DNA of 64,000 nucleotides from Thermoplasmata archaeon (GTDB lineage Archaea > Thermoplasmatota > Thermoplasmata > RBG-16-68-12). Made by a program: the position numbers and the translations under genes. Each line of letters opens with the position of its first letter. Within the stretch, counting starts at the first letter, position 1. The notes beneath the pieces were generated by a model. That model did not search any database and was not told the DNA's origin. It saw only the letters and a list, made by a program, of their open reading frames with translations. This document shows, one piece after another, positions 1 through 64,000 of the stretch. The stretch is taken from the NCBI GenBank assembly GCA_035636595.1, contig DASPYU010000016.1, positions 193,518 through 257,517 on the forward strand, given 5' to 3'.

Positions 1-521
1 TTCACCTCGATGCCGTTGACTCCGGCGGCAAATCCTTGGACGGACTCGCGGTACTCGAGAGACAGGAGATCAACAACGACCTTCGGACGCACCGCGCGGA
101 GGTACGCCGCGAGGATCAGCGGGAGTCCGTGATCGTGCCACCATCGGTTCAGTTTGCCGAATGGCGGCGTCTTCTCCGCCATGGAGAGTTTGTATCCGGG
201 AATCAGATCGCGCGATGCGACGAGGCCCCGCAGGGCGGACGCGATGACGACCTCGACGTTCGGCGCGCGGCCTTCCCACGCATCCCTCGGGATGCTGTGA
301 TACATGTTCCCATCGTACCGCTCGTAAGCCGGGAGGAGACCTTGTGTTGCAATCGACCCTGATGGACTCTGCGTCCGAACCTGCTCGCGGAGCGCCTCGA
401 GTTTCCCCCGAGCATCCGGCGGCAGGGCCTCTCCGATGGCATCCGTCCCGGCTTCCGGCGTGCCGCCCCTCAACTTCCGCGTGCTCTCTGGGGTAAGGAC
501 CACGATCTCGAATCGGGCCAT
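1..521 (-). CDS. YaaA/DUF328 (UPF0246) family protein, N-terminal part; continues beyond the window start
   Basis: Minus-strand frame with ATG at 521..519, absent from the ORF track because it runs off the window. Translation MARFEIVVLTPESTRKL...DLIPGYKLSMAEKTPPFGKLNRWWHDHGLPLI...VVDLLSLEYRESV parallels YaaA motifs (LISPAK-like start, PYRLEMG, INLASDEY). Confidence 0.5.
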   Translation of the reverse strand, partial: MARFEIVVLTPESTRKLRGGTPEAGTDAIGEALPPDARGKLEALREQVRTQSPSGSIATQGLLPAYERYDGNMYHSIPRDAWEGRAPNVEVVIASALRGLVASRDLIPGYKLSMAEKTPPFGKLNRWWHDHGLPLILAAYLRAVRPKVVVDLLSLEYRESVQGFAAGVNGIEV

Positions 522-644
522 GGCCGACGCATGATTCGTCGTCGCGGCTTAGCTCTTTGGCCGCTCGCTCTCCCGATTCACGCCGATTCTCCAATCCGGA
601 CCGGAATTCCCCTCCGGCCGCCGCCCGCAGGCCCGATGGCTCGA

Positions 645-1196
645 TCAGGAGGCCCGAGGGGTGGCGGGTCGCTTTGCGAGCCACCGCTCGACGACGTCCT
701 GGTGCCCGCGGGCATACTCAGTGGCGGCGAGGGCGCGGGGATCGTGCCACTGGAGCTGGGCGTACCACGGCGGGACCCGGAGCTCGAACGTCTTCGGCGG
801 CGCGGCGTCGATGAAGAACCAGATGTCATAGTGCATTTCGCCCGGCGCCTCCTTGGACGGATAGAAGTCGACCTCGCTCCGCGGCTCGGAGTAATGGGCG
901 CCGGGCATCCCCAACATCGTCTCTCCGATCCGCCGAGCGGCGTCGCGCGAGTCCTCGCCGAGCTTCAAGTGGCTCGCAGGAATCGTCCAGCCTTTCCCGT
1001 GGGTGCGGTATCGGCCCGGGTCGAGGCCGGCGAGCTCTTCCCACTTCGGATTGTCCGCGTACTTCCCGAGGAGGATCCGGTCGCCATTCGTGACGAACAG
1101 GAACGCGCAGACGCACAGGCCGCCGGGAGGCGGGCTCGTGAAGCCGGCGGGCGGCGCGCGTGTCGAAACCCAGAGGAACGGGCCACGGTCGCTCAT
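645..1196 (-). CDS. Nudix hydrolase-like protein (degenerate Nudix box)
   Basis: 183-aa ORF. Segment ASHLKLGEDSRDAARRIGETMLG resembles a Nudix box (GX5EX7REUXEEXGU). The opposite-strand 355-aa ORF is compositionally implausible (Arg/Gly/Pro-rich). Confidence 0.4.
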   Translation of the reverse strand: MSDRGPFLWVSTRAPPAGFTSPPPGGLCVCAFLFVTNGDRILLGKYADNPKWEELAGLDPGRYRTHGKGWTIPASHLKLGEDSRDAARRIGETMLGMPGAHYSEPRSEVDFYPSKEAPGEMHYDIWFFIDAAPPKTFELRVPPWYAQLQWHDPRALAATEYARGHQDVVERWLAKRPATPRAS

Positions 1197-1690
1197 GCAC
1201 TCCGGACCGCGATGCGAGGCAAAAGCTTTCGGTTCGTACGCCGGTGGGAAAGAACCGGAGGGTTTCTATCCTTCCTGCTCCGCCACCACGCGACGCTCAT
1301 CAACGGTGGAACGAACGCGTCACGATCTTGCTCGTGGTCCTTGCCATCGTCCTCGTGGTCGTCGCGGCGATTCTTGTGCCGCAGCCGCGCATCCGGCTCA
1401 CGGGCGTTCGATACCAAACGACCCCTTGTGATCTTGCGACAACGACCTTCGTGGCGACTGCGATCGTCACGCTCACGAACGAGGGCGCGGGGGACGGAGC
1501 GATCATCGTTCGCTTCTACGCAGATGGTCAGATGCGGGCGATGGGAAACTTCTTCGTACCGGGACATCGCACACTGGAGCGCGCTCTCGATGCCATGATC
1601 GGAGATTGTGCGTATCATCGGTACTCCGTCGACACGCTCATCCCGCCGAGCGAGGGATTTCACTCATCGGGGTCGGTGCTGGACCGGTGA
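1160..1690 (+). CDS. hypothetical membrane-anchored protein, start uncertain
   Basis: ORF with one strong TM helix (ILLVVLAIVLVVVAAILV) followed by a soluble domain. No ATG near the TM segment, so the true start is probably an internal TTG or GTG. The minus-strand overlapping ORF is Arg-rich junk. Confidence 0.3.
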   Translation: MSKPRGTGHGRSCTPDRDARQKLSVRTPVGKNRRVSILPAPPPRDAHQRWNERVTILLVVLAIVLVVVAAILVPQPRIRLTGVRYQTTPCDLATTTFVATAIVTLTNEGAGDGAIIVRFYADGQMRAMGNFFVPGHRTLERALDAMIGDCAYHRYSVDTLIPPSEGFHSSGSVLDR

Positions 1691-1760
1691 TTCGGTGAGA
1701 TGATGCGGCGGTTGAAGGCCCGCAAAGGACTAAGGCCCGCCCCCCATTGCCACGCAGTCC

Positions 1761-2744
1761 ATGAGCAGGAGTGATTCGAAGCGCAAGTTCAAGCGACTAT
1801 TTCTTGCGGCAGACTTGCACGGCTCGGAGATCGTCTTCCGCAAGTTCCTCGCCGCCGCGAAATTCTACGAGGCGGACGCCCTCCTCATCGGCGGCGACAT
1901 CACGGCGAAGGCGATCAGCCCGATCGTGCAGCAACGCGACGGGCGGTTCAGCACGCGCCTGGTGGGACAGTCCCGAGAGAATCTCAAGGAATCCGAAGTC
2001 GCCCCGATCCAGAAGGCGATCGCGGATTCGGGGCAGTATCCCGCCCGCCTCTCGGAAGAGGAATACGCCGCACTTCGCGCCGACCCGACGAAAGTCGATC
2101 GCTTGTTCACCGAACTCATGATCGACCAGATTCGGCGGTGGACGAACATGGCCGAGGAACACCTCGCGCGGCTCGGCATCCCTCTGTTCTGGATCGGCGG
2201 AAACGACGACAAGGAAGAAGCACTCGCGACGGTCGTCTCGACGCCGCACGTGCACTACGTCGACGAAACCGTCGCCCGATTCGACGAGGATCACGAGATC
2301 CTCGGGTTCGGGTGGACGAATCCGTCTCCGTGGAACACGCCTCGAGAGCTTCCGGAAGACCGGCTCGCGAAACGGCTGCGTCCCGTCCTGGACCGGGTGG
2401 AGGATCCGGCTCGCTGCATCTACCTGATCCACGCGCCGCCGTTCGGGACCGGGTTGGACATCGCCCCGAAACTCGACACCTCCACGGATCCGCCGAGGCC
2501 CGTGGTGCAAGGGGGCCAGCAGGTCCTCATCCCCGTGGGCAGCACGAGCTTCCGGGAGGCGATCCTCGAAAGGCAGCCGCTCCTCGGCCTCCACGGCCAC
2601 ATTCATGAGACAAAGAACGCGGCGAAGCTCAAGCGGACCCTCTGCGTGGACCCGGGATCCGAGTACAGCGCCGGGACGCTCCGGGGGGCGATTGTCAACC
2701 TCGAGCGAGACCGCGTCCTGAGCTACCAGTTCACGACGGGCTGA
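1761..2744 (+). CDS. calcineurin-like metallophosphoesterase
   Basis: 327 aa. LFLAADLHGS...LLIGGDITAK...WIGGNDD...IYLIHAPPFGTG...GLHGHIHE metallophosphatase motif series. Confidence 0.8.
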   Translation: MSRSDSKRKFKRLFLAADLHGSEIVFRKFLAAAKFYEADALLIGGDITAKAISPIVQQRDGRFSTRLVGQSRENLKESEVAPIQKAIADSGQYPARLSEEEYAALRADPTKVDRLFTELMIDQIRRWTNMAEEHLARLGIPLFWIGGNDDKEEALATVVSTPHVHYVDETVARFDEDHEILGFGWTNPSPWNTPRELPEDRLAKRLRPVLDRVEDPARCIYLIHAPPFGTGLDIAPKLDTSTDPPRPVVQGGQQVLIPVGSTSFREAILERQPLLGLHGHIHETKNAAKLKRTLCVDPGSEYSAGTLRGAIVNLERDRVLSYQFTTG

Positions 2745-2793
2745 GCAAGGCCTGCGCCGGCGATCCGACCCCGGACGAATTCCTTCGGCCGAC

Positions 2794-4473
2794 CTAGATC
2801 GGGGGCACTTCCTTGTAGGCCAGGTCGAGGTTGACCCCTATCCGCTTCAGGTACGCGCGACGAATGAAGTAGTACGCCACCCAGCCGAAGAAGATCAGCA
2901 CCACGATGTAGAGGAACAAGTTGCCGGAGTAGCCCAGGTTGCTCAGGTCCACGTTGACGAGGAACGGCACCGTCAGGAAGTAGTAGAGCATCAGGGCACT
3001 GAACACCGCAGCAATGACTCCGCAAATCGTGATCAGCGGAATCGGACCGACCTTGAACTTGGCGATCGGTGCGGTCGCGTAGACTTCTTTCCGGGTCCAC
3101 GGGAAGAGCGCGCCGCCGAGGGCGGTGCCCATATACATGACGGTCGCCACCGCCGTGACGGCCAGCGTATATGTCGTGTACCCGGGGACCAAGTTGTAGA
3201 CGTACGCAAAGACAAAGCCGCCGAGGATTAGGAAGATCACGTGCGCGTAGACCGGCGTGTGGGTCCTCGGGCTCACGTGGCTCAGGGCTTTCGGCAGCAC
3301 CCCGTCGATCGACATCGCAACGGCGACCCGGGTCCAGCCGACGATCACGTTGAACACCACCTGGATCGCATTCAGCGCGACGCCGATAATCATGAGGAAC
3401 AGGAGGATCGGGCTATCCGTGAGCATGATCGCCAGGGAGCTGAACCACGGCGGGATCGGAGGCTGGGGAAGTGCGGGCTGAAAGCTGAGGAACGCCGCAG
3501 CCCCGAGCCAGGTCTGGTCCACGGTCTGGACGATGACGAGGGCCAGCACCGCCATCATGATCATGCTGAAGACGCCGCCACCGAAGTTGATGAACATCTG
3601 GTTCTTCAGGCTCTGCGCTCCCTGGATTTCGCCCGCTTGCTCCTGGGCATACCCGACCCATCCAAGGCTCGTCAAGGCGACCGGGGTCACGAGGATCGTG
3701 CCGGCGATGGACAGCGTCCGGTCCGGGGTGAAGGCGTTAGCCGCGGCGTTCGTCATGATCGCCGCGTAGGCACCGGATCCTCCGCCCACCATGGCAGCCG
3801 CCCGGTCGTATCGGGCGATGAATTGAGCATTCGACGTGGTGAGGAACAGGATCACCATGAGGACGTAACTCAGCAGGAAGCCGTACCACATGATCCATTG
3901 GAGTTTGACAAACCACCGGAAGCTCTTGATGAGGACGAGGGCCGCGATCGTGGAGGAGACCATCGTGACGATCGTCGGGCCCCAGCCGACGAGGTACCAG
4001 GCGCCCCAGTCGATCAGGGATTGATTGTTCGTCATGATCCCGAGGCCCGTGAGCATCGGGTAGACGCCGAGGACGGACAGGAGCCAGCCGCCGAGTGCCT
4101 GCCACTGGAGGAAGAAGGTGATGATCATCGTCGCGACCGTCGCGAATCCCAGCCACGGCCGCAAGGTCCGACTTTGGAACACGTAATCGCCGCCGGTCCG
4201 CGGCATCGCGGAGGCGAGGCCCGCGTACACGACCGCCAAGAACGATGTGAAAAGCCCGCAGAGGAGGATCCCCGCCCAGATCGAGGCGCCGTTCTGGAAG
4301 GCGATCGTCGTGATGTACACCCAGGGGAAAATCACGCCGATGTTCAGCACGTTGTACGCGAACGCCGAGTACGGCGACATGACCCGGACGAGCCCGGACG
4401 CCCGTCGCGTGAACACCTGGACTTGTGCGGTCGCCTGCGCTCCCGGCCTGGCAAAAACGTCGACTTCGCCCAT
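2794..4473 (-). CDS. APC-superfamily amino acid/polyamine permease
   Basis: 559 aa, about 12 predicted TM helices, GGDYVF motif, ATG start. The overlapping plus-strand 420-aa ORF is an antisense artefact. Confidence 0.85.
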   Translation of the reverse strand: MGEVDVFARPGAQATAQVQVFTRRASGLVRVMSPYSAFAYNVLNIGVIFPWVYITTIAFQNGASIWAGILLCGLFTSFLAVVYAGLASAMPRTGGDYVFQSRTLRPWLGFATVATMIITFFLQWQALGGWLLSVLGVYPMLTGLGIMTNNQSLIDWGAWYLVGWGPTIVTMVSSTIAALVLIKSFRWFVKLQWIMWYGFLLSYVLMVILFLTTSNAQFIARYDRAAAMVGGGSGAYAAIMTNAAANAFTPDRTLSIAGTILVTPVALTSLGWVGYAQEQAGEIQGAQSLKNQMFINFGGGVFSMIMMAVLALVIVQTVDQTWLGAAAFLSFQPALPQPPIPPWFSSLAIMLTDSPILLFLMIIGVALNAIQVVFNVIVGWTRVAVAMSIDGVLPKALSHVSPRTHTPVYAHVIFLILGGFVFAYVYNLVPGYTTYTLAVTAVATVMYMGTALGGALFPWTRKEVYATAPIAKFKVGPIPLITICGVIAAVFSALMLYYFLTVPFLVNVDLSNLGYSGNLFLYIVVLIFFGWVAYYFIRRAYLKRIGVNLDLAYKEVPPI

Positions 4474-4671
4474 CGGCCTCGCCCCCGCTCCCGCCGCCAG
4501 TAACCGGTCGTCCGCTCATCAAGCTTTTGCAGTCCGCGACTCCGTTGGAACGGGACGCCCCGGGCACATCCTTATACGGACCTTCCCATTCGCGCGAACG
4601 CGCGTTGGCTGCGACGAGCCTCCCCGGTCCGCGTCGGGCTTGGAGGCCGCCCGCCTCACCCCCGTGCGACC

Positions 4672-5514
4672 ATGCCAAACGAACCGACCTTCGTGGCTCT
4701 CGGAGAGGAGGATTTCCTCCGCGCGGCGCGGTCGATCGTCGACGCGGCTCAGGCGCACGGGACGGCATTGCGGATCCTCGGATCCCTGGGGATCTACGCC
4801 CACTCGTTGCACGTGCCCGAATGCATCTCGTTCTTCCACCGCGTCGGGCGCGTCCGCGAGGGCACGCCCTTGTTCACGGACCTCGATCTGATGGGGTACG
4901 CGAGTCAAGGCCGCTCGATCAGCCGCGTGTTCGAAGGCCTCGGGTTCCGGCCAGACGAAATGATCAACGGCTTCTTCGGCGATCGGCGGCTCATATACTA
5001 CGAGGGCAAGAATCGGTTTCACGTCGACATCTTCCTCGACAAACTCGAATTCAGCCACGACGTCTTGTTCGGGAAGAAACCGGGGAATGGACGGCTCGAG
5101 CTCGACTCCCCCACGATTTCGCTCACGGACATGGTCCTCGAGAAGCTGCAGATCCACCAGATCGGCCGGAAGGATCTCGTGGACCTGATCGTGCTATTCC
5201 TCGGCCACGACGTGGAAAGCGCGCCGAACGGAGATCGGGAGGCGATCGATGGCGGACACATCGCAGGCCTCCTCGCGGACGACTGGGGGTTCTGGTACGA
5301 ATCGACGCAGAACCTTGCGAAGACGAGACAGCTGCTCCGCAATTTCGTCGCCGAAGGAAAGATCCCCGCGGAGTTCGCGAACCGAGTCGAAGGCCGGATC
5401 GGAAAACTCGAGAGCGGCGTCCAGTCCGTCCCCAAGGGGCGGCACTGGGAGAAGCGGGCCAAGGTCGGCACCGCGAAGCCGTGGTTCCGAGAGGTCGAGG
5501 AAATCGTCCGATAG
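4672..5514 (+). CDS. nucleotidyltransferase-fold (Pol-beta superfamily) protein, hypothetical
   Basis: ILGSLGIYAHS...TDLDLMGY matches the hG[GS]...DxD minimal nucleotidyltransferase signature. ATG start. Confidence 0.5.
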   Translation: MPNEPTFVALGEEDFLRAARSIVDAAQAHGTALRILGSLGIYAHSLHVPECISFFHRVGRVREGTPLFTDLDLMGYASQGRSISRVFEGLGFRPDEMINGFFGDRRLIYYEGKNRFHVDIFLDKLEFSHDVLFGKKPGNGRLELDSPTISLTDMVLEKLQIHQIGRKDLVDLIVLFLGHDVESAPNGDREAIDGGHIAGLLADDWGFWYESTQNLAKTRQLLRNFVAEGKIPAEFANRVEGRIGKLESGVQSVPKGRHWEKRAKVGTAKPWFREVEEIVR

Positions 5515-5523
5515 GATGCCCGG

Positions 5524-6063
5524 TCAGCGGTTCTCGTCGTACGCCCGCTGCAACCAACGCAGGACTTCCGAATCCACTTCGTCGCGCGCCTTGAGACCAA
5601 TCTGGACGTGCATCGTCTCTTGAATCTTTGAGGGTTGTAGCCGACCGCCCGGCTTTTGACCGTCGAGCCGGAGGCCCAGGTCGACGCGGTTCTTCGTCGT
5701 CGGCTGGATCCTCGCGAACGTCCTACGCGGCGAGACGAGCGACACGTAGGTCTTGCGCGCTTGGATCGTGACGTTGCCCAAGTCCGCGACCGCGTCGATG
5801 AGGGCGTCGAAGATGGGCCGGAGCTGCGGTCGGTCCGCGTACTGACCGTCCACGAGTTCGTCGGCGGACGCGAGAAGGAAGTCCGGATAACCGAAGCGTT
5901 CCATCACGAGGAGCGACTGCGCGTAGCCGGTCACGCCCTGTTTTGTCAGCCAGGTCCGGAGCTGGTCCTCGGTGTCGAACCGCTCCTTCTTGATGCGCCG
6001 ATACCACGCGGCGACCCCTTCTCCCGTACGTTCTTCGAGGAGTCTCGCGGACATGTCCTGCAT
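5524..6063 (-). CDS. DUF4287/DUF5655 domain protein
   Basis: N-terminus MQDMSARLLEERTGEGVAAWY is DUF4287-like. C-terminus TYVSLVSPRRTFARIQPTTKNRVDLGLRL is DUF5655-like. ORF track starts at GTG 6090. First ATG is at 6063. Confidence 0.65.
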   Translation of the reverse strand: MQDMSARLLEERTGEGVAAWYRRIKKERFDTEDQLRTWLTKQGVTGYAQSLLVMERFGYPDFLLASADELVDGQYADRPQLRPIFDALIDAVADLGNVTIQARKTYVSLVSPRRTFARIQPTTKNRVDLGLRLDGQKPGGRLQPSKIQETMHVQIGLKARDEVDSEVLRWLQRAYDENR

Positions 6064-6201
6064 GGCTTTCCAGTCCCAGGTTTCGGCCACTCGCCTCGCC
6101 GTCCACTGCGCGGACGCCCGATTGCTGTGGGCCGAGGAAAACCTTTCGCAGACCGCGACGGTCGCGCTACGAAGCCTCTGGAGCGAGGCGAGGCTGCAGG
6201 C

Positions 6202-6618
6202 TTACGCGTACCTTTTCTCAATCTCGGCGAAGAAGGCCTTGGCGAGCCGAACGAAGTCGGCTTCGCTCACGTGGACCTCGTCGCCCGGCTTCAGCTTCAG
6301 CACGGACTTGTCCGCCGGGAGCGTGAGTCCCGAGACGGCGGAGTTCGGCCACCCGGGGAGCCGGTCGATCTGGAGCTTGCCCTCGTTGAGCACGATCGAG
6401 TTGGATAGGATCCGGACCTCGTTCAGCGGGTTGCCGTCCTTGCCTTCGATGCCGGAGAGCCGGTGCACGAACATGTATTCGAGCTTCAGGACGAGGTTGT
6501 TGAAGAACGGGGTCTCCAGTCCCTTGGCGCCGGATTTCTTGAACGTACGTACGTCGGCGTCGATCTTCGTGCGGCATGCATCCACGTAAGCTCTCTCGTA
6601 GGTTTTCATTCCGAGCAT
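6202..6618 (-). CDS. hypothetical protein
   Basis: 138-aa ORF with ATG start and plausible composition. No recognisable domain. Confidence 0.4.
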   Translation of the reverse strand: MLGMKTYERAYVDACRTKIDADVRTFKKSGAKGLETPFFNNLVLKLEYMFVHRLSGIEGKDGNPLNEVRILSNSIVLNEGKLQIDRLPGWPNSAVSGLTLPADKSVLKLKPGDEVHVSEADFVRLAKAFFAEIEKRYA

Positions 6619-6619
6619 C

Positions 6620-7225
6620 TTATCGGTCCTCCTCGCGAGTTGGGTATTGTTCCTGAACCTTCGAGACGCGCTCCCGGAAGTCTTCGAATGGCAGCCCGGC
6701 CAGCTGGGCCTCTAGGCGGTCGAGGACGACGTGCGTCGCGGGCCTCGCGCCGAGCGCGCTCTGGCGCGTCAGCTTCCTGTGCGTCAGCGTCAGAAGAGTT
6801 TCCTGGCCCTCCGGCCGAAGCTCCCAGCGCACGATGGCATCCTCGCCGTTCGGCATTCTCCCCCAGGGTTGGACTTTCCATTCGTACTCGAAGACGCGGG
6901 GAGGCTCCCAGACCAGGATTCGCCCCGTCACGTGCAACTGACCGGGTCCGGTGTGGAAGTCGATCGATCCGCCAGTCCGGCCATCGATGACAGCCTTCGT
7001 CAGGTACCATCGCGCGAGGTGCTCCGGTTCCGTCAGCGCTTCCCATACCGCCTCGATCGGATGCGGGATGCGCCGTTCAAACCGGAGGGTCGCCTGGTCG
7101 CCTTCGAATGTGAGTGTGCCCCGTCGCGAGGTCGGGGATGTCGTCACTCGGTTCGTTGCTCCTTCGACTTCGCCCGGTGATTGCGGGAGGGGCATCTTTA
7201 ACACACCGCCGACTGCTCGCGTCAT
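6620..7225 (-). CDS. SRPBCC/AHSA1 (activator of Hsp90 ATPase-like) domain protein
   Basis: ATLRFERRIPHPIEAVWEALTEPEHLARWY is the AHSA1/SRPBCC signature. Start taken at internal ATG 7225 (MTRAVGG), which overlaps the ArsR stop as ATGA. The ORF track's longer 7327 start would overlap arsR by about 100 nt. Confidence 0.7.
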   Translation of the reverse strand: MTRAVGGVLKMPLPQSPGEVEGATNRVTTSPTSRRGTLTFEGDQATLRFERRIPHPIEAVWEALTEPEHLARWYLTKAVIDGRTGGSIDFHTGPGQLHVTGRILVWEPPRVFEYEWKVQPWGRMPNGEDAIVRWELRPEGQETLLTLTHRKLTRQSALGARPATHVVLDRLEAQLAGLPFEDFRERVSKVQEQYPTREEDR

Positions 7226-7566
7226 CGCTTCTTCCTCTTGGCCTTCTCTCCGACCGCCCGTGCGTCCAAGTACCGTCCGAGGGCGTCGAGCGCGTCGGGC
7301 CAGATTGCCTGGTACTTCGCGACCCACTCATACAGGTCGGCGAGGCCTTCGGGGTTCAGCGTGTAGATGCGTTGCTGAGCCTGGACCGCGACCTGGACCA
7401 GCTTCGCCTTCCGCAGGATCTTGAGGTGGCGCGAGACGCCGGGCTGCGTAAGGCGCGGGAACTCGGCGACGATGCGTCCTGCGTTGCGGGGACCCCGGGC
7501 GAGCAGGTCGAGGACGGCTCGCCGAGTCGGGTCCGCGATCGCCGAGAAGACATCGGTCCCCGTCAT
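7222..7566 (-). CDS. ArsR/SmtB family transcriptional regulator
   Basis: 114 aa. ADPTRRAVLDLLARGPRNAGRIVAEF...QPGVSRHLKILRKAKLV winged HTH. Classic ArsR-SRPBCC pair. Confidence 0.85.
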   Translation of the reverse strand: MTGTDVFSAIADPTRRAVLDLLARGPRNAGRIVAEFPRLTQPGVSRHLKILRKAKLVQVAVQAQQRIYTLNPEGLADLYEWVAKYQAIWPDALDALGRYLDARAVGEKAKRKKR

Positions 7567-7592
7567 CGGTCGCCCCCTGGAGGACCTGTGCC

Positions 7593-8003
7593 TCAGCCCT
7601 TTCGCGGCGGCGCGGGGCCCTGCTCGAGCAGAGTAAGGTGGTTGCCGTCCGGGTCCGTGAAGTACCCGGCGATGCCGTAGTTCGCCTCGACGGGCGCCGG
7701 GTCCTTGAACTTCACGCCGCGCGCCTTGAGGATCTCGAAATCCTTGCGGCAGTCGTTCGTCTTGAAGACCCAGTGGTTCCCTCCGCTGCCGGCCTCCGGC
7801 GGCGCGCGCGGATCCACCTTGTACGTACCTTGGAACAGGATGAATTCGAGGTCCTGCCCCTTGACCCCCACGGTGACCCAGCGTGGGTTGCCTGGCAATT
7901 GGTAGTCCGCACGCTTCTCCAGCCCGAGCACGTCCGTGTAGAACCGGAGGGCTTTCTCTTGGTCGCTCACGACAATCGGCACATGTGTCACTTTCTCGAT
8001 CAC
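7593..8003 (-). CDS. VOC/glyoxalase-bleomycin resistance family protein
   Basis: 136 aa. HVPIVVSDQEKALRFYTDVLG, VOC fold. GTG start. Confidence 0.75.
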   Translation of the reverse strand: MIEKVTHVPIVVSDQEKALRFYTDVLGLEKRADYQLPGNPRWVTVGVKGQDLEFILFQGTYKVDPRAPPEAGSGGNHWVFKTNDCRKDFEILKARGVKFKDPAPVEANYGIAGYFTDPDGNHLTLLEQGPAPPRKG

Positions 8004-8020
8004 GGTCCTGACCTCGAACA

Positions 8021-8028
8021 GTATATAA
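8021..8028 (-). promoter_or_regulatory. TATA-like box for the VOC gene (leaderless-type spacing)
   Basis: gtatataa in an AT-rich patch about 20 nt upstream of the GTG at 8003, on the minus strand. Confidence 0.3.
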
Positions 8029-8214
8029 CGAATTGGTTATTTAGCGCTTCGGTTATGTTTGGACCGACACCGCGCAGTTTACCGCAGCCTTCTGCGGACT
8101 CTCGCCTAGCGTCGGTCGAGGAAGCGAGTGGTTACCGGGGTGTCGGCACTCGGTGAACAAACTCAATAGGCGACGAGTCGTTGACCCACCGAGAACTCAC
8201 AGGGAGCCACCGAC

Positions 8215-8739
8215 ATGCCGCAAAAGACGAAGAGACCGCCACGCAAGACTGAGACCGCTTCGCAGGAGATCATCCCGTCCCTCTGGTTCGACCGCCAAGC
8301 CGAGGAGGCCGCGCGGTTCTACGTATCCCTGTTCCCGGACTCGCACGTCGACAAGGTCGTCAAAGCCCCCTCGGACTCCCCGAGCGGGAAACAGGGAGAC
8401 GTCCTCTCCGTCGACTTCACCCTGATGGGCCGGAAGTTCAGCGGCCTAAACGGCGGACCGTATTTCAAGTTCAACGAAGCCGTCTCATTCACCGTTCCGT
8501 GCGAGAGCCAGGCCGAGGTGGACCGATACTGGAAGGTTCTCTCGGCGGTACCCAAGGCCGAGCAATGCGGGTGGGTGAAGGACCGCTACGGTCTCTCGTG
8601 GCAGATCGTGCCAACGATGCTGTACGGGCTCCTCGCCGACCCGGACCGTAGGAAGGCCGGGCGCGTGATGGACGTGATGCTCAAAATGAAGAAGCTTGAC
8701 ATCAGGACACTGCAGCAAGCCTACGAGAACGCCAAGTGA
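8215..8739 (+). CDS. PhnB-like VOC-superfamily protein (3-demethylubiquinone-9 3-methyltransferase-like domain)
   Basis: 174 aa. IPSLWFDRQAEEAARFYVSLFPDS...WQIVP pattern. AGGGAG Shine-Dalgarno upstream. Confidence 0.7.
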   Translation: MPQKTKRPPRKTETASQEIIPSLWFDRQAEEAARFYVSLFPDSHVDKVVKAPSDSPSGKQGDVLSVDFTLMGRKFSGLNGGPYFKFNEAVSFTVPCESQAEVDRYWKVLSAVPKAEQCGWVKDRYGLSWQIVPTMLYGLLADPDRRKAGRVMDVMLKMKKLDIRTLQQAYENAK

Positions 8740-8753
8740 CGGGAGGCGACTCC

Positions 8754-9416
8754 ATGAGGAAACTTGTTGTCGGCGCCTTTCTGACGCTCGACGGGGTCAT
8801 GCAGGCCCCGGGCGGCCCGGATGAGGACCGTGAGGGCGGGTTCGCGCACGGCGGATGGTCGGTGAAGTATTGGGACGACATGATGGGCAAACTCATCGTT
8901 GAGCAGACACTGAGACCCGACGCGCTGTTGCTCGGCCGCAAGACGTACGAGATCTTTGCCTCGCACTGGCCACGGGTGACGGATCCGAAGGATCCCGTGG
9001 CTTCCAAGCTGAACAGCATGCGGAAGTACGTCGCCTCACGAACGCTTCGCAACTTGGATTGGCACAACGCCACCCTGTTGCGCGGCGATGCCGCGACCTC
9101 CGTCGCACGGCTCAAGCAGCAAGCCGGAGGCGAAATTCACGTGACGGGGAGCTCCAACCTGATCCAGACGTTGTTGAAGCACGACCTGGTCGACGAGTTC
9201 CGCTTGTGGGTCTTTCCGGTCATGGTGGGCCCGGGGAAACGGCTTTTCGGAGACGGGACCGTCCCTGGGGCTTTCCGGCTGGCGGACACCGCGACGTCGA
9301 GCACCGGCGTCGCCATCCACCGCTACGAACGGGCCGGAAAACTCGAGGTCGCTGAGTTCGCGGTGGACGAGCGTGGCCGCAGCGCGGCGCTCTGGGAGGA
9401 TAAGGCCGACAAGTAA
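8754..9416 (+). CDS. dihydrofolate reductase-like (RibD C-terminal domain) protein
   Basis: MRKLVVGAFLTLDGVMQAPGGPDED...LLLGRKTYEIFASHWP, YyaP/RibD_C family. ATG 8754 has GGGAGG 8 nt upstream. ORF track begins at GTG 8736. Confidence 0.8.
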   Translation: MRKLVVGAFLTLDGVMQAPGGPDEDREGGFAHGGWSVKYWDDMMGKLIVEQTLRPDALLLGRKTYEIFASHWPRVTDPKDPVASKLNSMRKYVASRTLRNLDWHNATLLRGDAATSVARLKQQAGGEIHVTGSSNLIQTLLKHDLVDEFRLWVFPVMVGPGKRLFGDGTVPGAFRLADTATSSTGVAIHRYERAGKLEVAEFAVDERGRSAALWEDKADK

Positions 9417-9473
9417 ATCCCCAGGCGGGAATCGAGTCCCAACCTGCTAGCCTCCCCTCGACATCGCGCGGCC

Positions 9474-10790
9474 TCAACCACCTGCGTCGATCCGCTGAAC
9501 TCGTCGCGAAAGCGCCCACATAACCGCGAGGCCAGCCGCGGCGATGAGGAGGCTGACCGCCAGAAGGGGACCGATGAACGGGAGGAGGCCCGCTGATACG
9601 ATGAGGGAAATCCACGGGAGCGCCCGGCGAGCCCCGCGCTCCTTCAGGAGCCGAATCCCGGCCACGGAGCCGATGACATACGTGAGGATCGCCGCTCCAC
9701 TCGCCATGAGGAAGGCGGAGACAAAGTCTACGCGGAGGAGGTAGAACGCTCCCAAACTGGCGAGGACCATGACGATCAGGAAATTGAGCGCGTGCCGAGG
9801 AGCGCCGGTCTTCGGGTCGATTCGCGCAAGGGACCGCGGAAAGACCCCGTCCCGGGCCGCGGCGAAATACACCCGCGCCATCCCCGCGGAATACGCATTA
9901 ACGGTGCCGAACGTGACGAAGACGGCGAGGAGGGCAACGACGGCCCCGGCGTAGGCTCCAAAGGCGTCCGACACCATCGCGGCAAAGGGCGTGGCGCCTC
10001 CGCCCACCCGATACGCCGCCGTGCCAACGGTCACGACCGCGACGCCAACGTACAGGACGCTGACCAGGACGACGCTGATGACCACGCTCCGATGGAAGTC
10101 CCGCTTCGGATCCTGAAACTCCTCGGCGACATTGGACGTGTTCTCGTATCCGAGGTACGACCAGACGATGAGGGCCGCGGCCGTTCCGATCGATGCGAGT
10201 CCGTTCGGGAGGAAGGGCGAGTAATTCGCCGGCGAAGTCCGCGGAGCCGACGCGACGACCGCGACCGCGAGGGCTGCGAGGATTGCAACCACGGTGGCGA
10301 TCTGAACACGCCCGCTGAAACGGATTCCAAGGTAGTTGACGACAAACGCGGCGAGCAGGATTCCGGCCGCCACGAGGAAGATGTCCTCGCGCGAGAGCGG
10401 ATAGACGTAGACGAGGTACGACGCGGCCGCCAGGGTCGCCGCGGGTGCCCCGATCGCGGCCCATGCCAGGAAGAGCCATGCGGTTGCGGCGCTCGCGCCT
10501 GCTCCGATTCCCTCTCGCGCGAACGCGTAGATCCCGCCGGACTCCGGCCTCCGGGCCGAGAGCTTCGCGAACGTGTAGGCGAACGGGTAGCTTGCAAGGG
10601 ACAGGAGGATCCACGAGACGATGGAGGCGGGCCCCGCGATTTGCGCGGCGAGCCCGGGGATGACGAAGATCCCGGATCCGAGGAGGGAACTCACATAGAG
10701 GGCGACGGCATGGCGGAGCGTGATGACCCGGTGGAGCGCTGGCTGCGGCGCAGGATGTCCCACGGCGCTCGATGCGTCCCGGTCCCGCGG
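9474..10790 (-). CDS. APC-family amino acid permease (start approximate)
   Basis: Multi-TM protein. The N-terminal region of the track ORF (to 10910) is non-membrane and Arg-rich. The conserved start of this family (ITLRHAVALYVSSLLGSGIF) maps near 10790 with no nearby ATG. Confidence 0.75.
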   Translation of the reverse strand, partial: PRDRDASSAVGHPAPQPALHRVITLRHAVALYVSSLLGSGIFVIPGLAAQIAGPASIVSWILLSLASYPFAYTFAKLSARRPESGGIYAFAREGIGAGASAATAWLFLAWAAIGAPAATLAAASYLVYVYPLSREDIFLVAAGILLAAFVVNYLGIRFSGRVQIATVVAILAALAVAVVASAPRTSPANYSPFLPNGLASIGTAAALIVWSYLGYENTSNVAEEFQDPKRDFHRSVVISVVLVSVLYVGVAVVTVGTAAYRVGGGATPFAAMVSDAFGAYAGAVVALLAVFVTFGTVNAYSAGMARVYFAAARDGVFPRSLARIDPKTGAPRHALNFLIVMVLASLGAFYLLRVDFVSAFLMASGAAILTYVIGSVAGIRLLKERGARRALPWISLIVSAGLLPFIGPLLAVSLLIAAAGLAVMWALSRRVQRIDAGG

Positions 10791-10930
10791 CAACGGGTTC
10801 CCCCTTTCACGTCGGCCATCGCCGGGCACGGGTCGCCGACACGACCGATAAACCCATAAGCCAATCGCAGCCACCGGATGGCCGGCCTGGGCTTCGAGTA
10901 CCAACGGCAAGAGGGCGCCGTCGGGCTAAG

Positions 10931-11002
10931 AGCCGCAGGGGGGAATTGAACCCCCGACCTGCGCCTTACCAAGGCGCCGCTCTACCCCTAAGCCACTGCG
11001 GC
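10931..11002 (-). tRNA. tRNA-Thr (anticodon GGU)
   Basis: Reverse complement folds as a cloverleaf: acceptor GCCGCAG/CTGCGGC, anticodon stem GCGCC/GGCGC with loop TTGGTAA, T-arm GTCGGGGGTTCAATTCCCCC. 72 nt. CCA not encoded. Confidence 0.85.
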
Positions 11003-11111
11003 AGCGGAGCGAGCCAAAGGGTCGAACTTACTTCAGGCTATCGGACTCCTCCGAGAAATCGGTCTCGCGGACCAATCATTAAGTAACGCACGGGACTTCG
11101 CATCGGTCGAG

Positions 11112-12992
11112 ATGAAGACCGGGCTGTCTTCCTTCGACATCCGTGCTCTTATTGCGGAGTGGCAAGGGTTGGTCGGAGGCCACATCGACAAGGTCTACCA
11201 AGCGGGAGACGAAGTGATCGTTCGCATCAACGTGAGCGGTGGCGGAAAAGTCGAATTGTTCTCCAAGTCGGGCCGCTGGCTCTGCCTCCACGAGGTCGAG
11301 AACAAACCGGAATCGCCCCCGCCTTTCGCGCAGGCCCTTCGCCGCATGCTCGACAACGCCCGCGTCCAAGCCGTCGAGCAAAAGGGCTTCGATCGCATTG
11401 TAATCTTCCGCCTCGAACGGGGGGCCGACGCCTTCGAGCTGGTAATCGAACTGTTCGGCAAAGGAAACATCGTGGTCGTGAAGTCCGGGACGGCAGCCGC
11501 GGCGCTCTTCCCGCAGACCTTCAAGGATCGCAGGGTCGAGGTCGGCGAGGCGTATGCATTCCCCGCCGCGGGAGTGGACCTGCTCGAACTCGATCGGGTA
11601 GGCTTTGCGAACGCGGTCCGCGATGCGAAAGGCCAGGTGGTCCGCGTCCTCGCCGGGGTCCTCAATCTCGGCGGCCCGTACGCGGAGGAGCTCTGTCTCC
11701 GCGCGAACCTGGACAAGGAGACGAGGGTGAAGGATCTCACGGATTCTCAGACGGACGCGCTCTACACGGCGCTGAACAACGTCGCCGTGGCGGTCGATGA
11801 GGAACGGAGATCGGCGGTCATCCTCCGGGACGGGAAGGCGATCGACGCGACTCCGATCGACCTCGTCCAACACAGCGGCCTCGAACGCCGCGAGTTCCCG
11901 ACGTTCAATGAGGCGGTCTCTCACTATCTGACGGTCGCGGAGCCCGAGGTGGCTGCCTCCGGGCGGGCCGACGCGAAATTCGAACGGCGTCTCGCCCAGC
12001 AGGAAGAATCCCTGCGAACCTTACGCGAGGAGGCGATGCGTCTGGAGGCCCAGGCGGTCTTCCTATACGGCCACTACCCGGTCTTCGACGAACTGCTGAA
12101 GGCGATCCGCGAAGGCCGGCCGCCTGCGGAACATGGGCAGATCAAGGCGATCGACCGGAAGGAGCGCACCGTCACCCTGTCGATTGGCGACTTCGATGCG
12201 ATCACCCTGGGCTACGAGCAGGACGTGACGGCGAACGCGCAAGCCCTGTACGATCGCCGCAAAGAGGCGCAGATCAAAGCGCAGCGGGTCGAGGAGTCGA
12301 TCGCCGCGAGTCGCGCGGAGATGGAGGCCGCGCGCGCGAAGGCGGTGAAGGTCGCGAAGCGGCCGAAGCCGAAGGCGACGAAAGCTCTCTGGTTCGAGGC
12401 CTATCGATGGACGCTCTCCTCCGAAGGCTTCCTGATCCTCGGGGGGCGCGACGCCCGGACGAATGACCAGCTCGTGAAGAAGCACCTGAAGGAAGGGGAC
12501 CGCTACGCCCACGCGGACGTCCACGGCGCGCCCTCCACCGTCATCAAGGACGGATCGAAGGCCGGTGAGCCGACGCTGCGCGAGGCGTGCGAGTTCGCGC
12601 TCGCCTACAGCAAGGCTTGGTCCGCCGGCCTCGCGGGCGGGAGCGCGTTCTGGGTCCTGCCGGAACAGGTGTCGAAGCAGGCGGAGTCCGGCGAGTTCCT
12701 CCCGCGCGGCGCGTTCGTGATCCGCGGCAAACGCAACTACGTCCACGATCTCCCGATTCGGCTCGCCGTTGGGGAAGTCGAGGTCGAGGGCCACCGCAAG
12801 ATCATGGGCGGTCCCCTTTCCGCCGTCGTCGCGCGTGCCTCCCGCCACGTCGTCGTGATGCCAGGAAAAGAGGACCGCGAGGCCATTGCCAAGAGACTGG
12901 CCGCTGCATTTGCTGTCCCGATCGAGGAAATCGGTCGCGTCCTGCCCCCTGGCGGCGTCACCATCTCGGAGCGGCGCGGCCTCGAGATCTAG
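11112..12992 (+). CDS. archaeal ribosome quality control protein aRqcH (NFACT/FbpA-DUF814 family, Rqc2/NEMF homologue)
   Basis: 626 aa. N-terminal NFACT-N (MKTGLSSFDIRALIAEWQGLVGGHIDKVYQ). C-terminal DUF814 (ILGGRDARTNDQLVKKHLKEGDRYAHADVHGAPSTVIK). Confidence 0.85.
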   Translation: MKTGLSSFDIRALIAEWQGLVGGHIDKVYQAGDEVIVRINVSGGGKVELFSKSGRWLCLHEVENKPESPPPFAQALRRMLDNARVQAVEQKGFDRIVIFRLERGADAFELVIELFGKGNIVVVKSGTAAAALFPQTFKDRRVEVGEAYAFPAAGVDLLELDRVGFANAVRDAKGQVVRVLAGVLNLGGPYAEELCLRANLDKETRVKDLTDSQTDALYTALNNVAVAVDEERRSAVILRDGKAIDATPIDLVQHSGLERREFPTFNEAVSHYLTVAEPEVAASGRADAKFERRLAQQEESLRTLREEAMRLEAQAVFLYGHYPVFDELLKAIREGRPPAEHGQIKAIDRKERTVTLSIGDFDAITLGYEQDVTANAQALYDRRKEAQIKAQRVEESIAASRAEMEAARAKAVKVAKRPKPKATKALWFEAYRWTLSSEGFLILGGRDARTNDQLVKKHLKEGDRYAHADVHGAPSTVIKDGSKAGEPTLREACEFALAYSKAWSAGLAGGSAFWVLPEQVSKQAESGEFLPRGAFVIRGKRNYVHDLPIRLAVGEVEVEGHRKIMGGPLSAVVARASRHVVVMPGKEDREAIAKRLAAAFAVPIEEIGRVLPPGGVTISERRGLEI

Positions 12993-13067
12993 CCGCGTCG
13001 GGCCGTCGCATCGGCAAGCCCTATACGGTCGACTGACATACCGCGCCAGCGGGTTTTGGAGGATCGC

Positions 13068-14366
13068 ATGACGCAAGCCGATGCCCTCGTCGTGTCTCTT
13101 CCCGAGGACGAGCGGCCGACGAAGTGGTACAACATCCAAGCGGACCTTCCGGAACCGCTCCCCCCGCCGAAGGATCCGGCGACGGGGCCCTCCCGTATCA
13201 AGGCGTTGCCGGAACTGCTCGTCGGCGAGTGCCTCCGCCAGGAGAACTCGACCTCCCGATGGATCGACATTCCTCCCGAGATCCAGGAGCTCTACGTTCA
13301 GGCGGGCCGGCCTCGCCCGCTGATCCGCGCCCGACGGCTCGAGAAGCGACTCGGCACGCCGGCGCGGCTCTACTACAAGACGGAGTTCTACAGCCCGACG
13401 GGCAGCCACAAGGTGAACACGGCGCTCGCGCAGGCGTGGTACGCGAAGCGGGAAGGATACGAGCGACTCACGACGGAAACCGGCGCGGGCCAGTGGGGGA
13501 CCGCGCTCGCGTACGCCGCGAGCCTCGTCGGCCTGAAGACGACGATCTACTGGGTGCGCGCGGTCCACGATTGGAAGGTCCAGCGTCGGCAGTTCATGCA
13601 TCTCTATGGGGCGACGGTGCACGCCTCGCCGAGTCCGGAGACCGCGGTGGGTCGCGGCCTCCTCGCGAAAGACCCGCACCATCCGGGTTCTCTCGGCATC
13701 GCGGTGTCGGAGGGGCTCGAAGATGCCCGCGGTGACGAGAAGGCGATCTACTGCCTCGGATCGGTCCTCAATCATGTGCTCCTGCATCAAACGGTCATCG
13801 GCCTGGAGACGCAGCGGCAGTTCGAGCACGTTGGCGAGTATCCCGACGTCATGGTCTCGAGCCTCGGTGGCGGCTCGAACTTCGGCGGCTTCACGTTGCC
13901 CTTCTTCGTGGATGCGTTCCACGGCAAAGAGATCCGATTCATCGCGGCGCAGAGCGCCGCGGCGCCGAACCTTCAGGGAGAATACCGCTACGACTTCGCG
14001 GACCACGCGGAGATGACGCCGCTCCTGAAGATGTACACGCTCGGCCACAAGACGGAGATGAAGCCGGTCAAAGGAGACGGCCTGCGGTACCATGGATGCT
14101 CGCCGATCCTCTCGCTGCTCCGCCACCGCGGGCTCATCGACACGATCGCCTACCCGAGCGACGAGAAGCACGTGTTCGAGCGCGCCCGCATGTTCGTGCA
14201 GGCGGAGGGGTTCCTGCCTGCGCCCGAGAGTGCGTACAGCATCGCATGCGCGATCGACGAGGCGCTGAAATGCAAGGAGTCCAGCGAGGCGAAGGTCATC
14301 GCGTTCAACGTGAGCGGTCACGGCTTCATGGACATGGAAGGCTACGCCGACGTCTTGGGCCTCTGA
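13068..14366 (+). CDS. trpB: TrpB2-type tryptophan synthase beta-like PLP enzyme
   Basis: KTEFYSPTGSHKVNTA (PLP lysine), GAGQWGTALA, GGGSNFGG. Length and insertions are typical of stand-alone TrpB2. ATG 13068 is preceded by GGAGG. Track start TTG 13056. The 752-aa antisense ORF is an artefact. Confidence 0.9.
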   Translation: MTQADALVVSLPEDERPTKWYNIQADLPEPLPPPKDPATGPSRIKALPELLVGECLRQENSTSRWIDIPPEIQELYVQAGRPRPLIRARRLEKRLGTPARLYYKTEFYSPTGSHKVNTALAQAWYAKREGYERLTTETGAGQWGTALAYAASLVGLKTTIYWVRAVHDWKVQRRQFMHLYGATVHASPSPETAVGRGLLAKDPHHPGSLGIAVSEGLEDARGDEKAIYCLGSVLNHVLLHQTVIGLETQRQFEHVGEYPDVMVSSLGGGSNFGGFTLPFFVDAFHGKEIRFIAAQSAAAPNLQGEYRYDFADHAEMTPLLKMYTLGHKTEMKPVKGDGLRYHGCSPILSLLRHRGLIDTIAYPSDEKHVFERARMFVQAEGFLPAPESAYSIACAIDEALKCKESSEAKVIAFNVSGHGFMDMEGYADVLGL

Positions 14367-14442
14367 AAGCGAGGGCTTCCCGCATCAAGTTCATATCCGA
14401 CCTCCGGGTCCTTGAGGACGCCCAGTGTGGGGAGTGGAGTCC

Positions 14443-15324
14443 ATGGGAGCGTACCTGAGGACCTTTGCCCTGTTCGTCCTGCTCACGGCGATCTTCGTCT
14501 TCTTCGGATGGGTCATCGGCTCGTTCTGGCTCGACAACCCGATCGGCGGCATCGTGACGTTCCTCGGGCTCGCGGCGGCGATGAACGCGATCGCGTACTT
14601 CGCCTCGGATCGGATCGTCCTCTGGTCCTATCACGCGAAGCTCGTGACGGAAGCGGAAGCGCCCGGCGTGTACCGCATCGTCCGTGAGGTCACCCAGCAG
14701 GCGAACCTCCCGATGCCCAAGGTCGCGATCATCCCGACGCAGACGCCGAACGCGATGGCGACGGGACGGAACCCGAAACACGCGGTCGTCGCGGTGACGG
14801 ACGGGATCCTCCATTTGCTGAGCGAGGACGAGCTGCGCGGCGTCTTGGCGCACGAGGTCTCCCACGTCCGGAACCGGGACATCCTCGTGATCTCGGTCGC
14901 GGCGACCCTCGCCGGCGCGATCTCGTTCATGGCCCGGATGTTCGGCTGGAACATGCTCTTCGGGGGCTCGCGGGACCGCAACGGGAACGCGGCCACGCTC
15001 ATCCTCGCCGTCGTGGGGATGGTCCTCGCGCCAATCGCAGCGCTCCTCGTACAGCTCGCAATCTCCCGCAGCCGCGAGTACAAGGCGGACTACAGCGGTG
15101 CGAAGACGATCGGCCAACCGCTCGCTCTCGCTTCGGCGCTCGAGAAGCTCGAGGTCGCGAACAAGCGCCGACCCTTGACGTTCGGGAGCCCGGCATCGCA
15201 GAGCCTGTTCATCGTGAACCCGTTCGCGGGCGGCGCCTTCGTGCGGATGTTCAGCACGCACCCGCCGATCCAGGAGCGGATTGCGCGGCTTCACGCCCTC
15301 GCACAGGGCGTGGACCGCTACTGA
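14443..15324 (+). CDS. htpX: HtpX-type M48 zinc metalloprotease
   Basis: Two N-terminal TM helices, HEVSHVRNRD (HExxH) and a downstream E-containing helix. ATG 14443 with SD-like GGAGTGGAG upstream. Confidence 0.9.
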   Translation: MGAYLRTFALFVLLTAIFVFFGWVIGSFWLDNPIGGIVTFLGLAAAMNAIAYFASDRIVLWSYHAKLVTEAEAPGVYRIVREVTQQANLPMPKVAIIPTQTPNAMATGRNPKHAVVAVTDGILHLLSEDELRGVLAHEVSHVRNRDILVISVAATLAGAISFMARMFGWNMLFGGSRDRNGNAATLILAVVGMVLAPIAALLVQLAISRSREYKADYSGAKTIGQPLALASALEKLEVANKRRPLTFGSPASQSLFIVNPFAGGAFVRMFSTHPPIQERIARLHALAQGVDRY

Positions 15325-15326
15325 AT

Positions 15327-15776
15327 TCAGCCGAACTCGTGCCCGACGTGGCGCCCATGCCGGGCGTCGAGGTCGCGGATCTGATCCCGCACGTCGACGT
15401 TCGGCTCAAGGACCTCGAACTCCTCGAGGTAGTTGCGATCTTTATAGAGGACCGTCGTGCGGCCGTCCTTCACCATCCGGATGACGAGGTTCAGGTCCCC
15501 ACCACCCTCCGGACCTTCGTACAGGGTGTAGAACCCGAGGAAGTGACCAATGATCTCCTCGAACCCGGAGTGCGGATAGTAGAACCGGAGCCGGACGCGG
15601 TCCCCGGGAAAGATGTCCATCTTGTCGAGGAGCTTGTCGTCGAGGACCCCGGCCTTCTTGAGGATGCGGCGTTCCTCCGTGATGTCGTCCTTCGTCTCCA
15701 CCATGCGCCGGGCGAGAGAGCCGCCGTTCCGCTTAAACCAGCGCCTCGTTCTCGCCGCGAGAGCCGCCACGGTCAC
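15327..15776 (-). CDS. hypothetical protein
   Basis: 149-aa ORF with plausible composition (LRFYYPHSGFEEIIGHFLGFYTLYEG). No recognisable domain. Confidence 0.4.
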   Translation of the reverse strand: MTVAALAARTRRWFKRNGGSLARRMVETKDDITEERRILKKAGVLDDKLLDKMDIFPGDRVRLRFYYPHSGFEEIIGHFLGFYTLYEGPEGGGDLNLVIRMVKDGRTTVLYKDRNYLEEFEVLEPNVDVRDQIRDLDARHGRHVGHEFG

Positions 15777-16326
15777 TCGACTCGGGGGAACTGCGAGTCT
15801 CGGCGATCCGCCTCCAACCAGCCCAGCGGCGCTCGATGGCGTAGTCCAGGGACCATCGGCTTGGGCCGAACGTGGCGTTGATGACCAGGAGCAAGAGGAA
15901 CACGAAGGCGTAGATGATCCCCGTCCCGATGTCCGTTGAACTGGGACCGTAGGGACCTCCGAACCCCTCGGGCACGGACCAAATCACGAGGCTCAGGAAG
16001 ATCCCACCCGTGTATGCGATCTTCCGCATGAATCCGAAGAGAAGGGCGAAGGCGAGGGACAGCTCCAGTAGGCCGATCGTCGTCGAGAAGAGACCGGGGT
16101 TCGCGCTCACGGTCTGGCTCCAGAAGGCGAACCACGGCTGAAGCCACCCGGGCTGGCCCTGGCCGGCGTCGGAGACCATCTGAGGCAGCGAGTCCGCGAC
16201 CCCGGGCTGGAATTTCAGAGCGCCGTCAATGGCCCAAACGAAACCGAAGACCACTCGGACCGCGGTCTTAAGGAACCCCATGTGCCGCACAAACCAGTTA
16301 TCCAAGGATGCCTGGAAGGAAGCCAT
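15733..16326 (-). CDS. DoxX-like integral membrane protein
   Basis: 197 aa, four hydrophobic segments. DoxX-like pattern (AIDGALKF...LLELSLAFALLFG). Confidence 0.55.
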   Translation of the reverse strand: MASFQASLDNWFVRHMGFLKTAVRVVFGFVWAIDGALKFQPGVADSLPQMVSDAGQGQPGWLQPWFAFWSQTVSANPGLFSTTIGLLELSLAFALLFGFMRKIAYTGGIFLSLVIWSVPEGFGGPYGPSSTDIGTGIIYAFVFLLLLVINATFGPSRWSLDYAIERRWAGWRRIAETRSSPESSDRGGSRGENEALV

Positions 16327-16440
16327 CGTAGCGCCTCGCGCGATCGACCGGTCGCCCGATACTTGAAGGACCGGTAGGTATCGACCGTACGGCCGAGAGG
16401 AGCGACCTCTCGCCGGGACGCGGAGGCCGCCCGGAACGGA

Positions 16441-17916
16441 TCAGGCGTCCATGTACCGGTAGAACTCGTACGGCGAGGGCCGGAGCGAGGTCTGCAGGTG
16501 CTCGTCGAGCTTCAGCTCCTCGTACTTCTCGAGCAGGTCCTGCGGGAACACGGACTTGAGGAACATGTAGTCCGTCTGCAGGTGCTCGATCGACTCCTTC
16601 AGGGAGCCGGGCAGCTCGCGGACACCGTACTCCTTGCGCTTGCTCGCGCTCAGGTGGTACAGGTCCTCGTCGACCGGATCGCCCGGATCGAGCTTCCGCT
16701 TGACGCCATCCAGGCCGGCGCACAGCATCGCTGCAAACGACAGGTACGGGTTGCACGCGGGGTCCGGCGTGCGGTACTCGATCCGCTTCGCCGCCTCAAT
16801 CCCTTGGTAATACATCGGGATGCGAATGTTCGCGCTCCGGTTCCGCTTGGACCAGGCGATGAACACGGGTGCCTCATAGCCCGGCACGAGCCGCCGGTAC
16901 GAGTTCGTCGTCGGGTTCGTGAAGGCGCACAGGCTGCGGGCGTGGTCCATCATGCCGCCGATGTAATAGCGGCAGGTCTGGCTGATCTCCGCGTACTCGT
17001 CCTCGGGGTCGTACATCATGTTCCTGCCTTTCGTCCAGAGGCTTTGGTGGACATGCATCCCGCTCGCGTTGTCGCCGAAGATCGGCTTTGGCATGAACGT
17101 CGCCATCATGCCCATCTTGTGGGCGACCATCTTCATGACGTAGCGGTACGTGACGACGTTGTCCGCCATCGGCACGAGTTCGTCGTAGCGCATGTCGATC
17201 TCGCACTGGCCGGCCGTCGCGACCTCGTGGTGGTGCGCATCGAGCGTCAGTCCGAAGTCGTCGATGAGGACGCGACACGCCTCGTTGCGGAAGTCTTGGA
17301 GGCTGTCGACCGGCGGCGCCGGGTAGTAGCCCTCCTTGAACCGGATCGGGAAATTCGTGCCGCTGCTCTGGCCCCACGGCGCCTCGCGCGAGACGATCTC
17401 GTAGCCCGCGCCGGCCCATGGGTTCCGCGCGGCGTCCGCGCTCGGGAGGAGACGAATCCCGTCGAACACGAAGAACTCGATCTCGGGACCCCAGTACGTG
17501 GTGTCGTAGCCTTGCTCGCCGGCGAACTGGGCGGCCTTCTGCGCCATGTACCGCGAATCGCGGGTGAAGCGCTCGTGGCTCCCGCCCTCGTACACGTCGA
17601 CGACGAACCGGGCGGTCTTGTGGGTGCCCTCGTACCACGGGAGGATCGCGAAACTGTTCGGGTCCGGGTTCATCACCATGTCCGACTCGTGGATCTCCTT
17701 GAAGCCCTTGATCGACGAGCCGTCGAGCTTGCCGACGCCCCTCTTGAACTCCTCCGGCCCGAGGGAGGTCGCGGGAATCGTGATGTGCTGCAGCGCGCCG
17801 AGCAGGTCCACGAACTGGAGGTCGATCCAGCGCACGCCTTCGCTCTCAATCCGTTTCAACACCGAAGCCACGGTCATCTTCGTCGTCTTCGCCGGAGTGC
17901 TCGAAGCGATTGCCAT
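16441..17916 (-). CDS. glnA: glutamine synthetase
   Basis: WIDLQFVDLLG, MCDTPWG-like core and adenylylation-loop region, about 490 aa. Track start is TTG 17922. First ATG is at 17916. An alternative start is MTVASV at 17877. Confidence 0.93.
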   Translation of the reverse strand: MAIASSTPAKTTKMTVASVLKRIESEGVRWIDLQFVDLLGALQHITIPATSLGPEEFKRGVGKLDGSSIKGFKEIHESDMVMNPDPNSFAILPWYEGTHKTARFVVDVYEGGSHERFTRDSRYMAQKAAQFAGEQGYDTTYWGPEIEFFVFDGIRLLPSADAARNPWAGAGYEIVSREAPWGQSSGTNFPIRFKEGYYPAPPVDSLQDFRNEACRVLIDDFGLTLDAHHHEVATAGQCEIDMRYDELVPMADNVVTYRYVMKMVAHKMGMMATFMPKPIFGDNASGMHVHQSLWTKGRNMMYDPEDEYAEISQTCRYYIGGMMDHARSLCAFTNPTTNSYRRLVPGYEAPVFIAWSKRNRSANIRIPMYYQGIEAAKRIEYRTPDPACNPYLSFAAMLCAGLDGVKRKLDPGDPVDEDLYHLSASKRKEYGVRELPGSLKESIEHLQTDYMFLKSVFPQDLLEKYEELKLDEHLQTSLRPSPYEFYRYMDA

Positions 17917-17928
17917 GCCCAACCCGCC

Positions 17929-17951
17929 CGAACGGACGCCGCGTCCGTTCG
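17929..17951. promoter_or_regulatory. 10-bp inverted repeat (CGAACGGACG-CCG-CGTCCGTTCG) between the glnA TATA box and start codon; candidate repressor operator
   Basis: Perfect palindrome seen directly. It lies about 26 nt downstream of the TATA box on the glnA strand, so it overlaps the predicted transcription start. Confidence 0.5.
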
Positions 17952-17976
17952 TCGTCTCTCGGCAGAAATGTGAACA

Positions 17977-17984
17977 TATATAAA
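17977..17984 (-). promoter_or_regulatory. archaeal TATA box (TTTATATA on minus strand) of the glnA promoter
   Basis: Consensus TTTATATA about 55–60 nt upstream of the glnA start codons, in the glnA/lrp divergent intergenic region. Confidence 0.55.
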
Positions 17985-18103
17985 CCGTTGGCTTCGCAAA
18001 TCGTACAGATGACCGGAATCCTCATATTCCACAGGACATTGTTCGGGAAACCCTGGGAGCGGGCCGCGCAATTCGAGCGTTCGACCGCCTCCGGACGGGA
18101 AGG

Positions 18104-18568
18104 ATGCCCATGGCCGCGCCTGCCGAACTCGACGACCTCGATGTGCGAATCCTCCGGCTGTTGAACGGCGACGCCCGCAAGTCGTTCCGCGAAATCTCGA
18201 AAGAGGTCGATGCGAGCATCAGCACGGTCTCCAGCCGGATCCGGAAGCTCGAGGAGGAAGGCGTGATCTCGGGCTACGCGCCGCTGCTCGCGGAGTCGAA
18301 GCTCGGCTACGATGTCCTCGCGGTCGTCGGCGTAAAGATCCACAAGGGCAAGCTCCTGGAGGTCCAGCGGCGGATCGCGAAGGACGAACGCGTCACGCAT
18401 GTGTACGACGTGACGGGGGAGTGGGACTCGATCGTCGTGGTCCGCCTTCGGACGACCCGCGAGCTCGATGCGTTCATCAAGCGACTCGGGTCGATGGAGT
18501 ACGTCGAGAACACCTACACGCAGGTCGTCCTAAACGTTGTCAAGGAGGAACGTCGGGTCCTCCTGTAA
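18104..18568 (+). CDS. lrp: Lrp/AsnC family transcriptional regulator
   Basis: LDDLDVRILRLLNGDARKSFREISKEVDASISTVSSRIRKLEEEGVI HTH plus a RAM domain. Divergent from glnA. GGAAGG SD upstream. Confidence 0.9.
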   Translation: MPMAAPAELDDLDVRILRLLNGDARKSFREISKEVDASISTVSSRIRKLEEEGVISGYAPLLAESKLGYDVLAVVGVKIHKGKLLEVQRRIAKDERVTHVYDVTGEWDSIVVVRLRTTRELDAFIKRLGSMEYVENTYTQVVLNVVKEERRVLL

Positions 18569-18638
18569 ACTACGAGGAATGCCTACACAACGTTTATGGC
18601 CGCACGCCCGGATATGTTCCAGGGGAGAGTGGAGGGGC

Positions 18639-19133
18639 ATGGCGGGCCTCCTGAATTTCGATCCGAACCGCGAGCTTGAGTTCAGCCCGGGACGCCCCTT
18701 GGAGTTCGATTCCCGCCGGCGCCTCGAGTTCGATGCGGGACGAGAGTTGGACTTCAACGAGGGTCGGGACCTCGGGTTCGGCCGCAGGGGCGTCGTGTTC
18801 CGCGGGTTCGTCTGCCCGATCTGCGGCGCCCTCGTGACGGAGGACGCGAAGCAGTGCAACGAGTGCGGCACCGTTTTCGACCGGGGCGCTCGAGCGGCGG
18901 CCCCGCCCGCCAAAGCCGCGCCGACTCCGCCCAAGACCGGGGGCCCGGCAGCTCCGACGCGCATCGCGGCGCCGCGGGAGGGCACCCAGTGCGCGTCTTG
19001 CGGTGCGAAGCTGAAGCGCGCGGACACGTTCTGTTGGAACTGCGGCAAGCGCGTGGCCGCGGCGACGGAGACGGTGAAGCTCCCGACGCAGAAAGTCCAG
19101 CCGGTCACCCGCGATTGGCGGGGGGAGAGGTGA
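18639..19133 (+). CDS. double zinc-ribbon protein with five tandem octapeptide (R-x-L-E/D-F) repeats
   Basis: From ATG 18639: MAGLLNFDPN, then RELEF-SPG-RPLEF-DSR-RRLEF-DAG-RELDF-NEG-RDLGF. Then CPICG...CNECG and CASCG...CWNCG zinc ribbons and a Pro/Ala-rich linker. The track ORF start 18537 overlaps lrp. Confidence 0.6.
   Translation: MAGLLNFDPNRELEFSPGRPLEFDSRRRLEFDAGRELDFNEGRDLGFGRRGVVFRGFVCPICGALVTEDAKQCNECGTVFDRGARAAAPPAKAAPTPPKTGGPAAPTRIAAPREGTQCASCGAKLKRADTFCWNCGKRVAAATETVKLPTQKVQPVTRDWRGER
18669..18779 (+). repeat. 5 x 24-bp in-frame tandem repeat encoding the R-x-L-E-F octapeptides
   Basis: Periodicity is visible in the translation and in the DNA (cgcgagcttgagttc / cgccccttggagttc / cgccggcgcctcgagttc ...). 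Confidence 0.6.
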
Positions 19134-19137
19134 GGCG

Positions 19138-19665
19138 ATGGCGATCTTCGGATTGAGCCTGTATACGTGGGTCATGATCGCGTTCCTCCTATTGCTCGTG
19201 CTCACGCTGATCCTCGGCGACATTGGAGGGCTGGACTTCGATCACGACATCGGCCTCGATGTCGACACGGGACTGAGCCCGCTGAGCCTGCCGATCATCG
19301 CGTCGTTCGGGACGGCGTTCGGGGGCTTCGGGACGATCCTCGAGGTGCTGGGCTTCGGAGAGCTACTCACGCCCCTCCTCGCGGCGGTCTTCGCAATCCT
19401 CGTCGCGGGCGGGATGTACGTCGTCATGCTGAACCTGTTTGTGAAGAGCCAGGCGGAGACGCGCGTGGACCTGGCCGCTCTGGTCGGCTACAAGGGCCAG
19501 GTCATGATCCCCGTGCGGCCCGGGCAGCCGGGGCAGATCGTCGTCGTGACGCCGGCGCGAGGGCGCACTTTGCTTCAGGCGATCGCCGAGGAGCCGATCG
19601 GCACGGATGAGCACGTCGTCGTCGATTCAATCGTAGGGAATTCGGTCAAAGTGCACAAGGTCTAG
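19138..19665 (+). CDS. NfeD-like membrane protein (flotillin partner, C-terminal OB-fold)
   Basis: 175 aa. N-terminal TM helices, C-terminal GYKGQVMIPVRPGQPGQIVVV...VVVDSIVGNSVKV beta-rich domain. 4 nt after the upstream gene and 11 nt before flotillin. Confidence 0.75.
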   Translation: MAIFGLSLYTWVMIAFLLLLVLTLILGDIGGLDFDHDIGLDVDTGLSPLSLPIIASFGTAFGGFGTILEVLGFGELLTPLLAAVFAILVAGGMYVVMLNLFVKSQAETRVDLAALVGYKGQVMIPVRPGQPGQIVVVTPARGRTLLQAIAEEPIGTDEHVVVDSIVGNSVKVHKV

Positions 19666-19676
19666 GAGGGAGAGCG

Positions 19677-21152
19677 ATGGCGGGAGAGGACATTATTGGA
19701 TTCGTCGTTCTGGCGATTGTGGGCGTCGTGTTCGGGACCGTCCTCGCGTATGCGAGCCGGTACAAGAAAGTCCCACCGAACATGGCGATGGTCATCTACG
19801 GACGGAAGCAGGGGGCGTCGGGAGGCCGCGGATACCAGGTCAAGTCCGGCGGCGCGAAGTTCATCGTCCCGATCTTCGAGTCGGTCGAGTGGCTCCGGCT
19901 CGACGTGCGGACGCTGGACCTCGTCGTCACGGACATCGTGACGGACGTCAAGCGATCCGGGGCCAAGATCAACATCAAGGCGGTGGCCCAGGTCAAGATC
20001 TCGTCCGACGAGGCGACCCTCGACACGGCAGCGGAGAACCTCCTCGGGAAGACGGAGCAGCAGATCGACGAGATCGCGCTGAAGACCCTCGAGGGCCACG
20101 TCCGTGGCGTGTGCGCCACCCTGACGGTCGAGGAGGTCAACTCGGACCGCGACGCGATCGCGTCGAAGATCCTCGGGATGGCGGGGAACGACCTCCGGAA
20201 CATGGGGATCGAGATCCGGTCGTTCGTGATCAAGGAGATCGAGGACGCGATGGGCTACCTGGACGCCCTCGGAGTCAAGCGGACGGAGGAGGTCAAGCGG
20301 GACGCGCGGATGGGCAAGGCGGGCGCGAACCGAGAGGCGACCATCGCGGAAGCCCAAGCGGCGCAAGAAGCGGAACGGGCGAACGCGAGCGCGGAAGCGA
20401 ACGTCGCCCAGTTCCACCGGGACCGAGACATCATCAAGCAACAGTCCGAGGCGACCGTCGAGTTCGAGCGCGCCAACAAAGAAATCGCGTTCCAGCTCCA
20501 GACGGCGAAGCGGCAACAGGAGCTGATCGTCGAGCAGCGGAAGATCGATATCCGGGCGAAGGAACAAGAGGTCCTCGTCCAGGAACAGGAGGTCCGCAGG
20601 CGGGAGCAGGAGCAGATGGCGGCCCAGGTCGTGCCATCGAGGATGCAGGCGGATGCGATGGCAGCCCTCGCGGACGGGGAGAAGCGGAAGCTCATCCTGA
20701 CCGCGGAAGGGGAGAAGGAACGGGCGATCCTCGTATCCGAAGGCGAGCGCGAACGGCTCTCGCGGACCGCCGCGGGGGAGGCGGAGCGGATCCGCCAGGA
20801 GGGCACCGCGGAGGCGGACATCATCCGGCTTAAGGGCGAAGCCGAGGCCTACGCGATCAAGGCGACCGGCCTCGCGACCGCCGAGGCCATGCGCGCGAAG
20901 GCGGAGGCCTGGGAGCAGTACGGCCGCGCGGCGATCACGCAGCTCATCGTCGAGAAGCTTCCGGAGATCGTGGCGAACGCCGCGAAGTCGCTCGAGACGA
21001 CCCAGAAGCTGATCATCATGGGCGAACGCGGACCCGCCCAGCTCGTCGGGAGCGTCGTGGACATCGCCGCGACGGCCCCGGCCCTGGTGAAAGCCCTGAC
21101 CGGAATGGACCTCTCCGAGCTCGCGGGGAAGCTCAAGGACATCTCGAAGTGA
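19677..21152 (+). CDS. flotillin / SPFH (band 7) domain protein
   Basis: 491 aa. N-terminal TM helix, SPFH domain, long Ala/Glu/Arg-rich coiled-coil repeats (EAERIRQEG...), flotillin C-terminus. GGAGGG SD. The 549-aa antisense ORF is an artefact. Confidence 0.9.
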   Translation: MAGEDIIGFVVLAIVGVVFGTVLAYASRYKKVPPNMAMVIYGRKQGASGGRGYQVKSGGAKFIVPIFESVEWLRLDVRTLDLVVTDIVTDVKRSGAKINIKAVAQVKISSDEATLDTAAENLLGKTEQQIDEIALKTLEGHVRGVCATLTVEEVNSDRDAIASKILGMAGNDLRNMGIEIRSFVIKEIEDAMGYLDALGVKRTEEVKRDARMGKAGANREATIAEAQAAQEAERANASAEANVAQFHRDRDIIKQQSEATVEFERANKEIAFQLQTAKRQQELIVEQRKIDIRAKEQEVLVQEQEVRRREQEQMAAQVVPSRMQADAMAALADGEKRKLILTAEGEKERAILVSEGERERLSRTAAGEAERIRQEGTAEADIIRLKGEAEAYAIKATGLATAEAMRAKAEAWEQYGRAAITQLIVEKLPEIVANAAKSLETTQKLIIMGERGPAQLVGSVVDIAATAPALVKALTGMDLSELAGKLKDISK

Positions 21153-21342
21153 GGGCGTGGTGAGCCCGCAGGCCGAGTGGTCGATCGGGAAGGATCCCGA
21201 CATCCTAATCGATATTTGGTCGACCTCGGCCTTGATCGAAGCGGTCCTCGAGGCCCTCCTCGAGGAACCGGAGAAGCTCGAGCTCGCGCTCCGAGCGCTG
21301 CGCCCCGCCAATCCGGCGTGAGTCGGAGAACCGGCCTTCGGC

Positions 21343-21582
21343 CTAGAGGTTCATCACGACGACGTCTTTCACGGCCCGCATGCCCTGGAACGGCAAGATG
21401 AGCCGACCCTCGGGGTCCGTCTTCATGCCTTTCGTCGGCACGTTCTCCGCCGGCAGCACGAGGACGTCGGACAGCTTCCCGCTCTTCGTGTTCACAATGA
21501 AGTTCTCGATCGTCCCCAGGATTTGACCGTCGTTCGTCATCACGGTCTTGCCCCGGAGCTCCGTGGCAAACTTCTTCATCCC
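21343..21582 (-). CDS. PRC-barrel domain protein
   Basis: 79 aa from ATG 21582: MKKFATELRGKTVMTNDGQILGTIENFIVNTKSGKLSDVLVLP...ILPFQGMRAVKDVVVMNL. The track's 279-aa upstream extension is Arg-rich junk. Confidence 0.7.
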   Translation of the reverse strand, partial: GMKKFATELRGKTVMTNDGQILGTIENFIVNTKSGKLSDVLVLPAENVPTKGMKTDPEGRLILPFQGMRAVKDVVVMNL

Positions 21583-21692
21583 ATCACCCGCATCGATGAG
21601 GCCCCGCCCCGGCACCGCCGCGACGGGATCCCATCCCTTGTCCGACAGACATCTGACGCGCGCTATAAGAAGATTCCGCCGCGATGGCCCAA

Positions 21693-22349
21693 TTACATGG
21701 AGGGCCGCTCGACCTGAGGCCGCGAGGGCGCCATCGCCCGCACGCTCTTCAGATACGGAATGCCCGCCCCGACGATCCCGAGGACGACGGAAGCCAGGAG
21801 GAGCCACCATCCCGCGCCCGCTCCCCATGACAGTTGCGTCGGGCCGGTGTTCGTGCTCCCCCAGAAGCCGCTGACCGTAAACGTGCCGAGGTCGGTCGTG
21901 GCGGCTCCGGGGATCGCGACGACCGGATAGAAAATCGCGAGCAGGCCCACGCCGACGACGAGCAGGCTGATCACGAGGAGCCCCAGCGTCGGCATGTTGC
22001 GTCCGATGGAGAAGGAGAACAGCGCGAACACGACGACGGCGAGGAGGATGAAGAGCGCGTCCAGGATGTAGGAGATGCCGAGGACACCGGCGACTGCGTC
22101 GAAACCACTCGAGGCGTACGGCACGATCGTGGTCCGTGTCCACGCGCCGCCCTGGTAGCGGTCCGAGGCCATCGTGGTCCACGAGAACGAGGTGACGTCC
22201 CGGACGTTGCCCGTGGCGTCACCGAGGGACCAGAAGGGCAGCGCGAGGGCGAGGAGAGCGAGGAGGACCGAAAAGCCGAGGGCAAGCCGCGAAGGGCCGA
22301 GACGCCACGCGCGGTCGACCCAGGTCCGCAATTCCGCAATCGGGTGCAT
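21693..22349 (-). CDS. hypothetical integral membrane protein
   Basis: 218 aa with about 5 TM helices and a Trp/Gly-rich tail. Confidence 0.5.
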   Translation of the reverse strand: MHPIAELRTWVDRAWRLGPSRLALGFSVLLALLALALPFWSLGDATGNVRDVTSFSWTTMASDRYQGGAWTRTTIVPYASSGFDAVAGVLGISYILDALFILLAVVVFALFSFSIGRNMPTLGLLVISLLVVGVGLLAIFYPVVAIPGAATTDLGTFTVSGFWGSTNTGPTQLSWGAGAGWWLLLASVVLGIVGAGIPYLKSVRAMAPSRPQVERPSM

Positions 22350-22404
22350 CGACCCCGCAAGATGAGGGGTGGATAAAAAGAGTCCGTCCTGATTTCGCGC
22401 CCGC

Positions 22405-24618
22405 TCAGCGGTACAGGACGCTCTCTTCGCGCTTCCGTTCGACGCCCTTCTTGAAGCGCTTGTCGAATTCCTCGTAGAACTTGATCGTGTCCGCGTCGAT
22501 GCTCGGACGGACGACCTTGATCGCCTCTTGGAAATGCGTCGTCGTCACGCGCTTCGCGTGCTTGCTCTCGCGGAGGGCGATCATCGCCGCCTCGCGGCAC
22601 AGCCCTTCGATGTCCGCGCCGGAGTAGCCGTCGAGATCGACCGCGAGCTCTTCCAGGTCGACGCCGTCGAGGGGCATCGTCCTCGTGTGGACCTTGAGAA
22701 TCGCGAGCCGCGCGTCCCTGTTCGGCGTGGGCACGAGCAGGATCCGGTCGAACCGGCCGGTGCGCAACATCGCGGGGTCGAGCCGGTCCGGCCGGTTCGT
22801 CGCGCCGATCACGACGACGCCTTCGAGGGACTCGAGTCCGTCCATCGACGTGAGCAGTTGGTTTACGACCCGCTCGCTCACGCCGCTGTCCGTGTCGAAC
22901 CCTCGGACGTGGGCGATCGCATCGAGCTCGTCGAGGAAGACGATGCACGGGGCGACCTGTTTCGCCTTCTTGAAGATCATCCGCACGGCCTTCTCCGACT
23001 CCCCGACCCATTTCGACATGACCTCGGGGCCCTTGATCGAGATGAAGTTCGCCTCGGACTCCGTCGCGACCGCCTTCGCGAGGAGCGTCTTGCCGCTTCC
23101 GGGCGGGCCGTACAACAGGATGCCGCGCGGCGGCCGGATGCCCATCCGTTTGAACGCATCCGGATCCTTCAAGGGCATCTCGACGGCCTCGCGCAGTTTC
23201 ATCTTGACGTCCTCGAGGCCACCGACGTCGGACCAGTTCACGCGGGGAACCTCGACGAGGACCTCGCGCATCGCGCTCGGCTCGACCTCTTTCAACGCCT
23301 GTTTGAAGTCGTCCGATAGGACGCGCATCTTCTCGAGCGTCTCGGCGGGGATCGGCTTGTCCAGATCGATATCCGGGAGGTACCGGCGGAGGGCCTTCAT
23401 CGCCGCCTCGCGTGCGAGCGCCGCCAGGTCGGCACCGACGAATCCGTGGCAGACGTCCGCGAGTTCGGAGAGGAGGTGATCGCGTTCGTCCTCGCCGCCC
23501 TCGATGGGCATGCCGCGCGTGTGAATCTGGAGGACCTCCTTGCGCCCCATGCGGTCCGGCACGCCGATTTCGATCTCGCGGTCGAACCGGCCGGGGCGAC
23601 GGAGCGCGGGGTCGATCGCCTCATCGCGGTTCGTCGCGCCGATGACGATGACCTGGCCGCGGCCCGAGAGGCCGTCCATCAGCGTCAGGAGTTGAGCGAC
23701 CACGCGCCGCTCGACTTCGCCCGTGACCTCCTCGCGCTTCGGGGCGATCGAGTCGAGTTCGTCGATGAACAGGACGCTCGGCGCGTTCTTCTGCGCCTCC
23801 TCGAACTTCTCCCGGAGACGCTCTTCACTTTGACCGTAGTACTTCGACATGATCTCCGGGCCCTGGATTGAATAGAAGTTCGCGCCCGCCTCGTTCGCGA
23901 CGGCCTTCGCGATCAGCGTCTTGCCGGTCCCCGGCGGTCCGTACAGCAGGACCCCTTTCGGCGGATCGATCCCGAGGCGCTCGAACAATTCCGCGTGCTT
24001 GAGCGGGAGCTCGATCATCTCGCGGACCTTCATCAGCTCCTCCTTCAGGCCGCCGATGTCCTCGTACGTCACCGTGGGCGTGAGGACCTCGCCCTCGCGG
24101 ACGGGCTCTTCTTTCATCTCGATGATCGTGTCGTCCTGAATCTGCACGATCCCCTTGGGAGCGGTACTGATGACCATGAACGGCAGGGCGCCACCCATGA
24201 GCGCGATGCCCGGCACGATGACCACGTCGCCCTTGTTGAGCGGTCGCTTGAGCAGCCCGCGTTTCACGAAGTTCTCGATTCCCTGACCGAACGAGATCTT
24301 GTGGCCTTCGCTGATGATCGGCGCAATCGTGATGCGCTCCGCGGGCAGGACCTCGGCCTTGCGAACTTCGACCTTGTCACCGAGGCTCACGCCGACGTTC
24401 CGGCGGACCAGACCGTCGATGCGGATGATGCTCTTGCCTTCGTCCTCCTGCATTACGCGGAACAACTTCGCCGCGGTGGACTTCTTGCCGATGATCTGGA
24501 TGATCTCGCCGACGTCGACGCCGAGCGCCACGCGGGTCTTCGTGTCCACTCGCGCACGTCCCAGACCCACGTCCGACTGGGGAGCTTCAGCGACCTTGAG
24601 CACGAGGCGCTCGGTCAC
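22405..24618 (-). CDS. cdc48: Cdc48/VAT-type AAA+ ATPase (two AAA domains plus N domain)
   Basis: 737 aa. Two Walker A ([16 protein letters not shown]), Walker B (DELDS, DELDA), second region of homology, double-psi N-domain. Confidence 0.95.
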
Positions 24619-24700
24619 ATCGCTTCGAACTCGCCCTTGTTATTTCAAGGTTGCCATCCGATAATCGAACCTCGGATTTCGGGACCGGGCAACGCCCGAA

Positions 24701-25618
24701 TCACGATGGCGTGCGTCGCTCGCGGACCTCGCTCGACTGATGCACGACGAGGTCCTTCGCCTCGACGACGTCGATGCGGCAGTGTGGGCCGATCCGGACT
24801 TCGTCGCCCTTCACGAGAGCCGCGGTCGTCGCCTCGAGTTCGATCTCCTCGCCCTCGATTCGCTCCGACGTCAGCTCGCCCCGCACGCGGAAGAACCCGC
24901 CGGTCGCCTTGACGCGAATCTCCTCGGCCTCGATCGTGGGGATCTTCGAGGTGCCGCCGAGATCGATGCTGACCTCCTCCGCCTTCAGGCCGCCGTCGAT
25001 CCGCACGGATCCGCTCGAGTGGAACTCCTCGACCTCGACCTTGCCGCGGACCTGCAGCGAACCGCTCGACGAGATCTCGTCGCCGAGGATATCCCCCTCG
25101 ACCTGGAGGGAACCGCTTGCCTCGATCTCATCCGCCTTGAGGCGGCCCGCGATTCGCGACGAGCCCGCGGATCGGAACTCGGACACGGTCACATCGCCTT
25201 CGAACGAGCACGAGCCTGCGACCCGTGCGACTTCCGCCTCGAGGGACCCCTGGACCTTCCCGCTGCCCGCAGCCTTGAAGTCGACCGTGCGGACCGGGTT
25301 GCCGGTCACGATCCCCGAGCCCGTGATCCGAATCTCCTCATCGCTCAGCTTGGCGCCGATGCCGGAAAACTCAACGGCGCGCATGGCCTCTCCGACGGCG
25401 CGGACGGCTTCCTCCGCGGCGTGGCCGGCGTCCTGTGTGGCCTGCGCCACCGCGGCGCCGATTGTCGAGCCGAGATCCGACATCGTCGGCGGCGGGGATT
25501 CCTCCGGTTCGTCGGGCTCCGACTCGTACCGGGCCTTGATCTCGAGATACGTCTTCTCGGAGATCTCACCGCGAGCCAGACGCTCCTCGAGCCGTCGCAG
25601 GATGTCCTTCCGCTTCAT
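24701..25618 (-). CDS. SHOCT-domain / bactofilin-like (polymer-forming cytoskeletal repeat) protein
   Basis: From ATG 25618: MKRKDILRRLEERLARGEISEKTYLEIKARYE (SHOCT-like). Then repeated G-S-x-xV/I beta-strand modules (ITGSGIVTG, AAGSGKVQG, SSGSLQVRG, SSGSVRIDG) typical of bactofilin/DUF4097-type solenoids. The track start 25774 adds 52 poorly conserved residues. Confidence 0.65.
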   Translation of the reverse strand: MKRKDILRRLEERLARGEISEKTYLEIKARYESEPDEPEESPPPTMSDLGSTIGAAVAQATQDAGHAAEEAVRAVGEAMRAVEFSGIGAKLSDEEIRITGSGIVTGNPVRTVDFKAAGSGKVQGSLEAEVARVAGSCSFEGDVTVSEFRSAGSSRIAGRLKADEIEASGSLQVEGDILGDEISSSGSLQVRGKVEVEEFHSSGSVRIDGGLKAEEVSIDLGGTSKIPTIEAEEIRVKATGGFFRVRGELTSERIEGEEIELEATTAALVKGDEVRIGPHCRIDVVEAKDLVVHQSSEVRERRTPS

Positions 25619-25950
25619 CGGCTCCACCAGAGAGTGTGGCTCGTCGCGAAATACGTTTGCGTTCCGACGGGCGAATCGAATCGGCTCTCGGCAATCGGGC
25701 CGAGCGATCCGGGCCGCACCGGCGGCTTCGTTCCGGGGCTGTGCATCGAGAGGCGTGCAAGCGAGTCGGTCCAACCCGCTTCCTTCGTGCCGAACATGCT
25801 GAGTTCATCGGCCGCGCGTTATTTATACAAACTTCGCGAATAAAAATGTTAACATCCGCCGCGGTCTCGACATCTTCTCCCTGGGAGGAGATGACGTCGG
25901 AGCCGGAGCGGAAGAACGTTGAAGTAGCCTGAAAGGACTCGCCCGCGGGG

Positions 25951-26364
25951 ATGGCGGAGCTCCTGGAGCTCATCCGGATTGCGGCCTCCGAGACGCGCCG
26001 CCAGATCCTGCGGTTGCTCCAGCAAGGGTTCGACCATCCGGAAGACCTCGCGAAGAAACTGAAGATGCGCCGTACGTCGGTTGACAAGCAACTCGCGGAG
26101 CTGTTCTCGTGGGGACTCGTCGACCGCGCGGCGGTGTTCCCGCCTGCCGGGCGTCCTCGCATCGTGTATCAAGTGACGCAGCGTGGGCGGGACCTCCTCG
26201 ACCTGCTTGAGCGGGTCGTGAAGGAATACACGGCCGGGTTCCGGACGGACTTTGAGCGGGAACTCGAGGCACTCGAGGCGAAGCTCGCGGCGGGAGAAAT
26301 CGCGGAAGAGATGTACTTCAAGCGCAGGAAGGAGCTCGAAGTACGGTACGACCTAGCGCTCTGA
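25951..26364 (+). CDS. winged-helix (ArsR-like) transcriptional regulator with C-terminal SHOCT-like helix
   Basis: ASETRRQILRLLQQGFDHPEDLAKKLKMRRTSVDKQLAELFSWGLV HTH. C-terminal GEIAEEMYFKRRKELE resembles a SHOCT motif. Divergent from the SHOCT-bactofilin gene. Confidence 0.65.
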   Translation: MAELLELIRIAASETRRQILRLLQQGFDHPEDLAKKLKMRRTSVDKQLAELFSWGLVDRAAVFPPAGRPRIVYQVTQRGRDLLDLLERVVKEYTAGFRTDFERELEALEAKLAAGEIAEEMYFKRRKELEVRYDLAL

Positions 26365-27111
26365 GCCGCGTTCCTTTCGACGCGCACGGGCGATCGCCTC
26401 GTCGAGGGACAACTCGCCGCGGGCGACCGCGTCGGCGAGTTCCGAGGAGATCGTCACGACGCCGCCGCTGTCGAGGCGCGATCGCCGTTGGATCTCTCGG
26501 ACCTCCCCCGGGGTGGGTCGGATTTCCACCGGAGGCACGACGCGCTGACCCGGCGTCCGTGCGATGTCGATCGCCGCATCGACGTCCGGTTGCGGGCTCC
26601 GATGCGTCGTGCCCGCCTCGTCGACGATCTCCACGCGGAGCCCGTCCCGCGCGAGCGCGTTCAGAATCCGGTTCCGGTTCGTCGGGTCGCCGTGACCCAC
26701 GCGCACCCGGACGTCCTTCGCAGGGAAGGTCCGCACCGCCTGGTGGATGTGGAACGCGACCGCTTCGGGGCTCGCGGCCACTCGCGTATCGATCACCTCC
26801 CCGTCACCGACGATCGCGATCCCCGGCTCCCGACCCGGGTCCACGCCGATTCGCAGCTCCCGCCACTCCGTCTTGCCCTTGAGCAGTTGGAGCGCCTTCG
26901 CGACGGACGCATCGATGTCGTCCACCGGGACGACGTGGGGGAAACGGACCTTCGGGGCTTCCGCGATCGACGTCAGAATCGCCCCGACGGACTCCGGGAT
27001 CCGTCGCGCGAAGGACAGGCTCGCGAACGGGACGTCGCGCGCCTTGAGGGCGGCCACGAGATCGTGGTACAGCCGGAAGTCTTCCGTCAGGATCCCGAGG
27101 ACTCTTCGCAT
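26353..27111 (-). CDS. RNase H-fold (YqgF/RuvC-like) domain protein with N-terminal alpha/beta domain, hypothetical
   Basis: 252 aa. IGVDPGREPGIAIVGDGEVID resembles the YqgF/RuvC resolvase N-terminal motif. Converges on and overlaps the HTH gene by 12 nt. Confidence 0.45.
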   Translation of the reverse strand: MRRVLGILTEDFRLYHDLVAALKARDVPFASLSFARRIPESVGAILTSIAEAPKVRFPHVVPVDDIDASVAKALQLLKGKTEWRELRIGVDPGREPGIAIVGDGEVIDTRVAASPEAVAFHIHQAVRTFPAKDVRVRVGHGDPTNRNRILNALARDGLRVEIVDEAGTTHRSPQPDVDAAIDIARTPGQRVVPPVEIRPTPGEVREIQRRSRLDSGGVVTISSELADAVARGELSLDEAIARARRKERGSER

Positions 27112-27395
27112 TCTGGGGTCGCGGAACCCGGCGCGGACGGATAATTCTTCCTCGGACGGTGCGTTTTCAGAAATGATTCACACATCTGATTTTCGAGTCG
27201 GAAGCGTGACATATCCAGCTTCCGCATCGTGTCAAGGGAGGAGATACATATCCTGCAGGATCAAGTCGCGCCGGAACTCGATGCGAAGGGCTTGCTACTC
27301 CGTGATGCACTGGCGATTCTCACCGTGGTCGGCGCCCTGGTCGCGTTCTACGGCATGATTAAACTCGTCTCGTTCCTGGCGGGAAGTCCTTCTCC

Positions 27396-28574
27396 CTAAG
27401 GCGCCCGGAACCGGTCGAACACGCCCCGATGGTTTCCGTCGCCCTCGCGTGACGGTCGAAGTTGTTCCAGCAGCCGCCGCTCCTCCGCCGTGAGTCGCGT
27501 CGGCGTGACGACGATCACCCGCACGAGTTCGTCCCCTTTTCCGCCGCCCTGGAACCGGGGCAGCCCCTTCCCGCGAAGGCGGAGCACGGTGTGGCTCTGG
27601 ACCCCCGCCGGGATGCGGAGCCGCGTCGTCCCGTCGAGGGTCGGCACCTCGACTTCCGCGCCCAGCGCCGCCTGGGCGAAGCTGATCGGAACGTCGAGGA
27701 GGAGGTCGTCGCCGTCGCGAGAGAATCGCTCGTGCGGGGCGATGTGGACGAGGACGTACAGGTCGCCGGGGGGTGCGCCGGCATCCCCCGCGAGCCCCCG
27801 CCCAGGGACACGCAGTTGGACGCCGTCCGGCACGCCCGGCGGGATCTCGACCGCGATCGTGCGGTCCTCCGTGATCCGGCCTTGGCCCCCGCAGCGGCGG
27901 CAAGGGGCCTTCGGCCATTGGCCGCGCCCGTTGCACTTCGGACACGTCGTGATCGTGATGAACTGGCTGTATCCGCGGCGCTGGGCGCTGCTCACCTGGC
28001 CCCGGCCGCCGCACGTCGGGCACGTGACGAGTTCCTCGCCCTCCGCCCCCGTACCCCGGCATGCCGGGCAGGTCATCGGATAGTGGACCGTGAGCTCCTT
28101 CCGGCCGCCCTTCGCGACCTCGTCGAGGGCGAGCTCCACCTCGACGCGGGTGTCGCGACCCGGCGCCGGCCCCCGGCGACGGCCGACCGCGGCGCTACCC
28201 CCGAAGAACTGCTCGAACAGGGAGCCGCCGAATCCGCCCGAGGCTCCGAAGATCGATTCGAAGAAGTCCCGGCCGAAAATGTCTTCGACGTCTGAGGCGT
28301 GCGTGAAGCGGGACCAGTCGAACCCTTGGCCGCCCCAGACCCGCTGCTTCAGGCCCTCCGCGCCGAGCTCGTCGTAGATCCGGCGCTTCTCGTCGTCCGC
28401 CAGGACCTCGTAGGCCTCGGAGACTTGCTTGAACTTCTCTTCCGCGGCTTTCGGATTCTCCCGGTTCAGGTCGGGATGGTATTTCTTCGCCATCTTGCGG
28501 TAGGCGCGCTTGATTTCGTCCTTCGACGCCCCTCGCGGGACGCCGAGGACCTCATAGTAGTCGGCGTCGGCCAT
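27396..28574 (-). CDS. dnaJ: molecular chaperone DnaJ
   Basis: J domain with HPD (KKYHPDLN), G/F-rich linker, four CxxCxGxG zinc-finger repeats. Confidence 0.95.
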
Positions 28575-28602
28575 AGCGCGCGCTTCCGCTCATGAAGACC
28601 GC

Positions 28603-30441
28603 TCACTTCTTGTCGACGTCCTCGAAGTCCGCGTCCACGACGCCCGGATCCGAGGAGCCGCCCGAGTCGCCCGAACCCGGCGGCGGCGCGGCGGGCTCGC
28701 CGCCCTTCCCGTACATCTCCGCGCCGATCTTTTGAGCCTCCTGGTTCAAGGCGTCGAACGCGGCGCGCAACTTCGAGATGTCGTCCGTCTGCAGGACCTG
28801 CTTCAGCGCCTCGACCTTCTCCGTGACGGAGGTGCGGGTCGCCTCGGAGATGTTCGCGGCGTGATCCTTGAGGAGCGTCTCCGTCGCGTAGACGAGCTGG
28901 TCCGCGTGGTTCCGGAGCTCGACGAGCTCCCGTCGCCGGCGGTCTTCCTCGCCGTGGCTCTCCGCGTCGCGAATCGCCTGATCGATTTTCGTCTGGTCCA
29001 TCCGCTGCGGCGCCATGATCGTGAGCTTCTCGGTCTTGCCCGTGGCCATGTCCTTCGCGCTCACGTTCAGGATGCCGTTCGCGTCGATGTCGAACGTGAC
29101 TTCGATCTTCGGCACCCCACGCGGGGCCGGAGGCATGCCGGTCAGGTAGAACTTGCCGAGGCTGACGTTGTCCCCCGCCATCGAGCGCTCCCCCTGGAGG
29201 ACGTGCACCTCCACGCTGGACTGACTGTCCGCTGCCGTGGTGAAGATTTCGCTCTTGCGTGTCGGGATCGTGGCGTTGCGCTCGATGAGCTTCGTGAAGA
29301 CGCCCCCGAGCGTCTCGACGCCGAGGCTGAGCGGGGTCACGTCGAGGAGGAGGATGTCCTTCACCTCGCCGCTGAGGACCGCGCCCTGGATCGCCGCGCC
29401 GAGCGCGACGCACTGCATCGGGTCCACGCCGCGCTCCGCCGGCCGCCCGAGGATCTTCTCGAACCGCTCGCGCACGACGGGCATGCGGGTCGGGCCCCCG
29501 ACGAGGATCACATGGTGGACGTCGGAGTACTGCCAGCCGGCGTCCTTGAACGCCTGGCGGATCGGGCCTTCGAGGCGTCCGAGGACCGGCTCGACGAGCT
29601 GCTGGAGCTTCGCGCGGGTCAGCTTCTTCTCGAGGTGAAGCGGCCCGCCGTCCTTCTGCGCGATGAACGGCAGGTTGATCGTCGTCTCGGCGGTCGAGGA
29701 CAGCTCGATCTTCGCCTTCTCCCCCGCATCGCGGAGGCGCTGCATCGCTTGGCGGTCCCCGGAGAGGTCCACGCCGTGGTCCTGTCGGAACTCCGTGACG
29801 AGCCACTGGATGAGGTTGTTGTCCATGTCCATACCGCCGAGCGCGGTGTCGCCTGACGTCGACGCGACCTCGAACACGCCGTCCCCCGTCTCCATCAGCG
29901 TGACGTCGAACGTCCCGCCGCCGAGGTCGAGGACGCAGATCTTGCCCTCGCCTTTCTTGTCCAGTCCGTAGGCGAGCGCCGCCGCAGTGGGCTCGTTGAC
30001 AAGCCGCAAGACCTCGAGGCCCGCGATCTTGCCGGCGTCCTTCGTCGCCTGCCGCTGGTTGTCGTTGAAGTACGCTGGGACCGTGATGACGACCTGGGAG
30101 ATCTTCGACCCTAGGAACGCCTCCGCGTCCGTCTTGATCTTGCGGAGGATCATCGCGGAGATCTCGGGCGGCGAGTAGTCCTTCCCGTCGATCCGGACTT
30201 TGTAGTCCGTCCCCATCTTCCGCTTAATCTGGATGATCGTCTTCTCGGGGTTGAGCACGGCCTGTCGCTTCGCCGGTTCCCCGACGAGGACCCCGTCCTT
30301 CGTGAAGGCGACGACGGACGGGAACATCTTCCCGCCGTACGCGCTGCCTTCCGCGCTCGGGATGATTTTCGGCGTTCCCCCTTCCATGTACGCGGCCTCG
30401 GAGTTCGTGGTCCCGAGGTCGATTCCGATGATCTTAGCCAT
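28603..30441 (-). CDS. dnaK: molecular chaperone DnaK (Hsp70)
   Basis: [22 protein letters not shown], full-length Hsp70. Start ATG 30441. The track begins 3 codons earlier at 30450. Confidence 0.97.
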
Positions 30442-30958
30442 CCGATTCACCTCCGTTATCGACGACGACGACCTGCGCAGGCCGCAGGATCCGGTCGTGG
30501 TAGCGGTAGCCTTTTCGCACGACCTCTTTCACGACGCCTTCTTTTGAATCTTTGTCCGGGACCTGCTGGACCGCGTCCATCAGGTACGGATCGAACGGGA
30601 CCCCGATTGCGAGGATCTCCTGCAGCCCGGCTTCGTTCAACGCCTTCGCGAGGTTGTCCCGGACCATCCGAACGCCATCGGCCGCCTTCCCCCCGAGCGC
30701 CGCCACCGCCGCGTCCATCTCGTCGAGGACCGGAAGAAGGCGGGCCAGGAGCGCCTCGTGCGCGAATCTCAAGAGGGTCTGCCCGTCCCGATCCGCGCGC
30801 TTGCGGTAGTTCTCAAACTCCGCCTGGAGGTACTTGAGCCGCGTCAGGAGTTCCTCGTTCTGGTGACGGACCTCGGCCAATCCGTCCGCCGGCGGTTCGT
30901 CGGAGGCCGTGTTCTCCTGGCTCTCCATCGTGGGCGTCTTCTCCGCCATCCTACTCAC
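30434..30958 (-). CDS. grpE: nucleotide exchange factor GrpE
   Basis: 174 aa. [15 protein letters not shown] GrpE signature. Overlaps dnaK by 8 nt. Confidence 0.9.
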
Positions 30959-31385
30959 CTTTCCGGACGCGCACCAGGTGCCCTCGCCGTCGCGGGAGCG
31001 TCACATCGAGCACGCCGTTCCGATAGGTCGCAGTGACCGCCTCCGGCTCGACGGGATGGGACAGCTCCACTTCCCGATGGAAGACGCGGCCGTCCGCGCC
31101 GAGCGCGTGGACCGTCAGCTGGGTGTGGGTCGTCGTGACCTCGATCGTTTCTCGGGACGCCCCGGGAAGTTCGAGGGTCACGTAGATCCGGGCCGGCGTC
31201 ACGACGACATCGGCGGTCCCCGGATGCACGCGGGATTCGTCCGCGACGGCGGACGGAGGCCCGAGGACCGGGACGCGAGTGGGTCCCACGGCCGGGAGGC
31301 TCCGGTGCCGGTCGAGCCGCCTCAGGAGGCGGTCGACGTCGGTCGGAGAGCGATCCTCCCCTTCGCCGGACGGATCCGAGACCAT
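30951..31385 (-). CDS. hsp20: small heat-shock protein (Hsp20/alpha-crystallin family)
   Basis: Alpha-crystallin domain (YVTLELPGASRETIEVT...ATYRNGVLDVTLPR). Overlaps grpE by 8 nt. Confidence 0.85.
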   Translation of the reverse strand: MVSDPSGEGEDRSPTDVDRLLRRLDRHRSLPAVGPTRVPVLGPPSAVADESRVHPGTADVVVTPARIYVTLELPGASRETIEVTTTHTQLTVHALGADGRVFHREVELSHPVEPEAVTATYRNGVLDVTLPRRRGHLVRVRKGE

Positions 31386-31417
31386 GGGGACCTCCGGGGC
31401 CCCCGGATTGGGGCCCC

Positions 31418-33070
31418 TCAGAAATCTTCGCCTTCGCCCCCGCCGTCGCCGCCTTCGCCGCCCTTGCCGGGGCCCTTGCCGCCGCCTTCGCCGGCCCTTG
31501 CCGCGATGACGTCGTCGATGCGGAGCACCATGACCGCCGCGTCCGTCGCCGAGGAGATCGCTTGGCTCCCGACCCGGATCGGCTCGATCACGTTCTCCTT
31601 CCTCATGTCGGAGACCTTGCCGCTGAAGACGTTGATTCCGGCATGCTTGTTGCCCTTCTTGTGCTCCTTCCGGAGCTCGATGAGGATGTCAATCGGGTCC
31701 AAGCCTGCGTTCTCCGCGAGGGTGCGAGGGATGACCTCGACCGCGTCTGCGAAGGCCTCGATGGCGATCTGCTCACGCCCGCCGACGCTCGAGGCGAAGT
31801 CCCGCAGTGTGAGGGCGATCTCTGTCGCGCTCGATCCACCGCCGGTGATGACCTTGCCGTCCTCGATCGCGACGGCCACGACGCTCGTCGCGTCCTCGAG
31901 GGACCGCTCGACCTCGTCCACGACGTGCTCGGTGCCTCCTCGGATCAGGATCGACATCGCCTTCGGATTCTTGCAGCCCGTGACGAAGGTCATCTCGTCC
32001 TCGCCGATCTTCTTCTCGTAGACCATCTTGGCGTAGCCGAGGTCGTCCTTCGAGAGCTCGTCGAGCTTCGTGACGACCTTGCCGCCAGTCGCCTTCGCGA
32101 GCTTCTCCATGTCCGACTTCTTGACTCGCCGTACCGCGTAGACTTCGGCCTTCGCGAGGTAGTGCTGTGCGAGGTCGTCGATGCCCTTCTGGCAGAAGAT
32201 GACCGTGGCACCGCTCTTCTTCACGGTGTCGACCATCCGCTTCAGCATCGACTCCTCTTCGTTCAGGAACGCCTGGAGCTGGGTCGGGTCCGTGATCTCG
32301 ATTTTCGCGTCGATCTCGGTCTTCTTGACCTCCAGGGCCGCGTCGACCAAGGCGATCTTCGCGTCCTTGACCTCGGACGGCATGCCGGGGTGCACGCGCT
32401 CCTTGTCGACGATGACGCCGTCGACGAGGGACGTGTCCGCAATCGAACCGCCCTGCTTCTTCACGACCTGGATGTTGTCGTCGTCCACGAAGTAGGAGTC
32501 GTCCGCGCGCTGCTCTGCGACGGTCGTGACGGCCTTCACAGAGATGTCCGCCAAGAGTTCCTTGTGGCCGCTGGACGACTTCGAGGACATCGCGGTCATC
32601 GCGACCTTCCTCAGGACGTCCGTGTCTTTGATCGAAATCTTCGTCGCAACCTTCTCGAGGACCTCGCGGGCCTTCTCCGCCGCCTGGCGGTACCCGGCGG
32701 CGATAACCGTCGGGTGGATGTTCTGCTCGATCAGATCTTCCGCCCTCTTGAGCAGTTCCCCCGCCAGGATGACGGCCGTCGTCGTGCCGTCGCCCGCTTC
32801 CTCGTCCTGGGTCTTCGCGACCTCGACGAGCATCTTCGCGGCGGGGTGCTCGATGTCGATCTCCTTGAGGATCGTCACGCCATCGTTCGTGATGACGACG
32901 TCCCCGAGGCTGTCGACGAGCATCTTGTCCATTCCCCGCGGGCCGAGCGTCGACCGCACGGCGTCCGCGACCGCTTTCGCGGCGGCGATGTTGTTGAATT
33001 GCGCTCCCTTGCCGCGATCGCGGCGCGTCCCTTCCTTCAAAACGAGTATCTGCGTTCCGGCTGGCATCAT
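31418..33070 (-). CDS. ths: thermosome subunit (group II chaperonin)
   Basis: From ATG 33070: [52 protein letters not shown]...[14 protein letters not shown]-terminal GGM-like tail. The track start 33208 adds 46 junk residues across the promoter. Confidence 0.95.
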
Positions 33071-33120
33071 GTAAATCTCTCCGAATACGGAATTCGGGAC
33101 TCTGCCTATGTTGGGACTTC

Positions 33121-33127
33121 TATATAA
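33121..33127 (-). promoter_or_regulatory. TATA box (TTATATA on minus strand) of the thermosome / heat-shock operon promoter
   Basis: cgcttatatagaag on the minus strand, about 50 nt upstream of the thermosome ATG. AT-rich island within GC-rich DNA. Confidence 0.5.
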
Positions 33128-33492
33128 GCGTAGCGATGGATGGTTTGGTCCCATTGTCGGGGGATGCTTAAGAATACGCCCTGATGCGTCCCGTAGCGGG
33201 TGATGCAAATGGACTCCAAGAATCCGGAAGGGAATCGCCCTGCCGTTCCAGGACGGATGGGGCGACCTGATCCGGTGGGCGACCTACTGGAGCGCCCGAC
33301 GAGGGATGGCGTCCATGTAGGGTGCGTGCTACTGGTGGATTCATGCCTCCCGAGCCGACTGAAAGTGCCGAGGGATGCCTCTGACCATGGAACAGGAGGG
33401 TATGGACGCGCCGGTAACTTGTCCATACTACTTGTCGATGTATTCTCAGTACAGTAAACTGTAGACAAAAAGCCTTAATACGCACGCAGAGC

Positions 33493-33858
33493 TTGCTGAG
33501 AGCATGCGTACCTGAGACTCTGGAACAAACGGAAGAGGCCTTTTGTAGCTCTTGGCATCATCCGTCCAGAAACCCAGGACGAGAACACGTTAATATCGCG
33601 CCGGGCGTCCGGGTCGCCGTGCGGAAGGTGGTTTTCCCCAAGGACTTCAAGAGCAAGGTCCACCCAACCCAGATCAAACAGGCGTGCGAAAAGATACCTC
33701 CACGGAAGAAAACTCAGCACCTGAATCGCGATGTGGTGCTGACCATGGAGATGGGTGGTCCTTTTCTCTTTCTGACGTTCCAATACCATGAACATGAAGA
33801 CGAGGAAGTACTGTACGTAAAGAACGCGAAATGGACGAAATCTAAGGGTAAACGATGA
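33493..33858 (+). CDS. hypothetical small protein (TTG start), candidate toxin partner of the downstream Panacea-domain gene
   Basis: 121-aa ORF in lower-GC DNA. No in-frame ATG near its 5' end. Its stop overlaps the next ATG by 4 nt (ATGA). No recognisable domain. Confidence 0.25.
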   Translation: MLRACVPETLEQTEEAFCSSWHHPSRNPGREHVNIAPGVRVAVRKVVFPKDFKSKVHPTQIKQACEKIPPRKKTQHLNRDVVLTMEMGGPFLFLTFQYHEHEDEEVLYVKNAKWTKSKGKR

Positions 33859-34526
33859 CCGAAAACGGAGAGTGTGAGCACGAGGGGCAGTGGATTCCAA
33901 CCACCGCGGAGTTCGAGACCGTCCGCTGGAATGGCGAACCCCTCCTTTTGCACGACGTTCCAGCCAAGTCATGCCCGCTTTGCAATGAGACCATTGTCGA
34001 CGCGGATGATGTGATCCGGGCAGAGCAGAGATGGATAGCCGGAGAGCTGGGGCTTACTCCTCGGGAGGCAAACATCCTCCTGATGTTGTATGCCCAGGGG
34101 CCTCGATTCACCGAGACCGGTTATGTGGAGGAGAAGTACCGCTTCAACAAGATGCTCTTTTCCGTCTGGAAAGAACTCGAGAAGGAAGGGTTGGGGCAAT
34201 CTTTCCTCCACGACAGCTTCCGGGCGGAGAGCCGAGGGCCCGTTCCCGACAATCTGGAAACGGATTCGAAGTCTCTGGAAAGTAAGGGCCTTACCAAGGT
34301 GCGATGGGGAGGGAAGGCGGCCAAGACGTCATTCCGGTGGGATCTCACCACTGAAGGGTGGAATCGGTCGAAGCAGCTTTACAACTTGACACCTCAGGCG
34401 ATGCGTGACGCTGTGTCGAAAGCAAAGGAAGAACTCTTCCTGCTAGACTCCACCCAGATGATGCACAAGATCCACGAACTCTACCCCGAGTACAAGAAAG
34501 CTTACCGGGAAAAGGACGAAGAATGA
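33855..34526 (+). CDS. YgiT/MqsA-type zinc-ribbon plus Panacea (DUF4065) domain protein, putative type II antitoxin
   Basis: N-terminus GECEHEG...KSCPLCNETIVDADDVIRAEQ parallels the MqsA Zn-binding domain (CxxC/H ... CxxC). Central NILLMLYAQGP...FRAESRGPVPDNL matches the DUF4065/Panacea core (KLxKLLYxAQG ... FxAWxYGPV). Confidence 0.55.
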   Translation: MTENGECEHEGQWIPTTAEFETVRWNGEPLLLHDVPAKSCPLCNETIVDADDVIRAEQRWIAGELGLTPREANILLMLYAQGPRFTETGYVEEKYRFNKMLFSVWKELEKEGLGQSFLHDSFRAESRGPVPDNLETDSKSLESKGLTKVRWGGKAAKTSFRWDLTTEGWNRSKQLYNLTPQAMRDAVSKAKEELFLLDSTQMMHKIHELYPEYKKAYREKDEE

Positions 34527-34672
34527 GGCATCCCCTTCCACCGGAGCCCTCGGCACACATGCCGGGGGTTTCCTTTTTCGCCAGCCTTTTCCCAAGCCCT
34601 GGCCGCTTCGACGGCGAGAGTGGCACCTGAGGGAATTTCGCTGATACCCGAGACTTAAGGCGGCGGATTGTT

Positions 34673-34855
34673 ATGTCCGGGTCATTGGATACCCCACCCG
34701 CAACGCTGATCGGAGCCTTGATCGGGTTCGTCGGCGGACTCATCTATGGAGCCATGACCGGCCAGTGGATCACTGGCCTAATTGGCGGGACCATTATCGG
34801 AGCCATCGTCGGGGCTGTCGTTGACGCGATAGGCAAGCAGGTCGGAGGGGCCTGA
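34673..34855 (+). CDS. glycine-zipper micro-membrane protein (GlsB/YeaQ/YmgE-like)
   Basis: 60 aa. LIGALIGFVGGLIYGAMTGQWITGLIGGTIIGAIVGAVVDAIG with serial GxxxG/A motifs. ATG with AAGGCGG 8 nt upstream. Confidence 0.4.
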   Translation: MSGSLDTPPATLIGALIGFVGGLIYGAMTGQWITGLIGGTIIGAIVGAVVDAIGKQVGGA

Positions 34856-35125
34856 CCCCCCGACGGAAGGCCCTCACACGCCCGTCCGGGGCCAACAACG
34901 TCGCAACGGAACCCCACGTGGGCGTGCGCACAATCGCACACGGGGCGGCACTACGGCAGCCCAGTTTTCTTTCCGGATCGATCCTGACGACACGGGGCCC
35001 TTTATGAACCTCGACCCGAGGAGTTGACGAGACTCTCAGGCACTCTGACGCTCAAGCTCCTAGGCTCGAGAATCTTGTGCCTGGAAGGCCGCATGAGTGA
35101 TGGGCTCGGGACTGTAAGATGGAGG

Positions 35126-35530
35126 CTATTCATCCGGTGGCAACTCGATTTCCCATGTGCAGATCTCGACCAGAGTCTTCCTTATCCGGGTGTAGCTGGG
35201 TCCCGTGACGAGACTATGGGCCGGATTGGCCGTCTCCGGCGCATGCCGGACATTCAACTCACGGTCCCACATCTGGCCCGCGGTCGTCTTGACTACTCCA
35301 GCTCGTATCTCCGGTTTCGTCGAGCGTTCGAGAGTCCTCCGTGGCGTTGAGTATCTACTCCAGTCAAACGAGATGCCTTCGTCTATGTCACGCTCCTTCC
35401 CAAAGGCGCCAGGTTGAAGCTTGTGTTCGGGCCCCTTGGTGAAGTCGTCCGGCACCCATCTGAAGAAACAGTCCGCGGGATTCTTTATTTCCTGAGGCTG
35501 AGGAGGACCCTCTGCTAGCTCGTTAGCCAA
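35126..35530 (-). CDS. hypothetical protein (island ORF C) with HEPN-like Rx5H motif
   Basis: 134-aa ORF starting at TTG 16 nt before ORF B's stop. Same frame as ORF A. Contains RELNVRH and GISFDWSRYSTP. Confidence 0.3.
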   Translation of the reverse strand: MANELAEGPPQPQEIKNPADCFFRWVPDDFTKGPEHKLQPGAFGKERDIDEGISFDWSRYSTPRRTLERSTKPEIRAGVVKTTAGQMWDRELNVRHAPETANPAHSLVTGPSYTRIRKTLVEICTWEIELPPDE

Positions 35531-36069
35531 CTCACAAGACCTCGGTTCGGCTGGGTTGGATCGACGAGAGTACCATCGAATCTACCTCTGTCCTTACCGT
35601 CGCCTGCGAACTCCACTGGAAGTTTGGGGTCGGCCGGAATGTTGACAAGCAGGTTCAGATTTGGAAGATCCCAGAAAATGTCAATGCTCCCTTGCGGCCC
35701 CGGTCCGATCTCAGGCAGGGGCATGGGTTCGACGTTAAGACGTAGGTATTCCTGCCATTGGAGCCTCACGAACGCGATTGCCCTGTCCAGGGTGTCCTTG
35801 GAATAGCGAGGCGACCCCCGCCCGTCGAAGTTGTCCTTGAGGCCTAGGAGCCATTTGGCATCATCGATGATCCCGGCAAGCTTGTCGGACACAGCTGCGA
35901 ACTCGAGCTGCACCCCGTCCCGGTGCCGCTCCACGAGTTGTTCCAGCAGCGGCCGCGGCCTGACCGTATGCTGCGGCGGCCAAAGGTTGCGGGACTGAAA
36001 GTGCTGACGGTCCATGCAGGGCCACATCGGAATAGTCTTGCCATTAGAGTTCGAGAACGTTGATACCAC
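35515..36069 (-). CDS. hypothetical protein (island ORF B); possibly the out-of-frame middle segment of a disrupted larger gene
   Basis: 184-aa ORF that begins at GTG inside ORF A's last 26 nt. First ATG is 14 codons in. Its frame differs from A and C, which share a frame. Confidence 0.3.
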   Translation of the reverse strand: MVSTFSNSNGKTIPMWPCMDRQHFQSRNLWPPQHTVRPRPLLEQLVERHRDGVQLEFAAVSDKLAGIIDDAKWLLGLKDNFDGRGSPRYSKDTLDRAIAFVRLQWQEYLRLNVEPMPLPEIGPGPQGSIDIFWDLPNLNLLVNIPADPKLPVEFAGDGKDRGRFDGTLVDPTQPNRGLVSWLTS

Positions 36070-36724
36070 CTTCTCGCGCTGATGCCGTGAGACTTGCCTC
36101 CTTGTGAGTCGCCCTATCGAGCAACTTCTTCAGTTCCACGATGTCAGTACTGTCGAGAGCCACGAAGAAGTCCTTTGTCGTTTCCTCTCCATTCTCATGG
36201 AAGGTAATTTTCGCTTGATGCACGACGACAGCTGCCAACGGTCCCTTGTCCACATCTCTGCCAAATACTGGTCGTAGATCGGTCAGGATTCTCGCTGTGC
36301 AGAATACGTGATTCTGCTCGGACCGGACCTGGCTGGCTTTCGCGCTTACCCCAAGTGTGTCATCGAGTGAGAGGACTTGCGTAAGGTACGTCTTGAATTC
36401 GTTCCAGTTCACATCCTTCGTCGGCAGTTCGGGGTCTTTGGAGGCCTGAATTGTGTCGCATACATCCGCCGCAAACTTTTCCGTTGGATCCCCAGCGATA
36501 TCCATGGACTCATAGAGTCCAGCCAAAAGCCGGAATAGGCCATCCGCATCCGCTTTGGAAGCACCGGCCTTTTTTACCCACGCAGTAACGAAGCTGCGAC
36601 CGAGGAGGCTAGGCTTTGCTTCCTTCAGCACATCAAAGAGTTCCCTACGCTCCTTCTGAGAGAACCGAAGGAGCTGCGCGAGCACACGCTTCTGTTGTTC
36701 GGGAATTCCGAGACCGTCGGGCAT
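36044..36724 (-). CDS. hypothetical protein (island ORF A)
   Basis: About 226 aa from ATG 36724 (MPDGLGIPEQQKRVLAQLL...). Lower-GC codon usage. No recognisable domain. Its stop is overlapped by ORF B. Confidence 0.4.
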   Translation of the reverse strand: MPDGLGIPEQQKRVLAQLLRFSQKERRELFDVLKEAKPSLLGRSFVTAWVKKAGASKADADGLFRLLAGLYESMDIAGDPTEKFAADVCDTIQASKDPELPTKDVNWNEFKTYLTQVLSLDDTLGVSAKASQVRSEQNHVFCTARILTDLRPVFGRDVDKGPLAAVVVHQAKITFHENGEETTKDFFVALDSTDIVELKKLLDRATHKEASLTASAREGGINVLEL

Positions 36725-37017
36725 CGCGATCACGCCACGGCGGCTCTGATAGATTTGTTGTTCGCACGTACAAGAATGAATCTAGTGGTGACCAGAGAGC
36801 TGTCCCCTTCCCGGACGCAGGCGTCGTCCTTCCCCAGCAAGGACCCTTCCGAATCGACTATTGGATTTAAGGGTTTTGCCAAGGGGCGTCAAACCTTGCC
36901 GCTGGACGACCATGCACCTTAAGTTAACAAAACCCGCGCACCAGGTTTGACATTAGGAATCAGTCCTAAAGCGGCCACACCCGTCGCAATCCTTTGGTTT
37001 TGGAGTGGCAGATGGGC

Positions 37018-37464
37018 TCAGCTACCTGGAACGTACCATGACTGAACGTTCGTGAAACCCCACCGGACGAGCACGCTCTGCGCGACAGCGTAGCAACTTT
37101 CCGGCACGAGCAGCATGACCTTCGCTCCAGAGCTAACGTAGTCTCGTAACTGGCCGCGCGTGTGATCGTTGTCCAAATCCGCGCACGTCTTCACTTCGCC
37201 CATGACCCAAGCATTCCCCGGACCCAGCGCGGTGAGATCGGGAATCGATCCGCCGGCAGTTTGTCGTGGTTTGTTTGGAATCTCGGGCAAGGCGGCTGAG
37301 ATTTGAGTATATCCCCTTCCGCGTAGGGTTTCGACCCATCCGCGAAGCATACGGTCGTGTTGTTCCTGATCCGTCGAAAAAACCATGAGAAATCCGGCCT
37401 CGACTATCTCAGAGGGTCTGAGGCACATACTTAACTCTTTTCGGCGTTCGTTCCGATTGTTCAT
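37018..37464 (-). CDS. Hjc-type Holliday-junction-resolvase-like PD-(D/E)xK nuclease
   Basis: HDRMLRGWVETLRGRGY...IPDLTALGPGNAWVMGEVKTC...RGQLRDYVSSGAKVMLLVPE aligns with the Hjc pattern (ERELxKxLxxxGF...DLVA...IEVK...GRLIEF...VLAVKF). ATG 37464. Track start is TTG 37476. GC about 56%, versus about 67% for flanking genes. Confidence 0.45.
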   Translation of the reverse strand: MNNRNERRKELSMCLRPSEIVEAGFLMVFSTDQEQHDRMLRGWVETLRGRGYTQISAALPEIPNKPRQTAGGSIPDLTALGPGNAWVMGEVKTCADLDNDHTRGQLRDYVSSGAKVMLLVPESCYAVAQSVLVRWGFTNVQSWYVPGS

Positions 37465-37593
37465 CCGGATAACCAATCACCCAGTCAGTCCCCCGCGAGG
37501 GGACAGCTGGTCCATCCCCCGTTGATGAGACAACCTGATGGATTACCGCGCATGTGGAAAATCGGCGCCGTCCTCTCGCACGCGGTACCATAA

Positions 37594-37601
37594 TTCTATA
37601 T
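37594..37601 (+). promoter_or_regulatory. TATA box upstream of the IMPase-NADK operon
   Basis: ttctatat 24 nt upstream of GTG 37625. Leaderless-type spacing. Confidence 0.4.
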
Positions 37602-37624
37602 CAGGTAAGGCGGTAAGTTGGCCC

Positions 37625-38392
37625 GTGAAGGGACTTCTCCTCGAGCTCGCGGATGCCGTCCAGCACGCCGTCGACTCGTTCGCCGGGAATCCCGCCGAGG
37701 TGATCGGCCGCGGCGCGGATGGCGCACCGAGCACCCGCATCGACCGAATCGCGGAGGAAGCGGTCCTCCGCGTCCTAGATTACGAGGGGGCGGCGCTCAA
37801 CGTACTGAGCGAAGAGGCGGGATACGTCGATCGCGGCGGCGAAGCCACCCTCGTCCTCGATCCCATCGATGGGACCCATAACGCCCTGCGTGGAGTCCCG
37901 GCGTACTCCGTCTCCCTCGCGATCGGCCACGAACATCTGGCCGAAATCCAGGAGGCCCTCGTCCGGGACCTGGTGTCCGGCGCCACCTACTACGCCGCGA
38001 AGGGCGGCGGCGCCCTCCTCAACGGCCATCCAATCCATGTCCATGCGTACGATCCGAAGGACGTGTTGTTCAGCGTCTACCTCGGAACGAACGCGGCCCC
38101 GGACGCAACGCGGGTCGCGGGCCTCGCCCGGCGGGTTCGCGCTCTCGGGGCGGCATCCCTCGACATGTGCCTCGTGGCCCGCGGGGCCGCAGACCTGTAC
38201 TACATGCACAGCGCGACCGTCGACGCGAAATTGCGCGCCGTCGACATCGCCGGCGGGACGCTCATCGTGCGGGAAGCGGGGGGCCAGGTGCTCGACCTCG
38301 ACGGACGGGATCTCGATTTGCCGCTCACGACCGCGGCCCGCACCGACCTGGTCGCGGTCGGCGACCGACGAGCCTGGGAGGTCATCCGATGA
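37625..38392 (+). CDS. inositol monophosphatase / fructose-1,6-bisphosphatase family protein
   Basis: From GTG 37625: VKGLLLELADAVQ...DRIAEEAV...LVLDPIDGTHNA...WDxAAG-like. IMPase motifs DPIDGT and the C-terminal metal site. The track's 37538 start adds 29 unlikely residues. Confidence 0.8.
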   Translation: MKGLLLELADAVQHAVDSFAGNPAEVIGRGADGAPSTRIDRIAEEAVLRVLDYEGAALNVLSEEAGYVDRGGEATLVLDPIDGTHNALRGVPAYSVSLAIGHEHLAEIQEALVRDLVSGATYYAAKGGGALLNGHPIHVHAYDPKDVLFSVYLGTNAAPDATRVAGLARRVRALGAASLDMCLVARGAADLYYMHSATVDAKLRAVDIAGGTLIVREAGGQVLDLDGRDLDLPLTTAARTDLVAVGDRRAWEVIR

Positions 38393-39195
38393 AGTTCGGG
38401 ATCACGGCGAATCCCCACATCCCGACCGCCTACGACGCCGCGAAGGCGATCGTCGCGCGGCTCGAGCTCGCACACGAAGTCCTCCTCGAGTCGGACTTGG
38501 CCCTCGCCTTGAATCGCAAGGGGATGCCACTGGCCCACATGCGCGTCGATGTCGTCCTGGCAATCGGCGGGGACGGCACGATCCTCCGCGCGCTGCAACT
38601 CTCCGATGTGAAGGTCCTCGGAATCAACTCGGGCTCCCTCGGATTCCTGGCGGAGGTCTACTCGAACGAGGCCGACGCGTACCTGGAGCGCGTCGCAAAA
38701 GGCGACTTCCGGGTGGAGGAACGAATGCGCCTGAAGGTCACCGTGGACGGCGAGCGGATGTTCGACTGCACCAACGAGGCCGTCGTGCACACGGCGCAGA
38801 TCGCGAAGATCCGCCATTTCGAAATCCGCGTCGACAGCGAGGTCGTAGAGCGGGTCCGCGCCGACGGGATCATCGTCGCGACCCCGACCGGCTCGACGTC
38901 GTATTCGATGTCCGCCGGAGGGCCGATCGTCGACCCGCGGGTCGACGCGATCATCGCGACCGCCATTGCGCCGTTCAAGCCCGCGTCCCGGCCCCACGTA
39001 TTCCCCGCGAACGCGGGAGTCCACGTGCGCCTCGTGAAGCCGAAGGAGTGCCTCCTCGTCATGGACGGCCAGCATGAGTCGACCCTGAAAGGAACCGAAG
39101 ATGTCGTCCTCACCGCATCGGATCGACGCGCGAAGCTCATCCGCTTCCGCGACGACTTCTACCGGCGAATCGAGGAGAAGCTGTCCCGCCAGTGA
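38389..39195 (+). CDS. nadK: NAD kinase
   Basis: From ATG 38389: MKFGITANPH...GGDGTILRA (GGDG motif)...NEAVV...DGIIVATPTGSTSYSMSAGGPIV. Overlaps the IMPase stop by 4 nt. Confidence 0.92.
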   Translation: MKFGITANPHIPTAYDAAKAIVARLELAHEVLLESDLALALNRKGMPLAHMRVDVVLAIGGDGTILRALQLSDVKVLGINSGSLGFLAEVYSNEADAYLERVAKGDFRVEERMRLKVTVDGERMFDCTNEAVVHTAQIAKIRHFEIRVDSEVVERVRADGIIVATPTGSTSYSMSAGGPIVDPRVDAIIATAIAPFKPASRPHVFPANAGVHVRLVKPKECLLVMDGQHESTLKGTEDVVLTASDRRAKLIRFRDDFYRRIEEKLSRQ

Positions 39196-39204
39196 GGTGC
39201 TCCA

Positions 39205-39579
39205 TTGAAGCGCGTGCAATCGATCGCCCGCAAGACCCTCCGCATGATCCTCGAGGCGTCGCGCGACATGTATCCGCGCGAGTTCGGGGCGATCCTCCGC
39301 GCGGAGGAAGGCGTCATCACGGAGCTCATCCTCGTCCCCGGGACCGTGAGCGGGAAGCGGCATGCAATCTTCCAGCTCCACACGCTTCCGGCGGATTTCT
39401 CGGTCGTCGGCACGGTCCACTCCCACCCGAGTGGCGTGCCGGAGCCCTCCGACGAGGACCGCGCGCTGTTCAACAAGTTCGGCGGCGTCCACATCATCGC
39501 GGGCTACCCGTACAACGAGAGCACCTGGGCCGCATGGACGAACAAGGGCGAGCCCGTGACCCTCAAGGTCGTCCCGTGA
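39205..39579 (+). CDS. JAMM/MPN+ metalloprotease
   Basis: 124 aa. Glu in the N-terminal helix plus HSHPSGVPEPSDED (HxHx7Sx2D JAMM motif). Confidence 0.8.
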   Translation: MKRVQSIARKTLRMILEASRDMYPREFGAILRAEEGVITELILVPGTVSGKRHAIFQLHTLPADFSVVGTVHSHPSGVPEPSDEDRALFNKFGGVHIIAGYPYNESTWAAWTNKGEPVTLKVVP

Positions 39580-40720
39580 CCTCGGGCGCTTTCGCGACGG
39601 ATCGATAGAGCGCTTCGATCTGATCCGTCACGCGCTCGATGCTGAACGAGCTCACGACCTTCTCCCGCCCGCGTTCGCCCATCGTCCGCCGCGCCGCGGG
39701 ATCCGCGAGGAGCCAACGGATCTTTTCCGCGAGGTCCTGCGGGTTGACGGGATCCGCGAGGAGACCTTCCTTCCCGTTGTCAATCACCTCCCGCACGCCC
39801 GGGATGTCGGCGACGACGACCGGTTTGGCCGTCGCCATCGCCTCGAGCGCGACGATCCCGAACGCTTCGAGCCGCGAGACGCTCGGCAGGACGAACACGT
39901 CGCACGCGGCGTACACGCGAGGCAACCCTGCCTCCGAGACGCGGCCGATGAAACGAGTCCGGTGCGCGACGCCGAACGACGTCGCGAGGCGCTTCATCGC
40001 GGGGAGGGCGGACCCGTCCCCGGCAATCAGGAAGAGCGCATCCGGGACGTACTGGGCGGCCTCGATGAAATGCTCGATGCCTTTGTGCGGCACGATCCGA
40101 CCGACGAGGAGGACGATCGGATCACCGGGAGGGAAGTTCAGCTTATCCCGGACGGGCGTCGGGTCGACGCCCGGATTGAAGCGATGATGGTCCACTGCGT
40201 TCGGGATTACCGCAGGATTGTGCCGCCACACGGCCCGGCTCGTCGCGGCGTACGTCTTCGTCGTCACCACGACTTTCGTGGCCTGGCGAAGCATCGAGGC
40301 GCCGAGGCTCCTCCGGTAAAGCGATTCGGCGAGCGTGCCGAACGGAGAGGGCAGCTGGACGTCGCAGTGATAGGTGACGACCGATGGGGTCCCGCGGGAG
40401 GCGGCGACGGACGTGGCGTAGTGCGCGGCGCCAGGAGGAGGGAAGTGTCCGTGGAGGATATCGACATCGAGGCCCCGCAGCACGGCGCGCATCTTCGGCA
40501 TGATCGGGGTACGCATCAGGATCGTCCGGGGTGCTACGCGAACAACGCGGAATCCGTCGAGCGGCTCCTCGGCCGCCAGGGACGCGTCCTGTCGGGACGT
40601 GACGACCGTGACCTCGTGGCCCCGTATCGCGAGCTCGCGGGAGAGGGAGCGCACGTGGCTCTCGACGCCGCCGAGATGGGGGTAGAACCAAGGGGTGACC
40701 TGGGCGATCCGCACGCCCAC
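39563..40720 (-). CDS. GT4-family glycosyltransferase
   Basis: 385 aa. GGVESHVRSLSRELAIRGHEVTVVT N-terminus and EAFGIVALEAMATAKPVV C-terminal GT-B motif. Confidence 0.85.
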   Translation of the reverse strand: MGVRIAQVTPWFYPHLGGVESHVRSLSRELAIRGHEVTVVTSRQDASLAAEEPLDGFRVVRVAPRTILMRTPIMPKMRAVLRGLDVDILHGHFPPPGAAHYATSVAASRGTPSVVTYHCDVQLPSPFGTLAESLYRRSLGASMLRQATKVVVTTKTYAATSRAVWRHNPAVIPNAVDHHRFNPGVDPTPVRDKLNFPPGDPIVLLVGRIVPHKGIEHFIEAAQYVPDALFLIAGDGSALPAMKRLATSFGVAHRTRFIGRVSEAGLPRVYAACDVFVLPSVSRLEAFGIVALEAMATAKPVVVADIPGVREVIDNGKEGLLADPVNPQDLAEKIRWLLADPAARRTMGERGREKVVSSFSIERVTDQIEALYRSVAKAPEVTGRP

Positions 40721-40723
40721 ACC

Positions 40724-41950
40724 TCAGAAGATCCGGCTTCGGGGCGCGATGTTGCCGCGAGCGTGGGCGCCGGGTCCAATGAACGATTCCTCGCCGACGA
40801 TTGTGCCCGCGTCGATCGACGCGTTGATGCCGACCTTCACATCGTCTCCCATGATAACGCCGAGCTTGCGCAGTCCCGTGTCGACCTCGACGCCACGGAA
40901 CACGACCTTGATCGGCGCCTCGTCGAGGCGGAGGTTCGCGACCTTCGTGCCAGCGCCGAGGTTGCAGCGCTCGCCGAGGATGCTGTCGCCCACGTAGTTC
41001 TGGTGCGGGACGTGTGCGGAGGCCATGAGGATCGAATTCTTCACTTCGCACGCGCTGCCGACCTTCGCGTTCGGGCCGATGGCCGTCGATGGCCGGACGT
41101 AGCAGTTCGGCCCGATCTCGGCCCCGGCGCCGATGATCGTCGGCCCCTCGATGTAGGCGCCCTTGCGGACGCGGGCGTCTTCCTCGATGGAGACCTCGCC
41201 GATCACGGTCGCCCCGGCATCGACCTCGCCATGGTCCGCGCCTTTCAGTCGCGATAGGAGGGCTGCATTCGCGCGGAGCAGGTCCCAAGGTCTCCCGACG
41301 TCGATCCAGTCCCCAGGAATCCGGAAGCCGTAGACCTCCTGGGTCGCCATGAGCGTCCGAATCGTGTCCGTGATCTCGTACTCCCCGCGGGGCGACTTCG
41401 GCGTCTTGTCGATCAACGGGAAGATGTCCTTGTCGAAGACGTAGATTCCCGCATTGATTAGGTTCGATTTCGGCTGGCGAGGCTTCTCCTCCAGGCCCAC
41501 GACGGTTCCGTCGTTCACCTCGACGACCCCGAAGGACCGGGGATCCGGGACTTCCGCGAGGGCCATCACCACCCCGCGGACCTTACGGTGGTGCGCGATG
41601 ATCTCCCCGAACGCGTCACCCGAGACGACCACGTCCCCGTTCACGCTCAAGAACGGACCGTCGACATGGGACCGCATCCGGCCGATGGCATGGGCGGTGC
41701 CGAGTCGTTCGGTCTGCTCCTCGTATTCGATCGAGAGGCCCAGTGCCTCGCCGTCGCCGAAGCTCTCGCGGATCCGATGGCCCTGCCACCCGATCAGGAT
41801 TGCGGCCTCGGAGATCCCCGCGGAGCGCAATGCCTCCAGCGTGTGCCGCAGAAACGGCTTGCCGGCCACCGGTAGAAGGGGCTTGGGAAGATTGGCCGTG
41901 AGGGGACGCATCCGAGTTCCCTCGCCGGCCGCGAGAACGACGGCTTTCAT
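40724..41950 (-). CDS. bifunctional sugar-1-phosphate nucleotidyltransferase / acetyltransferase (GlmU-like: NTP-transferase plus left-handed beta-helix)
   Basis: From ATG 41950: MKAVVLAAGEGTRMRPLT (G-x-G-T-R motif), then hexapeptide repeats (IGPNCYV...IGPNAKVG...). The track start 42073 overlaps the upstream gene. Confidence 0.85.
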   Translation of the reverse strand: MKAVVLAAGEGTRMRPLTANLPKPLLPVAGKPFLRHTLEALRSAGISEAAILIGWQGHRIRESFGDGEALGLSIEYEEQTERLGTAHAIGRMRSHVDGPFLSVNGDVVVSGDAFGEIIAHHRKVRGVVMALAEVPDPRSFGVVEVNDGTVVGLEEKPRQPKSNLINAGIYVFDKDIFPLIDKTPKSPRGEYEITDTIRTLMATQEVYGFRIPGDWIDVGRPWDLLRANAALLSRLKGADHGEVDAGATVIGEVSIEEDARVRKGAYIEGPTIIGAGAEIGPNCYVRPSTAIGPNAKVGSACEVKNSILMASAHVPHQNYVGDSILGERCNLGAGTKVANLRLDEAPIKVVFRGVEVDTGLRKLGVIMGDDVKVGINASIDAGTIVGEESFIGPGAHARGNIAPRSRIF

Positions 41951-43302
41951 GCGGCGGCGCCTTTCGCGCTCGATAGGACCGTGGAATATATCTCCTTTGT
42001 TCTGGCCTCTTCCCGCGACTCCGCCACGATGCGAATTTTCGGTTCCGTCCCGGAGAAACGCACGAGCGCCCATCCGTCATCGAACTGCAAACGCCAGCCG
42101 TCGATCGTCTCGATCTCTGAGACGATGGCGCGCAGCGCGACGTCGAGGCGCTGCTGAATTGCGGCGCGCTTTGATCCATCGTATGCGATCGCGCCGCGGA
42201 CGACGGGATAGCGAGGGATCTCTCGCACGAGTGCCGCGAGCGGATGCTCGGCCACGATCGAGACGAGGCGCGCGGCGGCGTACACTCCGTCCGGGCAGTA
42301 CGTGGCCTTGGGGAAGATCCAAGTGCCCGAGGGCTCGCCGCCGAATTCCGCGCCGCGACGTTTGAGCTCCGCCGCGACGTAGACGTCGCCGACGCGTGTG
42401 CGCCACACCTTCGCCTTCGGCAGGAGGTCCTCGAGGACCATCGACGCATCGACCGGCACGACGAGGCCGTGCCGCACCTCGCGCTTCGCGAACAGGGCGA
42501 GCAACGCGTCTCCGCCCACGAAGCGGCCTTCGTGATCCACCGCCACCATCCGATCCCCGTCTCCGTCGTGGGCGATCCCGAGGTCCGCCTTTACCGCACG
42601 GACCGTCGACATTAGCGCCTCCAGATTCTCCTCCGTCGGCTCCGGGTTGCGTCCTGGGAAATGGCCGTCCGCTTGGGCGTTGATTGCGATTACTTCACAG
42701 CCCATCTGTCGAAGGAGGAACGGCGTGATCGTCGCGGTTGCACCGCAACCGCAATCCACGACGACACGAAGCTTGACGCGACCGACGTCATGCAAGATCG
42801 CGCGGACATGACCCTCGACAAGGTCGTGCCGGGCCGAGACCGTTCCGACGTGATCCCACGCCGCCGCGCGGAACCGGCCCGCCTCGAGCGCGTCTTCGAT
42901 TTCCTTCTGCTGGCCCTCGTCGAACGCCATCCCATCGGGATTCCAGAGCTTGATGCCGTTGTCGGGCGCAGGGTTGTGGGAAGCCGTGATCATCGCGCCG
43001 CACGCATATTCGTGGGCGCCACGAGCAAGCGTCGGCGTCGAGACGAGGCCCGCATCGACCGCGTTCGACCCAGCCGCGAGGACGCCGGCCATGAGGGCGT
43101 GGGACAACATCGGGCCCGTGAGCCGCGGATCCCGGCCGACGACCGTATCTCCATAGGATTCGCCCAATGCCATCCCGACATGCAAGGCGAGGTCGGGTGT
43201 CACATCCACGTTGCCGCGGCCTCGAATGCCCGACGACCCGAAGCGAGTCACCGGTCGAGATACGACGCGCGCGATAGAAAGCCTTCGTGAGCGAGAACGC
43301 AC
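41947..43302 (-). CDS. phosphoglucosamine/phosphomannomutase family protein (GlmM-like)
   Basis: FGSSGIRG, TASHNP active-site serine loop, GDGDR metal loop. The start is probably a few codons inside the track ORF. The stop overlaps the GlmU-like start (ATGA). Confidence 0.85.
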   Translation of the reverse strand: MRSRSRRLSIARVVSRPVTRFGSSGIRGRGNVDVTPDLALHVGMALGESYGDTVVGRDPRLTGPMLSHALMAGVLAAGSNAVDAGLVSTPTLARGAHEYACGAMITASHNPAPDNGIKLWNPDGMAFDEGQQKEIEDALEAGRFRAAAWDHVGTVSARHDLVEGHVRAILHDVGRVKLRVVVDCGCGATATITPFLLRQMGCEVIAINAQADGHFPGRNPEPTEENLEALMSTVRAVKADLGIAHDGDGDRMVAVDHEGRFVGGDALLALFAKREVRHGLVVPVDASMVLEDLLPKAKVWRTRVGDVYVAAELKRRGAEFGGEPSGTWIFPKATYCPDGVYAAARLVSIVAEHPLAALVREIPRYPVVRGAIAYDGSKRAAIQQRLDVALRAIVSEIETIDGWRLQFDDGWALVRFSGTEPKIRIVAESREEARTKEIYSTVLSSAKGAAA

Positions 43303-43382
43303 AACCCTGAAAGAAGCATTATATATCGACGCTCGAATCCGCGAACGCGCGATCCGTCGGGACCGGCGCCAGGAGGGATCGG

Positions 43383-43604
43383 ATGGTCATGGAGCCCGTA
43401 ACGGTCGAGGACGCGATCGAGAAGGCGAAGAAGAAAGGTCTCCGGCCGGGGCGGGTTAGGGGCACGGACGGGATTCAGTTCACCAAAGGCCGGAACAACC
43501 GGATTGAAGTGATCAGCTGGGACGACTTCCGTAACACCCTCGCCGAACGGCAGCTCGAGGTGTACGAGTCCAGCGGCTTCATGAAGATCATGAAGAAACG
43601 CTGA
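43383..43604 (+). CDS. hypothetical small protein
   Basis: 73-aa ORF (MVMEPVTVEDAIEKAKKKGLRPG...). No domain recognised. Confidence 0.35.
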   Translation: MVMEPVTVEDAIEKAKKKGLRPGRVRGTDGIQFTKGRNNRIEVISWDDFRNTLAERQLEVYESSGFMKIMKKR

Positions 43605-43618
43605 CGCTCCTTGGACTC

Positions 43619-44113
43619 TCAGCGGGATCCGACTTTCTGGCCGCAGTACGGGCAAACCTTCCAGTCCGGCAAGAGCGCCGCGCCGCAATTCTTGCATGCA
43701 ATCGGTGCCATCGAGGGCGCGCGGCGAGCCTTGGTCTCCGCCGTCCCGAGAGACTGCCAGAATGCGAGCATGAGATTCTGTGCGTCCGTTTCGTATTCGG
43801 TATAGGAAATGGCGCCGCCGAGCACCGCGACGGGCAGCAGGAAGACCGCCGTCACGGCCCCGGCAATGAGGCCCTCGTCCGTGATCGAGGCGCCGAACGA
43901 AAGGTCGACATTACAGCCACCATCGGTATCGTCGAGGATCAAGTCGAACTCACGGCGGAGCCCGATTTGAGAATAGTGCGATGCGCCATGGATCCGGTAC
44001 GGCCCCGTCTTGGTGAGTGCAAACCCCTGACGGGTCCACCAACCCCACGCCTTCGGCCAGAAATCCTCGCGTCGCGCGCCCGGGAAGGATCGGACCTCGC
44101 GCTTCTCGAACAC
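43619..44113 (-). CDS. hypothetical membrane protein with C-terminal zinc ribbon
   Basis: 164 aa. One TM helix (AGAVTAVFLLPVAVLGGAI) and a C-terminal CKNCGA...CPYCGQ motif. Confidence 0.45.
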   Translation of the reverse strand: MFEKREVRSFPGARREDFWPKAWGWWTRQGFALTKTGPYRIHGASHYSQIGLRREFDLILDDTDGGCNVDLSFGASITDEGLIAGAVTAVFLLPVAVLGGAISYTEYETDAQNLMLAFWQSLGTAETKARRAPSMAPIACKNCGAALLPDWKVCPYCGQKVGSR

Positions 44114-44210
44114 GCCTCAACGAACTCGCAGATGCGCTTAGGGTTTTCGACGGCAGGCCAACCCACCGCAAGATTATTACGAGCCCACGAATTCGCTGCG
44201 GAGCACGCGT

Positions 44211-44295
44211 GCGTGGGTTGCCAAGCTTGGTCAAAGGCGCAGGACTCAGGATCCTGTCTCGTAGGGGTTCGCAGGTTCAAATCCTGCCCCACGCA
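44211..44295 (+). tRNA. tRNA-Leu (anticodon CAG), type II with long variable arm
   Basis: GCGTGGG acceptor, anticodon stem CAGGA/TCCTG with loop CTCAGGA, 14-nt variable arm, T-arm GCAGGTTCAAATCCTGC, 3' CCCACGC plus A. 85 nt. CCA not encoded. Confidence 0.9.
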
Positions 44296-44655
44296 TCCTA
44301 CCTCTCGTCCGGCCTCGTGGTTTCGCTGCGTCCAGAAAGCGACATTAGGTGGACCCTAGCCAAACGTAAGAAACGCGCCTGAATCGACTCCGACGGACCG
44401 GTTTGTACCGACCCTATTTGAAGGAGACCGGGCGACATATAAGTAGCGAGACAGACAAACGTCCGACGTGGGGTCTACGTCCGAGCTAGATTTCCGTAAG
44501 ACTCCACATTTCATATTGCAACCGCAGACTATGCACGAAACTTTTTCATAGTTCCCGGGGCATTTCAAGACCCGCCAAGTGAACGGGATTTCGGGGCGAC
44601 CGGATCCCGGACGCCGGTCAGTGGACCGGCCTCATTTTCACTTGGAGGTGATCGA

Positions 44656-46110
44656 TTGCCGTCCCAGAAGTTCAGCCGGAAGTATCTCACGCGACACAAA
44701 CGGAGCGCCCAGCTCTGGCGCCGCGCGAGCAAGCTCACCCCGGGCGGCGTCGAGAGCAACATCCGGTACTTCAAACCGCATCCGTTCCTCGCGGACTACG
44801 GCGATGGCGGCTACATCTACGACGTCGACGGCAACAAGATCCTCGACTTCATGATGGGCTTCGGCGGGCTGCTCCTCGGGCACAACAACCGCGACATCGC
44901 CCTCGAGGTGATCAAACAGCTCGAATCCGGTTCGATGCTCGGCGTCACGAGCGAGCTCTTCGTCGACTACCTCGAGACGGTCCAGAAGGCCGTCCCGTCG
45001 ATGAAGAAAATCCGCCTGACGAACAGTGGCACGGAGGCGACGATGCACGCCCTCCGGACCGCCCGCGCATATACGGGCCGCGAGAAGATCGCGAAGGCCG
45101 AAGGCGCGTACCACGGCGCCCACGACTACGTCCTGCAGAGCCTCGACATGGACGCGCGGACCGCGCGGCGGATGAACGGCTACAAGCCGGTCCCATATGG
45201 CCGCGGCATCCCGAAGGCGGTCTCCGACACGGTCGTCATCTATCCGTACAACGACATCGAAGGCACCGCCGAAGTCCTCGAGAAGAACGAGGACGAGGTC
45301 GCCGCCCTCATCATCGAGCCGGTGCTGTGCGGACCCGGCGTCATCGTCCCGAAGGGAAACTACCTGACACGGTTGCGGCAGCTCACGCGAAAGAAGCGGG
45401 TCGTCCTCATCTTCGACGAAGTCCTGACCGGGTTCCGCCTCGCCTACGGCGGCGCGCAGGAATACTACGACGTCCGGCCGGACTTGACGACCTTCGGAAA
45501 GATCGCCGGCGGCGGCTTCCAGCTCGCGGGATTCGGCGGCGAGGCGCAGATCATGGACGTCCTCGAGCCGGGCCGCGGGTGGCGGTACGCGACGTTCCAT
45601 GCGGGCACCTACAACGGCCATCCGATCAGTGTGGCCGCCGGACTGAAGGGCCTGCAGATCCTGGGCGAGCACCCGGAGTATTACGATCACGTCAACAGCC
45701 TCGGCCGCCAGCTCTTCACCGGACTCCAGGACCTCGCGGACGACCGACGCCTCCCCGCATGGGTCGAGTACGTCGGGTCGATCGGGAACGTCTACTTCAC
45801 GACAAAAGACGAGATCCGGAACTTCCGGGACACCCTGAGCGCGAACACGCGGCGCTGGTGGAACTGGTTCATCCACTGCCTTGGGAACAACGTCCTGTTC
45901 GGCATTCCGCAAACGGGCGAGCGGGCATTCCTCTGCACGGAGCACACGGAGGAAGACATCGAGTGGGCGCTCGAGGTCGCGGACAACGCGTTCGCCGCGA
46001 TCGCCAAGGAAGCGAAACGCCATCGCGAGAAGGCCCCATCCGTCCAAATGCAAGCCGTCGGCGAGCAAGCCGCGCTGTATGGAGAGGCGCAACCGCCCCC
46101 GAGCGTGTGA
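44656..46110 (+). CDS. class III aminotransferase (glutamate-1-semialdehyde 2,1-aminomutase-like)
   Basis: 484 aa. GFGGLLLGH, TNSGTEA, IFDEVLTGFR, TFGKIAGGG (PLP lysine) motifs. The 484-aa antisense ORF is an artefact. Confidence 0.85.
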   Translation: MPSQKFSRKYLTRHKRSAQLWRRASKLTPGGVESNIRYFKPHPFLADYGDGGYIYDVDGNKILDFMMGFGGLLLGHNNRDIALEVIKQLESGSMLGVTSELFVDYLETVQKAVPSMKKIRLTNSGTEATMHALRTARAYTGREKIAKAEGAYHGAHDYVLQSLDMDARTARRMNGYKPVPYGRGIPKAVSDTVVIYPYNDIEGTAEVLEKNEDEVAALIIEPVLCGPGVIVPKGNYLTRLRQLTRKKRVVLIFDEVLTGFRLAYGGAQEYYDVRPDLTTFGKIAGGGFQLAGFGGEAQIMDVLEPGRGWRYATFHAGTYNGHPISVAAGLKGLQILGEHPEYYDHVNSLGRQLFTGLQDLADDRRLPAWVEYVGSIGNVYFTTKDEIRNFRDTLSANTRRWWNWFIHCLGNNVLFGIPQTGERAFLCTEHTEEDIEWALEVADNAFAAIAKEAKRHREKAPSVQMQAVGEQAALYGEAQPPPSV

Positions 46111-46125
46111 GCGTCGAACCGGGCC

Positions 46126-47307
46126 TCACTTGAGCGTTCGGGTCTCCTCCGCGAATTCCGTGACCCGAATCCCACGGTCTCGGCTCGCGAGTTCTTTGAA
46201 GTACGGCAACGGATCGAACGCAATCTCCGGAGGCATGACGCCGCGTTCTTTGATCAACCCCTTCACGGCCCATTGCGCGGCGATCGACGGCGGCACGCCC
46301 GTGTCGACGACTCCCCCGCCGACGTTCCATCGCTTGTGCGGCCACGTGACCGCCTCGTAGCGCAACGTCACGGGATGGCCATCTTTCTCCCCGATCAGGA
46401 CGCAGCGCTGGATGTCGACATCGAGTTCCGGCTCCTTGGGCTTCGGCAGGTTGTCGATCGCGGTCGACGTCACGTCGTATGGACGGACCCGGATGCCTTC
46501 CACCGCCACCTCATCTCGATTCGCGAGGCCGAGTCGGACCAGGGTGGCAACGGTCTCCCGGAACGCGGCCGGGAAGGCGACGATGAAATCCATTTCCTGG
46601 ATTCCCTTGCCGATCGTCTCGGGCATTGTCGCGAGTTCCGAGTGGATCGTGTAGTAGCCTTCGACGACGCCGACGGGTGGGATGAACTCGGAGCGCTCGA
46701 GTCCGGAAAGCGCGGGGACGAACTGGATCTTCCCCTTGCGCAGGATCGGGGCGTCCATCGAGAACTCGTCGAGGATCGTGCGGATCGCATACGGGGGCAC
46801 GAACAGCCCGGGCTCGCCGCCGGAGACGACGGCGCCGCTGCTCCGCAGGAGGACCTTGTGGACGCGGTCGAGCTTGCTCGCCCCGTACATGCCGAGGACG
46901 TTCATCGTGCCGGGCGTCGATCCGATCCCGAGGACGCAGGCGACGCCGGCATCTTTCGCGCGCTTGTCGAGCTTCCGTTGGCGGAGTGTCTGGTGGTACA
47001 AGCCGCCGAGGTCGCAGTAGTGAATCCCGGCCTGGATCGCCGCTTCCGTGATCGGGACGTTCAGGTCGTACCACGCGCTGTTGATGACGCAGTCCCAGTT
47101 CCGGAACTCCCGGACGAGGGCGCCGGAATCCCTCGCGTCGATCGGCACGCCGACCGCGCGGTCGTCCTTCTGCGCCTTCGCCGCGGCCTTCGCCTTCTGC
47201 GCGTCGCGGCCCGCGATTCCGACGCGCTCGACACCCGGGCTGGACAGCAGGTCGGGGACGGTCGACTGGGCCATCGCGCCGTATCCGCCGAGGATGATAA
47301 TCTTCAC
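46126..47307 (-). CDS. saccharopine dehydrogenase-like NAD(P)-binding oxidoreductase
   Basis: MKIIILGGYGAMAQ Rossmann start plus saccharopine DH C-terminal domain. Confidence 0.8.
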   Translation of the reverse strand: MKIIILGGYGAMAQSTVPDLLSSPGVERVGIAGRDAQKAKAAAKAQKDDRAVGVPIDARDSGALVREFRNWDCVINSAWYDLNVPITEAAIQAGIHYCDLGGLYHQTLRQRKLDKRAKDAGVACVLGIGSTPGTMNVLGMYGASKLDRVHKVLLRSSGAVVSGGEPGLFVPPYAIRTILDEFSMDAPILRKGKIQFVPALSGLERSEFIPPVGVVEGYYTIHSELATMPETIGKGIQEMDFIVAFPAAFRETVATLVRLGLANRDEVAVEGIRVRPYDVTSTAIDNLPKPKEPELDVDIQRCVLIGEKDGHPVTLRYEAVTWPHKRWNVGGGVVDTGVPPSIAAQWAVKGLIKERGVMPPEIAFDPLPYFKELASRDRGIRVTEFAEETRTLK

Positions 47308-47340
47308 GAAACGGCCCCGATTCGCGGGAAGCCGCGGAGC

Positions 47341-48777
47341 TCATTTACCCTTTTCGAGCGATCCTTCGGCGTCGCCGATCGAAAGGGTCGCGAGGACCGC
47401 CGATCCGGACAGGATGAGGCCGACGCTGAGACCGAACGCGATTCCGTACCCCAGCCACTCCGCGGTGAAGCCGCCGGCGAGCGGCCCGAGGATCGATCCG
47501 AACCCTTGCACCGCGTTGTACGCGCCGAACGCCTGGGCCCGGCCTTTGACGGGTGCCAGGTGGGACACGAGCGTCGAACCCGCGACGTTGATGACGGCCC
47601 AGCACAAACCCACCCCGGAGTGGAGGACGAAGATGATCGCAAGCAAGCCGATCGCCGGCATCGGCACGAACCCCACCGCGAAGAAGGCGCCGAAGAGGGC
47701 GGACCGTCCGACGACCGCATAGAGCTGCATGGACGCGCCTTTGCGCGAGGAGATTCGTCTCCCGACGTAGGGGTACGCGGCGATCGACATCGCCTGGCTC
47801 CCGATGTACACGGCGAAGACTTCCGGACTCGAGAGCCCGTACGCTTGGGTGAGAAAAATCGGGAAGAAGCTGTAGAATGCGGTGAAGCCGCCGAAGAAGA
47901 GGAAGACGCATATCAGGTACGCACGCAGCGAAGGAGGCAGCCGCGTCTCGGGAGGCCTCGGCGTCCTCAGGTCGAAATAGTGGAGGACCCGCATCGGAAG
48001 ATAGTGTCCCCGTTCGACGCGGGGACGTGCGTACGTGCCCTCGACCTGGCTGCGGACCACCCGCTCCGTCGGCTCGTGGGTCCAGAGGAACGCGAGGAGG
48101 ACGGAGACGGCGCCGAATCCCGAGCCAATCAGGAACAACGTGCGCATCGCCGCCAGACCGGGACCGGCGACCGCGGGGCCGGACGCGAGCCAGACGACCC
48201 CGAGTCCCAAGCCCCCGACCCAGCCCACCGCACCGATGCGACTGACGAACGCGAGCCGCGACGGCCATTCCTCCCGGGCGGAGGTCTCCATGATCAGGAC
48301 GGTGCCCACGGGACCGCTCGCCGCGCCGAGGAAGCCGATGAGCAGATTCACCAGATAGAACTCGGAGAGCGTGCGGCTGGCCGCCATGAGGACGAAGCAG
48401 ATCGTGTTCCCTAGGAACCCGATCAAGAGGAAGGCCTTCCGTCGACCCAGGCGGTCGGAGAGGGAACCCCACAGCATGAACGCCGGGACCGACGCGATGC
48501 TCGTCGCGGCCGCGATGATGCCCACGTCCGACAGGCTCCCCCCGAGTCCGTACGCGAAGAGCGGAATCAAGGCGGAGGTCGCACCGCCGGCGATGCCTTG
48601 CGGGAGATACGAGTAGAACCAGTGAGAACCGTTCGCCCGCTCCAAATCCCATCCCTCGGCTCGAGCGAGGCGGTCGCACCCGTTCGCGAGTATAAGGGCT
48701 TTATGTCGAGCACAGCGGGGTTCGAACTCGAGCCGCGTTTCGCACGTACCGCGTTCTCCGGAAGCCGTCCCAGACAA
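47341..48777 (-). CDS. MFS transporter (start probably internal)
   Basis: 12 TM segments, DRLGRRK MFS motif. The first about 45 residues of the track ORF are non-membrane and probably not translated. Confidence 0.8.
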   Translation of the reverse strand: MSGTASGERGTCETRLEFEPRCARHKALILANGCDRLARAEGWDLERANGSHWFYSYLPQGIAGGATSALIPLFAYGLGGSLSDVGIIAAATSIASVPAFMLWGSLSDRLGRRKAFLLIGFLGNTICFVLMAASRTLSEFYLVNLLIGFLGAASGPVGTVLIMETSAREEWPSRLAFVSRIGAVGWVGGLGLGVVWLASGPAVAGPGLAAMRTLFLIGSGFGAVSVLLAFLWTHEPTERVVRSQVEGTYARPRVERGHYLPMRVLHYFDLRTPRPPETRLPPSLRAYLICVFLFFGGFTAFYSFFPIFLTQAYGLSSPEVFAVYIGSQAMSIAAYPYVGRRISSRKGASMQLYAVVGRSALFGAFFAVGFVPMPAIGLLAIIFVLHSGVGLCWAVINVAGSTLVSHLAPVKGRAQAFGAYNAVQGFGSILGPLAGGFTAEWLGYGIAFGLSVGLILSGSAVLATLSIGDAEGSLEKGK

Positions 48778-49860
48778 GCTTTATCGACGGGGGCGCTTGA
48801 CCCGCGTGTGGGACGACTCCACACGAATGTCGCGTTCGCTGCGGGAGCCGTCGCCGCGGTGTTCGTTTCGATTGCGATCCTCGGCGCGTACTTGGCCTCG
48901 GCGCCGTCCGAATCCGTCCTGCGGCTCGGCTATCTGCCGAACGTGACGCATGCCCAAGCCCTCTACGGCGTCTCGACCGGCGCGTACCAAACCGCCCTGG
49001 GAACTCCGTTCGCGGTCGACGCGCGGGCGTTCAACGCCGGCGGAACGGCGATGTCGGCGCTCCTGTCGAACCGCGCAGACCTCGTGTTCGTGGGTCCGTC
49101 TCCGACGCTCAACAGCCTGGCCATCGTCGGTCCGGACGTCATTCGGATTATCGCGGGCGGTGCGAGCGGAGGGGCTCTCTTCGTCATCCAATCCACGCTC
49201 AATCTGACCACGAGCGCGGACTACTCGGGGAAGAAGTTCGCGACGCCGCAGTTGGGAAACACGCAGGACCTTGCCCTGAAGCACTTCCTCCTCACGGAGG
49301 GACACCACACCGTGGATCAGGGTGGCGACGTCCAAGTGGTCAACGCCGCGAATCCGAACATCCTGACGCTCTTCCAGACTCGCCAGATCGATGGGGCTTG
49401 GGTCCCGGAACCGTGGGCCAGCCGGCTCGTCCTCGAAGCCGGCGGGAAAGTATTCTTAGACGAGAGAACCCTCTGGCCGAATGGACGCTTCGTGACGACG
49501 CAACTCGTGACGACGAAACGCTATCTTGACGTCCCCGCGCATCGGAACCTCATCAAGCGGTTTTTGGAGGCCCAGGTGAACCTGACGCTCCACCTCCAGA
49601 ACGCGACCGCCACCGACCGGGGCATCATCAACGACGCGATCGCGAATGCGACCGCGAGCCGCCTCGCCAACGGGACGATCGCGGCGGCGTTCACGAACAT
49701 GAACCTCACGTACGACCCGATCGAATCGTCGCTCGCCACGTACCTTACGTGGGCACAGGAGCTCGGACTTCTCCCGGCGGGCGTGAACACAACAGGCCTC
49801 TACGACCTGAGCCTTCTCAACGAAGTCCTCGCGAGCAAGGGATTGCCTCCGGTGACTTGA
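48703..49860 (+). CDS. ABC transporter substrate-binding protein, NitT/TauT (sulfonate/nitrate/taurine) family
   Basis: N-terminal signal/TM anchor, then SsuA/TauA-like LGYLPNVTHAQALYGVSTG core. ATG 48703. Confidence 0.8.
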   Translation: MSSTAGFELEPRFARTAFSGSRPRQALSTGALDPRVGRLHTNVAFAAGAVAAVFVSIAILGAYLASAPSESVLRLGYLPNVTHAQALYGVSTGAYQTALGTPFAVDARAFNAGGTAMSALLSNRADLVFVGPSPTLNSLAIVGPDVIRIIAGGASGGALFVIQSTLNLTTSADYSGKKFATPQLGNTQDLALKHFLLTEGHHTVDQGGDVQVVNAANPNILTLFQTRQIDGAWVPEPWASRLVLEAGGKVFLDERTLWPNGRFVTTQLVTTKRYLDVPAHRNLIKRFLEAQVNLTLHLQNATATDRGIINDAIANATASRLANGTIAAAFTNMNLTYDPIESSLATYLTWAQELGLLPAGVNTTGLYDLSLLNEVLASKGLPPVT

Positions 49861-49861
49861 G

Positions 49862-50641
49862 ATGAAAGGCGCCACATTGAAGGTGGTCTCCCTAGGGAAG
49901 ACGTTCAACGGGAAGACGGGGACTATCGCGGCGCTTCGGGACATTAACCTCGAGACGCTGCAGGGGGAGTTCATCGCGATCGTGGGCCCGTCGGGGTGCG
50001 GGAAGTCCACCCTGTTGAACATCGTCGCGGGCCTAGAGGAACCGACGACCGGCTGGGTGGAGATGGACGGAGCGCGCGTCAAAGGGCCGGGCGCGGACCG
50101 CGTCGTCGTGTTCCAGGAGGCCGCGCTGTTCCCGTGGCTCGACGTCCAGGGGAACGTGCAGTTCGGACTGAGGGTCGCGGGCGTGCCTCGGAACGAGCGT
50201 CAAGCCCGCGTCGCCGAGTTCCTCAAGATGGTCCAGCTCGAGAACTTCGCTCGAGCGCGCATCCACGAGCTGTCCGGAGGGATGAAGAACCGGGTCGGGT
50301 TGGCGCGCGCGCTCGTCCTTCGACCGAGGGTCCTCCTGATGGACGAACCGTTCGCCGCCTTGGACGTCCAGATCCGCGAGGAGATGCAGACGGTCGTCCA
50401 GGACCTTTGGCAGAGGAATCTGACGACCACCCTCTTCGTCACGCACGACGTCCGCGAGGCCGCCGTCCTCGGCGATCGGATCGTCGTCCTTTCGCACCGG
50501 CCCGGGACGGTGAGTGCGATCCTCAAGAACGAAGCCCCCCGACCGAGGACGCCGAACGATCCCGCGGTCCTCGAAATCGTCCAGCGCACCAACGAAATCA
50601 TGAAGGCGGAGGTCCAATGGGCGAATCAGAATCCGCTGTAG
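49862..50641 (+). CDS. ABC transporter ATP-binding protein (SsuB/TauB-like)
   Basis: Walker A GPSGCGKST, signature LSGGMKNRV, Walker B LLMDEPFAALD, H-loop THD. Confidence 0.92.
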   Translation: MKGATLKVVSLGKTFNGKTGTIAALRDINLETLQGEFIAIVGPSGCGKSTLLNIVAGLEEPTTGWVEMDGARVKGPGADRVVVFQEAALFPWLDVQGNVQFGLRVAGVPRNERQARVAEFLKMVQLENFARARIHELSGGMKNRVGLARALVLRPRVLLMDEPFAALDVQIREEMQTVVQDLWQRNLTTTLFVTHDVREAAVLGDRIVVLSHRPGTVSAILKNEAPRPRTPNDPAVLEIVQRTNEIMKAEVQWANQNPL

Positions 50642-51450
50642 CCACGGTGGCCGCGAGGGCGGCGGAGCGACGGGCGACCTCGCGCGATTTCGTCCATCTC
50701 ATCCCGATGGTCCTCGTCGCCGTCGGCTTCGTTGCAATCTGGGAGATCATCGTCCGGTTGCAAGTGTGGCCGCGCTACCTCTTCCCGGGGCCGACGGACG
50801 TGGTCGCCGCCTTCGTCGACCTCTGGAATCGAGCCGCGCTCACCCGCTCCATCCTCGCCACGCTGTCTCGTCTCGCCGTTGGATTCCTCCTGTCCCTGGT
50901 CCTGGGAGCCATCCTCGCCTTCCTGATGGTCCACTTCACGACGTTCGGAAAAGGGATCCAGCCCTATGTGCTGGGCCTGCAGACGTTCCCGTCCATCGCC
51001 TGGGTCCCCCTCAGTCTCGTCTGGTTCGGTTTCTCGGAAGCCGCGCTCCTGTTCGTCACGATCATCGGGTCCCTGTTCGCGGTCACCGTATCGTTCGCGG
51101 ACGCCCTGCGGACGGTGCCGCCAATCTATCTCAAGGCGGCCCGGAACATGGGATCCGACGGGATGGACCTCATCTTGCGCGTGACCGTCCCGGCGACGTT
51201 GCCGCACCTGATCTCGTCCGCGAAGGTCGGATGGTCGTTCGCGTGGCGGTCCCTCGTCGGCGCGGAGGTGATTTTCGCGACGGTGGGCCTGGGCTTCCTC
51301 GTCGAGCAGGGGAGCGAAGGCCCGAACATCGCCCAAGTCATCGCTGTCATGTTCGTGATCCTGGCCCTGGGTGTCGTGGTGGACCGCCTGGTCTTCTCCC
51401 GGACCCAAGAGTGGGTCAGCCGTCGGCGCGGTCTGCTCGCGACGCGATGA
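50617..51450 (+). CDS. ABC transporter permease (SsuC/TauC-like)
   Basis: From ATG 50617: 6 TM helices and an EAA-like loop (AARNMGSDGMDLILRVTVPATLP). The track merges it into a 484-aa frame starting at 49996. Only the part from 50617 is credible. Confidence 0.85.
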   Translation: MGESESAVATVAARAAERRATSRDFVHLIPMVLVAVGFVAIWEIIVRLQVWPRYLFPGPTDVVAAFVDLWNRAALTRSILATLSRLAVGFLLSLVLGAILAFLMVHFTTFGKGIQPYVLGLQTFPSIAWVPLSLVWFGFSEAALLFVTIIGSLFAVTVSFADALRTVPPIYLKAARNMGSDGMDLILRVTVPATLPHLISSAKVGWSFAWRSLVGAEVIFATVGLGFLVEQGSEGPNIAQVIAVMFVILALGVVVDRLVFSRTQEWVSRRRGLLATR

Positions 51451-51498
51451 ATACGTTAGCAAGGTCCGCGATGCAAATATCTGGGTCCGGGTTCGACG

Positions 51499-52308
51499 TC
51501 AGAGCAGGTCGAGGACGAGCTTCGCTGCCGCAATGAACAGGACGAGGATGAAGATGAGAGCGACCGGTCGCGTCCGAAGAGCGCGGAGGCCCCAGCGCGA
51601 ACCGACGTACGCCCCGACGAATACGACCGGGAAGAATAGCGGGATGAGGATGAAGTCCGACGGCCACACGAGTCCACCCGGGCGCAAGGCGAGATCCACC
51701 ACGTAGGTCGCGAAGCCCACGGCCGCCGTCGGGATGATCAGGAGAGACGACGTCCCGATCGCCTTTCGCGTGCGCCGGCCGAGGCCGTACACCATGAGCG
51801 GCACGTTCAGCAAGCCGCCGCCGATGCCCATGCTCCCGGAGAGGAATCCGGAACCGACCGTGGCGGCGGTGACGCTCGTCTTCCGCCGCGGTGTCATCTT
51901 CGATTCGTCGTCCTCGTCGACGTCCCTCGCGTTCTTGATCCAATCCCAGAGCATGTACGCGCCGAAGATCAGGATGACCGCGCTGAAGAACGCCTTGAAC
52001 GCCCGATCGTCCACGAGGAAGAGCAGCGTGAAGAGCGTCCCGAAGACCGCGCCGACGAGAGCGCCCGCGACGAGCGTGCCGCCGAGTCGGAAGTCGACGA
52101 GCCCTTTGCGGCGGTGGTTGATGACCGACGACGCCGCCGTTGCGATCGTAAACGTGAGGGAGATCGGCACCGCCACGTCGCTCCTCGTCACCCCGGTCGA
52201 CAGGAGAATCGGCACGAACAGCAGCCCACCACCGAGCCCGAGGTTCGCGTAGATGAACGCGACCGCGAAGATGAGGACGGCTTGGACGACCAGGAGAAAC
52301 GCGTCCAC
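51499..52308 (-). CDS. TauE/SafE family sulfite/sulfonate exporter
   Basis: 269 aa. Two 4-TM repeats with GLGGGLLFVPIL and GIGGGLLNVPLM signatures. Confidence 0.85.
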   Translation of the reverse strand: MDAFLLVVQAVLIFAVAFIYANLGLGGGLLFVPILLSTGVTRSDVAVPISLTFTIATAASSVINHRRKGLVDFRLGGTLVAGALVGAVFGTLFTLLFLVDDRAFKAFFSAVILIFGAYMLWDWIKNARDVDEDDESKMTPRRKTSVTAATVGSGFLSGSMGIGGGLLNVPLMVYGLGRRTRKAIGTSSLLIIPTAAVGFATYVVDLALRPGGLVWPSDFILIPLFFPVVFVGAYVGSRWGLRALRTRPVALIFILVLFIAAAKLVLDLL

Positions 52309-52372
52309 GCCGCGCGAAGGCCAGGGCCGTATTAATGCCTAACGCGGTTATCGGACCGGCGGCCGGAGCGAC

Positions 52373-53233
52373 ATGGTCCTGCTCGTTCGGTTCGGGGAGC
52401 TCGCGCTGAAGAGTCGATTCGTGCGGCGTCAGCTCCGCGATCGTCTCGTCGCGAATATCCAGGACCTGTTCGCCGCGGAAGGCGTTGAGTGCATCACGGA
52501 AGCCGACGAGGCGCGGGTCTACGTCCACGTCGATGATGTTTCCGGGGCCCGGGGGATCCTGGCCCGCGTGTTCGGCGTCGTGTCCGTGAGTCCGGCGATC
52601 GAGACGAAGGCGACCGTGGAGTCCCTCCGGGAGGGCGTCCTCGGGGAAGCGGCGCGGGCCCTCGGATCGGGGAAGACGTTCGCGCTCCGGACCCGGCGCG
52701 TCGGCACGCATCCATTCACGAGCCAAGACCTCGCGAAGATCCTCGGGGACGATGTCCGGCGCGCGACCCCGGACGCGCGTGTCAACTTGAACAAACCCGA
52801 CGTCGAGATTCACATCGAGGTGCGCCAGAACCGCGGCTTCGTTTTCCGGGAGATGTGGCCGGGCCCGGGGGGCTTGCCGCTCGGAAGCCAAGGACGAGCC
52901 CTCGCGCTCGTGACGGACGAGGCAGGGCTGGTTGCCGCCTGGATGGGGATGAAGCGCGGGTGTCGTGTGACGATCGCGGCGCCCGAGGATGGCGCGCTCG
53001 TCGGGCCACTCCGTCGTTGGGACGTCCGATTGAAAGTCTTGGACCTGCCCACCGCGGACGGGCTCGTAGACCTCGTCAAGATCGCACGAGCGGACGCGGT
53101 CTTCCTCGGCACCCGTTGGCCCGCCTTCGAGTCGGACCACCGTCCGCTCCTCCCCGTCCCGGTCTTCGAGCCCGTAATCGGGCTCACGCCCGACGAGATC
53201 GGCGGTCTCGCGACGCGGATTCGAGCGGCGTAA
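52373..53233 (+). CDS. ThiI-like THUMP-domain protein with degenerate PP-loop
   Basis: N-terminus MVLLVRFGELALKSRFVRRQLRDRL and THUMP region match ThiI. The position of the PP-loop SGGxDS reads LVTDEAGL, so it is probably not an adenylating enzyme. Shorter than canonical ThiI. Confidence 0.6.
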   Translation: MVLLVRFGELALKSRFVRRQLRDRLVANIQDLFAAEGVECITEADEARVYVHVDDVSGARGILARVFGVVSVSPAIETKATVESLREGVLGEAARALGSGKTFALRTRRVGTHPFTSQDLAKILGDDVRRATPDARVNLNKPDVEIHIEVRQNRGFVFREMWPGPGGLPLGSQGRALALVTDEAGLVAAWMGMKRGCRVTIAAPEDGALVGPLRRWDVRLKVLDLPTADGLVDLVKIARADAVFLGTRWPAFESDHRPLLPVPVFEPVIGLTPDEIGGLATRIRAA

Positions 53234-53896
53234 TCACTTGCCCTTGCGCTCGTGCCGCGAGATGCTGGGCCGCACCTTCTCGGCGCCTTTCCCTTTGTAC
53301 AAGAGGCCGCGTCCCTTCTTCCCCGCGGACGTGAGGCCGCGGAACGCGCGGCCGCGGTTCGCCGGATTGCAGATCCAGTTGATCTTCGGATCCGCTTGGA
53401 TCGCGGGGTGCTGCGGGTCTACGAGGATGACTTCAAAATACTTATGGCCGCCGTCCTCGCCGACCCAGTAGGAGTTGAGGACCTCCAGGTTCGGGTATCG
53501 CTTCGCGGTGCGCTCTTCCGCAATCCGCTGGATGGACTTCGCCATCGTGATCTTCACGAGGCCGCGTCGCTTCGGATGGCGACCGCCCATCGGCCTCGGG
53601 CGACGCCGGCCGCCGCGGCGGACCCGTGCCCGCACAACGACGTAACCCTGCTTCGCCCGGTAGCCAAGCTCCCGCGCGCGGTCGATCCGCGTCGGCCGCT
53701 CGATCCTCACGAACGCGTTCCCGCGCCGCCACTCGACGAGCCGTCCAAAATGCGTTTCCTTGACGACTCCGCTCCGCGGGTTCTTCCATGCCTGCTTCAC
53801 GAAGGCGTACAGGTTCCGCGGCCGCGGCGGGGCTTTCTTCCCCTCCTCGCCCGCGATCGTGAGCTCCGGTCCCGGAGCGTTTGTCTCGTCGGCCAT
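53234..53896 (-). CDS. rpl15e: 50S ribosomal protein L15e (start likely internal)
   Basis: [13 protein letters not shown]...[19 protein letters not shown]...[15 protein letters not shown] matches L15e. About 27 extra N-terminal residues in the track ORF suggest a downstream non-ATG start. Confidence 0.88.
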
Positions 53897-53984
53897 GGCC
53901 TAACCCCCTGGATTTACGGATTCGCCCGAAGGTACATCTCCCGACCAGGGACGCTGAAAGCGCCGTGCCAAAGAGAGGATGGTA

Positions 53985-54401
53985 TTAAAGGGCTTCCCTT
54001 CGACGGATCCTCCGCCGGCCGTTTCCAGCGGGCATGCGAGCGCCGTGGACGTACGATTGAACGATGAGGCGCGCCGCCGATTCGACCTGGCCCATCGACC
54101 GCACGTCGAAACGTGAACGGAACCAACCCCACCCTTGCGTCTTTGGAGCGCGACGGGCGAGGCCGGCCGAATCCCGCAGGTCGCGCGGGCCGGGCAGGAT
54201 GAACACCTCGACCCGACCGCGCAGAGGTCGGATCTCCGCGAACACCCGATCCCGTTTCGTGCTCCGCCATGCGATCCAGTAGCGGCTCACCCGCTCGTCG
54301 AGGCGGTCCCGTCGCCGGGCCGTCTCGACCCGCACCCGGTGCCGCAGCGCCTCGACAATCTCCCGCGACGCATCACTCGTCCGATCGATGGCCGTCTCCA
54401 T
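53985..54401 (-). CDS. DUF5655-like domain protein
   Basis: From ATG 54401: METAIDRTSDASREIVEALRHRVRVE...RYWIAWRSTKRDRVFAEIRPLRGRVEVFI. This parallels the C-terminal half of the 5524..6063 protein. The track's 250-aa ORF extends upstream across the methyltransferase stop. Confidence 0.5.
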   Translation of the reverse strand: METAIDRTSDASREIVEALRHRVRVETARRRDRLDERVSRYWIAWRSTKRDRVFAEIRPLRGRVEVFILPGPRDLRDSAGLARRAPKTQGWGWFRSRFDVRSMGQVESAARLIVQSYVHGARMPAGNGRRRIRRREAL

Positions 54402-54403
54402 GT

Positions 54404-55153
54404 CTACCCTCCCGAAGCCCCAACGGGTTTTCGCACGATGAGGAGGAACTTGAAACCGCGGAGGAAGAAGTTGAACCGCCGGGCCCGGTGCTCCCACATC
54501 GGGGTCGCGGAGCGGTCGTTGTGCCGTACGAGGACGATCGTGTCGACGAGATCGAACGCGCCTTCGAGGCGGGCAAGCAGGCGCATCCCGACGGGCGTGT
54601 ACGTCCCGGCGCGGTACTCGTCCGCGACGATCCACGCAAGGACGCCCCGAGGGCGGAGGACACGCCGCGCCTCGGAGGCCACGCGCGACATCTCGTCGAA
54701 GAACCTCGGATCCCGACACGAGATCCTTCCGAGGCAACGCGGATCCGCGCTGTAGGCGATGTTGTCCGAATACGGCGAGTCGATCACGACGAGCGCGGCC
54801 GAGTCGTCGGTGAGAGGCAGGGCGCGGGCGTCGGCCCGGAGGATTTCCGAACGCCGTGGCGCGAGGTCAAACGAGACCGCCCGTCGACCGAGCGCGTTCG
54901 CGACGTCGCCAATTGTCCCGGAGCCGGACATCGGGTCCACGACGATTTCCCCGGGCCGGGTGTATCGGCGGACCAGGTTCTCCGCACATCGCGCGGGCGT
55001 GACTCCATTGAAGGAGGCGTCGCCCGCCTTCGGGTGGCCCGCGGATTGCGTTGGGAAGTCCCAGCACGTAGAGGCTTCGAGATCCGTCATCCCGAGCATG
55101 GCCCACGCCTCGGGGGGAAAGGCCGGGCGCGAGGACAGAGAGGCGAGGGCCAC
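54404..55153 (-). CDS. Trm11/COG1041-type SAM-dependent methyltransferase (N2-G RNA or N6/N4 DNA methylase-like)
   Basis: Motif I VVDPMSGSGTI followed about 45 residues later by motif IV VIDSPYS ((D/S)PPY-like). This order and spacing are typical of Trm11/RlmL-type methyltransferases. Confidence 0.65.
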   Translation of the reverse strand: MALASLSSRPAFPPEAWAMLGMTDLEASTCWDFPTQSAGHPKAGDASFNGVTPARCAENLVRRYTRPGEIVVDPMSGSGTIGDVANALGRRAVSFDLAPRRSEILRADARALPLTDDSAALVVIDSPYSDNIAYSADPRCLGRISCRDPRFFDEMSRVASEARRVLRPRGVLAWIVADEYRAGTYTPVGMRLLARLEGAFDLVDTIVLVRHNDRSATPMWEHRARRFNFFLRGFKFLLIVRKPVGASGG

Positions 55154-55224
55154 GATCTGGGTCTAGATCGGGATTGCATATGAACGACCCCTCCAGGGGG
55201 AGATGTGTGAAACTGAAAATCTGC

Positions 55225-56175
55225 CTAGCGGCCCGCGAATGTGCGAGCGCGCCGACGGACTGCCGGCGCGCTCGGATACGGATGCCGACGATCCTCCAGG
55301 TGCAGGGCGGCGGCGGCGTTCGCGAAGCGCAACGCTTCGGCAATCTCCGATTTGTACGCCCGCGCGAAGACGTACGCGGCGTTGAATACGTCCCCGCACC
55401 CGGTCGGGTTGTCAATCGGGACCGGGAACGCCGCAGCGCTCACTCGGTCGGATCGGGTGACGGCGGTCGCACCCCGGTCCGCCTGATGCACGACGACTTC
55501 CTGGGGCCCCCGGGAACACAGGTGCGCCGCGGCCTCGAGCGGATCGGTTCGACCCGCGACCGCGCACACCTCCGCCTCGTTGCCGAAGAACGTCGTCACG
55601 TTGCGCAAGCACGTGCGGACGGCCTCGAGTCGTTCGTCGGGCCAACCGCGAGGATCCGTTGACACATCGAGCGACGTCGCCAGCCCGGAGCGCCGAGCGC
55701 GGCCGAGGAGGAGCGAAGTCGGTTTGCCGATCAGCGACTCGGTCCACCAGAATCCGGATCGGTGGAGATGGTCCGCACCGCGGAAGAGGCCTGCGGGCAC
55801 GTCCCGGAGGCGGAGGCTCGCGTTCGCCCCGAGCGCCGTGATGAGGGCTCGTCCTCCGGCCGCCCATGTGAGGGCCATCGTCGCCCCGGTGGGAAGGCGC
55901 GGATCGATGCGCAACACGGCGCGCACTCCGTGGTGTCGATACGCCTTCCGGAGGATTTCGCCGTTCGGATCGGCCCCGATTGCCCCGACGAATGCGGTGC
56001 CCGCGCCGAGGCTCGCGATCGCGAGCGCGAAGTTCGTCGCGTTCCCGCCCGGCATCGCGTCGAGGGCGCGCACGTGACCCTGGAAGTCCGCGTGAGGGAT
56101 CGGCGGCAGCGGCGGCGTGACCAGGTCGACGATCGCATCGCCGACCGCGACGACGCGCGGCTGCCTCTGCGCCAT
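55225..56175 (-). CDS. PfkB-family carbohydrate/nucleoside kinase
   Basis: 316 aa. N-terminal GG motif (MPGGNATNFA), C-terminal DTTGAGD-like PTGCGDVFNAAYV anion hole. Confidence 0.85.
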   Translation of the reverse strand: MAQRQPRVVAVGDAIVDLVTPPLPPIPHADFQGHVRALDAMPGGNATNFALAIASLGAGTAFVGAIGADPNGEILRKAYRHHGVRAVLRIDPRLPTGATMALTWAAGGRALITALGANASLRLRDVPAGLFRGADHLHRSGFWWTESLIGKPTSLLLGRARRSGLATSLDVSTDPRGWPDERLEAVRTCLRNVTTFFGNEAEVCAVAGRTDPLEAAAHLCSRGPQEVVVHQADRGATAVTRSDRVSAAAFPVPIDNPTGCGDVFNAAYVFARAYKSEIAEALRFANAAAALHLEDRRHPYPSAPAVRRRARTFAGR

Positions 56176-56176
56176 C

Positions 56177-56335
56177 TCATCCCTTCCAGAGGCCCTGCCG
56201 CTTCAGCTCCTCGACGACGACCTTGTAGTCCGCGGGCCGCGCGCAACGCGGGCAGAAGAGACTCCCATGGGCGTCCCGGACCGGGTCCGGCCCCTCCCAT
56301 CCGCAGAATCGACAGGTGGCGTCCGTGAGTGCCAT
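56177..56335 (-). CDS. small zinc-ribbon protein (52 aa), not in the ORF track
   Basis: Minus-strand ATG at 56335. MALTDATCRFCGWEGPDPVRDAHGSLFCPRCARPADYKVVVEELKRQGLWKG. CxxC...CxxC. Its TGA overlaps the PfkB ATG (ATGA). It starts 8 nt after the PolB stop. Confidence 0.35.
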   Translation of the reverse strand: MALTDATCRFCGWEGPDPVRDAHGSLFCPRCARPADYKVVVEELKRQGLWKG

Positions 56336-56342
56336 CGCGACC

Positions 56343-58793
56343 TCAGAAGAAGTCTTCGAGCGTCAGCTTCTTCTCGACCTTGCGGGTCCGCTCGACGCCG
56401 GGAGCCTCGCCGAAGTCTTCGCTGAACAACGACTTCTGCTGTGCCGGCTGCGTGCCCGTGAACAGGGCCTTCTCGTCCCATCCGTAGACTTCCGTCACGT
56501 AGGCGAGGGTTTGGGCAATCCGCCGACCGTAGTACTCCCAGTCCGGCGCCTTCTCGAACTTGCGTCCGGAGAGGTAGGGCTCGACCTCCATCGGGGACTT
56601 CTTGTGGTCCGTGACGATCCAGGAGACCTTCATCCCGGGCATGAACTCCTCGCCCATCTCCTCGAGCTTCCGCGCCGCAATGACGTTGCTCATGGAGTCC
56701 GGGTTGACGTACTGGTTCTCCTCCTTGACGGTGCGCGAGATCACGATCATCTCGATCGGATTCTTCTCCACGTCCGGAAGCGGCGGATGGCCCGATCGGA
56801 CCTCCGCGACGATCCGCTTCGCGAGATCGATCGCGCCCTCCGGATCGTTGTCGAGGACCTTGTCGAACACGGCGAGCTGCGCCTCGCTCTGCAGCTCGAA
56901 CGCGTCCGTGCGGCGGATCTCGTAGCCGCGGACGACGAGGTCACCTTCGTTAGGCCACGCGACCTTGCCCGCGTACCGCTTCTTGCGTCCGTGGCTGAAG
57001 AGCGAGCGGTAGACCTTGTCGACCTCCATGCTGATCCGCCCGCGGGAGAACCGCTCCGCGGTCTTCCGCGCGAATTCCAGGGAAGGCTCGAGCCCCGGGG
57101 TCGGCGACTGGAAGAAGACGGAGTCCGTGTCGGCGTAGACGACCTTCACGCCTTCCGCCTCGAGTTCGCCGATGATCCCTTTGATCCGCTCCCGCGCGAA
57201 CGCGGTGATGGACGCGCCGACCTTCGGGTCGTTGAAGCGGTAGAACGAGGACGCGAGGACGCCGTAGAACGCGTTCATGAGGACCTTGATCGCGGCCTGG
57301 AGCCCGTCGTAGAACTCCTTCATCTGCGGGTCCTTCGCATCCCGCATCTTCACCCGCACCTCCTGGCGGTCCTTCATCAGGTTCGCGAGGATCACGGGGA
57401 GGAGCCCTTTCTTCACCTCCGCGGAGAGGAACTTGGCGCCCGTCGGGCTCTCGATCGTCCCGCTCGACGAGACGGTCGTGAAGCAGATGTTGTTCTCGAT
57501 GATGAGGGACGGATACATCGCCCGGAAGTCCAGGGAGATCACCCACTCGTACAGCCCGGGCTGCAGGCTGTGCACGTAGCCGCCTTCGATTTGCTCGACG
57601 CGACCGCCGCGCATCTTCATCATCGGCACCGCGACGCCCGCGCGGTCCGCGGCGCGGATCAGGATCGAGTCGATCAGGTTCGACGTGCGGCCGTGGAGCA
57701 CATCCTCCAGGGGGAGCTTGCTCACCGCCGCCAAGTCGAGCGTCTTCTCGATGCGCCGCACGCGCTCGAGGATCCTCAGGGAAAGCTCCGCGTCCTGGAT
57801 GCAGTACCGGATGACCTTGTCCTTGTCCCGCTCCCATTCCTCATCGATCTTCCCGCGTTCGAGCTCGTGCTTCCCTTCCCCGAGGAGCTGCTTCGCGACG
57901 TAGTCGAGCGTCTCCTGCTTCAGGTGCAGGGTCAGGCGCTCCGCCTTCACCGCCCACCAGACGTCCGTGAGGATCCGTCCGTCGATGCGCCAAAAGCGCT
58001 CGCCCATGTGGAAGAAGTCCGAGAAGTCGCGGGCGAGCTGTAGGTTGTGAATCCCGTTCTGCTTAGCCCGCTCGATGAGCACGGGCAGGTCGTATCCGTC
58101 GATGTTGTACCCGGAGATGATGTCCGGGTCCAAATCTTGGATGAGTTTCACGAACCGCTCGACGATCTCCCGCTCCTTGCCCGTGAGGATACGTGTCTTG
58201 ATCTCGTCGCCTTCGCGATACGCGACGCCGATGCAGAAGATGTGGCCGTCGTGGATGCTGTTCTCGATGTCGAAGCTCAGGATGCGCAACGCGGGCGGGA
58301 ACGGGTCGCAGTGCTCGAATCGCTCGGCGACCACGAAGAGGTCTGTCGTGTACCGGCCTGCGGCCTTCGCTTCCGTCCCGTGGACGCGGACGGCGGCCCC
58401 GAGGTCCATGTCGTAGATGAACCGGTGCTGGAACGGGATGTCCGCCTCGAACGGTGTCGATCCGAACCGGCGGGCCTTCTCCCGGTATTCGGGCGTCTTC
58501 CAGGGTTGACGGAGGACCACGCGGGCGCACGGGGTTGGCCGTCCCTCGACCTCGAGGGTGACGTCTTCGAAGGCCTGGACCTGCTTGTCCCGCGCGAACG
58601 CGCCGCGAAGCGCTTGCGGCGGAGATACGACGAAGAAGTACGGCTTGAATCCGGAGAACTCGACCGCGATGCTCTTGCCTTCCCGGGTGCGGCCGAAGAT
58701 CTGGATCACCGGCACCTGGGGCTCCTCGGGCCCGCTGGGCGGCTCGCGTCGGTACGATGCCGTGAGGATCCGAACATCCCAGAATTCGCTCAT
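56343..58793 (-). CDS. polB: family B DNA polymerase
   Basis: 816 aa. Exo motifs (FDIEN, YNIDGYDLPVL, YCIQDAEL). Pol motifs SLYPSII-like (AMYPSLII), KVLMNAFYG, YADTDS. Confidence 0.95.
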   Translation of the reverse strand: MSEFWDVRILTASYRREPPSGPEEPQVPVIQIFGRTREGKSIAVEFSGFKPYFFVVSPPQALRGAFARDKQVQAFEDVTLEVEGRPTPCARVVLRQPWKTPEYREKARRFGSTPFEADIPFQHRFIYDMDLGAAVRVHGTEAKAAGRYTTDLFVVAERFEHCDPFPPALRILSFDIENSIHDGHIFCIGVAYREGDEIKTRILTGKEREIVERFVKLIQDLDPDIISGYNIDGYDLPVLIERAKQNGIHNLQLARDFSDFFHMGERFWRIDGRILTDVWWAVKAERLTLHLKQETLDYVAKQLLGEGKHELERGKIDEEWERDKDKVIRYCIQDAELSLRILERVRRIEKTLDLAAVSKLPLEDVLHGRTSNLIDSILIRAADRAGVAVPMMKMRGGRVEQIEGGYVHSLQPGLYEWVISLDFRAMYPSLIIENNICFTTVSSSGTIESPTGAKFLSAEVKKGLLPVILANLMKDRQEVRVKMRDAKDPQMKEFYDGLQAAIKVLMNAFYGVLASSFYRFNDPKVGASITAFARERIKGIIGELEAEGVKVVYADTDSVFFQSPTPGLEPSLEFARKTAERFSRGRISMEVDKVYRSLFSHGRKKRYAGKVAWPNEGDLVVRGYEIRRTDAFELQSEAQLAVFDKVLDNDPEGAIDLAKRIVAEVRSGHPPLPDVEKNPIEMIVISRTVKEENQYVNPDSMSNVIAARKLEEMGEEFMPGMKVSWIVTDHKKSPMEVEPYLSGRKFEKAPDWEYYGRRIAQTLAYVTEVYGWDEKALFTGTQPAQQKSLFSEDFGEAPGVERTRKVEKKLTLEDFF

Positions 58794-60007
58794 GCCTTCG
58801 CCACGATCTTGATGACGTCCCCATCCTGGACCGGGTGGTCCCGGCCCACCACCATCTTCGTGCGTGCGTTGATGGCGCGGATGAAGTGGTTACCCAAGTC
58901 GGTGTGGACCTTAAAGGCTACGTCGGCCGCGGTGGAACCGCGCGGCACGAGGAAGGCGTCCGGGAGGACGTTGCCGGCTTTGTCGGTCCAATGATGCTCG
59001 TCCTCGACCGGATAGACGACGATCAAGTCGAGCAACTTGAACACGGCCTCCTCGATGCACGCTTGGACGCCCGTGGAGCCGCGCGTCCGGAGGAATGCCT
59101 GGATCATCTCGAGGCCTTTCGTTTGTGCGGGAGAAAGTTTCTCTAGGTTCAGCACGCGGAACGAGGAAGCGCCGGGTTCGTAGACGATCAGACCCGCGCC
59201 TGCCGCGCGCCGCAGAGCGAGTTCGTACTCCGCCGATGTGGGGATCACGTGGTAGTCCTCCACCTTGCGGAGGCGATCCATGGCCTCCTGCGAGACGAGA
59301 TCCGCTTTGTTCGCCGCAAGGACTGTCGGCTTGCCTCGGCGCAGAATCTTCCGAGCGATTCGTAGGAGGTCGTCCGGTGTCCAACGCGCGATCTTCGGAT
59401 CCAGAGGGACTTCGCGCAACGCGAGATGGATCTTCGTCTCGGTCAATCCGAGGCCGGTAAGCCGGGTCAGGAGGAGTTTCTCGGGAGGCACCTCCTCAAG
59501 GTCCGCATGCCGCGCCTCCTTCTCCCAATTCCTGGATAGGATTCCGGCGACCCAGTGAGCGAGCTCGTCCTCGAGGAACCGCACGTCGTTGAGCGGATCG
59601 TGGCTCCCGGGAGGTACGGGGTTGCCCTCGAAGTCCGTCCCCCCGGTCACATCAATGACGTGGACAAAGGCACTCGCCTGCCGTAGGTCGTCGAGGAACT
59701 TGTTTCCCAGGCCCCGGCCTTCGTGGGCCTTGGGGACGAGACCGGCGACATCGAGCAGCTCCACGGGAATCAGTCGCGTGCCGTCCTGGCAGGGCGCGTT
59801 GTTCGGTTTGCAGACGTGGCCGATTTCCTTGTGGGGGCACGGCTTGCGAACGTAGGCGACGCCCCGGTTCGCTTCGATCGTCGTGAAGGGATAGTTCGCG
59901 ATCTGCACGGGCGCCAGCGTGGCAGCCGCGAAGAACGTCGACTTGCCGACGTTCGGCTTCCCTACGACCCCCAACTCCACGGCGCAAAGAACGTGATTCC
60001 GCCACAA
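58790..60007 (-). CDS. Obg-like/YchF-type GTPase with C-terminal TGS domain
   Basis: G1 GKPNVGKST, G3 DVAG, G4 NKAD, C-terminal TGS (VVGRDHPVQDGDVIKIV). Overlaps polB by 4 nt. Confidence 0.85.
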   Translation of the reverse strand: MWRNHVLCAVELGVVGKPNVGKSTFFAAATLAPVQIANYPFTTIEANRGVAYVRKPCPHKEIGHVCKPNNAPCQDGTRLIPVELLDVAGLVPKAHEGRGLGNKFLDDLRQASAFVHVIDVTGGTDFEGNPVPPGSHDPLNDVRFLEDELAHWVAGILSRNWEKEARHADLEEVPPEKLLLTRLTGLGLTETKIHLALREVPLDPKIARWTPDDLLRIARKILRRGKPTVLAANKADLVSQEAMDRLRKVEDYHVIPTSAEYELALRRAAGAGLIVYEPGASSFRVLNLEKLSPAQTKGLEMIQAFLRTRGSTGVQACIEEAVFKLLDLIVVYPVEDEHHWTDKAGNVLPDAFLVPRGSTAADVAFKVHTDLGNHFIRAINARTKMVVGRDHPVQDGDVIKIVAKA

Positions 60008-60065
60008 GTACCTTTAGCGCCAAGAGCCCAAGGCAGGCGCAGCGTGAATTTCCTGATGTATTCGC

Positions 60066-63000
60066 TTACTTGCGGCGCGTCCGGCGTCTACGCGAGAGAA
60101 GGAGGACGAGTACTCCCGTCGTGAAAGCGGGGGCCATCAAGTCGCTAAATTCAGGGACACTTACTGTGATCGAGCTGTCCTGAGACGCACCGCTCCCATC
60201 GTATTTGAGATCAATCGATGGACCTGAGACGTATTCGACCCGAAGCCGGATTCTTTGGTTCGCGGTAATCGAGACGGTACCGCTTGAACAACTAAAGAGT
60301 TGGTCATCGCCTCCGGTGGTATTCGTGTTCGTCCAACAGACCAGGCTGGGTGAACTCCCGTTCTGATTGGTGACAGCAAACGTCACGTTCAGGATGGTTC
60401 CGCTTGATGTCGAGAGATCCAGCTGTCCGGCCCAGCTCCCAGCGGCGATCGTCTCATCGGCCGATGCCGGATCCGTGAAGAAACAAGCCGTCGTGTTTCC
60501 ACTCGACAACGTAATGGATGCCCCACCGCCGCCTCGCGTCGTGTTGAGACCCTTGACGAACACACAGTCGCCCGAAACAATCTGGGGGTCCGAATCGCGC
60601 AGGTAAAACGTTGAGTCGCCGAATCCGAACGCTTGCGGTGAACTCACGGCGCGCGGGCCTGGCGCGAACTGGGAAGAAGGCGCCAGCGAAGGGGCTCCAA
60701 TCCCTGTCGTCCAATCCACACTGGAAGACCAATCGGTTGCCTCGAAAACCATTCGAGTCGTGTTCGTAACCGGCCCGACCGCTACTGATCCCTCAATCTC
60801 AAAATCAGTCTTCGCAAGCGCATTGGCTGGGAGGGCAACTTTCGTCCAGGTTCCGGTCCACATGTACAGAGCTCTACTCGTGATTCGTCCGCTCAGCCCA
60901 CGGATCTCGAACATGTGGTCCGCGTAGATCCCAGCGATCGGAACGCCTGTCGGGTCCGACGCATTCAAATCGATGTAGACACGCAGAATATCCTCGCCGG
61001 TCTGCCGCGGCAGCGGGAGAGGACGGCCGGACGCGTTTCCCCCTTGACCGCGTGGCGAGGGAACGATGCGTTCCGGCACCGCGCCCCCGAGCATCTCACC
61101 CGCGACCGCGACGTGGAAGAATGCCGTGGATGGGTCCACCGCTGCGCCGTACCGGACGATGTTCACGTCCGAATTGGTCACCGGAATCGAGTCCGAATCG
61201 GGAACATCTCGACCGACCCAATCGCTGAAGAGTCCGTCAATCCGGACGGCAGACGGTGGCGAGACGACGTAAGCACGAATCGGGCCGCCGCCGTGAACGA
61301 ACACCGGTTTCGTGCCGCTCGCGCCGAGGACATCGACTTGGATGGCATCGCCGGGCAAAAATCCCGGGGCCGAGACGGACGCCGTGATGGTGGCGTTCGG
61401 CTGGCCCTGGGTCAAGGTTACGGATTCCGCCGAGAGGGAGACAACCACGCCGGGCGTGGCGTTAAGCTGAATCGAGGACACATCCCATGTGAATGAGGAT
61501 GGCGTCCCGAGCGCCCGCGCGCGAATCGTGAAGAGAGGGGTGGGGCCAGCGCCTACGGTCGATGTCAACGGCGAGACGAGGAGGAGGACCGCTCCGCCAT
61601 CCGGGGACAATTGCGCGAGACTACGACTCGAATCGCCGCGGAAGTCATCCGCATAGACGAGAATGCGGAACGCCGTAGGATCGAACCCGTTGAAATCGTA
61701 CGTAGACACTCGGGCCTCGACGCCCGTCGCCGAGGCCGCGGACTGAACAGACCCGCCCGGTTGACGCTGGCTCCAGTTCACCTCGGCATTGGCGGGGAAC
61801 GTGTACAGCCGGGCGCCTGCGACGGTAAAGTTCGCGCCAAACACACTGACGACCGCGTCCGCCCCGATTCCCTCGAACGACAGACCGGTGGACGCGTTCC
61901 CGTCCGCGTCGATCAGGAAATACACTCCATCGTATCCCGTGCTATCCCCGAAGGTACCGCCCAGGGTCGTCGCGTAAAGATAGAGCGAATTCTGATCGAG
62001 CAGGGATGCGTATTGGCCGATTGAGACGAACGGATTCGAGGCCTGGGTCGCGGCATTGAGCTTCGGCACCGCGTCCCAATCGCTGAACGAGCCGTCGATC
62101 GCGATCGGCGCCGTGGGTCCGGAGACCGGGATGAAGAGCAATGCGAAGATCACGATGGCGACGAGCGACCCGGACGCGATCGCCGCATAGCGCACGCGCC
62201 GGGAGGGCCCCACCAACCGGACCGCGCTTCTCCCCGACCGGACGAACTGAGTGCCATTCACGATCCCGTTGATGCGACCTTGCGCGCCGACGAGACCGTT
62301 CACGCGCCCTTGGGCAGTCACGAGACCGTTCACCCGACCGGCGGGTTGGACGAGTCCGTTGACGCGACCCGTGCCGTTCACGAGTCCGTTCACGCGGCCC
62401 ATGCCGTTGACGAGACCGTTCACCTTGCCGGCGGTTCCTCGGCCTTCCCGCTTCGGGCGCATCCCGCTGACGAGGCCGCGGCTGCCGCGCATCCAACCGG
62501 AGAGGAATCCGACGGACGTGGCAAGGGGAGAGGGCGGCGTGGCCACGGCCTTCTCGCCTTCGGGCTTCTTCGCCTCCGGCACGATCTTCTCGTCCGGTCG
62601 CATCGACTCTTCGAGCTCTTCGATCAGCCAGTCGAGCACAGCCGCCTTCGTGCGCTCGAGTTCCTCGGTCGATAGGGACTCCTCGAGCTCGCCGACGAGA
62701 AGGTCGTCCACGAGATTGTCGAGTTCCGGGGCCTGTGTACTCGGGCGGACCTCGCGTGGCGCGGGCGCCCCCTCTGGCGCAGGGACCGAGGCGCCGCACG
62801 ACGGGCAGCGCTCCGCGCCCTCCGGGAGAGGCCGGCCGCACTCGGTGCATGCGGGGCCGGCTCGGGTGATCAGGTCGTCGAGCTCGGCGATCTCCTGATC
62901 CCAGGCCACGTCGTCGAGGAGCGAGCTCGCAGTCGTGCGGAGTTTCTCGGACCACTCCGGCTTGCGCGCATGCTTCGCATGGATTCGCAGGAGCGCGACC

Positions 63001-63863
63001 TTGAACTTCCGCTGGTCCGGCGCTTTTGATGCGGCGCGTTCGAGACTTTCAACGGCCTGGTCCGTCCGTCCGAAGGAGTCCAGTAGAAGGCCGCGCGCAT
63101 AGAGGAGGTCGGCGTCATCGGGCTTCTGAGCCAACCGGTTATCGTAGAAGGCGACCAGCCCCGCAATGCCCTCGTCGAGGAAGGCCCGCCGGATCGCCTC
63201 GTCCATCTCCTCCTCGTCGAAGGAGGCGCCGCACTCGGGACATGAGGGCGCGTATGCGGACGTGAGACACCCGCAGAGGGGACACTCGTACTCGTCCTGC
63301 GCGACACTCTCCTTCGTCCGTTGCGGAGGGGCGTAGTTCAGCAAGCTGAACGACGCGAAGATCTTCCGCGCCGCGAGCGGGCCGACCTCCGGGATCCTCG
63401 CGAGGTCCGATTCCTTCACCCGGGCGAGCTTCCAGAGCGCGTTGTAGCCGCGATCGACCAGTGCTTGGGCGCGGGACGGATCCAAACCGAATGCTCGCAG
63501 TGTCGCGAGCATCGCCGCGGTGTCGACCTCGCCTCGGAGCTTTCGCTTCCGCCGGCCTTCGAGGACCGGGGCCGCCGCCACGGCCGGAGGCAGGGGTTGA
63601 TGGGTCGCGGGCTCGGCGGGCGATTCTTCGGACTCCCGTGGTGCGGTAGGTGGCGATCCGGGAGCCGGAAACCTCGAGTGACACTGATCGCAGATGACCT
63701 GCCACGGACTGAACGTCCCGCACTCCGGGCACGCGACGGCCCAGTCGAGCTGGCGCGCGTTGTGGAGGATCGACGCGGCGCCGCACGACTCGCAGAGGAC
63801 GATTGGGAAGAGCTTTCCGCCGCAAGAGCTGCACGAGGGAAAGTCCTCGACCTGGGGACTCAC
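60066..63863 (-). CDS. large single-pass membrane protein: cytoplasmic multi-zinc-ribbon/HhH region, GRVNGLV decapeptide repeats, TM helix, N-glycosylation-rich ectodomain, C-terminal PEF-type TM anchor
   Basis: 1265 aa. Four CxxC...CxxC pairs at residues 11–65, 194–211 and 339–356. HhH-like ATLRAFGLDPSRAQALVDRGY...IPEVGPLAARKI. 6 x GRVNGLVxxx. TM AAIASGSLVAIVIFALLFIPVSG. About 680-aa ectodomain with more than 20 NxS/T sequons. C-terminus VPEFSDLMAPAFTTGVLVLLLSRRRRTRRK. Confidence 0.7.
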   Translation of the reverse strand: MSPQVEDFPSCSSCGGKLFPIVLCESCGAASILHNARQLDWAVACPECGTFSPWQVICDQCHSRFPAPGSPPTAPRESEESPAEPATHQPLPPAVAAAPVLEGRRKRKLRGEVDTAAMLATLRAFGLDPSRAQALVDRGYNALWKLARVKESDLARIPEVGPLAARKIFASFSLLNYAPPQRTKESVAQDEYECPLCGCLTSAYAPSCPECGASFDEEEMDEAIRRAFLDEGIAGLVAFYDNRLAQKPDDADLLYARGLLLDSFGRTDQAVESLERAASKAPDQRKFKVALLRIHAKHARKPEWSEKLRTTASSLLDDVAWDQEIAELDDLITRAGPACTECGRPLPEGAERCPSCGASVPAPEGAPAPREVRPSTQAPELDNLVDDLLVGELEESLSTEELERTKAAVLDWLIEELEESMRPDEKIVPEAKKPEGEKAVATPPSPLATSVGFLSGWMRGSRGLVSGMRPKREGRGTAGKVNGLVNGMGRVNGLVNGTGRVNGLVQPAGRVNGLVTAQGRVNGLVGAQGRINGIVNGTQFVRSGRSAVRLVGPSRRVRYAAIASGSLVAIVIFALLFIPVSGPTAPIAIDGSFSDWDAVPKLNAATQASNPFVSIGQYASLLDQNSLYLYATTLGGTFGDSTGYDGVYFLIDADGNASTGLSFEGIGADAVVSVFGANFTVAGARLYTFPANAEVNWSQRQPGGSVQSAASATGVEARVSTYDFNGFDPTAFRILVYADDFRGDSSRSLAQLSPDGGAVLLLVSPLTSTVGAGPTPLFTIRARALGTPSSFTWDVSSIQLNATPGVVVSLSAESVTLTQGQPNATITASVSAPGFLPGDAIQVDVLGASGTKPVFVHGGGPIRAYVVSPPSAVRIDGLFSDWVGRDVPDSDSIPVTNSDVNIVRYGAAVDPSTAFFHVAVAGEMLGGAVPERIVPSPRGQGGNASGRPLPLPRQTGEDILRVYIDLNASDPTGVPIAGIYADHMFEIRGLSGRITSRALYMWTGTWTKVALPANALAKTDFEIEGSVAVGPVTNTTRMVFEATDWSSSVDWTTGIGAPSLAPSSQFAPGPRAVSSPQAFGFGDSTFYLRDSDPQIVSGDCVFVKGLNTTRGGGGASITLSSGNTTACFFTDPASADETIAAGSWAGQLDLSTSSGTILNVTFAVTNQNGSSPSLVCWTNTNTTGGDDQLFSCSSGTVSITANQRIRLRVEYVSGPSIDLKYDGSGASQDSSITVSVPEFSDLMAPAFTTGVLVLLLSRRRRTRRK
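62250..62429 (-). repeat. 6 x 30-bp in-frame tandem repeat (GRVNGLVxxx) inside the large membrane protein
   Basis: DNA repeats gacgagaccgttcacgcg... and the antisense reading PFTRP x7 are visible directly. Confidence 0.7.
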
Positions 63864-64000
63864 CCGAGTAGCCTCCTACGGCGGGCCGGCGCGAGGCGGA
63901 AGCGGGGGGAAGAGGGTGGCCTCTCGCTGCAGCGGAATCGTGCGACCATCACGCGTCGCCTGCGCGCTTACCTTTTATAGAGCGTTATGGACTTTCGCCC

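Follow-up and report, generated by a model that had tools for sequence, protein, structure and literature searches.

A COMMD-like protein heads a three-gene operon, possibly a toxin–antitoxin or defence-like module, in a Thermoplasmata archaeon

The eukaryotic Commander trafficking complex has the COMMD ring at its core, and RES, HEPN and Fic/Doc proteins are established toxin families of toxin–antitoxin (TA) and defence systems. To our knowledge, a COMMD-like ring protein has never been reported in TA systems. In the Commander complex, CCDC22 and CCDC93 use their N-terminal regions to bind the HN domains of this ring (10.64898/2026.02.02.703414). It was not until 2025–26 that prokaryotic relatives of the COMMD proteins were described. 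Liu et al. (Nat Commun 2026, PMC13392464) reported 361 prokaryotic COMMD-like members, whose function they termed obscure, together with the structures PDB 9q6a, 9q6c and 9q6d of MBK5214510, a protein from a Flavobacteriaceae bacterium. Regarding the gene context, these authors considered Myxococcota (T6SS-like), Chlamydia and Halobacteria, and in these groups they found no AlphaFold-predicted complexes between the COMMD-like proteins and the products of the neighbouring genes; the words operon, toxin and defence are absent from their paper (PMC13392464). On the toxin side, aRES can be cited as an example of a toxin family (10.64898/2026.01.28.702374).

Here we analysed 64,000 nucleotides of DNA from a Thermoplasmata archaeon, a stretch that we call the window. 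Our best reading of the region under study is a self-contained, horizontally acquired operon of three genes, A, B and C, all on the minus strand. They lie in a low-GC island (33100..37537, no strand assigned) with about 53–63% GC vs 61–72% in the flanks, and the GC3 of the island genes is 0.60–0.70 vs 0.80–0.90 for the flanks. The cassette occupies a slot between a thermosome gene and inositol-monophosphatase/NAD-kinase genes, and a syntenic relative, GCA_030157125.1, has the same flanks with other cargo in the slot. Across the related loci the flanks are heterogeneous, with 168 Pfam families represented in 131 flanking ORFs. Some copies adjoin IS elements, restriction-modification, Fic or NACHT genes; immediately next to the cassette lie mostly genes of ordinary metabolism rather than defence islands. 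The cassette is compact, co-directional, mobile and patchily distributed, which are the features by which a TA or abortive-infection cassette is judged. Gene A was not found in phage and plasmid collections by single-sequence tblastn, and a pattern-based scan of IMG/VR returned one contig only.

The preliminary description of this DNA had reported three ORFs with overlaps of 26 nt and 16 nt, and their positions and frames are borne out when the most upstream starts are used. A and C are in the same frame (coordinate mod 3 = 2) and B is in another (mod 3 = 1). Two readings had been left side by side, a three-cistron module with non-ATG starts or one ancestral gene of ~535 aa, split either by two compensating frameshifts (a pseudogene) or by two indel errors of the assembly. 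The broken gene would account for the shifted frame of B while A and C share theirs, and for the non-ATG codons that open B and C at the overlaps; a natural A–B fusion protein, P0003, also points in that direction. Nevertheless, this reading is refuted by several lines of evidence, whereas the three-cistron module is supported. Intact A–B–C operons, in which every gene has a frame of its own and overlaps are common, are present in many bacteria. Relatives with intact operons, which the preliminary description had named as a test, were found. A relative with 77% nucleotide identity (locus L076) keeps all three frames, and it shares the layout with locus L001 and with dozens of phylogenetically remote bacteria. 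Its converse test, a single uninterrupted homologue, gave no protein spanning A, B and C among the 150 listed of 4,818 matches of an exhaustive HMMER search (A, B and C matches together) against 1.84 billion 50%-identity representatives. A word-indexed search with the concatenated A–B–C query had given no match, and the exhaustive HMMER search later did match. P0003 (locus L004) is the single A–B fusion among the 150 listed of 4,818, and a separate C still follows it.

The comparison with L076 bears on the same question. Divergence at codon positions 1/2/3, each gene in its own frame, is 0.12/0.10/0.44 for A, 0.16/0.12/0.42 for B and 0.14/0.17/0.44 for C, and this bias towards the third position implies that purifying selection acts on every one of them in the frame assigned to it. 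The third-position pattern collapses if the frame of A and C is imposed on the B region, where the codon changes are then 10 synonymous vs 80 non-synonymous. The gaps within the ORFs of this alignment sum to multiples of 3, coding-type GC periodicity is seen in all three genes, and each of them has a large family of homologues. Three further assemblies are 99.995–100% identical over the region (no difference at all, or a single mismatch in 20.7 kb), one of them probably being the source contig of the window itself, and this agreement also speaks against a broken gene. In addition, NCBI annotates A, B and C as separate proteins in this Thermoplasmata MAG. Judged from these sequence comparisons, A, B and C are almost certainly three genuine genes in one operon, and we regard the single broken gene as extremely improbable.

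At the A/B junction (36044..36069, minus strand) the stop codon of A (36046–36044) lies inside the 5'-end of B, and there is an SD-like AAGGTGG at about 36073–36067. Gene B (35515..36069, minus strand) encodes an uncharacterised partner protein of 184 aa from GTG 36069 or of 170 aa from ATG 36027. It had been claimed that B has no ATG near its 5'-end, but this was wrong, because in-frame ATGs exist at 36027 and 36015 (codons 15 and 19), both downstream of the A stop; the gene callers use ATG 36027, giving the 170-aa product. In L076 and L001, B starts at an ATG and overlaps A by 17 nt, and in the alignment with these two loci the ancestral ATG of the relatives corresponds to ACG (36060) in the window. 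At the B/C junction (35515..35530, minus strand) the TTG start of C is placed 16 nt inside B, as in L076, and an SD-like GAGGT lies 8 nt upstream of it. For C the claim of a missing ATG near the start holds: upstream of the conserved N-terminus, TTG 35530 is the sole start codon, and L076 keeps this TTG-GCT (M-A) start. Among the related loci, the A–B junctions overlap or are at most 20 nt apart in 61 of 65, and the junctions between genes 2 and 3 in 55 of 62. The natural fusion P0003 was counted as a physical link between A and B.

Gene A (36044..36724, minus strand; HYT00102.1, a hypothetical protein of Thermoplasmata archaeon at NCBI) encodes 226 aa from ATG 36724, with the ORF reaching GTG 36733. 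We assign it with high confidence to the prokaryotic COMMD-like family. Its AF2 model (pLDDT 95.8, pTM 0.84) has helices over residues 9–135, strands at 139–154, 162–177 and 183–190 and a helix at 192–218, which is the HN + COMM architecture: a helical N-terminal HN domain, then a three-stranded antiparallel sheet and a long C-terminal helix. Foldseek searches of the PDB with this model gave 9q6a/9q6c, the COMMD-like protein MBK5214510, as the best neighbours (E 2e-11, TM 0.69–0.77, with 0.73–0.77 for 9q6a), and the chains of human COMMD1–10 come next (E 3e-6 to 1e-3); against viral structures there was no match. A profile of 61 A homologues matched the PDB sequence 9q6a_A with E=3.6e-37, profile positions 2–215 aligning on chain residues 21–233. 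A carries the signature ARILTDLRPVF, with R151 and H169 invariant, and its homologues are mostly standalone proteins of ~225 aa among the best 150 of 4,818 representative matches. A metagenome scan for the locus of the crystallised MBK5214510, run to look for the operon there, gave no match. The earlier statement that no product matches a known domain stands at the Pfam level, since scans of A, B and C against Pfam, PADLOC, NCBIfam and PHROGs gave no match, but it missed the COMMD likeness of A. No DNA-binding domain was seen in the Pfam scan of A.

As for B, residues ~65–184 form a conserved domain with the consensus DxWDGxG…PxPxIxPGPDGSIDxxW…LLxNIP…GLxxWL, and the N-terminus is variable and contains a short Trp motif (IPMW). 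We collected 70 homologues, none of them with a Pfam domain. The AF2 model of B, run concatenated with C, has a pLDDT of 83–98 over about residues 41–190 and shows two helices, a five-stranded sheet and a C-terminal helix. Foldseek found no significant neighbour of this model in the PDB (best E 0.048), nor did the B profile match any PDB sequence.

Gene C (35126..35530, minus strand; HYT00100.1) encodes 134 aa from its TTG start (M-A…) and belongs to an uncharacterised third-gene family that we call type II. It has at least 613 homologues at E<=1e-3; they are standalone, of 108–165 aa among the 120 listed, and none has a Pfam domain. In a 101-sequence alignment R24, F43, S54 and H105 are invariant, and GISFDWSRYS of C is the most conserved motif of the family (consensus GMSTDWxxYS). 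The profile of C had no match among PDB sequences, and in the concatenated B+C run its AF2 pLDDT was below 45. In other cassettes, the type III third genes probably have a distant kinship with C (83% probability); for L030, L061 and L026 it is no more than suggested.

The strings RELNVRH and GISFDWSRYSTP, from which a HEPN-like tail had been proposed, are both present in C. Nevertheless, the HEPN reading of C itself fails. The first R of RELNVRH, taken as an Rx4-6H motif, falls in a variable column in both the 18- and the 101-sequence alignments. The HEPN models of Pfam and PADLOC match neither C nor any of the 101 family members, none of which shows any Pfam signal, and hhalign between the C profile and the third gene of locus L062, a genuine HEPN protein, gave a probability of 5.4%. 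The general intuition of such an effector does fit the cassette at large, as real HEPN, RES and Fic-motif third genes occur in other copies. We also rejected C as a RES/ADP-ribosyltransferase-like toxin (hhalign probability of 0.2% against the RES third gene of L058), and hhalign showed no relation of C to DUF7689. Between C and RES there is a loose likeness of motif order only (φφR…, G-M-S-T), according to our own reading.

We then have 75 loci with gene A, namely 71 genome loci, three metagenome loci and the window. A is constant throughout the 71 genomes. Cultured strains with the cassette include Anabaena lutea FACHB-196 (L062) and Baaleninema simplex PCC 7105 (L063). A co-directional second ORF follows in 70 of the 75 loci and a third one in 65, and all six C homologues sampled sit third in the same layout. 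The third gene is what changes: elsewhere it encodes a RES protein (E 7e-17), a HEPN protein (E 4e-6), a protein with the Fic motif HPFLNGNGRMGR, a DUF7689 protein with Cys/His motifs or an aspartyl protease. The second gene changes with it. Its C-terminal domain cluster tracks the cluster of gene 3 in 26 of 26 cases of the DUF7689 type and 18 of 18 of type II, and these two C-terminal domains are unrelated to each other (hhalign 0.2%). A single second-gene family in 52 loci, obtained by BLAST single-linkage, turned out to be a chaining artefact by HMM iteration and hhalign; the second genes actually consist of unrelated C-terminal domain types, each following its third gene. Of the second genes, the one that precedes RES matches Xre_MbcA_ParS_C, the toxin-binding domain of RES antitoxins, weakly and below the Pfam threshold (E 0.054).

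What the second genes share is at the other end. A [DENQ]W motif, short and scored on longest-ORF N-termini, occurs in the first 45 residues of 36 of 66 second genes vs 8 of 131 flanking ORFs (Fisher p 5e-14), and its recurrence in second genes that are unrelated in other respects suggests that they interact in a common way with the first gene, which is constant. B and C are also found as a pair with a TIGR04255 protein in the place of A, so that B–C can do without the COMMD-like protein. Our literature search on DUF7689, TIGR04255, or COMMD with defence or TA found nothing relevant. PADLOC-DB 2.0 gave no match for A, B and C, nor for the DUF7689, RES and TIGR04255 variants, its sole match being the HEPN third gene, weakly to HEPN_IX, so that PADLOC provides no independent defence annotation for A, B and C.

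The known toxin domains in third position elsewhere suggest a toxin or defence role. We propose, with confidence that is evenly balanced, that the cassette is a TA or defence-like conflict module with a COMMD-like ring as its base. A would form a homo-oligomeric ring, as expected from its homology to 9q6a, a solved octamer; C would be a putative enzymatic effector and B may be its cognate neutraliser or adaptor. The A ring would act as a constant scaffold or sensor that governs the release or activation of the effector, and the overlapping junctions may couple the translation of the three cistrons. More tentatively, by analogy with CCDC22/CCDC93 on the HN domains of COMMD proteins, B might dock onto the A ring by its N-terminal peptide, a specific model that we hold as doubtful.

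A real operon could also have nothing to do with conflict, if the ring, B and C made up a housekeeping or regulatory complex whose variable third genes are alternative catalytic subunits. The flanking genes, mostly of ordinary metabolism, would suit such a complex, as would the lack of PADLOC matches for the cassette, its rarity in viral, phage and plasmid collections, the lack of a recognisable toxin domain in C, and the fact that COMMD proteins serve eukaryotes as scaffolds rather than as immune effectors (PMC13392464). However, it fits poorly with the patchy phyletic distribution and with the location of the cassette, an island of foreign GC content in a slot where a close relative carries different cargo. 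It would also have to accommodate a third gene swapped wholesale (RES, HEPN, Fic-motif, Cys/His DUF7689, aspartyl protease), where RES, HEPN and Fic/Doc are established TA/defence toxin families, and a first gene that is replaceable too, by the TIGR04255 protein. We consider this housekeeping role unlikely, though one to be taken seriously.

The other possibility is that B–C is an ordinary two-gene TA pair, and that the upstream COMMD-like or TIGR04255 gene is a hitch-hiker or a transcriptional or accessory factor outside the complex. The occurrence of B–C behind two unrelated first genes agrees with it, and so does the C-terminal domain of gene 2 tracking gene 3, as a cognate antitoxin would track its toxin. 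Furthermore, gene A of L076 has no recognisable start while B and C are intact there; this apparent loss would be awkward if A were needed to hold a toxin in check. Nevertheless, a mere hitch-hiker is difficult to reconcile with second and third genes that follow A in 65–70 of the 75 loci with overlapping or abutting junctions, with the existence of an A–B fusion protein, and with an N-terminal Trp motif far above background in unrelated second genes. A transcriptional role, in turn, is at odds with the lack of a DNA-binding Pfam domain in A and with a family judged to be without nucleic-acid-binding surfaces (Liu et al., PMC13392464). This two-gene pair seems to us improbable, and a conflict module that includes the ring is the reading that we keep.

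If this is true, the cassette would represent a new type of scaffold for prokaryotic toxin or defence systems, and another case of eukaryotic cell-biology machinery derived from prokaryotic conflict systems. In its broadest form, the hypothesis would be that widespread, so far unrecognised three-gene conflict systems have a prokaryotic COMMD-like ring as their constant scaffold or sensor, together with a Trp-peptide adaptor and a swappable effector (RES, HEPN, Fic, DUF7689 or the R-S-H family), and that the Commander architecture descended from such a module; we offer this as speculation that is rather less likely to hold than to fail. In any case, the link with a cassette gives a testable function hypothesis for the recently described prokaryotic COMMD relatives, two sizeable uncharacterised families (B and C) are defined, and the TIGR04255 proteins become linked to the same cassette.

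Regarding the comparison with known systems, A resembles the COMMD-like proteins of Liu et al. in the HN + COMM architecture, in being a standalone protein of ~225 aa and in its patchy presence in bacteria and archaea. The family appears much larger here, most of the 150 listed of 4,818 matches being of A type, and here the gene comes as part of a conserved cassette of three. With the Commander/CCC complex (COMMD1–10 ring; PDB 8f2r, 8p0w) A shares the fold. Nevertheless, the eukaryotic ring is a heterodecamer whereas A is a predicted homo-oligomer, the cassette has no CCDC22/93 or Retriever homologue, its partners are a small α/β protein and a putative enzyme, and the trafficking role is specific to eukaryotes. 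In L080, L081/L082 and L086, the B–C pair follows a TIGR04255 ('sporadically distributed') protein at unchanged spacing, but this first gene and the COMMD-like proteins are unrelated (hhalign <1%). Compared with HEPN effectors, the RELNVRH string of C fits Rx5H and HEPN is in third position in two cyanobacterial sister cassettes, whereas the C family does not conserve the motif R and has R24, F43, S54 and H105 as its invariants. Finally, the TA modules (RES–Xre/MbcTA/ParST, HEPN–MNT, Fic/Doc–Phd and TAC) differ in that the cassette lacks a DNA-binding antitoxin domain, an MNT and a SecB-like chaperone, and in that the third gene of the window has no known toxin domain. They are alike, however, in consisting of small, co-directional genes on mobile islands, in our case putatively coupled in translation. 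In the sister cassettes a RES, HEPN or Fic-motif gene comes last, and across the cassettes the partner upstream of the third gene co-varies with it.

A, B and C, the three overlapping ORFs on the minus strand of the window, are three real genes. A (36044..36733) is open from a GTG and has an in-frame ATG at 36724, B (35515..36069) is open from a GTG and C (35126..35530) from a TTG. When we re-derived the layout from the window, the coordinates and frames of the preliminary description were confirmed: A and C lie in one reading frame and B in another, and the overlaps are 26 nt (A/B) and 16 nt (B/C). All of them show a coding-type periodicity (GC1/GC2/GC3 of 0.63/0.39/0.60 in A, 0.64/0.42/0.69 in B and 0.58/0.48/0.65 in C). 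That description had left the choice between a genuine three-cistron module and a single gene of about 535 aa broken by two compensating frameshifts or by assembly errors, and four concordant lines of evidence refute the broken gene and the assembly errors. A 625-kb ENA contig, probably the window's own source, matches it at 99.995% over 20.7 kb, and two further sequences that cover both junctions agree with it at 100%: a Logan assembly of a different sequencing run (4.0 kb) and a contig from a JGI soil metagenome (2.1 kb). In the related locus L076 (GCA_036704725.1; 77% nucleotide identity) all three frames are retained; the overlap is 17 nt between A and B, which starts at an ATG, and 16 nt between B and C, which starts at a TTG. 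In this alignment the gaps within the ORFs add up to net lengths divisible by three, and the divergence falls on codon position 3 of each ORF's own frame (0.44, 0.42 and 0.44 for A, B and C, versus only 0.10–0.17 at positions 1 and 2), whereas the B region, when it is read in the frame of A and C, has its peak at position 1, with 10 synonymous versus 80 non-synonymous codon changes. An exhaustive HMMER search of 1.84 billion representatives with the concatenated A+B+C query gave 4,818 matches, and no uninterrupted homologue spanning all three was found among the best 150. These were standalone A-, B- or C-type proteins and a single A–B fusion (P0003, 402 aa), downstream of which C remains a separate gene; A and B are able, then, to exist as a fusion. 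Furthermore, in the NCBI annotation of a Thermoplasmata archaeon MAG the three are distinct hypothetical proteins (HYT00102.1, HYT00101.1 and HYT00100.1).

Regarding the starts, translation of C begins at TTG 35530, because the next in-frame start would lose the invariant R24. Its N-terminus 'MA…' is kept among the homologues, and the TTG-GCT start, which an SD-like GAGGT precedes by 8 nt, is kept in L076. B had been described as lacking an ATG near its 5' end, which is wrong: in-frame ATGs occur at 36027 and 36015, just past the stop of A, and public gene callers choose that at 36027. In L076 and in L001, the closest bacterial-type relative (identity 58% in A and 54% in B), B starts at an ATG with an SD-like GGAGGGG or AAAGGTGG upstream, and the window has ACG there (36058-36060, minus strand). 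For B of the window, the candidate starts are therefore GTG 36069, the non-canonical ACG 36060 and ATG 36027, a choice that does not touch its conserved domain. As for A, members of its 90%-identity cluster on short contigs are called at 287 and 290 aa versus 226 aa here, probably as longer upstream start calls. In L076 gene A (393-640) has no canonical start at the conserved N-terminus, immediately before which there is a 1-nt difference; in frame, the earliest start codon is a TTG some 33 codons further on. L076 keeps B and C intact, and the loss may reflect either decay of A or a mistake in the assembly.

Gene A truly belongs to the prokaryotic family of COMMD-like proteins, as both structure and sequence indicate. 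Its AlphaFold2 model (61 homologues; pLDDT 95.8) found as top Foldseek matches in the PDB 9q6a and 9q6c (E 2e-11 to 5e-10, TM 0.69–0.77, identity 22–26%), which show the octameric 'COMMD-like protein MBK5214510' of a Flavobacteriaceae bacterium (PMC13392464) as solved by crystallography and cryo-EM; chains of human COMMD1–10 from the CCC/Commander complex were the next matches. From sequence alone, the A-family profile matched 9q6a over its full length with E=3.6e-37. The family was described by Liu et al. (Nat Commun 2026), according to whom its functions 'remain obscure'; the words operon, toxin and defence do not occur in that paper (PMC13392464).

B had 70 homologues in a word-indexed search, none of them with a Pfam domain. 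Its N-terminal 65 or so residues are variable and the conserved domain spans residues ~65–184; residues ~41–190 were modelled by AlphaFold2 with block-mean pLDDT of 83–98 as two helices, a five-stranded antiparallel sheet and a C-terminal helix, for which Foldseek gave no significant neighbour in the PDB (best E 0.048). C had 613 homologues, and the 120 listed are standalone 'hypothetical' proteins of 108–165 aa without Pfam domains. We found no PDB sequence match to C and no consistent Pfam signal in 101 members of its family, even at E<=5, and the C half of a concatenated B+C AlphaFold2 prediction had pLDDT <45. The invariant residues of C are R24, F43, S54 and H105, and the most conserved motif is GISFDWSRYSTP, to which the preliminary description had already pointed (consensus GMSTDWxxYS). 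The HEPN-like Rx5H motif (RELNVRH) proposed for C did not hold, because its first arginine falls in a variable column, which leaves no conserved Rx4-6H, and hhalign against a genuine HEPN protein gave a probability of 5%. The C profile likewise gave 0.2% against RES and 0.3% against DUF7689.

When one genome per GTDB species was scanned with a pattern, A homologues turned up at 71 loci, mainly in Acidobacteriota, Planctomycetota, Actinomycetota and cyanobacteria. Adding three metagenome loci and the window, a co-directional second ORF was present in 70 of 75 loci and a third in 65. The junction between A and the second gene was overlapping or at most 20 nt long in 61/65 cases, and that between the second and third genes in 55/62, a 4-nt overlap being the commonest value; we infer that the translation of A, B and C is coupled. 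All six sampled C homologues on long contigs were third in the same layout. Since the 131 flanking ORFs are a mixture, with 168 Pfam families represented, and no neighbour recurs among them, the trio is a self-contained unit. In L001 (1256-2569 and 1341-1748; Logan SRR33154794), and also in L002 and L003, C is split into two frames and overlapped by an opposite-strand DDE_Tnp_1 transposase gene, so this third gene appears inactivated.

The third position is variable. DUF7689 proteins occupy it in 25 of 63 loci and the C family of the window, type II, in about 20. A 'type III' (4 loci) is probably related to the C family, judging from an hhalign probability of 83%. RES (2 loci, E 7e-17), HEPN (2 loci, E 4e-6) and an aspartyl protease (1 locus) also occur, the remainder being unclassified singletons, and recognised toxin domains are thus possible in this position. 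The DUF7689 third genes (L014:2641-3237 and 25 other loci) share the motifs YNCIAWAA, THMARQ and SKLGxxEDIxH (W-SKLG-EDI-H), which suggest a Cys–His(–His/Asp) catalytic set of a papain-like Cys–His enzyme, and some bear a hydrophobic or basic C-terminal extension; our literature search found no publication mentioning DUF7689. In the cassette of L084 (IMGVR_UViG_3300010371_000004, 5722-7537), the second gene encodes 151 aa (N-terminal …SRDWSD) and the third, of 222 aa, bears the Fic signature HPFLNGNGRMGR. The second gene and the third are cognate modules that vary together: the C-terminal domain of the second follows the class of the third in 26/26 DUF7689 and 18/18 type II cases, and these two domains are unrelated (hhalign 0.2%). 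The second gene before RES has a weak, sub-threshold match (E 0.054) to the RES-antitoxin toxin-binding domain Xre_MbcA_ParS_C. Despite unrelated C-terminal domains, an N-terminal [DENQ]W motif occurs in 36/66 second genes versus 8/131 flanking ORFs (Fisher p 5e-14). Even the first gene can change: a TIGR04255 protein ('sporadically distributed', ~275 aa), unrelated to COMMD-like proteins and on which we found no literature, precedes the B–C pair in L080 (2658-3485), L081/L082 (2601-3431 in L081) and L086 (1643-2464).

The cassette is mobile. In the window it lies inside a stretch of ~4.4 kb (33100-37537) with about 53–63% GC, versus 61–72% in the flanks, and a GC3 of 0.60–0.70, versus 0.80–0.90 in flanking host genes, between a thermosome–HSP20–GrpE–DnaK–DnaJ cluster and inositol-monophosphatase/NAD-kinase genes. 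The syntenic Thermoplasmata genome GCA_030157125.1 has the same flanks, but its slot contains an ORF of 172 aa together with a split alcohol dehydrogenase. The low GC and this different cargo indicate horizontally acquired cargo in a variable slot, and the inositol-monophosphatase–thermosome slot (L085:6314-9000 versus window 33100-37537) may be an integration hotspot. Some related cassettes adjoin IS elements, a restriction-modification system, a Fic gene or a NACHT/AAA protein; the setting of TIGR04255–B–C in L086 is defence-island-like, with the HsdM gene of a type I restriction-modification system and a gene for a 2,141-aa NACHT/AAA_16 protein immediately behind it (3528-6414).

The same low-GC island holds other small ORFs. 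A 79-aa ORF without family match (33619..33858, plus strand) overlaps by 4 nt a 223-aa ORF (33855..34526, plus strand), whose product bears at its N-terminus a zinc finger of the YgiT/MqsA type (TIGR03831; E 4e-4, slightly above the cutoff). Together the two may form a second module of toxin–antitoxin-like kind. A 60-aa small hydrophobic protein of glycine-zipper type (34673-34855, plus strand; GxxxG repeats, weak glycine-zipper/OmpA-like matches), encoded between the gene of the zinc finger and the cassette, is called as a gene in public assemblies. Upstream of A there is a 152-aa ORF without family matches (37018-37476, minus strand), of which public gene callers take the last 61 aa alone; to our eye its IPDL…GEVKT resembles a PD-(D/E)xK nuclease motif.

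Judging from the sequences, we consider the chances about even that the cassette is a conflict module of toxin–antitoxin or abortive-infection type. C would be a putative enzymatic effector, B its putative cognate neutraliser or adaptor, and the A ring a predicted constant scaffold or sensor. Several observations speak against a conflict module: PADLOC-DB support is absent (no component of any variant matched PADLOC-DB 2.0, save the HEPN third gene weakly to HEPN_IX), the genes directly beside the cassette are ordinary ones, searches of viral, phage and plasmid collections rarely recovered it (L084 alone in IMG/VR), and L076 seems to lack a start for A. TIGR04255 can moreover stand in for the COMMD-like protein, and Liu et al. 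saw no predicted complexes of COMMD-like proteins with neighbouring products in the lineages they examined, Myxococcota, Chlamydia and Halobacteria (PMC13392464). A complex of A, B and C without a conflict role is a possible, less probable alternative; that B and C form a plain toxin–antitoxin pair, with the first gene as an accessory, we hold to be improbable.

What was already known is the family of gene A and the annotation of the three ORFs as hypothetical proteins. In the searched literature we did not find a conserved operon of COMMD-like protein, adaptor and variable enzyme, the co-variation of its second and third genes, its RES, HEPN or Fic-motif third-position proteins, its alternative TIGR04255 first gene, or families B and C, both of which are new here. 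The cassette offers a direct experimental handle on the explicitly open question of COMMD-like function. We place it tentatively among the modular conflict-type cassettes, here with a COMMD-like scaffold. By analogy, the N-terminal Trp peptide of B may dock on the HN domains of A, in a manner resembling the eukaryotic COMMD ring of Commander, which is bound by the N-terminal regions of CCDC22/CCDC93.

Follow-up and report, generated by a model that had tools for sequence, protein, structure and literature searches.

What kind of protein is encoded by a 1,265-codon reading frame that joins zinc ribbons, a helix-hairpin-helix segment and TPR-like helices to a large ectodomain, and ends in a tail resembling an archaeosortase signal? 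The question arises in a soil archaeon, an uncultivated member of the Thermoplasmata, near one end of the window, by which we mean the whole 64-kb stretch of DNA that was analysed.

A Conserved Membrane Protein in a Large Family

The minus-strand reading frame is a genuine, conserved membrane protein (table 1). Its gene has a GC3 of 0.76 and 92 close homologues with 44-71% identity; across about 20 MAG species of soil Thermoplasmata (25 genome loci) its syntenic position is the same, with DUF1611 on one side and YchF/PolB on the other in 25/25 cases. The Shine-Dalgarno-like sequence preceding the GTG favours the long start over the 1148-aa JGI gene call (P0001), and the resulting N-terminus is common to the orthologues. 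The gene diverges faster than its neighbours (identity 38-72% versus 58-89%) and its distal domain has been exchanged between orthologues at one and the same locus, both of which are consistent with a surface-exposed protein.

Beyond the close homologues lies a larger family without a name, represented by 405 clusters at E<=1e-10 that are recovered chiefly via the membrane-adjacent repeats, the transmembrane helix and domain D1. Its common core consists of the NG repeats, the TM helix, two homologous beta-sandwiches with the signature IDGxFxDW, and the PEF tail, while the tip and the cytoplasmic modules vary. The module counts given below were taken over the 150 best representatives of the 405. 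The protein is assembled from known parts.

Table 1. Features of the gene and its product, with positions in the window.
Feature	Residues	Position	Strand	Basis
Whole gene	1-1265	60066..63863	(-)	ORF list: 1265 codons + stop, GTG start
Shine-Dalgarno-like GGAGG		63872..63876	(-)	8 nt upstream of GTG, direct sequence reading
N-terminal double zinc-ribbon domain	1-66	63666..63863	(-)	Cys 11,14,24,27 + 45,48,58,61
Pro/Ala/Glu-rich disordered linker	67-112	63528..63665	(-)	AF2, alignment columns
(HhH)2 domain, canonical hairpin IPEVGPLAARKI	113-178	63330..63527	(-)	HHH_5, AF2
Third zinc ribbon	190-215	63219..63296	(-)	Cys 194,197,(199),208,211 invariant
TPR domain	218-335	62859..63212	(-)	TPR_9, PDB profile, Foldseek, AF2
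Fourth zinc ribbon	336-360	62784..62858	(-)	Cys 339,342,353,356 invariant
Acidic helical hairpin, LVGELEESL...TKAAVLDWLIEELEE	379-421	62601..62729	(-)	AF2, conservation
Six decapeptide NG repeats, G(R/K)(V/I)NG(L/I)Vxxx	479-538	62250..62429	(-)	motif, TRF, AF2
TM helix 1, type-II signal anchor	560-582	62118..62186	(-)	hydropathy peak 2.65
D1 beta-sandwich, begins IAIDGSFSDW, FLIDADGNASTG loop	585-762	61578..62111	(-)	AF2 pLDDT ~85-94
D2 Ig-like beta-sandwich	763-870	61254..61577	(-)	AF2 strands, pLDDT 76-93
D3, VRIDGLFSDW ... YIDLNASDPTG, second D1-fold copy, disordered insert	871-1045	60729..61253	(-)	AF2, BLASTP
D4 distal jelly-roll, variable tip	1085-1235	60159..60611	(-)	AF2 pLDDT ~87-95
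Tripartite tail: V-PEF (1237-1239), hydrophobic helix, RRRRTRRK	1236-1265	60069..60158	(-)	sequence, homologue tails

Cytoplasmic Modules and NG Repeats

The four CxxC...CxxC zinc ribbons that an earlier note on this DNA had recognized are present (aa 11-27, 45-61, 194-211 and 339-356), and all their 16 cysteines are invariant across 35 homologues. The first two ribbons form a double domain (8/8 Cys invariant, AF2 pLDDT 83-94) with a weak PDB profile match to an HVO_2753-like zinc-finger protein (E 0.033); the linker that follows has weakly conserved columns and a pLDDT below 50 at aa 75-112. The third ribbon is predicted with a pLDDT of ~65-70, and the fourth scores slightly under the cut-offs for DZR (24.1 bits) and Zn_Ribbon_1 (23.7 bits).

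The helix-hairpin-helix and TPR segments of the same note are equally sound, even if the query itself lies below the Pfam cut-offs for both. For HHH_5 it scores 17.5 bits against a cut-off of 27, which two orthologues pass with 35.3 and 29.6 bits and P0094 with 50.2; for TPR_9 it scores 25.2 bits (E 1.6e-5) against 35. AF2 models both domains at pLDDT ~90-95 (range 87-96 for the TPR domain). The (HhH)2 domain also matches the N-terminal domain of RadA in the PDB profile search, at E 0.2, and from its fold might bind nucleic acid. The TPR domain matches the TPR protein PA4667 (E 4e-6), with MamA, LapB and designed TPRs among its Foldseek matches. Further along, the acidic hairpin shows near-invariant columns and two AF2 helices (aa 379-396 and 399-421), and is restricted to the close clade (8/150).

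The six juxtamembrane decapeptides keep an exact 10-aa period, as had been claimed, but the DNA encoding them is not an exact repeat: TRF reports a period of 30 with 5.3 copies, 73% matches and 8% indels, and many synonymous changes separate the units. The suggestion that the tract is a hotspot for length variation is borne out in part: the number of motifs does vary among homologues having the tract (2-11, mode 6), but the DNA copies are old and diverged, and the protein is unchanged in a strain variant with ~99.5% identity across the overlap. AF2 predicts the tract as disordered (pLDDT 30-40). Most of the 150 best representatives have the NG motif ahead of their TM helix, and in minimal family members the repeats are the entire cytoplasmic part.

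Membrane Topology and Ectodomain

No cleavable signal peptide is present in the 1265-aa protein, and its sole internal hydrophobic helix is TM1, the single helix that had been anticipated. Lys and Arg residues number 6 in the 20 residues before TM1 and 1 in the 20 after it, as against 1 before and 7 after the hydrophobic helix of the tail (TM2), so that the positive-inside rule is satisfied at both. In a set of 48 orthologues, the ectodomain carries 1.99 sequons per 100 aa and the N-terminal part 0.20, a tenfold difference. Moreover, Cys4 ribbons, HhH, TPR and the KaiC-like ATPase fused in relatives are cytoplasmic domain types, in keeping with an N-terminal part inside. These signals bear out the topology originally suggested, from a cytoplasmic N-terminus through an ectodomain to a C-terminal anchor. 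The estimate of more than 20 NxS/T sequons proved too high: there are 15, 13 in the ectodomain and two in the repeats. The 13 are about three times what chance would give (4.6 +/- 1.9 expected by composition; 0/5000 shuffles reach 13), and we infer that the ectodomain is N-glycosylated.

The ectodomain of ~650 aa is rich in Ser (11.6%), Gly (10.7%), Ala (10.4%) and Thr (8.8%), much as described, and AF2 predicts it as all-beta (pLDDT 78.8) with four domains, among which are the sandwich and Ig-like folds that the note had proposed to look for: beta-sandwiches D1 and D3, Ig-like D2 and jelly-roll D4. Its Foldseek matches comprise the jelly-roll domain of cocaine esterase, a surface glycan-binding protein and multidomain glycoside hydrolases/lyases; D4 best matches jelly-roll domains, with the CocE C-terminal domain at probability 1.0 and E ~1e-5. 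D1 and D3 are homologous (BLASTP E 3e-6) and form the steady part of the family, being found in 124/150 and 110/150 representatives, respectively, D1 with invariant D, W, D, D, G, G and E. The sequence of D2 is kept solely in the close clade (14/150), and D4, present in 3/150, is missing or substituted at orthologous loci.

Profile searches give D1 a partial Firmicu-CTERM N-terminal match (E 1.4e-6), no match in PDB, and weak matches of some members of its alignment, the window's own D1 not among them, to Glucodextran_C (E 8e-5, 1/26) and CBM9_1 (E 0.013, 2/26). None of the Pfam/PDB relatives assigns a function to D1 or D3; the two domains probably bind calcium or glycan.

Could a large, all-beta and glycosylatable ectodomain with a C-terminal anchor, encoded at a syntenic site common to all retrieved clade genomes, belong to the S-layer protein itself, or to an S-layer anchor forming a lattice? 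We consider this highly improbable. A single weak SbsC C-terminal match in one relative (E 0.21) points that way, but no S-layer family was matched and we know of no S-layer protein with a cytoplasmic domain of 560 aa. Some relatives, besides, have several paralogues within one locus, which would be more expected of adhesins or receptors than of a lattice protein.

The C-terminal Tail

The C-terminus reads VPEFSDLMAPAFTTGVLVLLLSRRRRTRRK, so the VPEF, hydrophobic helix and RRRRTRRK previously noticed are all there. In 27 tails of the clade, PEF does not vary at all and RR hardly varies, with the helix and basic cluster kept clade-wide. The proposed identification as a PEF-CTERM signal fared less well for the protein itself, whose tail has no reported match to TIGR03024 (PEF-CTERM), PGF-CTERM or any other sorting-signal model, but better for its homologues: 46 of 76 wider-family tails match TIGR03024, the top scores of 38.4, 25.6 and 23.5 bits exceeding the cut-off of 23 and the others continuing below it. 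By homology with these tails, some above the cut-off, the window's tail may be regarded indirectly as a divergent PEF-CTERM.

Alternatively, PEF, helix and Arg cluster could constitute a permanent, family-specific second transmembrane anchor which no sortase cleaves, the protein then being two-pass and PEF an interfacial structural motif. This we hold to be somewhat unlikely. Such an anchor would explain why the window's tail matches no sorting-signal model and why such tails are confined to one family in the DNA examined, for no second protein with a PEF tail occurs in the window and 31 loci, and a search with a profile of just the tail brought up no other proteins. It would agree also with the fact that no archaeosortase was seen either among the polytopic membrane proteins of the window or in the neighbourhood of any of the relatives, and with the lack of the cleavable signal peptide that known archaeosortase substrates carry, to our knowledge. 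However, a three-part layout at the very end of the chain is a hallmark of sortase-type signals, the best homologous tail (38.4 bits) lies above the cut-off of the curated PEF-CTERM model, and PEF stays invariant while the sequence of the adjoining helix drifts freely, a pattern more in line with recognition than with packing.

A Proposed Adaptor Anchored at Both Ends

The reading we prefer, with a probability of roughly 45%, is that of a surface protein, glycosylated and anchored by both its ends, which acts as an adaptor between a binding stalk outside the cell and partners in the cytoplasm. This envelope glycoprotein would cross the membrane twice and have its whole all-beta ectodomain outside: After a cytoplasmic N-terminus of 560 residues, the type-II signal-anchor helix would export D1, D2, D3 and the variable tip D4, and the chain would re-enter the membrane via the divergent PEF-CTERM tail with its PEF motif, helix and Arg cluster. 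By analogy with Haloferax, where ArtA processes PGF-CTERM proteins, the tail would most likely be cut off by an archaeosortase C-type enzyme and a lipid put in its place, leaving the ectodomain held at both ends. Inside the cell, the Asn-Gly repeats close to the membrane, together with TPR, (HhH)2 and four zinc ribbons, might serve as a multivalent docking platform. The result would be a transmembrane adaptor linking a putative glycan- or matrix-binding surface stalk to cytoplasmic protein or nucleic-acid partners, which in related lineages may be KaiC-like ATPases and an HTH protein.

Across the family, the cytoplasmic modules are either absent, or of HhH/Zn/TPR type, or a fused KaiC-like ATPase, as in 22 of the 150 best representatives; relatives in L006, L035 and L038 have KaiC and HTH genes immediately upstream, a neighbourhood resting on one orthologous locus in a clade 29% identical. 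A role as signalling hubs in archaea has been proposed for KaiC-like ATPases (Makarova, Galperin, and Koonin 2017, as cited in PMC6393860). Taken together with an outer tip that varies, a core near the membrane that is conserved and cytoplasmic modules that can replace one another, this arrangement could suit an outside-in receptor, in which tip and D1-D3 stalk would sense a ligand and the signal would presumably pass through TM helix and NG repeats to the TPR/HhH/Zn modules. These would in turn control a KaiC-like ATPase together with an HTH regulator, or bind DNA themselves. A receptor of this kind seems to us unlikely, given that the 64-kb window holds no gene for a KaiC-like ATPase or HTH partner and that neither an output enzyme nor a sequence-specific DNA-binding domain is recognisable in the protein. 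Minimal family members, moreover, have nothing but NG repeats inside the cell, and anchoring at both ends is unusual for receptors.

Comparison with Known Systems

The proposed two-end adaptor shares with PEF-CTERM proteins (TIGR03024/IPR017474), the predicted substrates of archaeosortase C (ArtC, IPR022504), the PEF motif, helix, basic C-terminal cluster and large extracellular part; it differs in its unmatched tail, its cytoplasmic N-terminus of 560 aa and the signal anchor in place of a signal peptide. The link of ArtC with PEF-CTERM comes from two papers that treat PEF-CTERM for Methanosarcinales and ANME, not for Thermoplasmata (PMC5244752, PMC9723798). The model for the proposed processing comes from the S-layer glycoprotein of Haloferax volcanii and other PGF-CTERM substrates, for which cleavage by archaeosortase A and lipid anchoring have been shown experimentally (PMC7157517). 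These surface proteins are N-glycosylated, as ours would be, and carry a tripartite C-terminal signal, whereas the window protein has PEF rather than PGF, no match to the PGF-CTERM model, an additional N-terminal membrane anchor with a cytoplasmic domain, and belongs to another group of organisms.

Outside the membrane, D1 and D3 with their IDGxFxDW signature recall the beta-sandwiches of CBM9 and the glucodextranase C-terminal module (Pfam PF06452, PF09985) and may bind carbohydrate likewise, even if the matches are weak and come only from D1 of relatives. The archaeal KaiC-like ATPase signalling modules are approached by relatives with a fused ATPase or upstream KaiC/HTH genes, unlike the window protein and its 64-kb surroundings.

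The cytoplasmic part is reminiscent of LapB/YciM, which has TPR and a rubredoxin-type zinc site (Cys4 in our protein), and of RodZ, in that a TPR or DNA-binding-type module is tethered to the membrane. No sequence homology with LapB/YciM is detectable past generic TPR, and LapB has, as far as we know, no ectodomain; RodZ offers the comparison of a bitopic scaffold. What these systems and the putative adaptor would have in common is the logic of tying cytoplasmic partners to the envelope.

Gene Call, Conservation, and Context of the Locus

The long form of the gene is the right one, since a GGAGG motif can be read in the sequence 8 nt upstream of its GTG and the orthologs share the N-terminus MxxxVE(D/N)(F/L)PxCxxCGGK with the window's protein. 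The public JGI gene call (P0001) has 1148 residues and begins at Met118, 117 N-terminal residues short; the part absent from it (window 63513–63863, aa 1–117) comprises the double zinc ribbon and the linker, which are conserved in all orthologs. The studied frame has a GC3 of 0.76, and the window as a whole about 65% GC. ORFs that overlap the gene on either strand are artifacts common in high-GC DNA; they include antisense ORFs within it, such as that at 62251–62898 on the plus strand, the homologs conserving the minus-strand frame. When the DNA of the NG repeats (the decapeptide tract that precedes the internal helix) is read on the opposite strand, it yields long Pro/Leu/Thr-rich ORFs resembling repeat proteins, for example PLTSPLTLPALVPLIKPLILP. 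Antisense ORFs of this kind are found in the window (62251–62898) and on the minus strand of locus L034, where the ORF begins 14,405 nt into the reverse complement; one of these ORFs passed a filter for transmembrane helices, yet all are artifacts.

A search of 5.8 billion proteins retrieved 92 close homologs with 44–71% identity, most of them full length, and two distant ones at 29%; those that carry a taxonomic name come from MAGs of Thermoplasmata or 'Methanobacteriota'. The window is identical to a contig of a JGI soil metagenome (L001), and a scan with one genome per species recovered the gene at 25 loci, which belong to about 20 MAG species from soil plus one labeled Methanomassiliicoccales. 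At every locus with enough sequence, a divergently transcribed DUF1611 gene lies on one side, and on the other follow a co-directional gene for a YchF-type GTPase and then a family-B DNA polymerase. Because its identity to the window version ranges from 38% to 72%, against 58–89% for its neighbors, the studied gene evolves faster than its surroundings; fast evolution is frequent in surface proteins. In an alignment of 35 sequences, all 16 ribbon cysteines, the repeat motif, the P-E-F and R-R of the tail and many residues of the HhH, TPR, D1, and D3 domains are invariant or nearly so.

Two apparent paralogs in one genome (L027 and L028 of MAG SMAG_U2818) are each followed by YchF and so represent one locus from two strains binned together; the gene versions differ in their distal domains, and their own YchF proteins are 81% and 83% identical to that of the window. 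An intramembrane protease of presenilin/SPP type (L001 3344–4297, and its equivalents) is encoded beyond the window, some 5 kb upstream of the gene, and its synteny is conserved in 14 of 31 loci. We rejected it as a partner, for genes of eIF2-beta, CTP synthase, peroxiredoxin, and the CoA pathway intervene; its proximity is probably plain synteny. The window neighborhood suggests no partner and contains no KaiC-like gene.

Elsewhere in the window, a low-GC island (33200–37500; 0.57–0.59 vs. about 0.65), the ORFs of which have low GC3, is flanked by a thermosome gene (31418–33208, minus strand) and a gene at 37538–38392. The ORF at 36044–36733 (minus strand, 229 aa) matches PDB 9q6a, 'COMMD-like protein MBK5214510', with an E value of 2.8e-12, while the island ORF at 33855–34526 has no PDB relative. 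The island may be a foreign or mobile insert with a prokaryotic COMMD-like gene.

Features of the studied gene, its product, and genes associated with its relatives (aa, residues of the product; L-numbers, genome or metagenome loci with homologs)
Feature	Location	Strand	Remarks	Source
Studied gene	60066..63863	minus	1265 aa, GTG start	ORF list
Double zinc ribbon, N-terminal	aa 1–66		confident	AlphaFold2 with homolog alignment
CxxC...CxxC pairs	aa 11–27, 45–61, 194–211, 339–356
Linker	aa 75–112		disordered	AlphaFold2
(HhH)2 bundle	aa 113–178		confident, five helices, pLDDT ~90–95	AlphaFold2
Third zinc ribbon	between (HhH)2 and TPR			AlphaFold2
TPR domain	aa 218–335		confident	AlphaFold2
Fourth zinc ribbon	after TPR, before acidic hairpin			AlphaFold2
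Acidic helical hairpin	aa 379–421			AlphaFold2
Stretch with NG repeats	aa 425–560		disordered; repeats pLDDT 30–40	AlphaFold2
Six NG decapeptides	aa 479–538
Internal helix, TM1	aa 560–582
D1	aa 585–762		beta domain	ectodomain model
D2	between D1 and D3		Ig-like	ectodomain model
D3	aa 871–1045		beta domain	ectodomain model
D4	aa 1085–1235		jelly-roll	ectodomain model
Tail	VPEF at aa 1236–1239		then SDLMAPAFTTGVLVLLLS, then terminal RRRRTRRK
KaiC-like + HTH gene pair	L006 8369–9899; L035 8316–9891; L038 3851–5431
Stand-alone TPR gene	L026 ~9310–9950; L036 2328–3056; L037 7306–8004		4-nt overlap with start of large gene in L037

Cytoplasmic Modules and the NG Repeats

The four CxxC...CxxC pairs that the earlier note had read as zinc ribbons are all present, every cysteine being invariant. 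The scores of the query stay just under the Pfam cut-offs, both for the ribbons (DZR, PF12773, 24.1 vs. 27.3 bits; Zn_Ribbon_1, PF13240, 23.7 vs. 25 bits) and for all TPR models (best TPR_9, 25.2 vs. 35). For HHH_5 (PF14520, cut-off 27 bits) the query scores 17.5 bits, its orthologs P0028 and P0039 score 35.3 and 29.6, and P0094 scores 50.2; distant relatives exceed the cut-offs of HHH_5, TPR_1, and DUF11. A profile search of the PDB found a TPR protein with an E value of 4e-6 and, weakly, the N-terminal HhH domain of RadA, whereas Foldseek matched TPR proteins only (probability 1.0), including MamA and the zinc-binding membrane protein LapB. We regard the HhH, ribbon, and TPR segments as predicted modules, with putative binding of DNA and metal.

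The six G[RK][VI]NG[LI]V decapeptides do keep an exact period of 10 residues. The underlying 30-bp DNA repeat is imperfect, with 5.3 copies, 73% matches, and many synonymous differences between units. As for the proposal that the tract is a hotspot of length variation, the number of motifs does differ between homologs (0–11 with a relaxed motif, mode 6), but the copies are old and diverged, and in a second strain, which shares about 99.5% identity where the two sequences overlap, the protein is unchanged. The variation is one of length evolution between species and not that of a slippage-prone contingency tract. A beta-helix of pentapeptide repeats (A(D/N)LXX) was also considered and rejected, given that the unit G-R-V-N-G / L-V-N-G-x is off consensus and the AlphaFold2 confidence is low; Pfam returned no pentapeptide match for the repeats, and the literature text matches to strings such as VNGLVNG and TNGLTNG were unrelated only.

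Ectodomain and Membrane Topology

The C-terminal part is rich in Ser, Gly, and Thr, as claimed previously, and in Ala, and the protein has one internal hydrophobic helix. The more than 20 sequons that had been counted reduce to 15 in total, 13 of which lie in the ectodomain; composition would lead one to expect 4.6 ± 1.9 there, and 13 was reached in none of 5000 shuffles. In the structural model (pLDDT 78.8) all four ectodomain domains are beta. D1 is homologous to D3 (BLASTP E 3e-6), the two having in common an IDGxFSDW start and a D-x-D-x(4,5)-T-G loop. Foldseek matched the ectodomain to the jelly-roll domain of cocaine esterase, a surface glycan-binding protein of Bacteroides and multidomain glycoside hydrolases and lyases. 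The alignment profile of D1 found chance-level matches only and no sequence relative in the PDB, and weak echoes of Glucodextran_C and CBM9 in Pfam; an NCBIfam scan gave a partial match of D1 to the N-terminus of the Firmicu-CTERM family.

Which side of the membrane does each part occupy? There are six K/R in the 20 residues preceding TM1 and one in the following 20, while around TM2, the helix within the C-terminal tail, one K/R is found in the segment before and seven in the eight residues after. Across 48 full-length orthologs the ectodomain carries 1.99 sequons per 100 aa and the N-terminal part 0.20. Since these flanks and densities agree with the types of N-terminal domain (Cys4 ribbons, HhH, TPR, and the KaiC-like ATPase of relatives), the N-terminus is placed inside, the beta domains outside and the C-terminus inside, as the earlier note had it. 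Its suggestion of an S-layer-associated protein finds no positive support, no S-layer family being among the Pfam and NCBIfam matches of the whole protein.

The PEF Tail and the Question of Sorting

The tripartite C-terminal ending is present as described (VPEFSDLMAPAFTTGVLVLLLSRRRRTRRK). In 27 tails, PEF is invariant and RR at least 90% conserved, and the motif remains invariant although the preceding domain has three forms at the locus: with D4, without D4, or with another distal domain that ends in TWGxxxIPEF.

Is this ending then of the PEF-CTERM type? Neither the whole protein nor its last 68, 42, or 35 residues matched the NCBIfam PEF-CTERM model TIGR03024 (curated cut-off 23 bits) at E ≤ 10, and the closest clade members are likewise without a passing score. 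NCBIfam and Pfam scans gave no PGF-CTERM match for the whole protein or the tail alone, the motif being PEF and not PGF; the window's tail (PEFS) is also unmatched by the PEFG-CTERM model TIGR04296 (cut-off 25 bits) and has sub-cut-off matches only to other C-terminal sorting models. TIGR03024 matches weakly in 5 of the 27 tails, with a best score of 19.3 bits from a distant homolog. Distant homologs range from 19.3 to 38.4 bits, three of those individually tested reaching 23; of 76 family tails with this tripartite layout, 46 match at E ≤ 1 (best E 1e-9), and the individual scores form a continuum (38.4, 25.6, 23.5, 22.6, 21.7, and 20.1). TIGR04296 gives weak matches in 3 of the 27 and 8 of the 76 relatives, and one that attains 25.1 bits scores higher for TIGR03024. 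Because homologous family tails match TIGR03024 along such a continuum, the window's tail is, on the basis of sequence comparison, the positional and evolutionary equivalent of a bona fide PEF-CTERM that has drifted below the reach of the model. The idea of a PEF-CTERM is thus supported by homology, but neither by a match of this tail to the model nor by a sortase.

The main rival explanation sees in the tail a permanent anchor specific to this family. It draws on a pattern scan that covered every ORF of the window and of 31 highly redundant loci (372 kb), in which no PEF-tailed ORF was found outside the family, and on the absence of the N-terminal secretion signal usual in sortase substrates, for the N-terminus is a Cys4 zinc ribbon and TM1 the first hydrophobic segment; the homology of the family tails to TIGR03024 speaks instead for a sorting signal. 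A profile of the clade tails (alignment A3), too short for the size of the database, produced 763 candidates among 5.8 billion proteins, none at E ≤ 10. Nothing resembling an archaeosortase was found among the polytopic membrane proteins of the 64-kb window and of the DNA (up to 10 kb) that flanks relatives. Ten selected window ORFs, mostly predicted membrane proteins, are by Pfam permeases, an M48 peptidase, an SPFH protein, an MFS transporter, and others, and the polytopic ORFs in all loci are SPP/presenilin-type proteases, TauE, a 13-TM protein, or antisense artifacts. The window also contains, at 21693–22349 on the minus strand, a 218-aa ORF with four to five predicted TM helices, high GC3 and no Pfam match.

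The Wider Family and Its Genomic Associations

A phmmer search with aa 1–765 against 1.84 billion cluster representatives returned 1014 matches at E ≤ 1e-3, 405 at ≤ 1e-10, and 77 at ≤ 1e-30, mostly aligned to query residues of about 475–760, namely the NG repeats, the TM helix, and D1. We define this unnamed family by cytoplasmic (G)R(V/T)NGL(V/T)NG repeats, a TM helix, two homologous IDGxFxDW beta-sandwiches about 280–330 aa apart, and a PE(F/Y/M) tail; the window's protein has all four features, which were tabulated for 147 of the 405 representatives. Among the best 150 representatives D1 is found in 124, D3 in 110, and D4 in only three; on the cytoplasmic side, 44 carry HhH, 62 carry TPR, and 25 have the N-terminal ribbon domain, while in 22 a KaiC-like ATPase is fused to the protein. 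About 80 end in PE(F/Y/M/L) followed by a helix and a basic cluster. The distal domains of the family include DUF2341, LTD, DUF11, FG-GAP, and BNR/sortilin-like propellers. Public names are generic ('hypothetical', 'TPR repeat', 'HhH domain-containing'), and members with a named source are each a 'hypothetical protein' of Thermoplasmata, Methanomassiliicoccales, or 'Euryarchaeota' MAGs.

In minimal members the cytoplasmic part consists of the repeats alone, starting with runs like GRTNGLTNGLGRTNGLTNGL, which lead into a basic stretch and then the helix. That the NG motif is conserved far beyond the clade, and forms the whole cytoplasmic part of these members, argues for a specific function rather than a mere spacer role. 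Next to one minimal member (P0129, in L032 1–3776) lies a 1638-aa DUF2341/LamG protein without a C-terminal hydrophobic helix or PEF tail; it may have the opposite orientation, with a C-terminus that looks cytoplasmic.

Relatives of the LTD/DUF11 type have genes for a KaiC-like ATPase and a 233–235-aa HTH protein directly upstream and co-directional. The instances in L006, L035, and L038 count as one conserved arrangement, since they have PolD DP2 upstream in common; the gene pair is conserved, and between L006 and L035 the large protein, about 40% identical, has diverged more than the ATPase, at 67%. Locus L034 (1–16613) holds three very large family paralogs, two of them with FG-GAP domains (2142 and 1848 aa) and a third of more than 2003 aa, together with a TPR/zinc-ribbon protein and two KaiC-like ATPases, one of which is fused and the other separate. 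At the window's syntenic site, sister clades encode a TPR protein of about 235 aa in a gene of its own, which abuts the start of the large gene and is absent in the window's clade.

Functional Reading and Comparison with Known Systems

Our preferred reading is that of an envelope protein that would be glycosylated and held by an anchor at either end, with a cytoplasmic region that would work as a docking platform. An ArtC-type enzyme would then cleave at PEF and attach a lipid, by analogy with the processing of PGF-CTERM by ArtA (PMC7157517); archaeosortase C (ArtC) is assigned to PEF-CTERM in statements quoted in PMC5244752 and PMC9723798. A plain receptor might instead be envisaged, and the modular logic of the family and the KaiC links of its relatives are consistent with such a role. 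A bolder reading, to which as a whole we give roughly one chance in four, is wider: the NG repeats, the TM helix, the D1-D2-D3 stalk, and the PEF tail would mark out a class of modular transmembrane adaptors or receptors that has not been described before and is widespread in Thermoplasmata-related archaea. Under this joint proposal, the disordered and strongly conserved NG repeat would be a new multivalent motif for cytoplasmic docking, the ectodomain would form an arch, held at one end by the N-terminal helix and at the other by a C-terminal lipid anchor that a sortase makes, and swappable heads (none, HhH/Zn-ribbon/TPR, or KaiC-like ATPase) would tie surface events to KaiC-type signaling or to the nucleoid.

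Next to nothing, as far as we know, has been established about the biology of the cell surface in uncultivated Thermoplasmata. The gene ties a PEF-type tail to a family that is large and unrecognized in annotation, and the NG repeat and the KaiC fusions of relatives suggest how the surface might connect to cytoplasmic signaling. The curated PEF-CTERM model misses the whole soil clade, and a clade-specific tail model would improve annotation. The full combination (cytoplasmic head, NG repeats, signal anchor, duplicated IDGxFxDW stalk, variable tip, and PEF tail) was not found described in the literature searched, while its components are of known kinds. We know of experimental work on archaeal C-terminal sorting only for PGF-CTERM and ArtA, in haloarchaea; if the sortase-type tail is real, the protein would constitute a new kind of substrate, anchored at both ends, in which the tail joins a large cytoplasmic domain and a membrane anchor already present at the N-terminal side.
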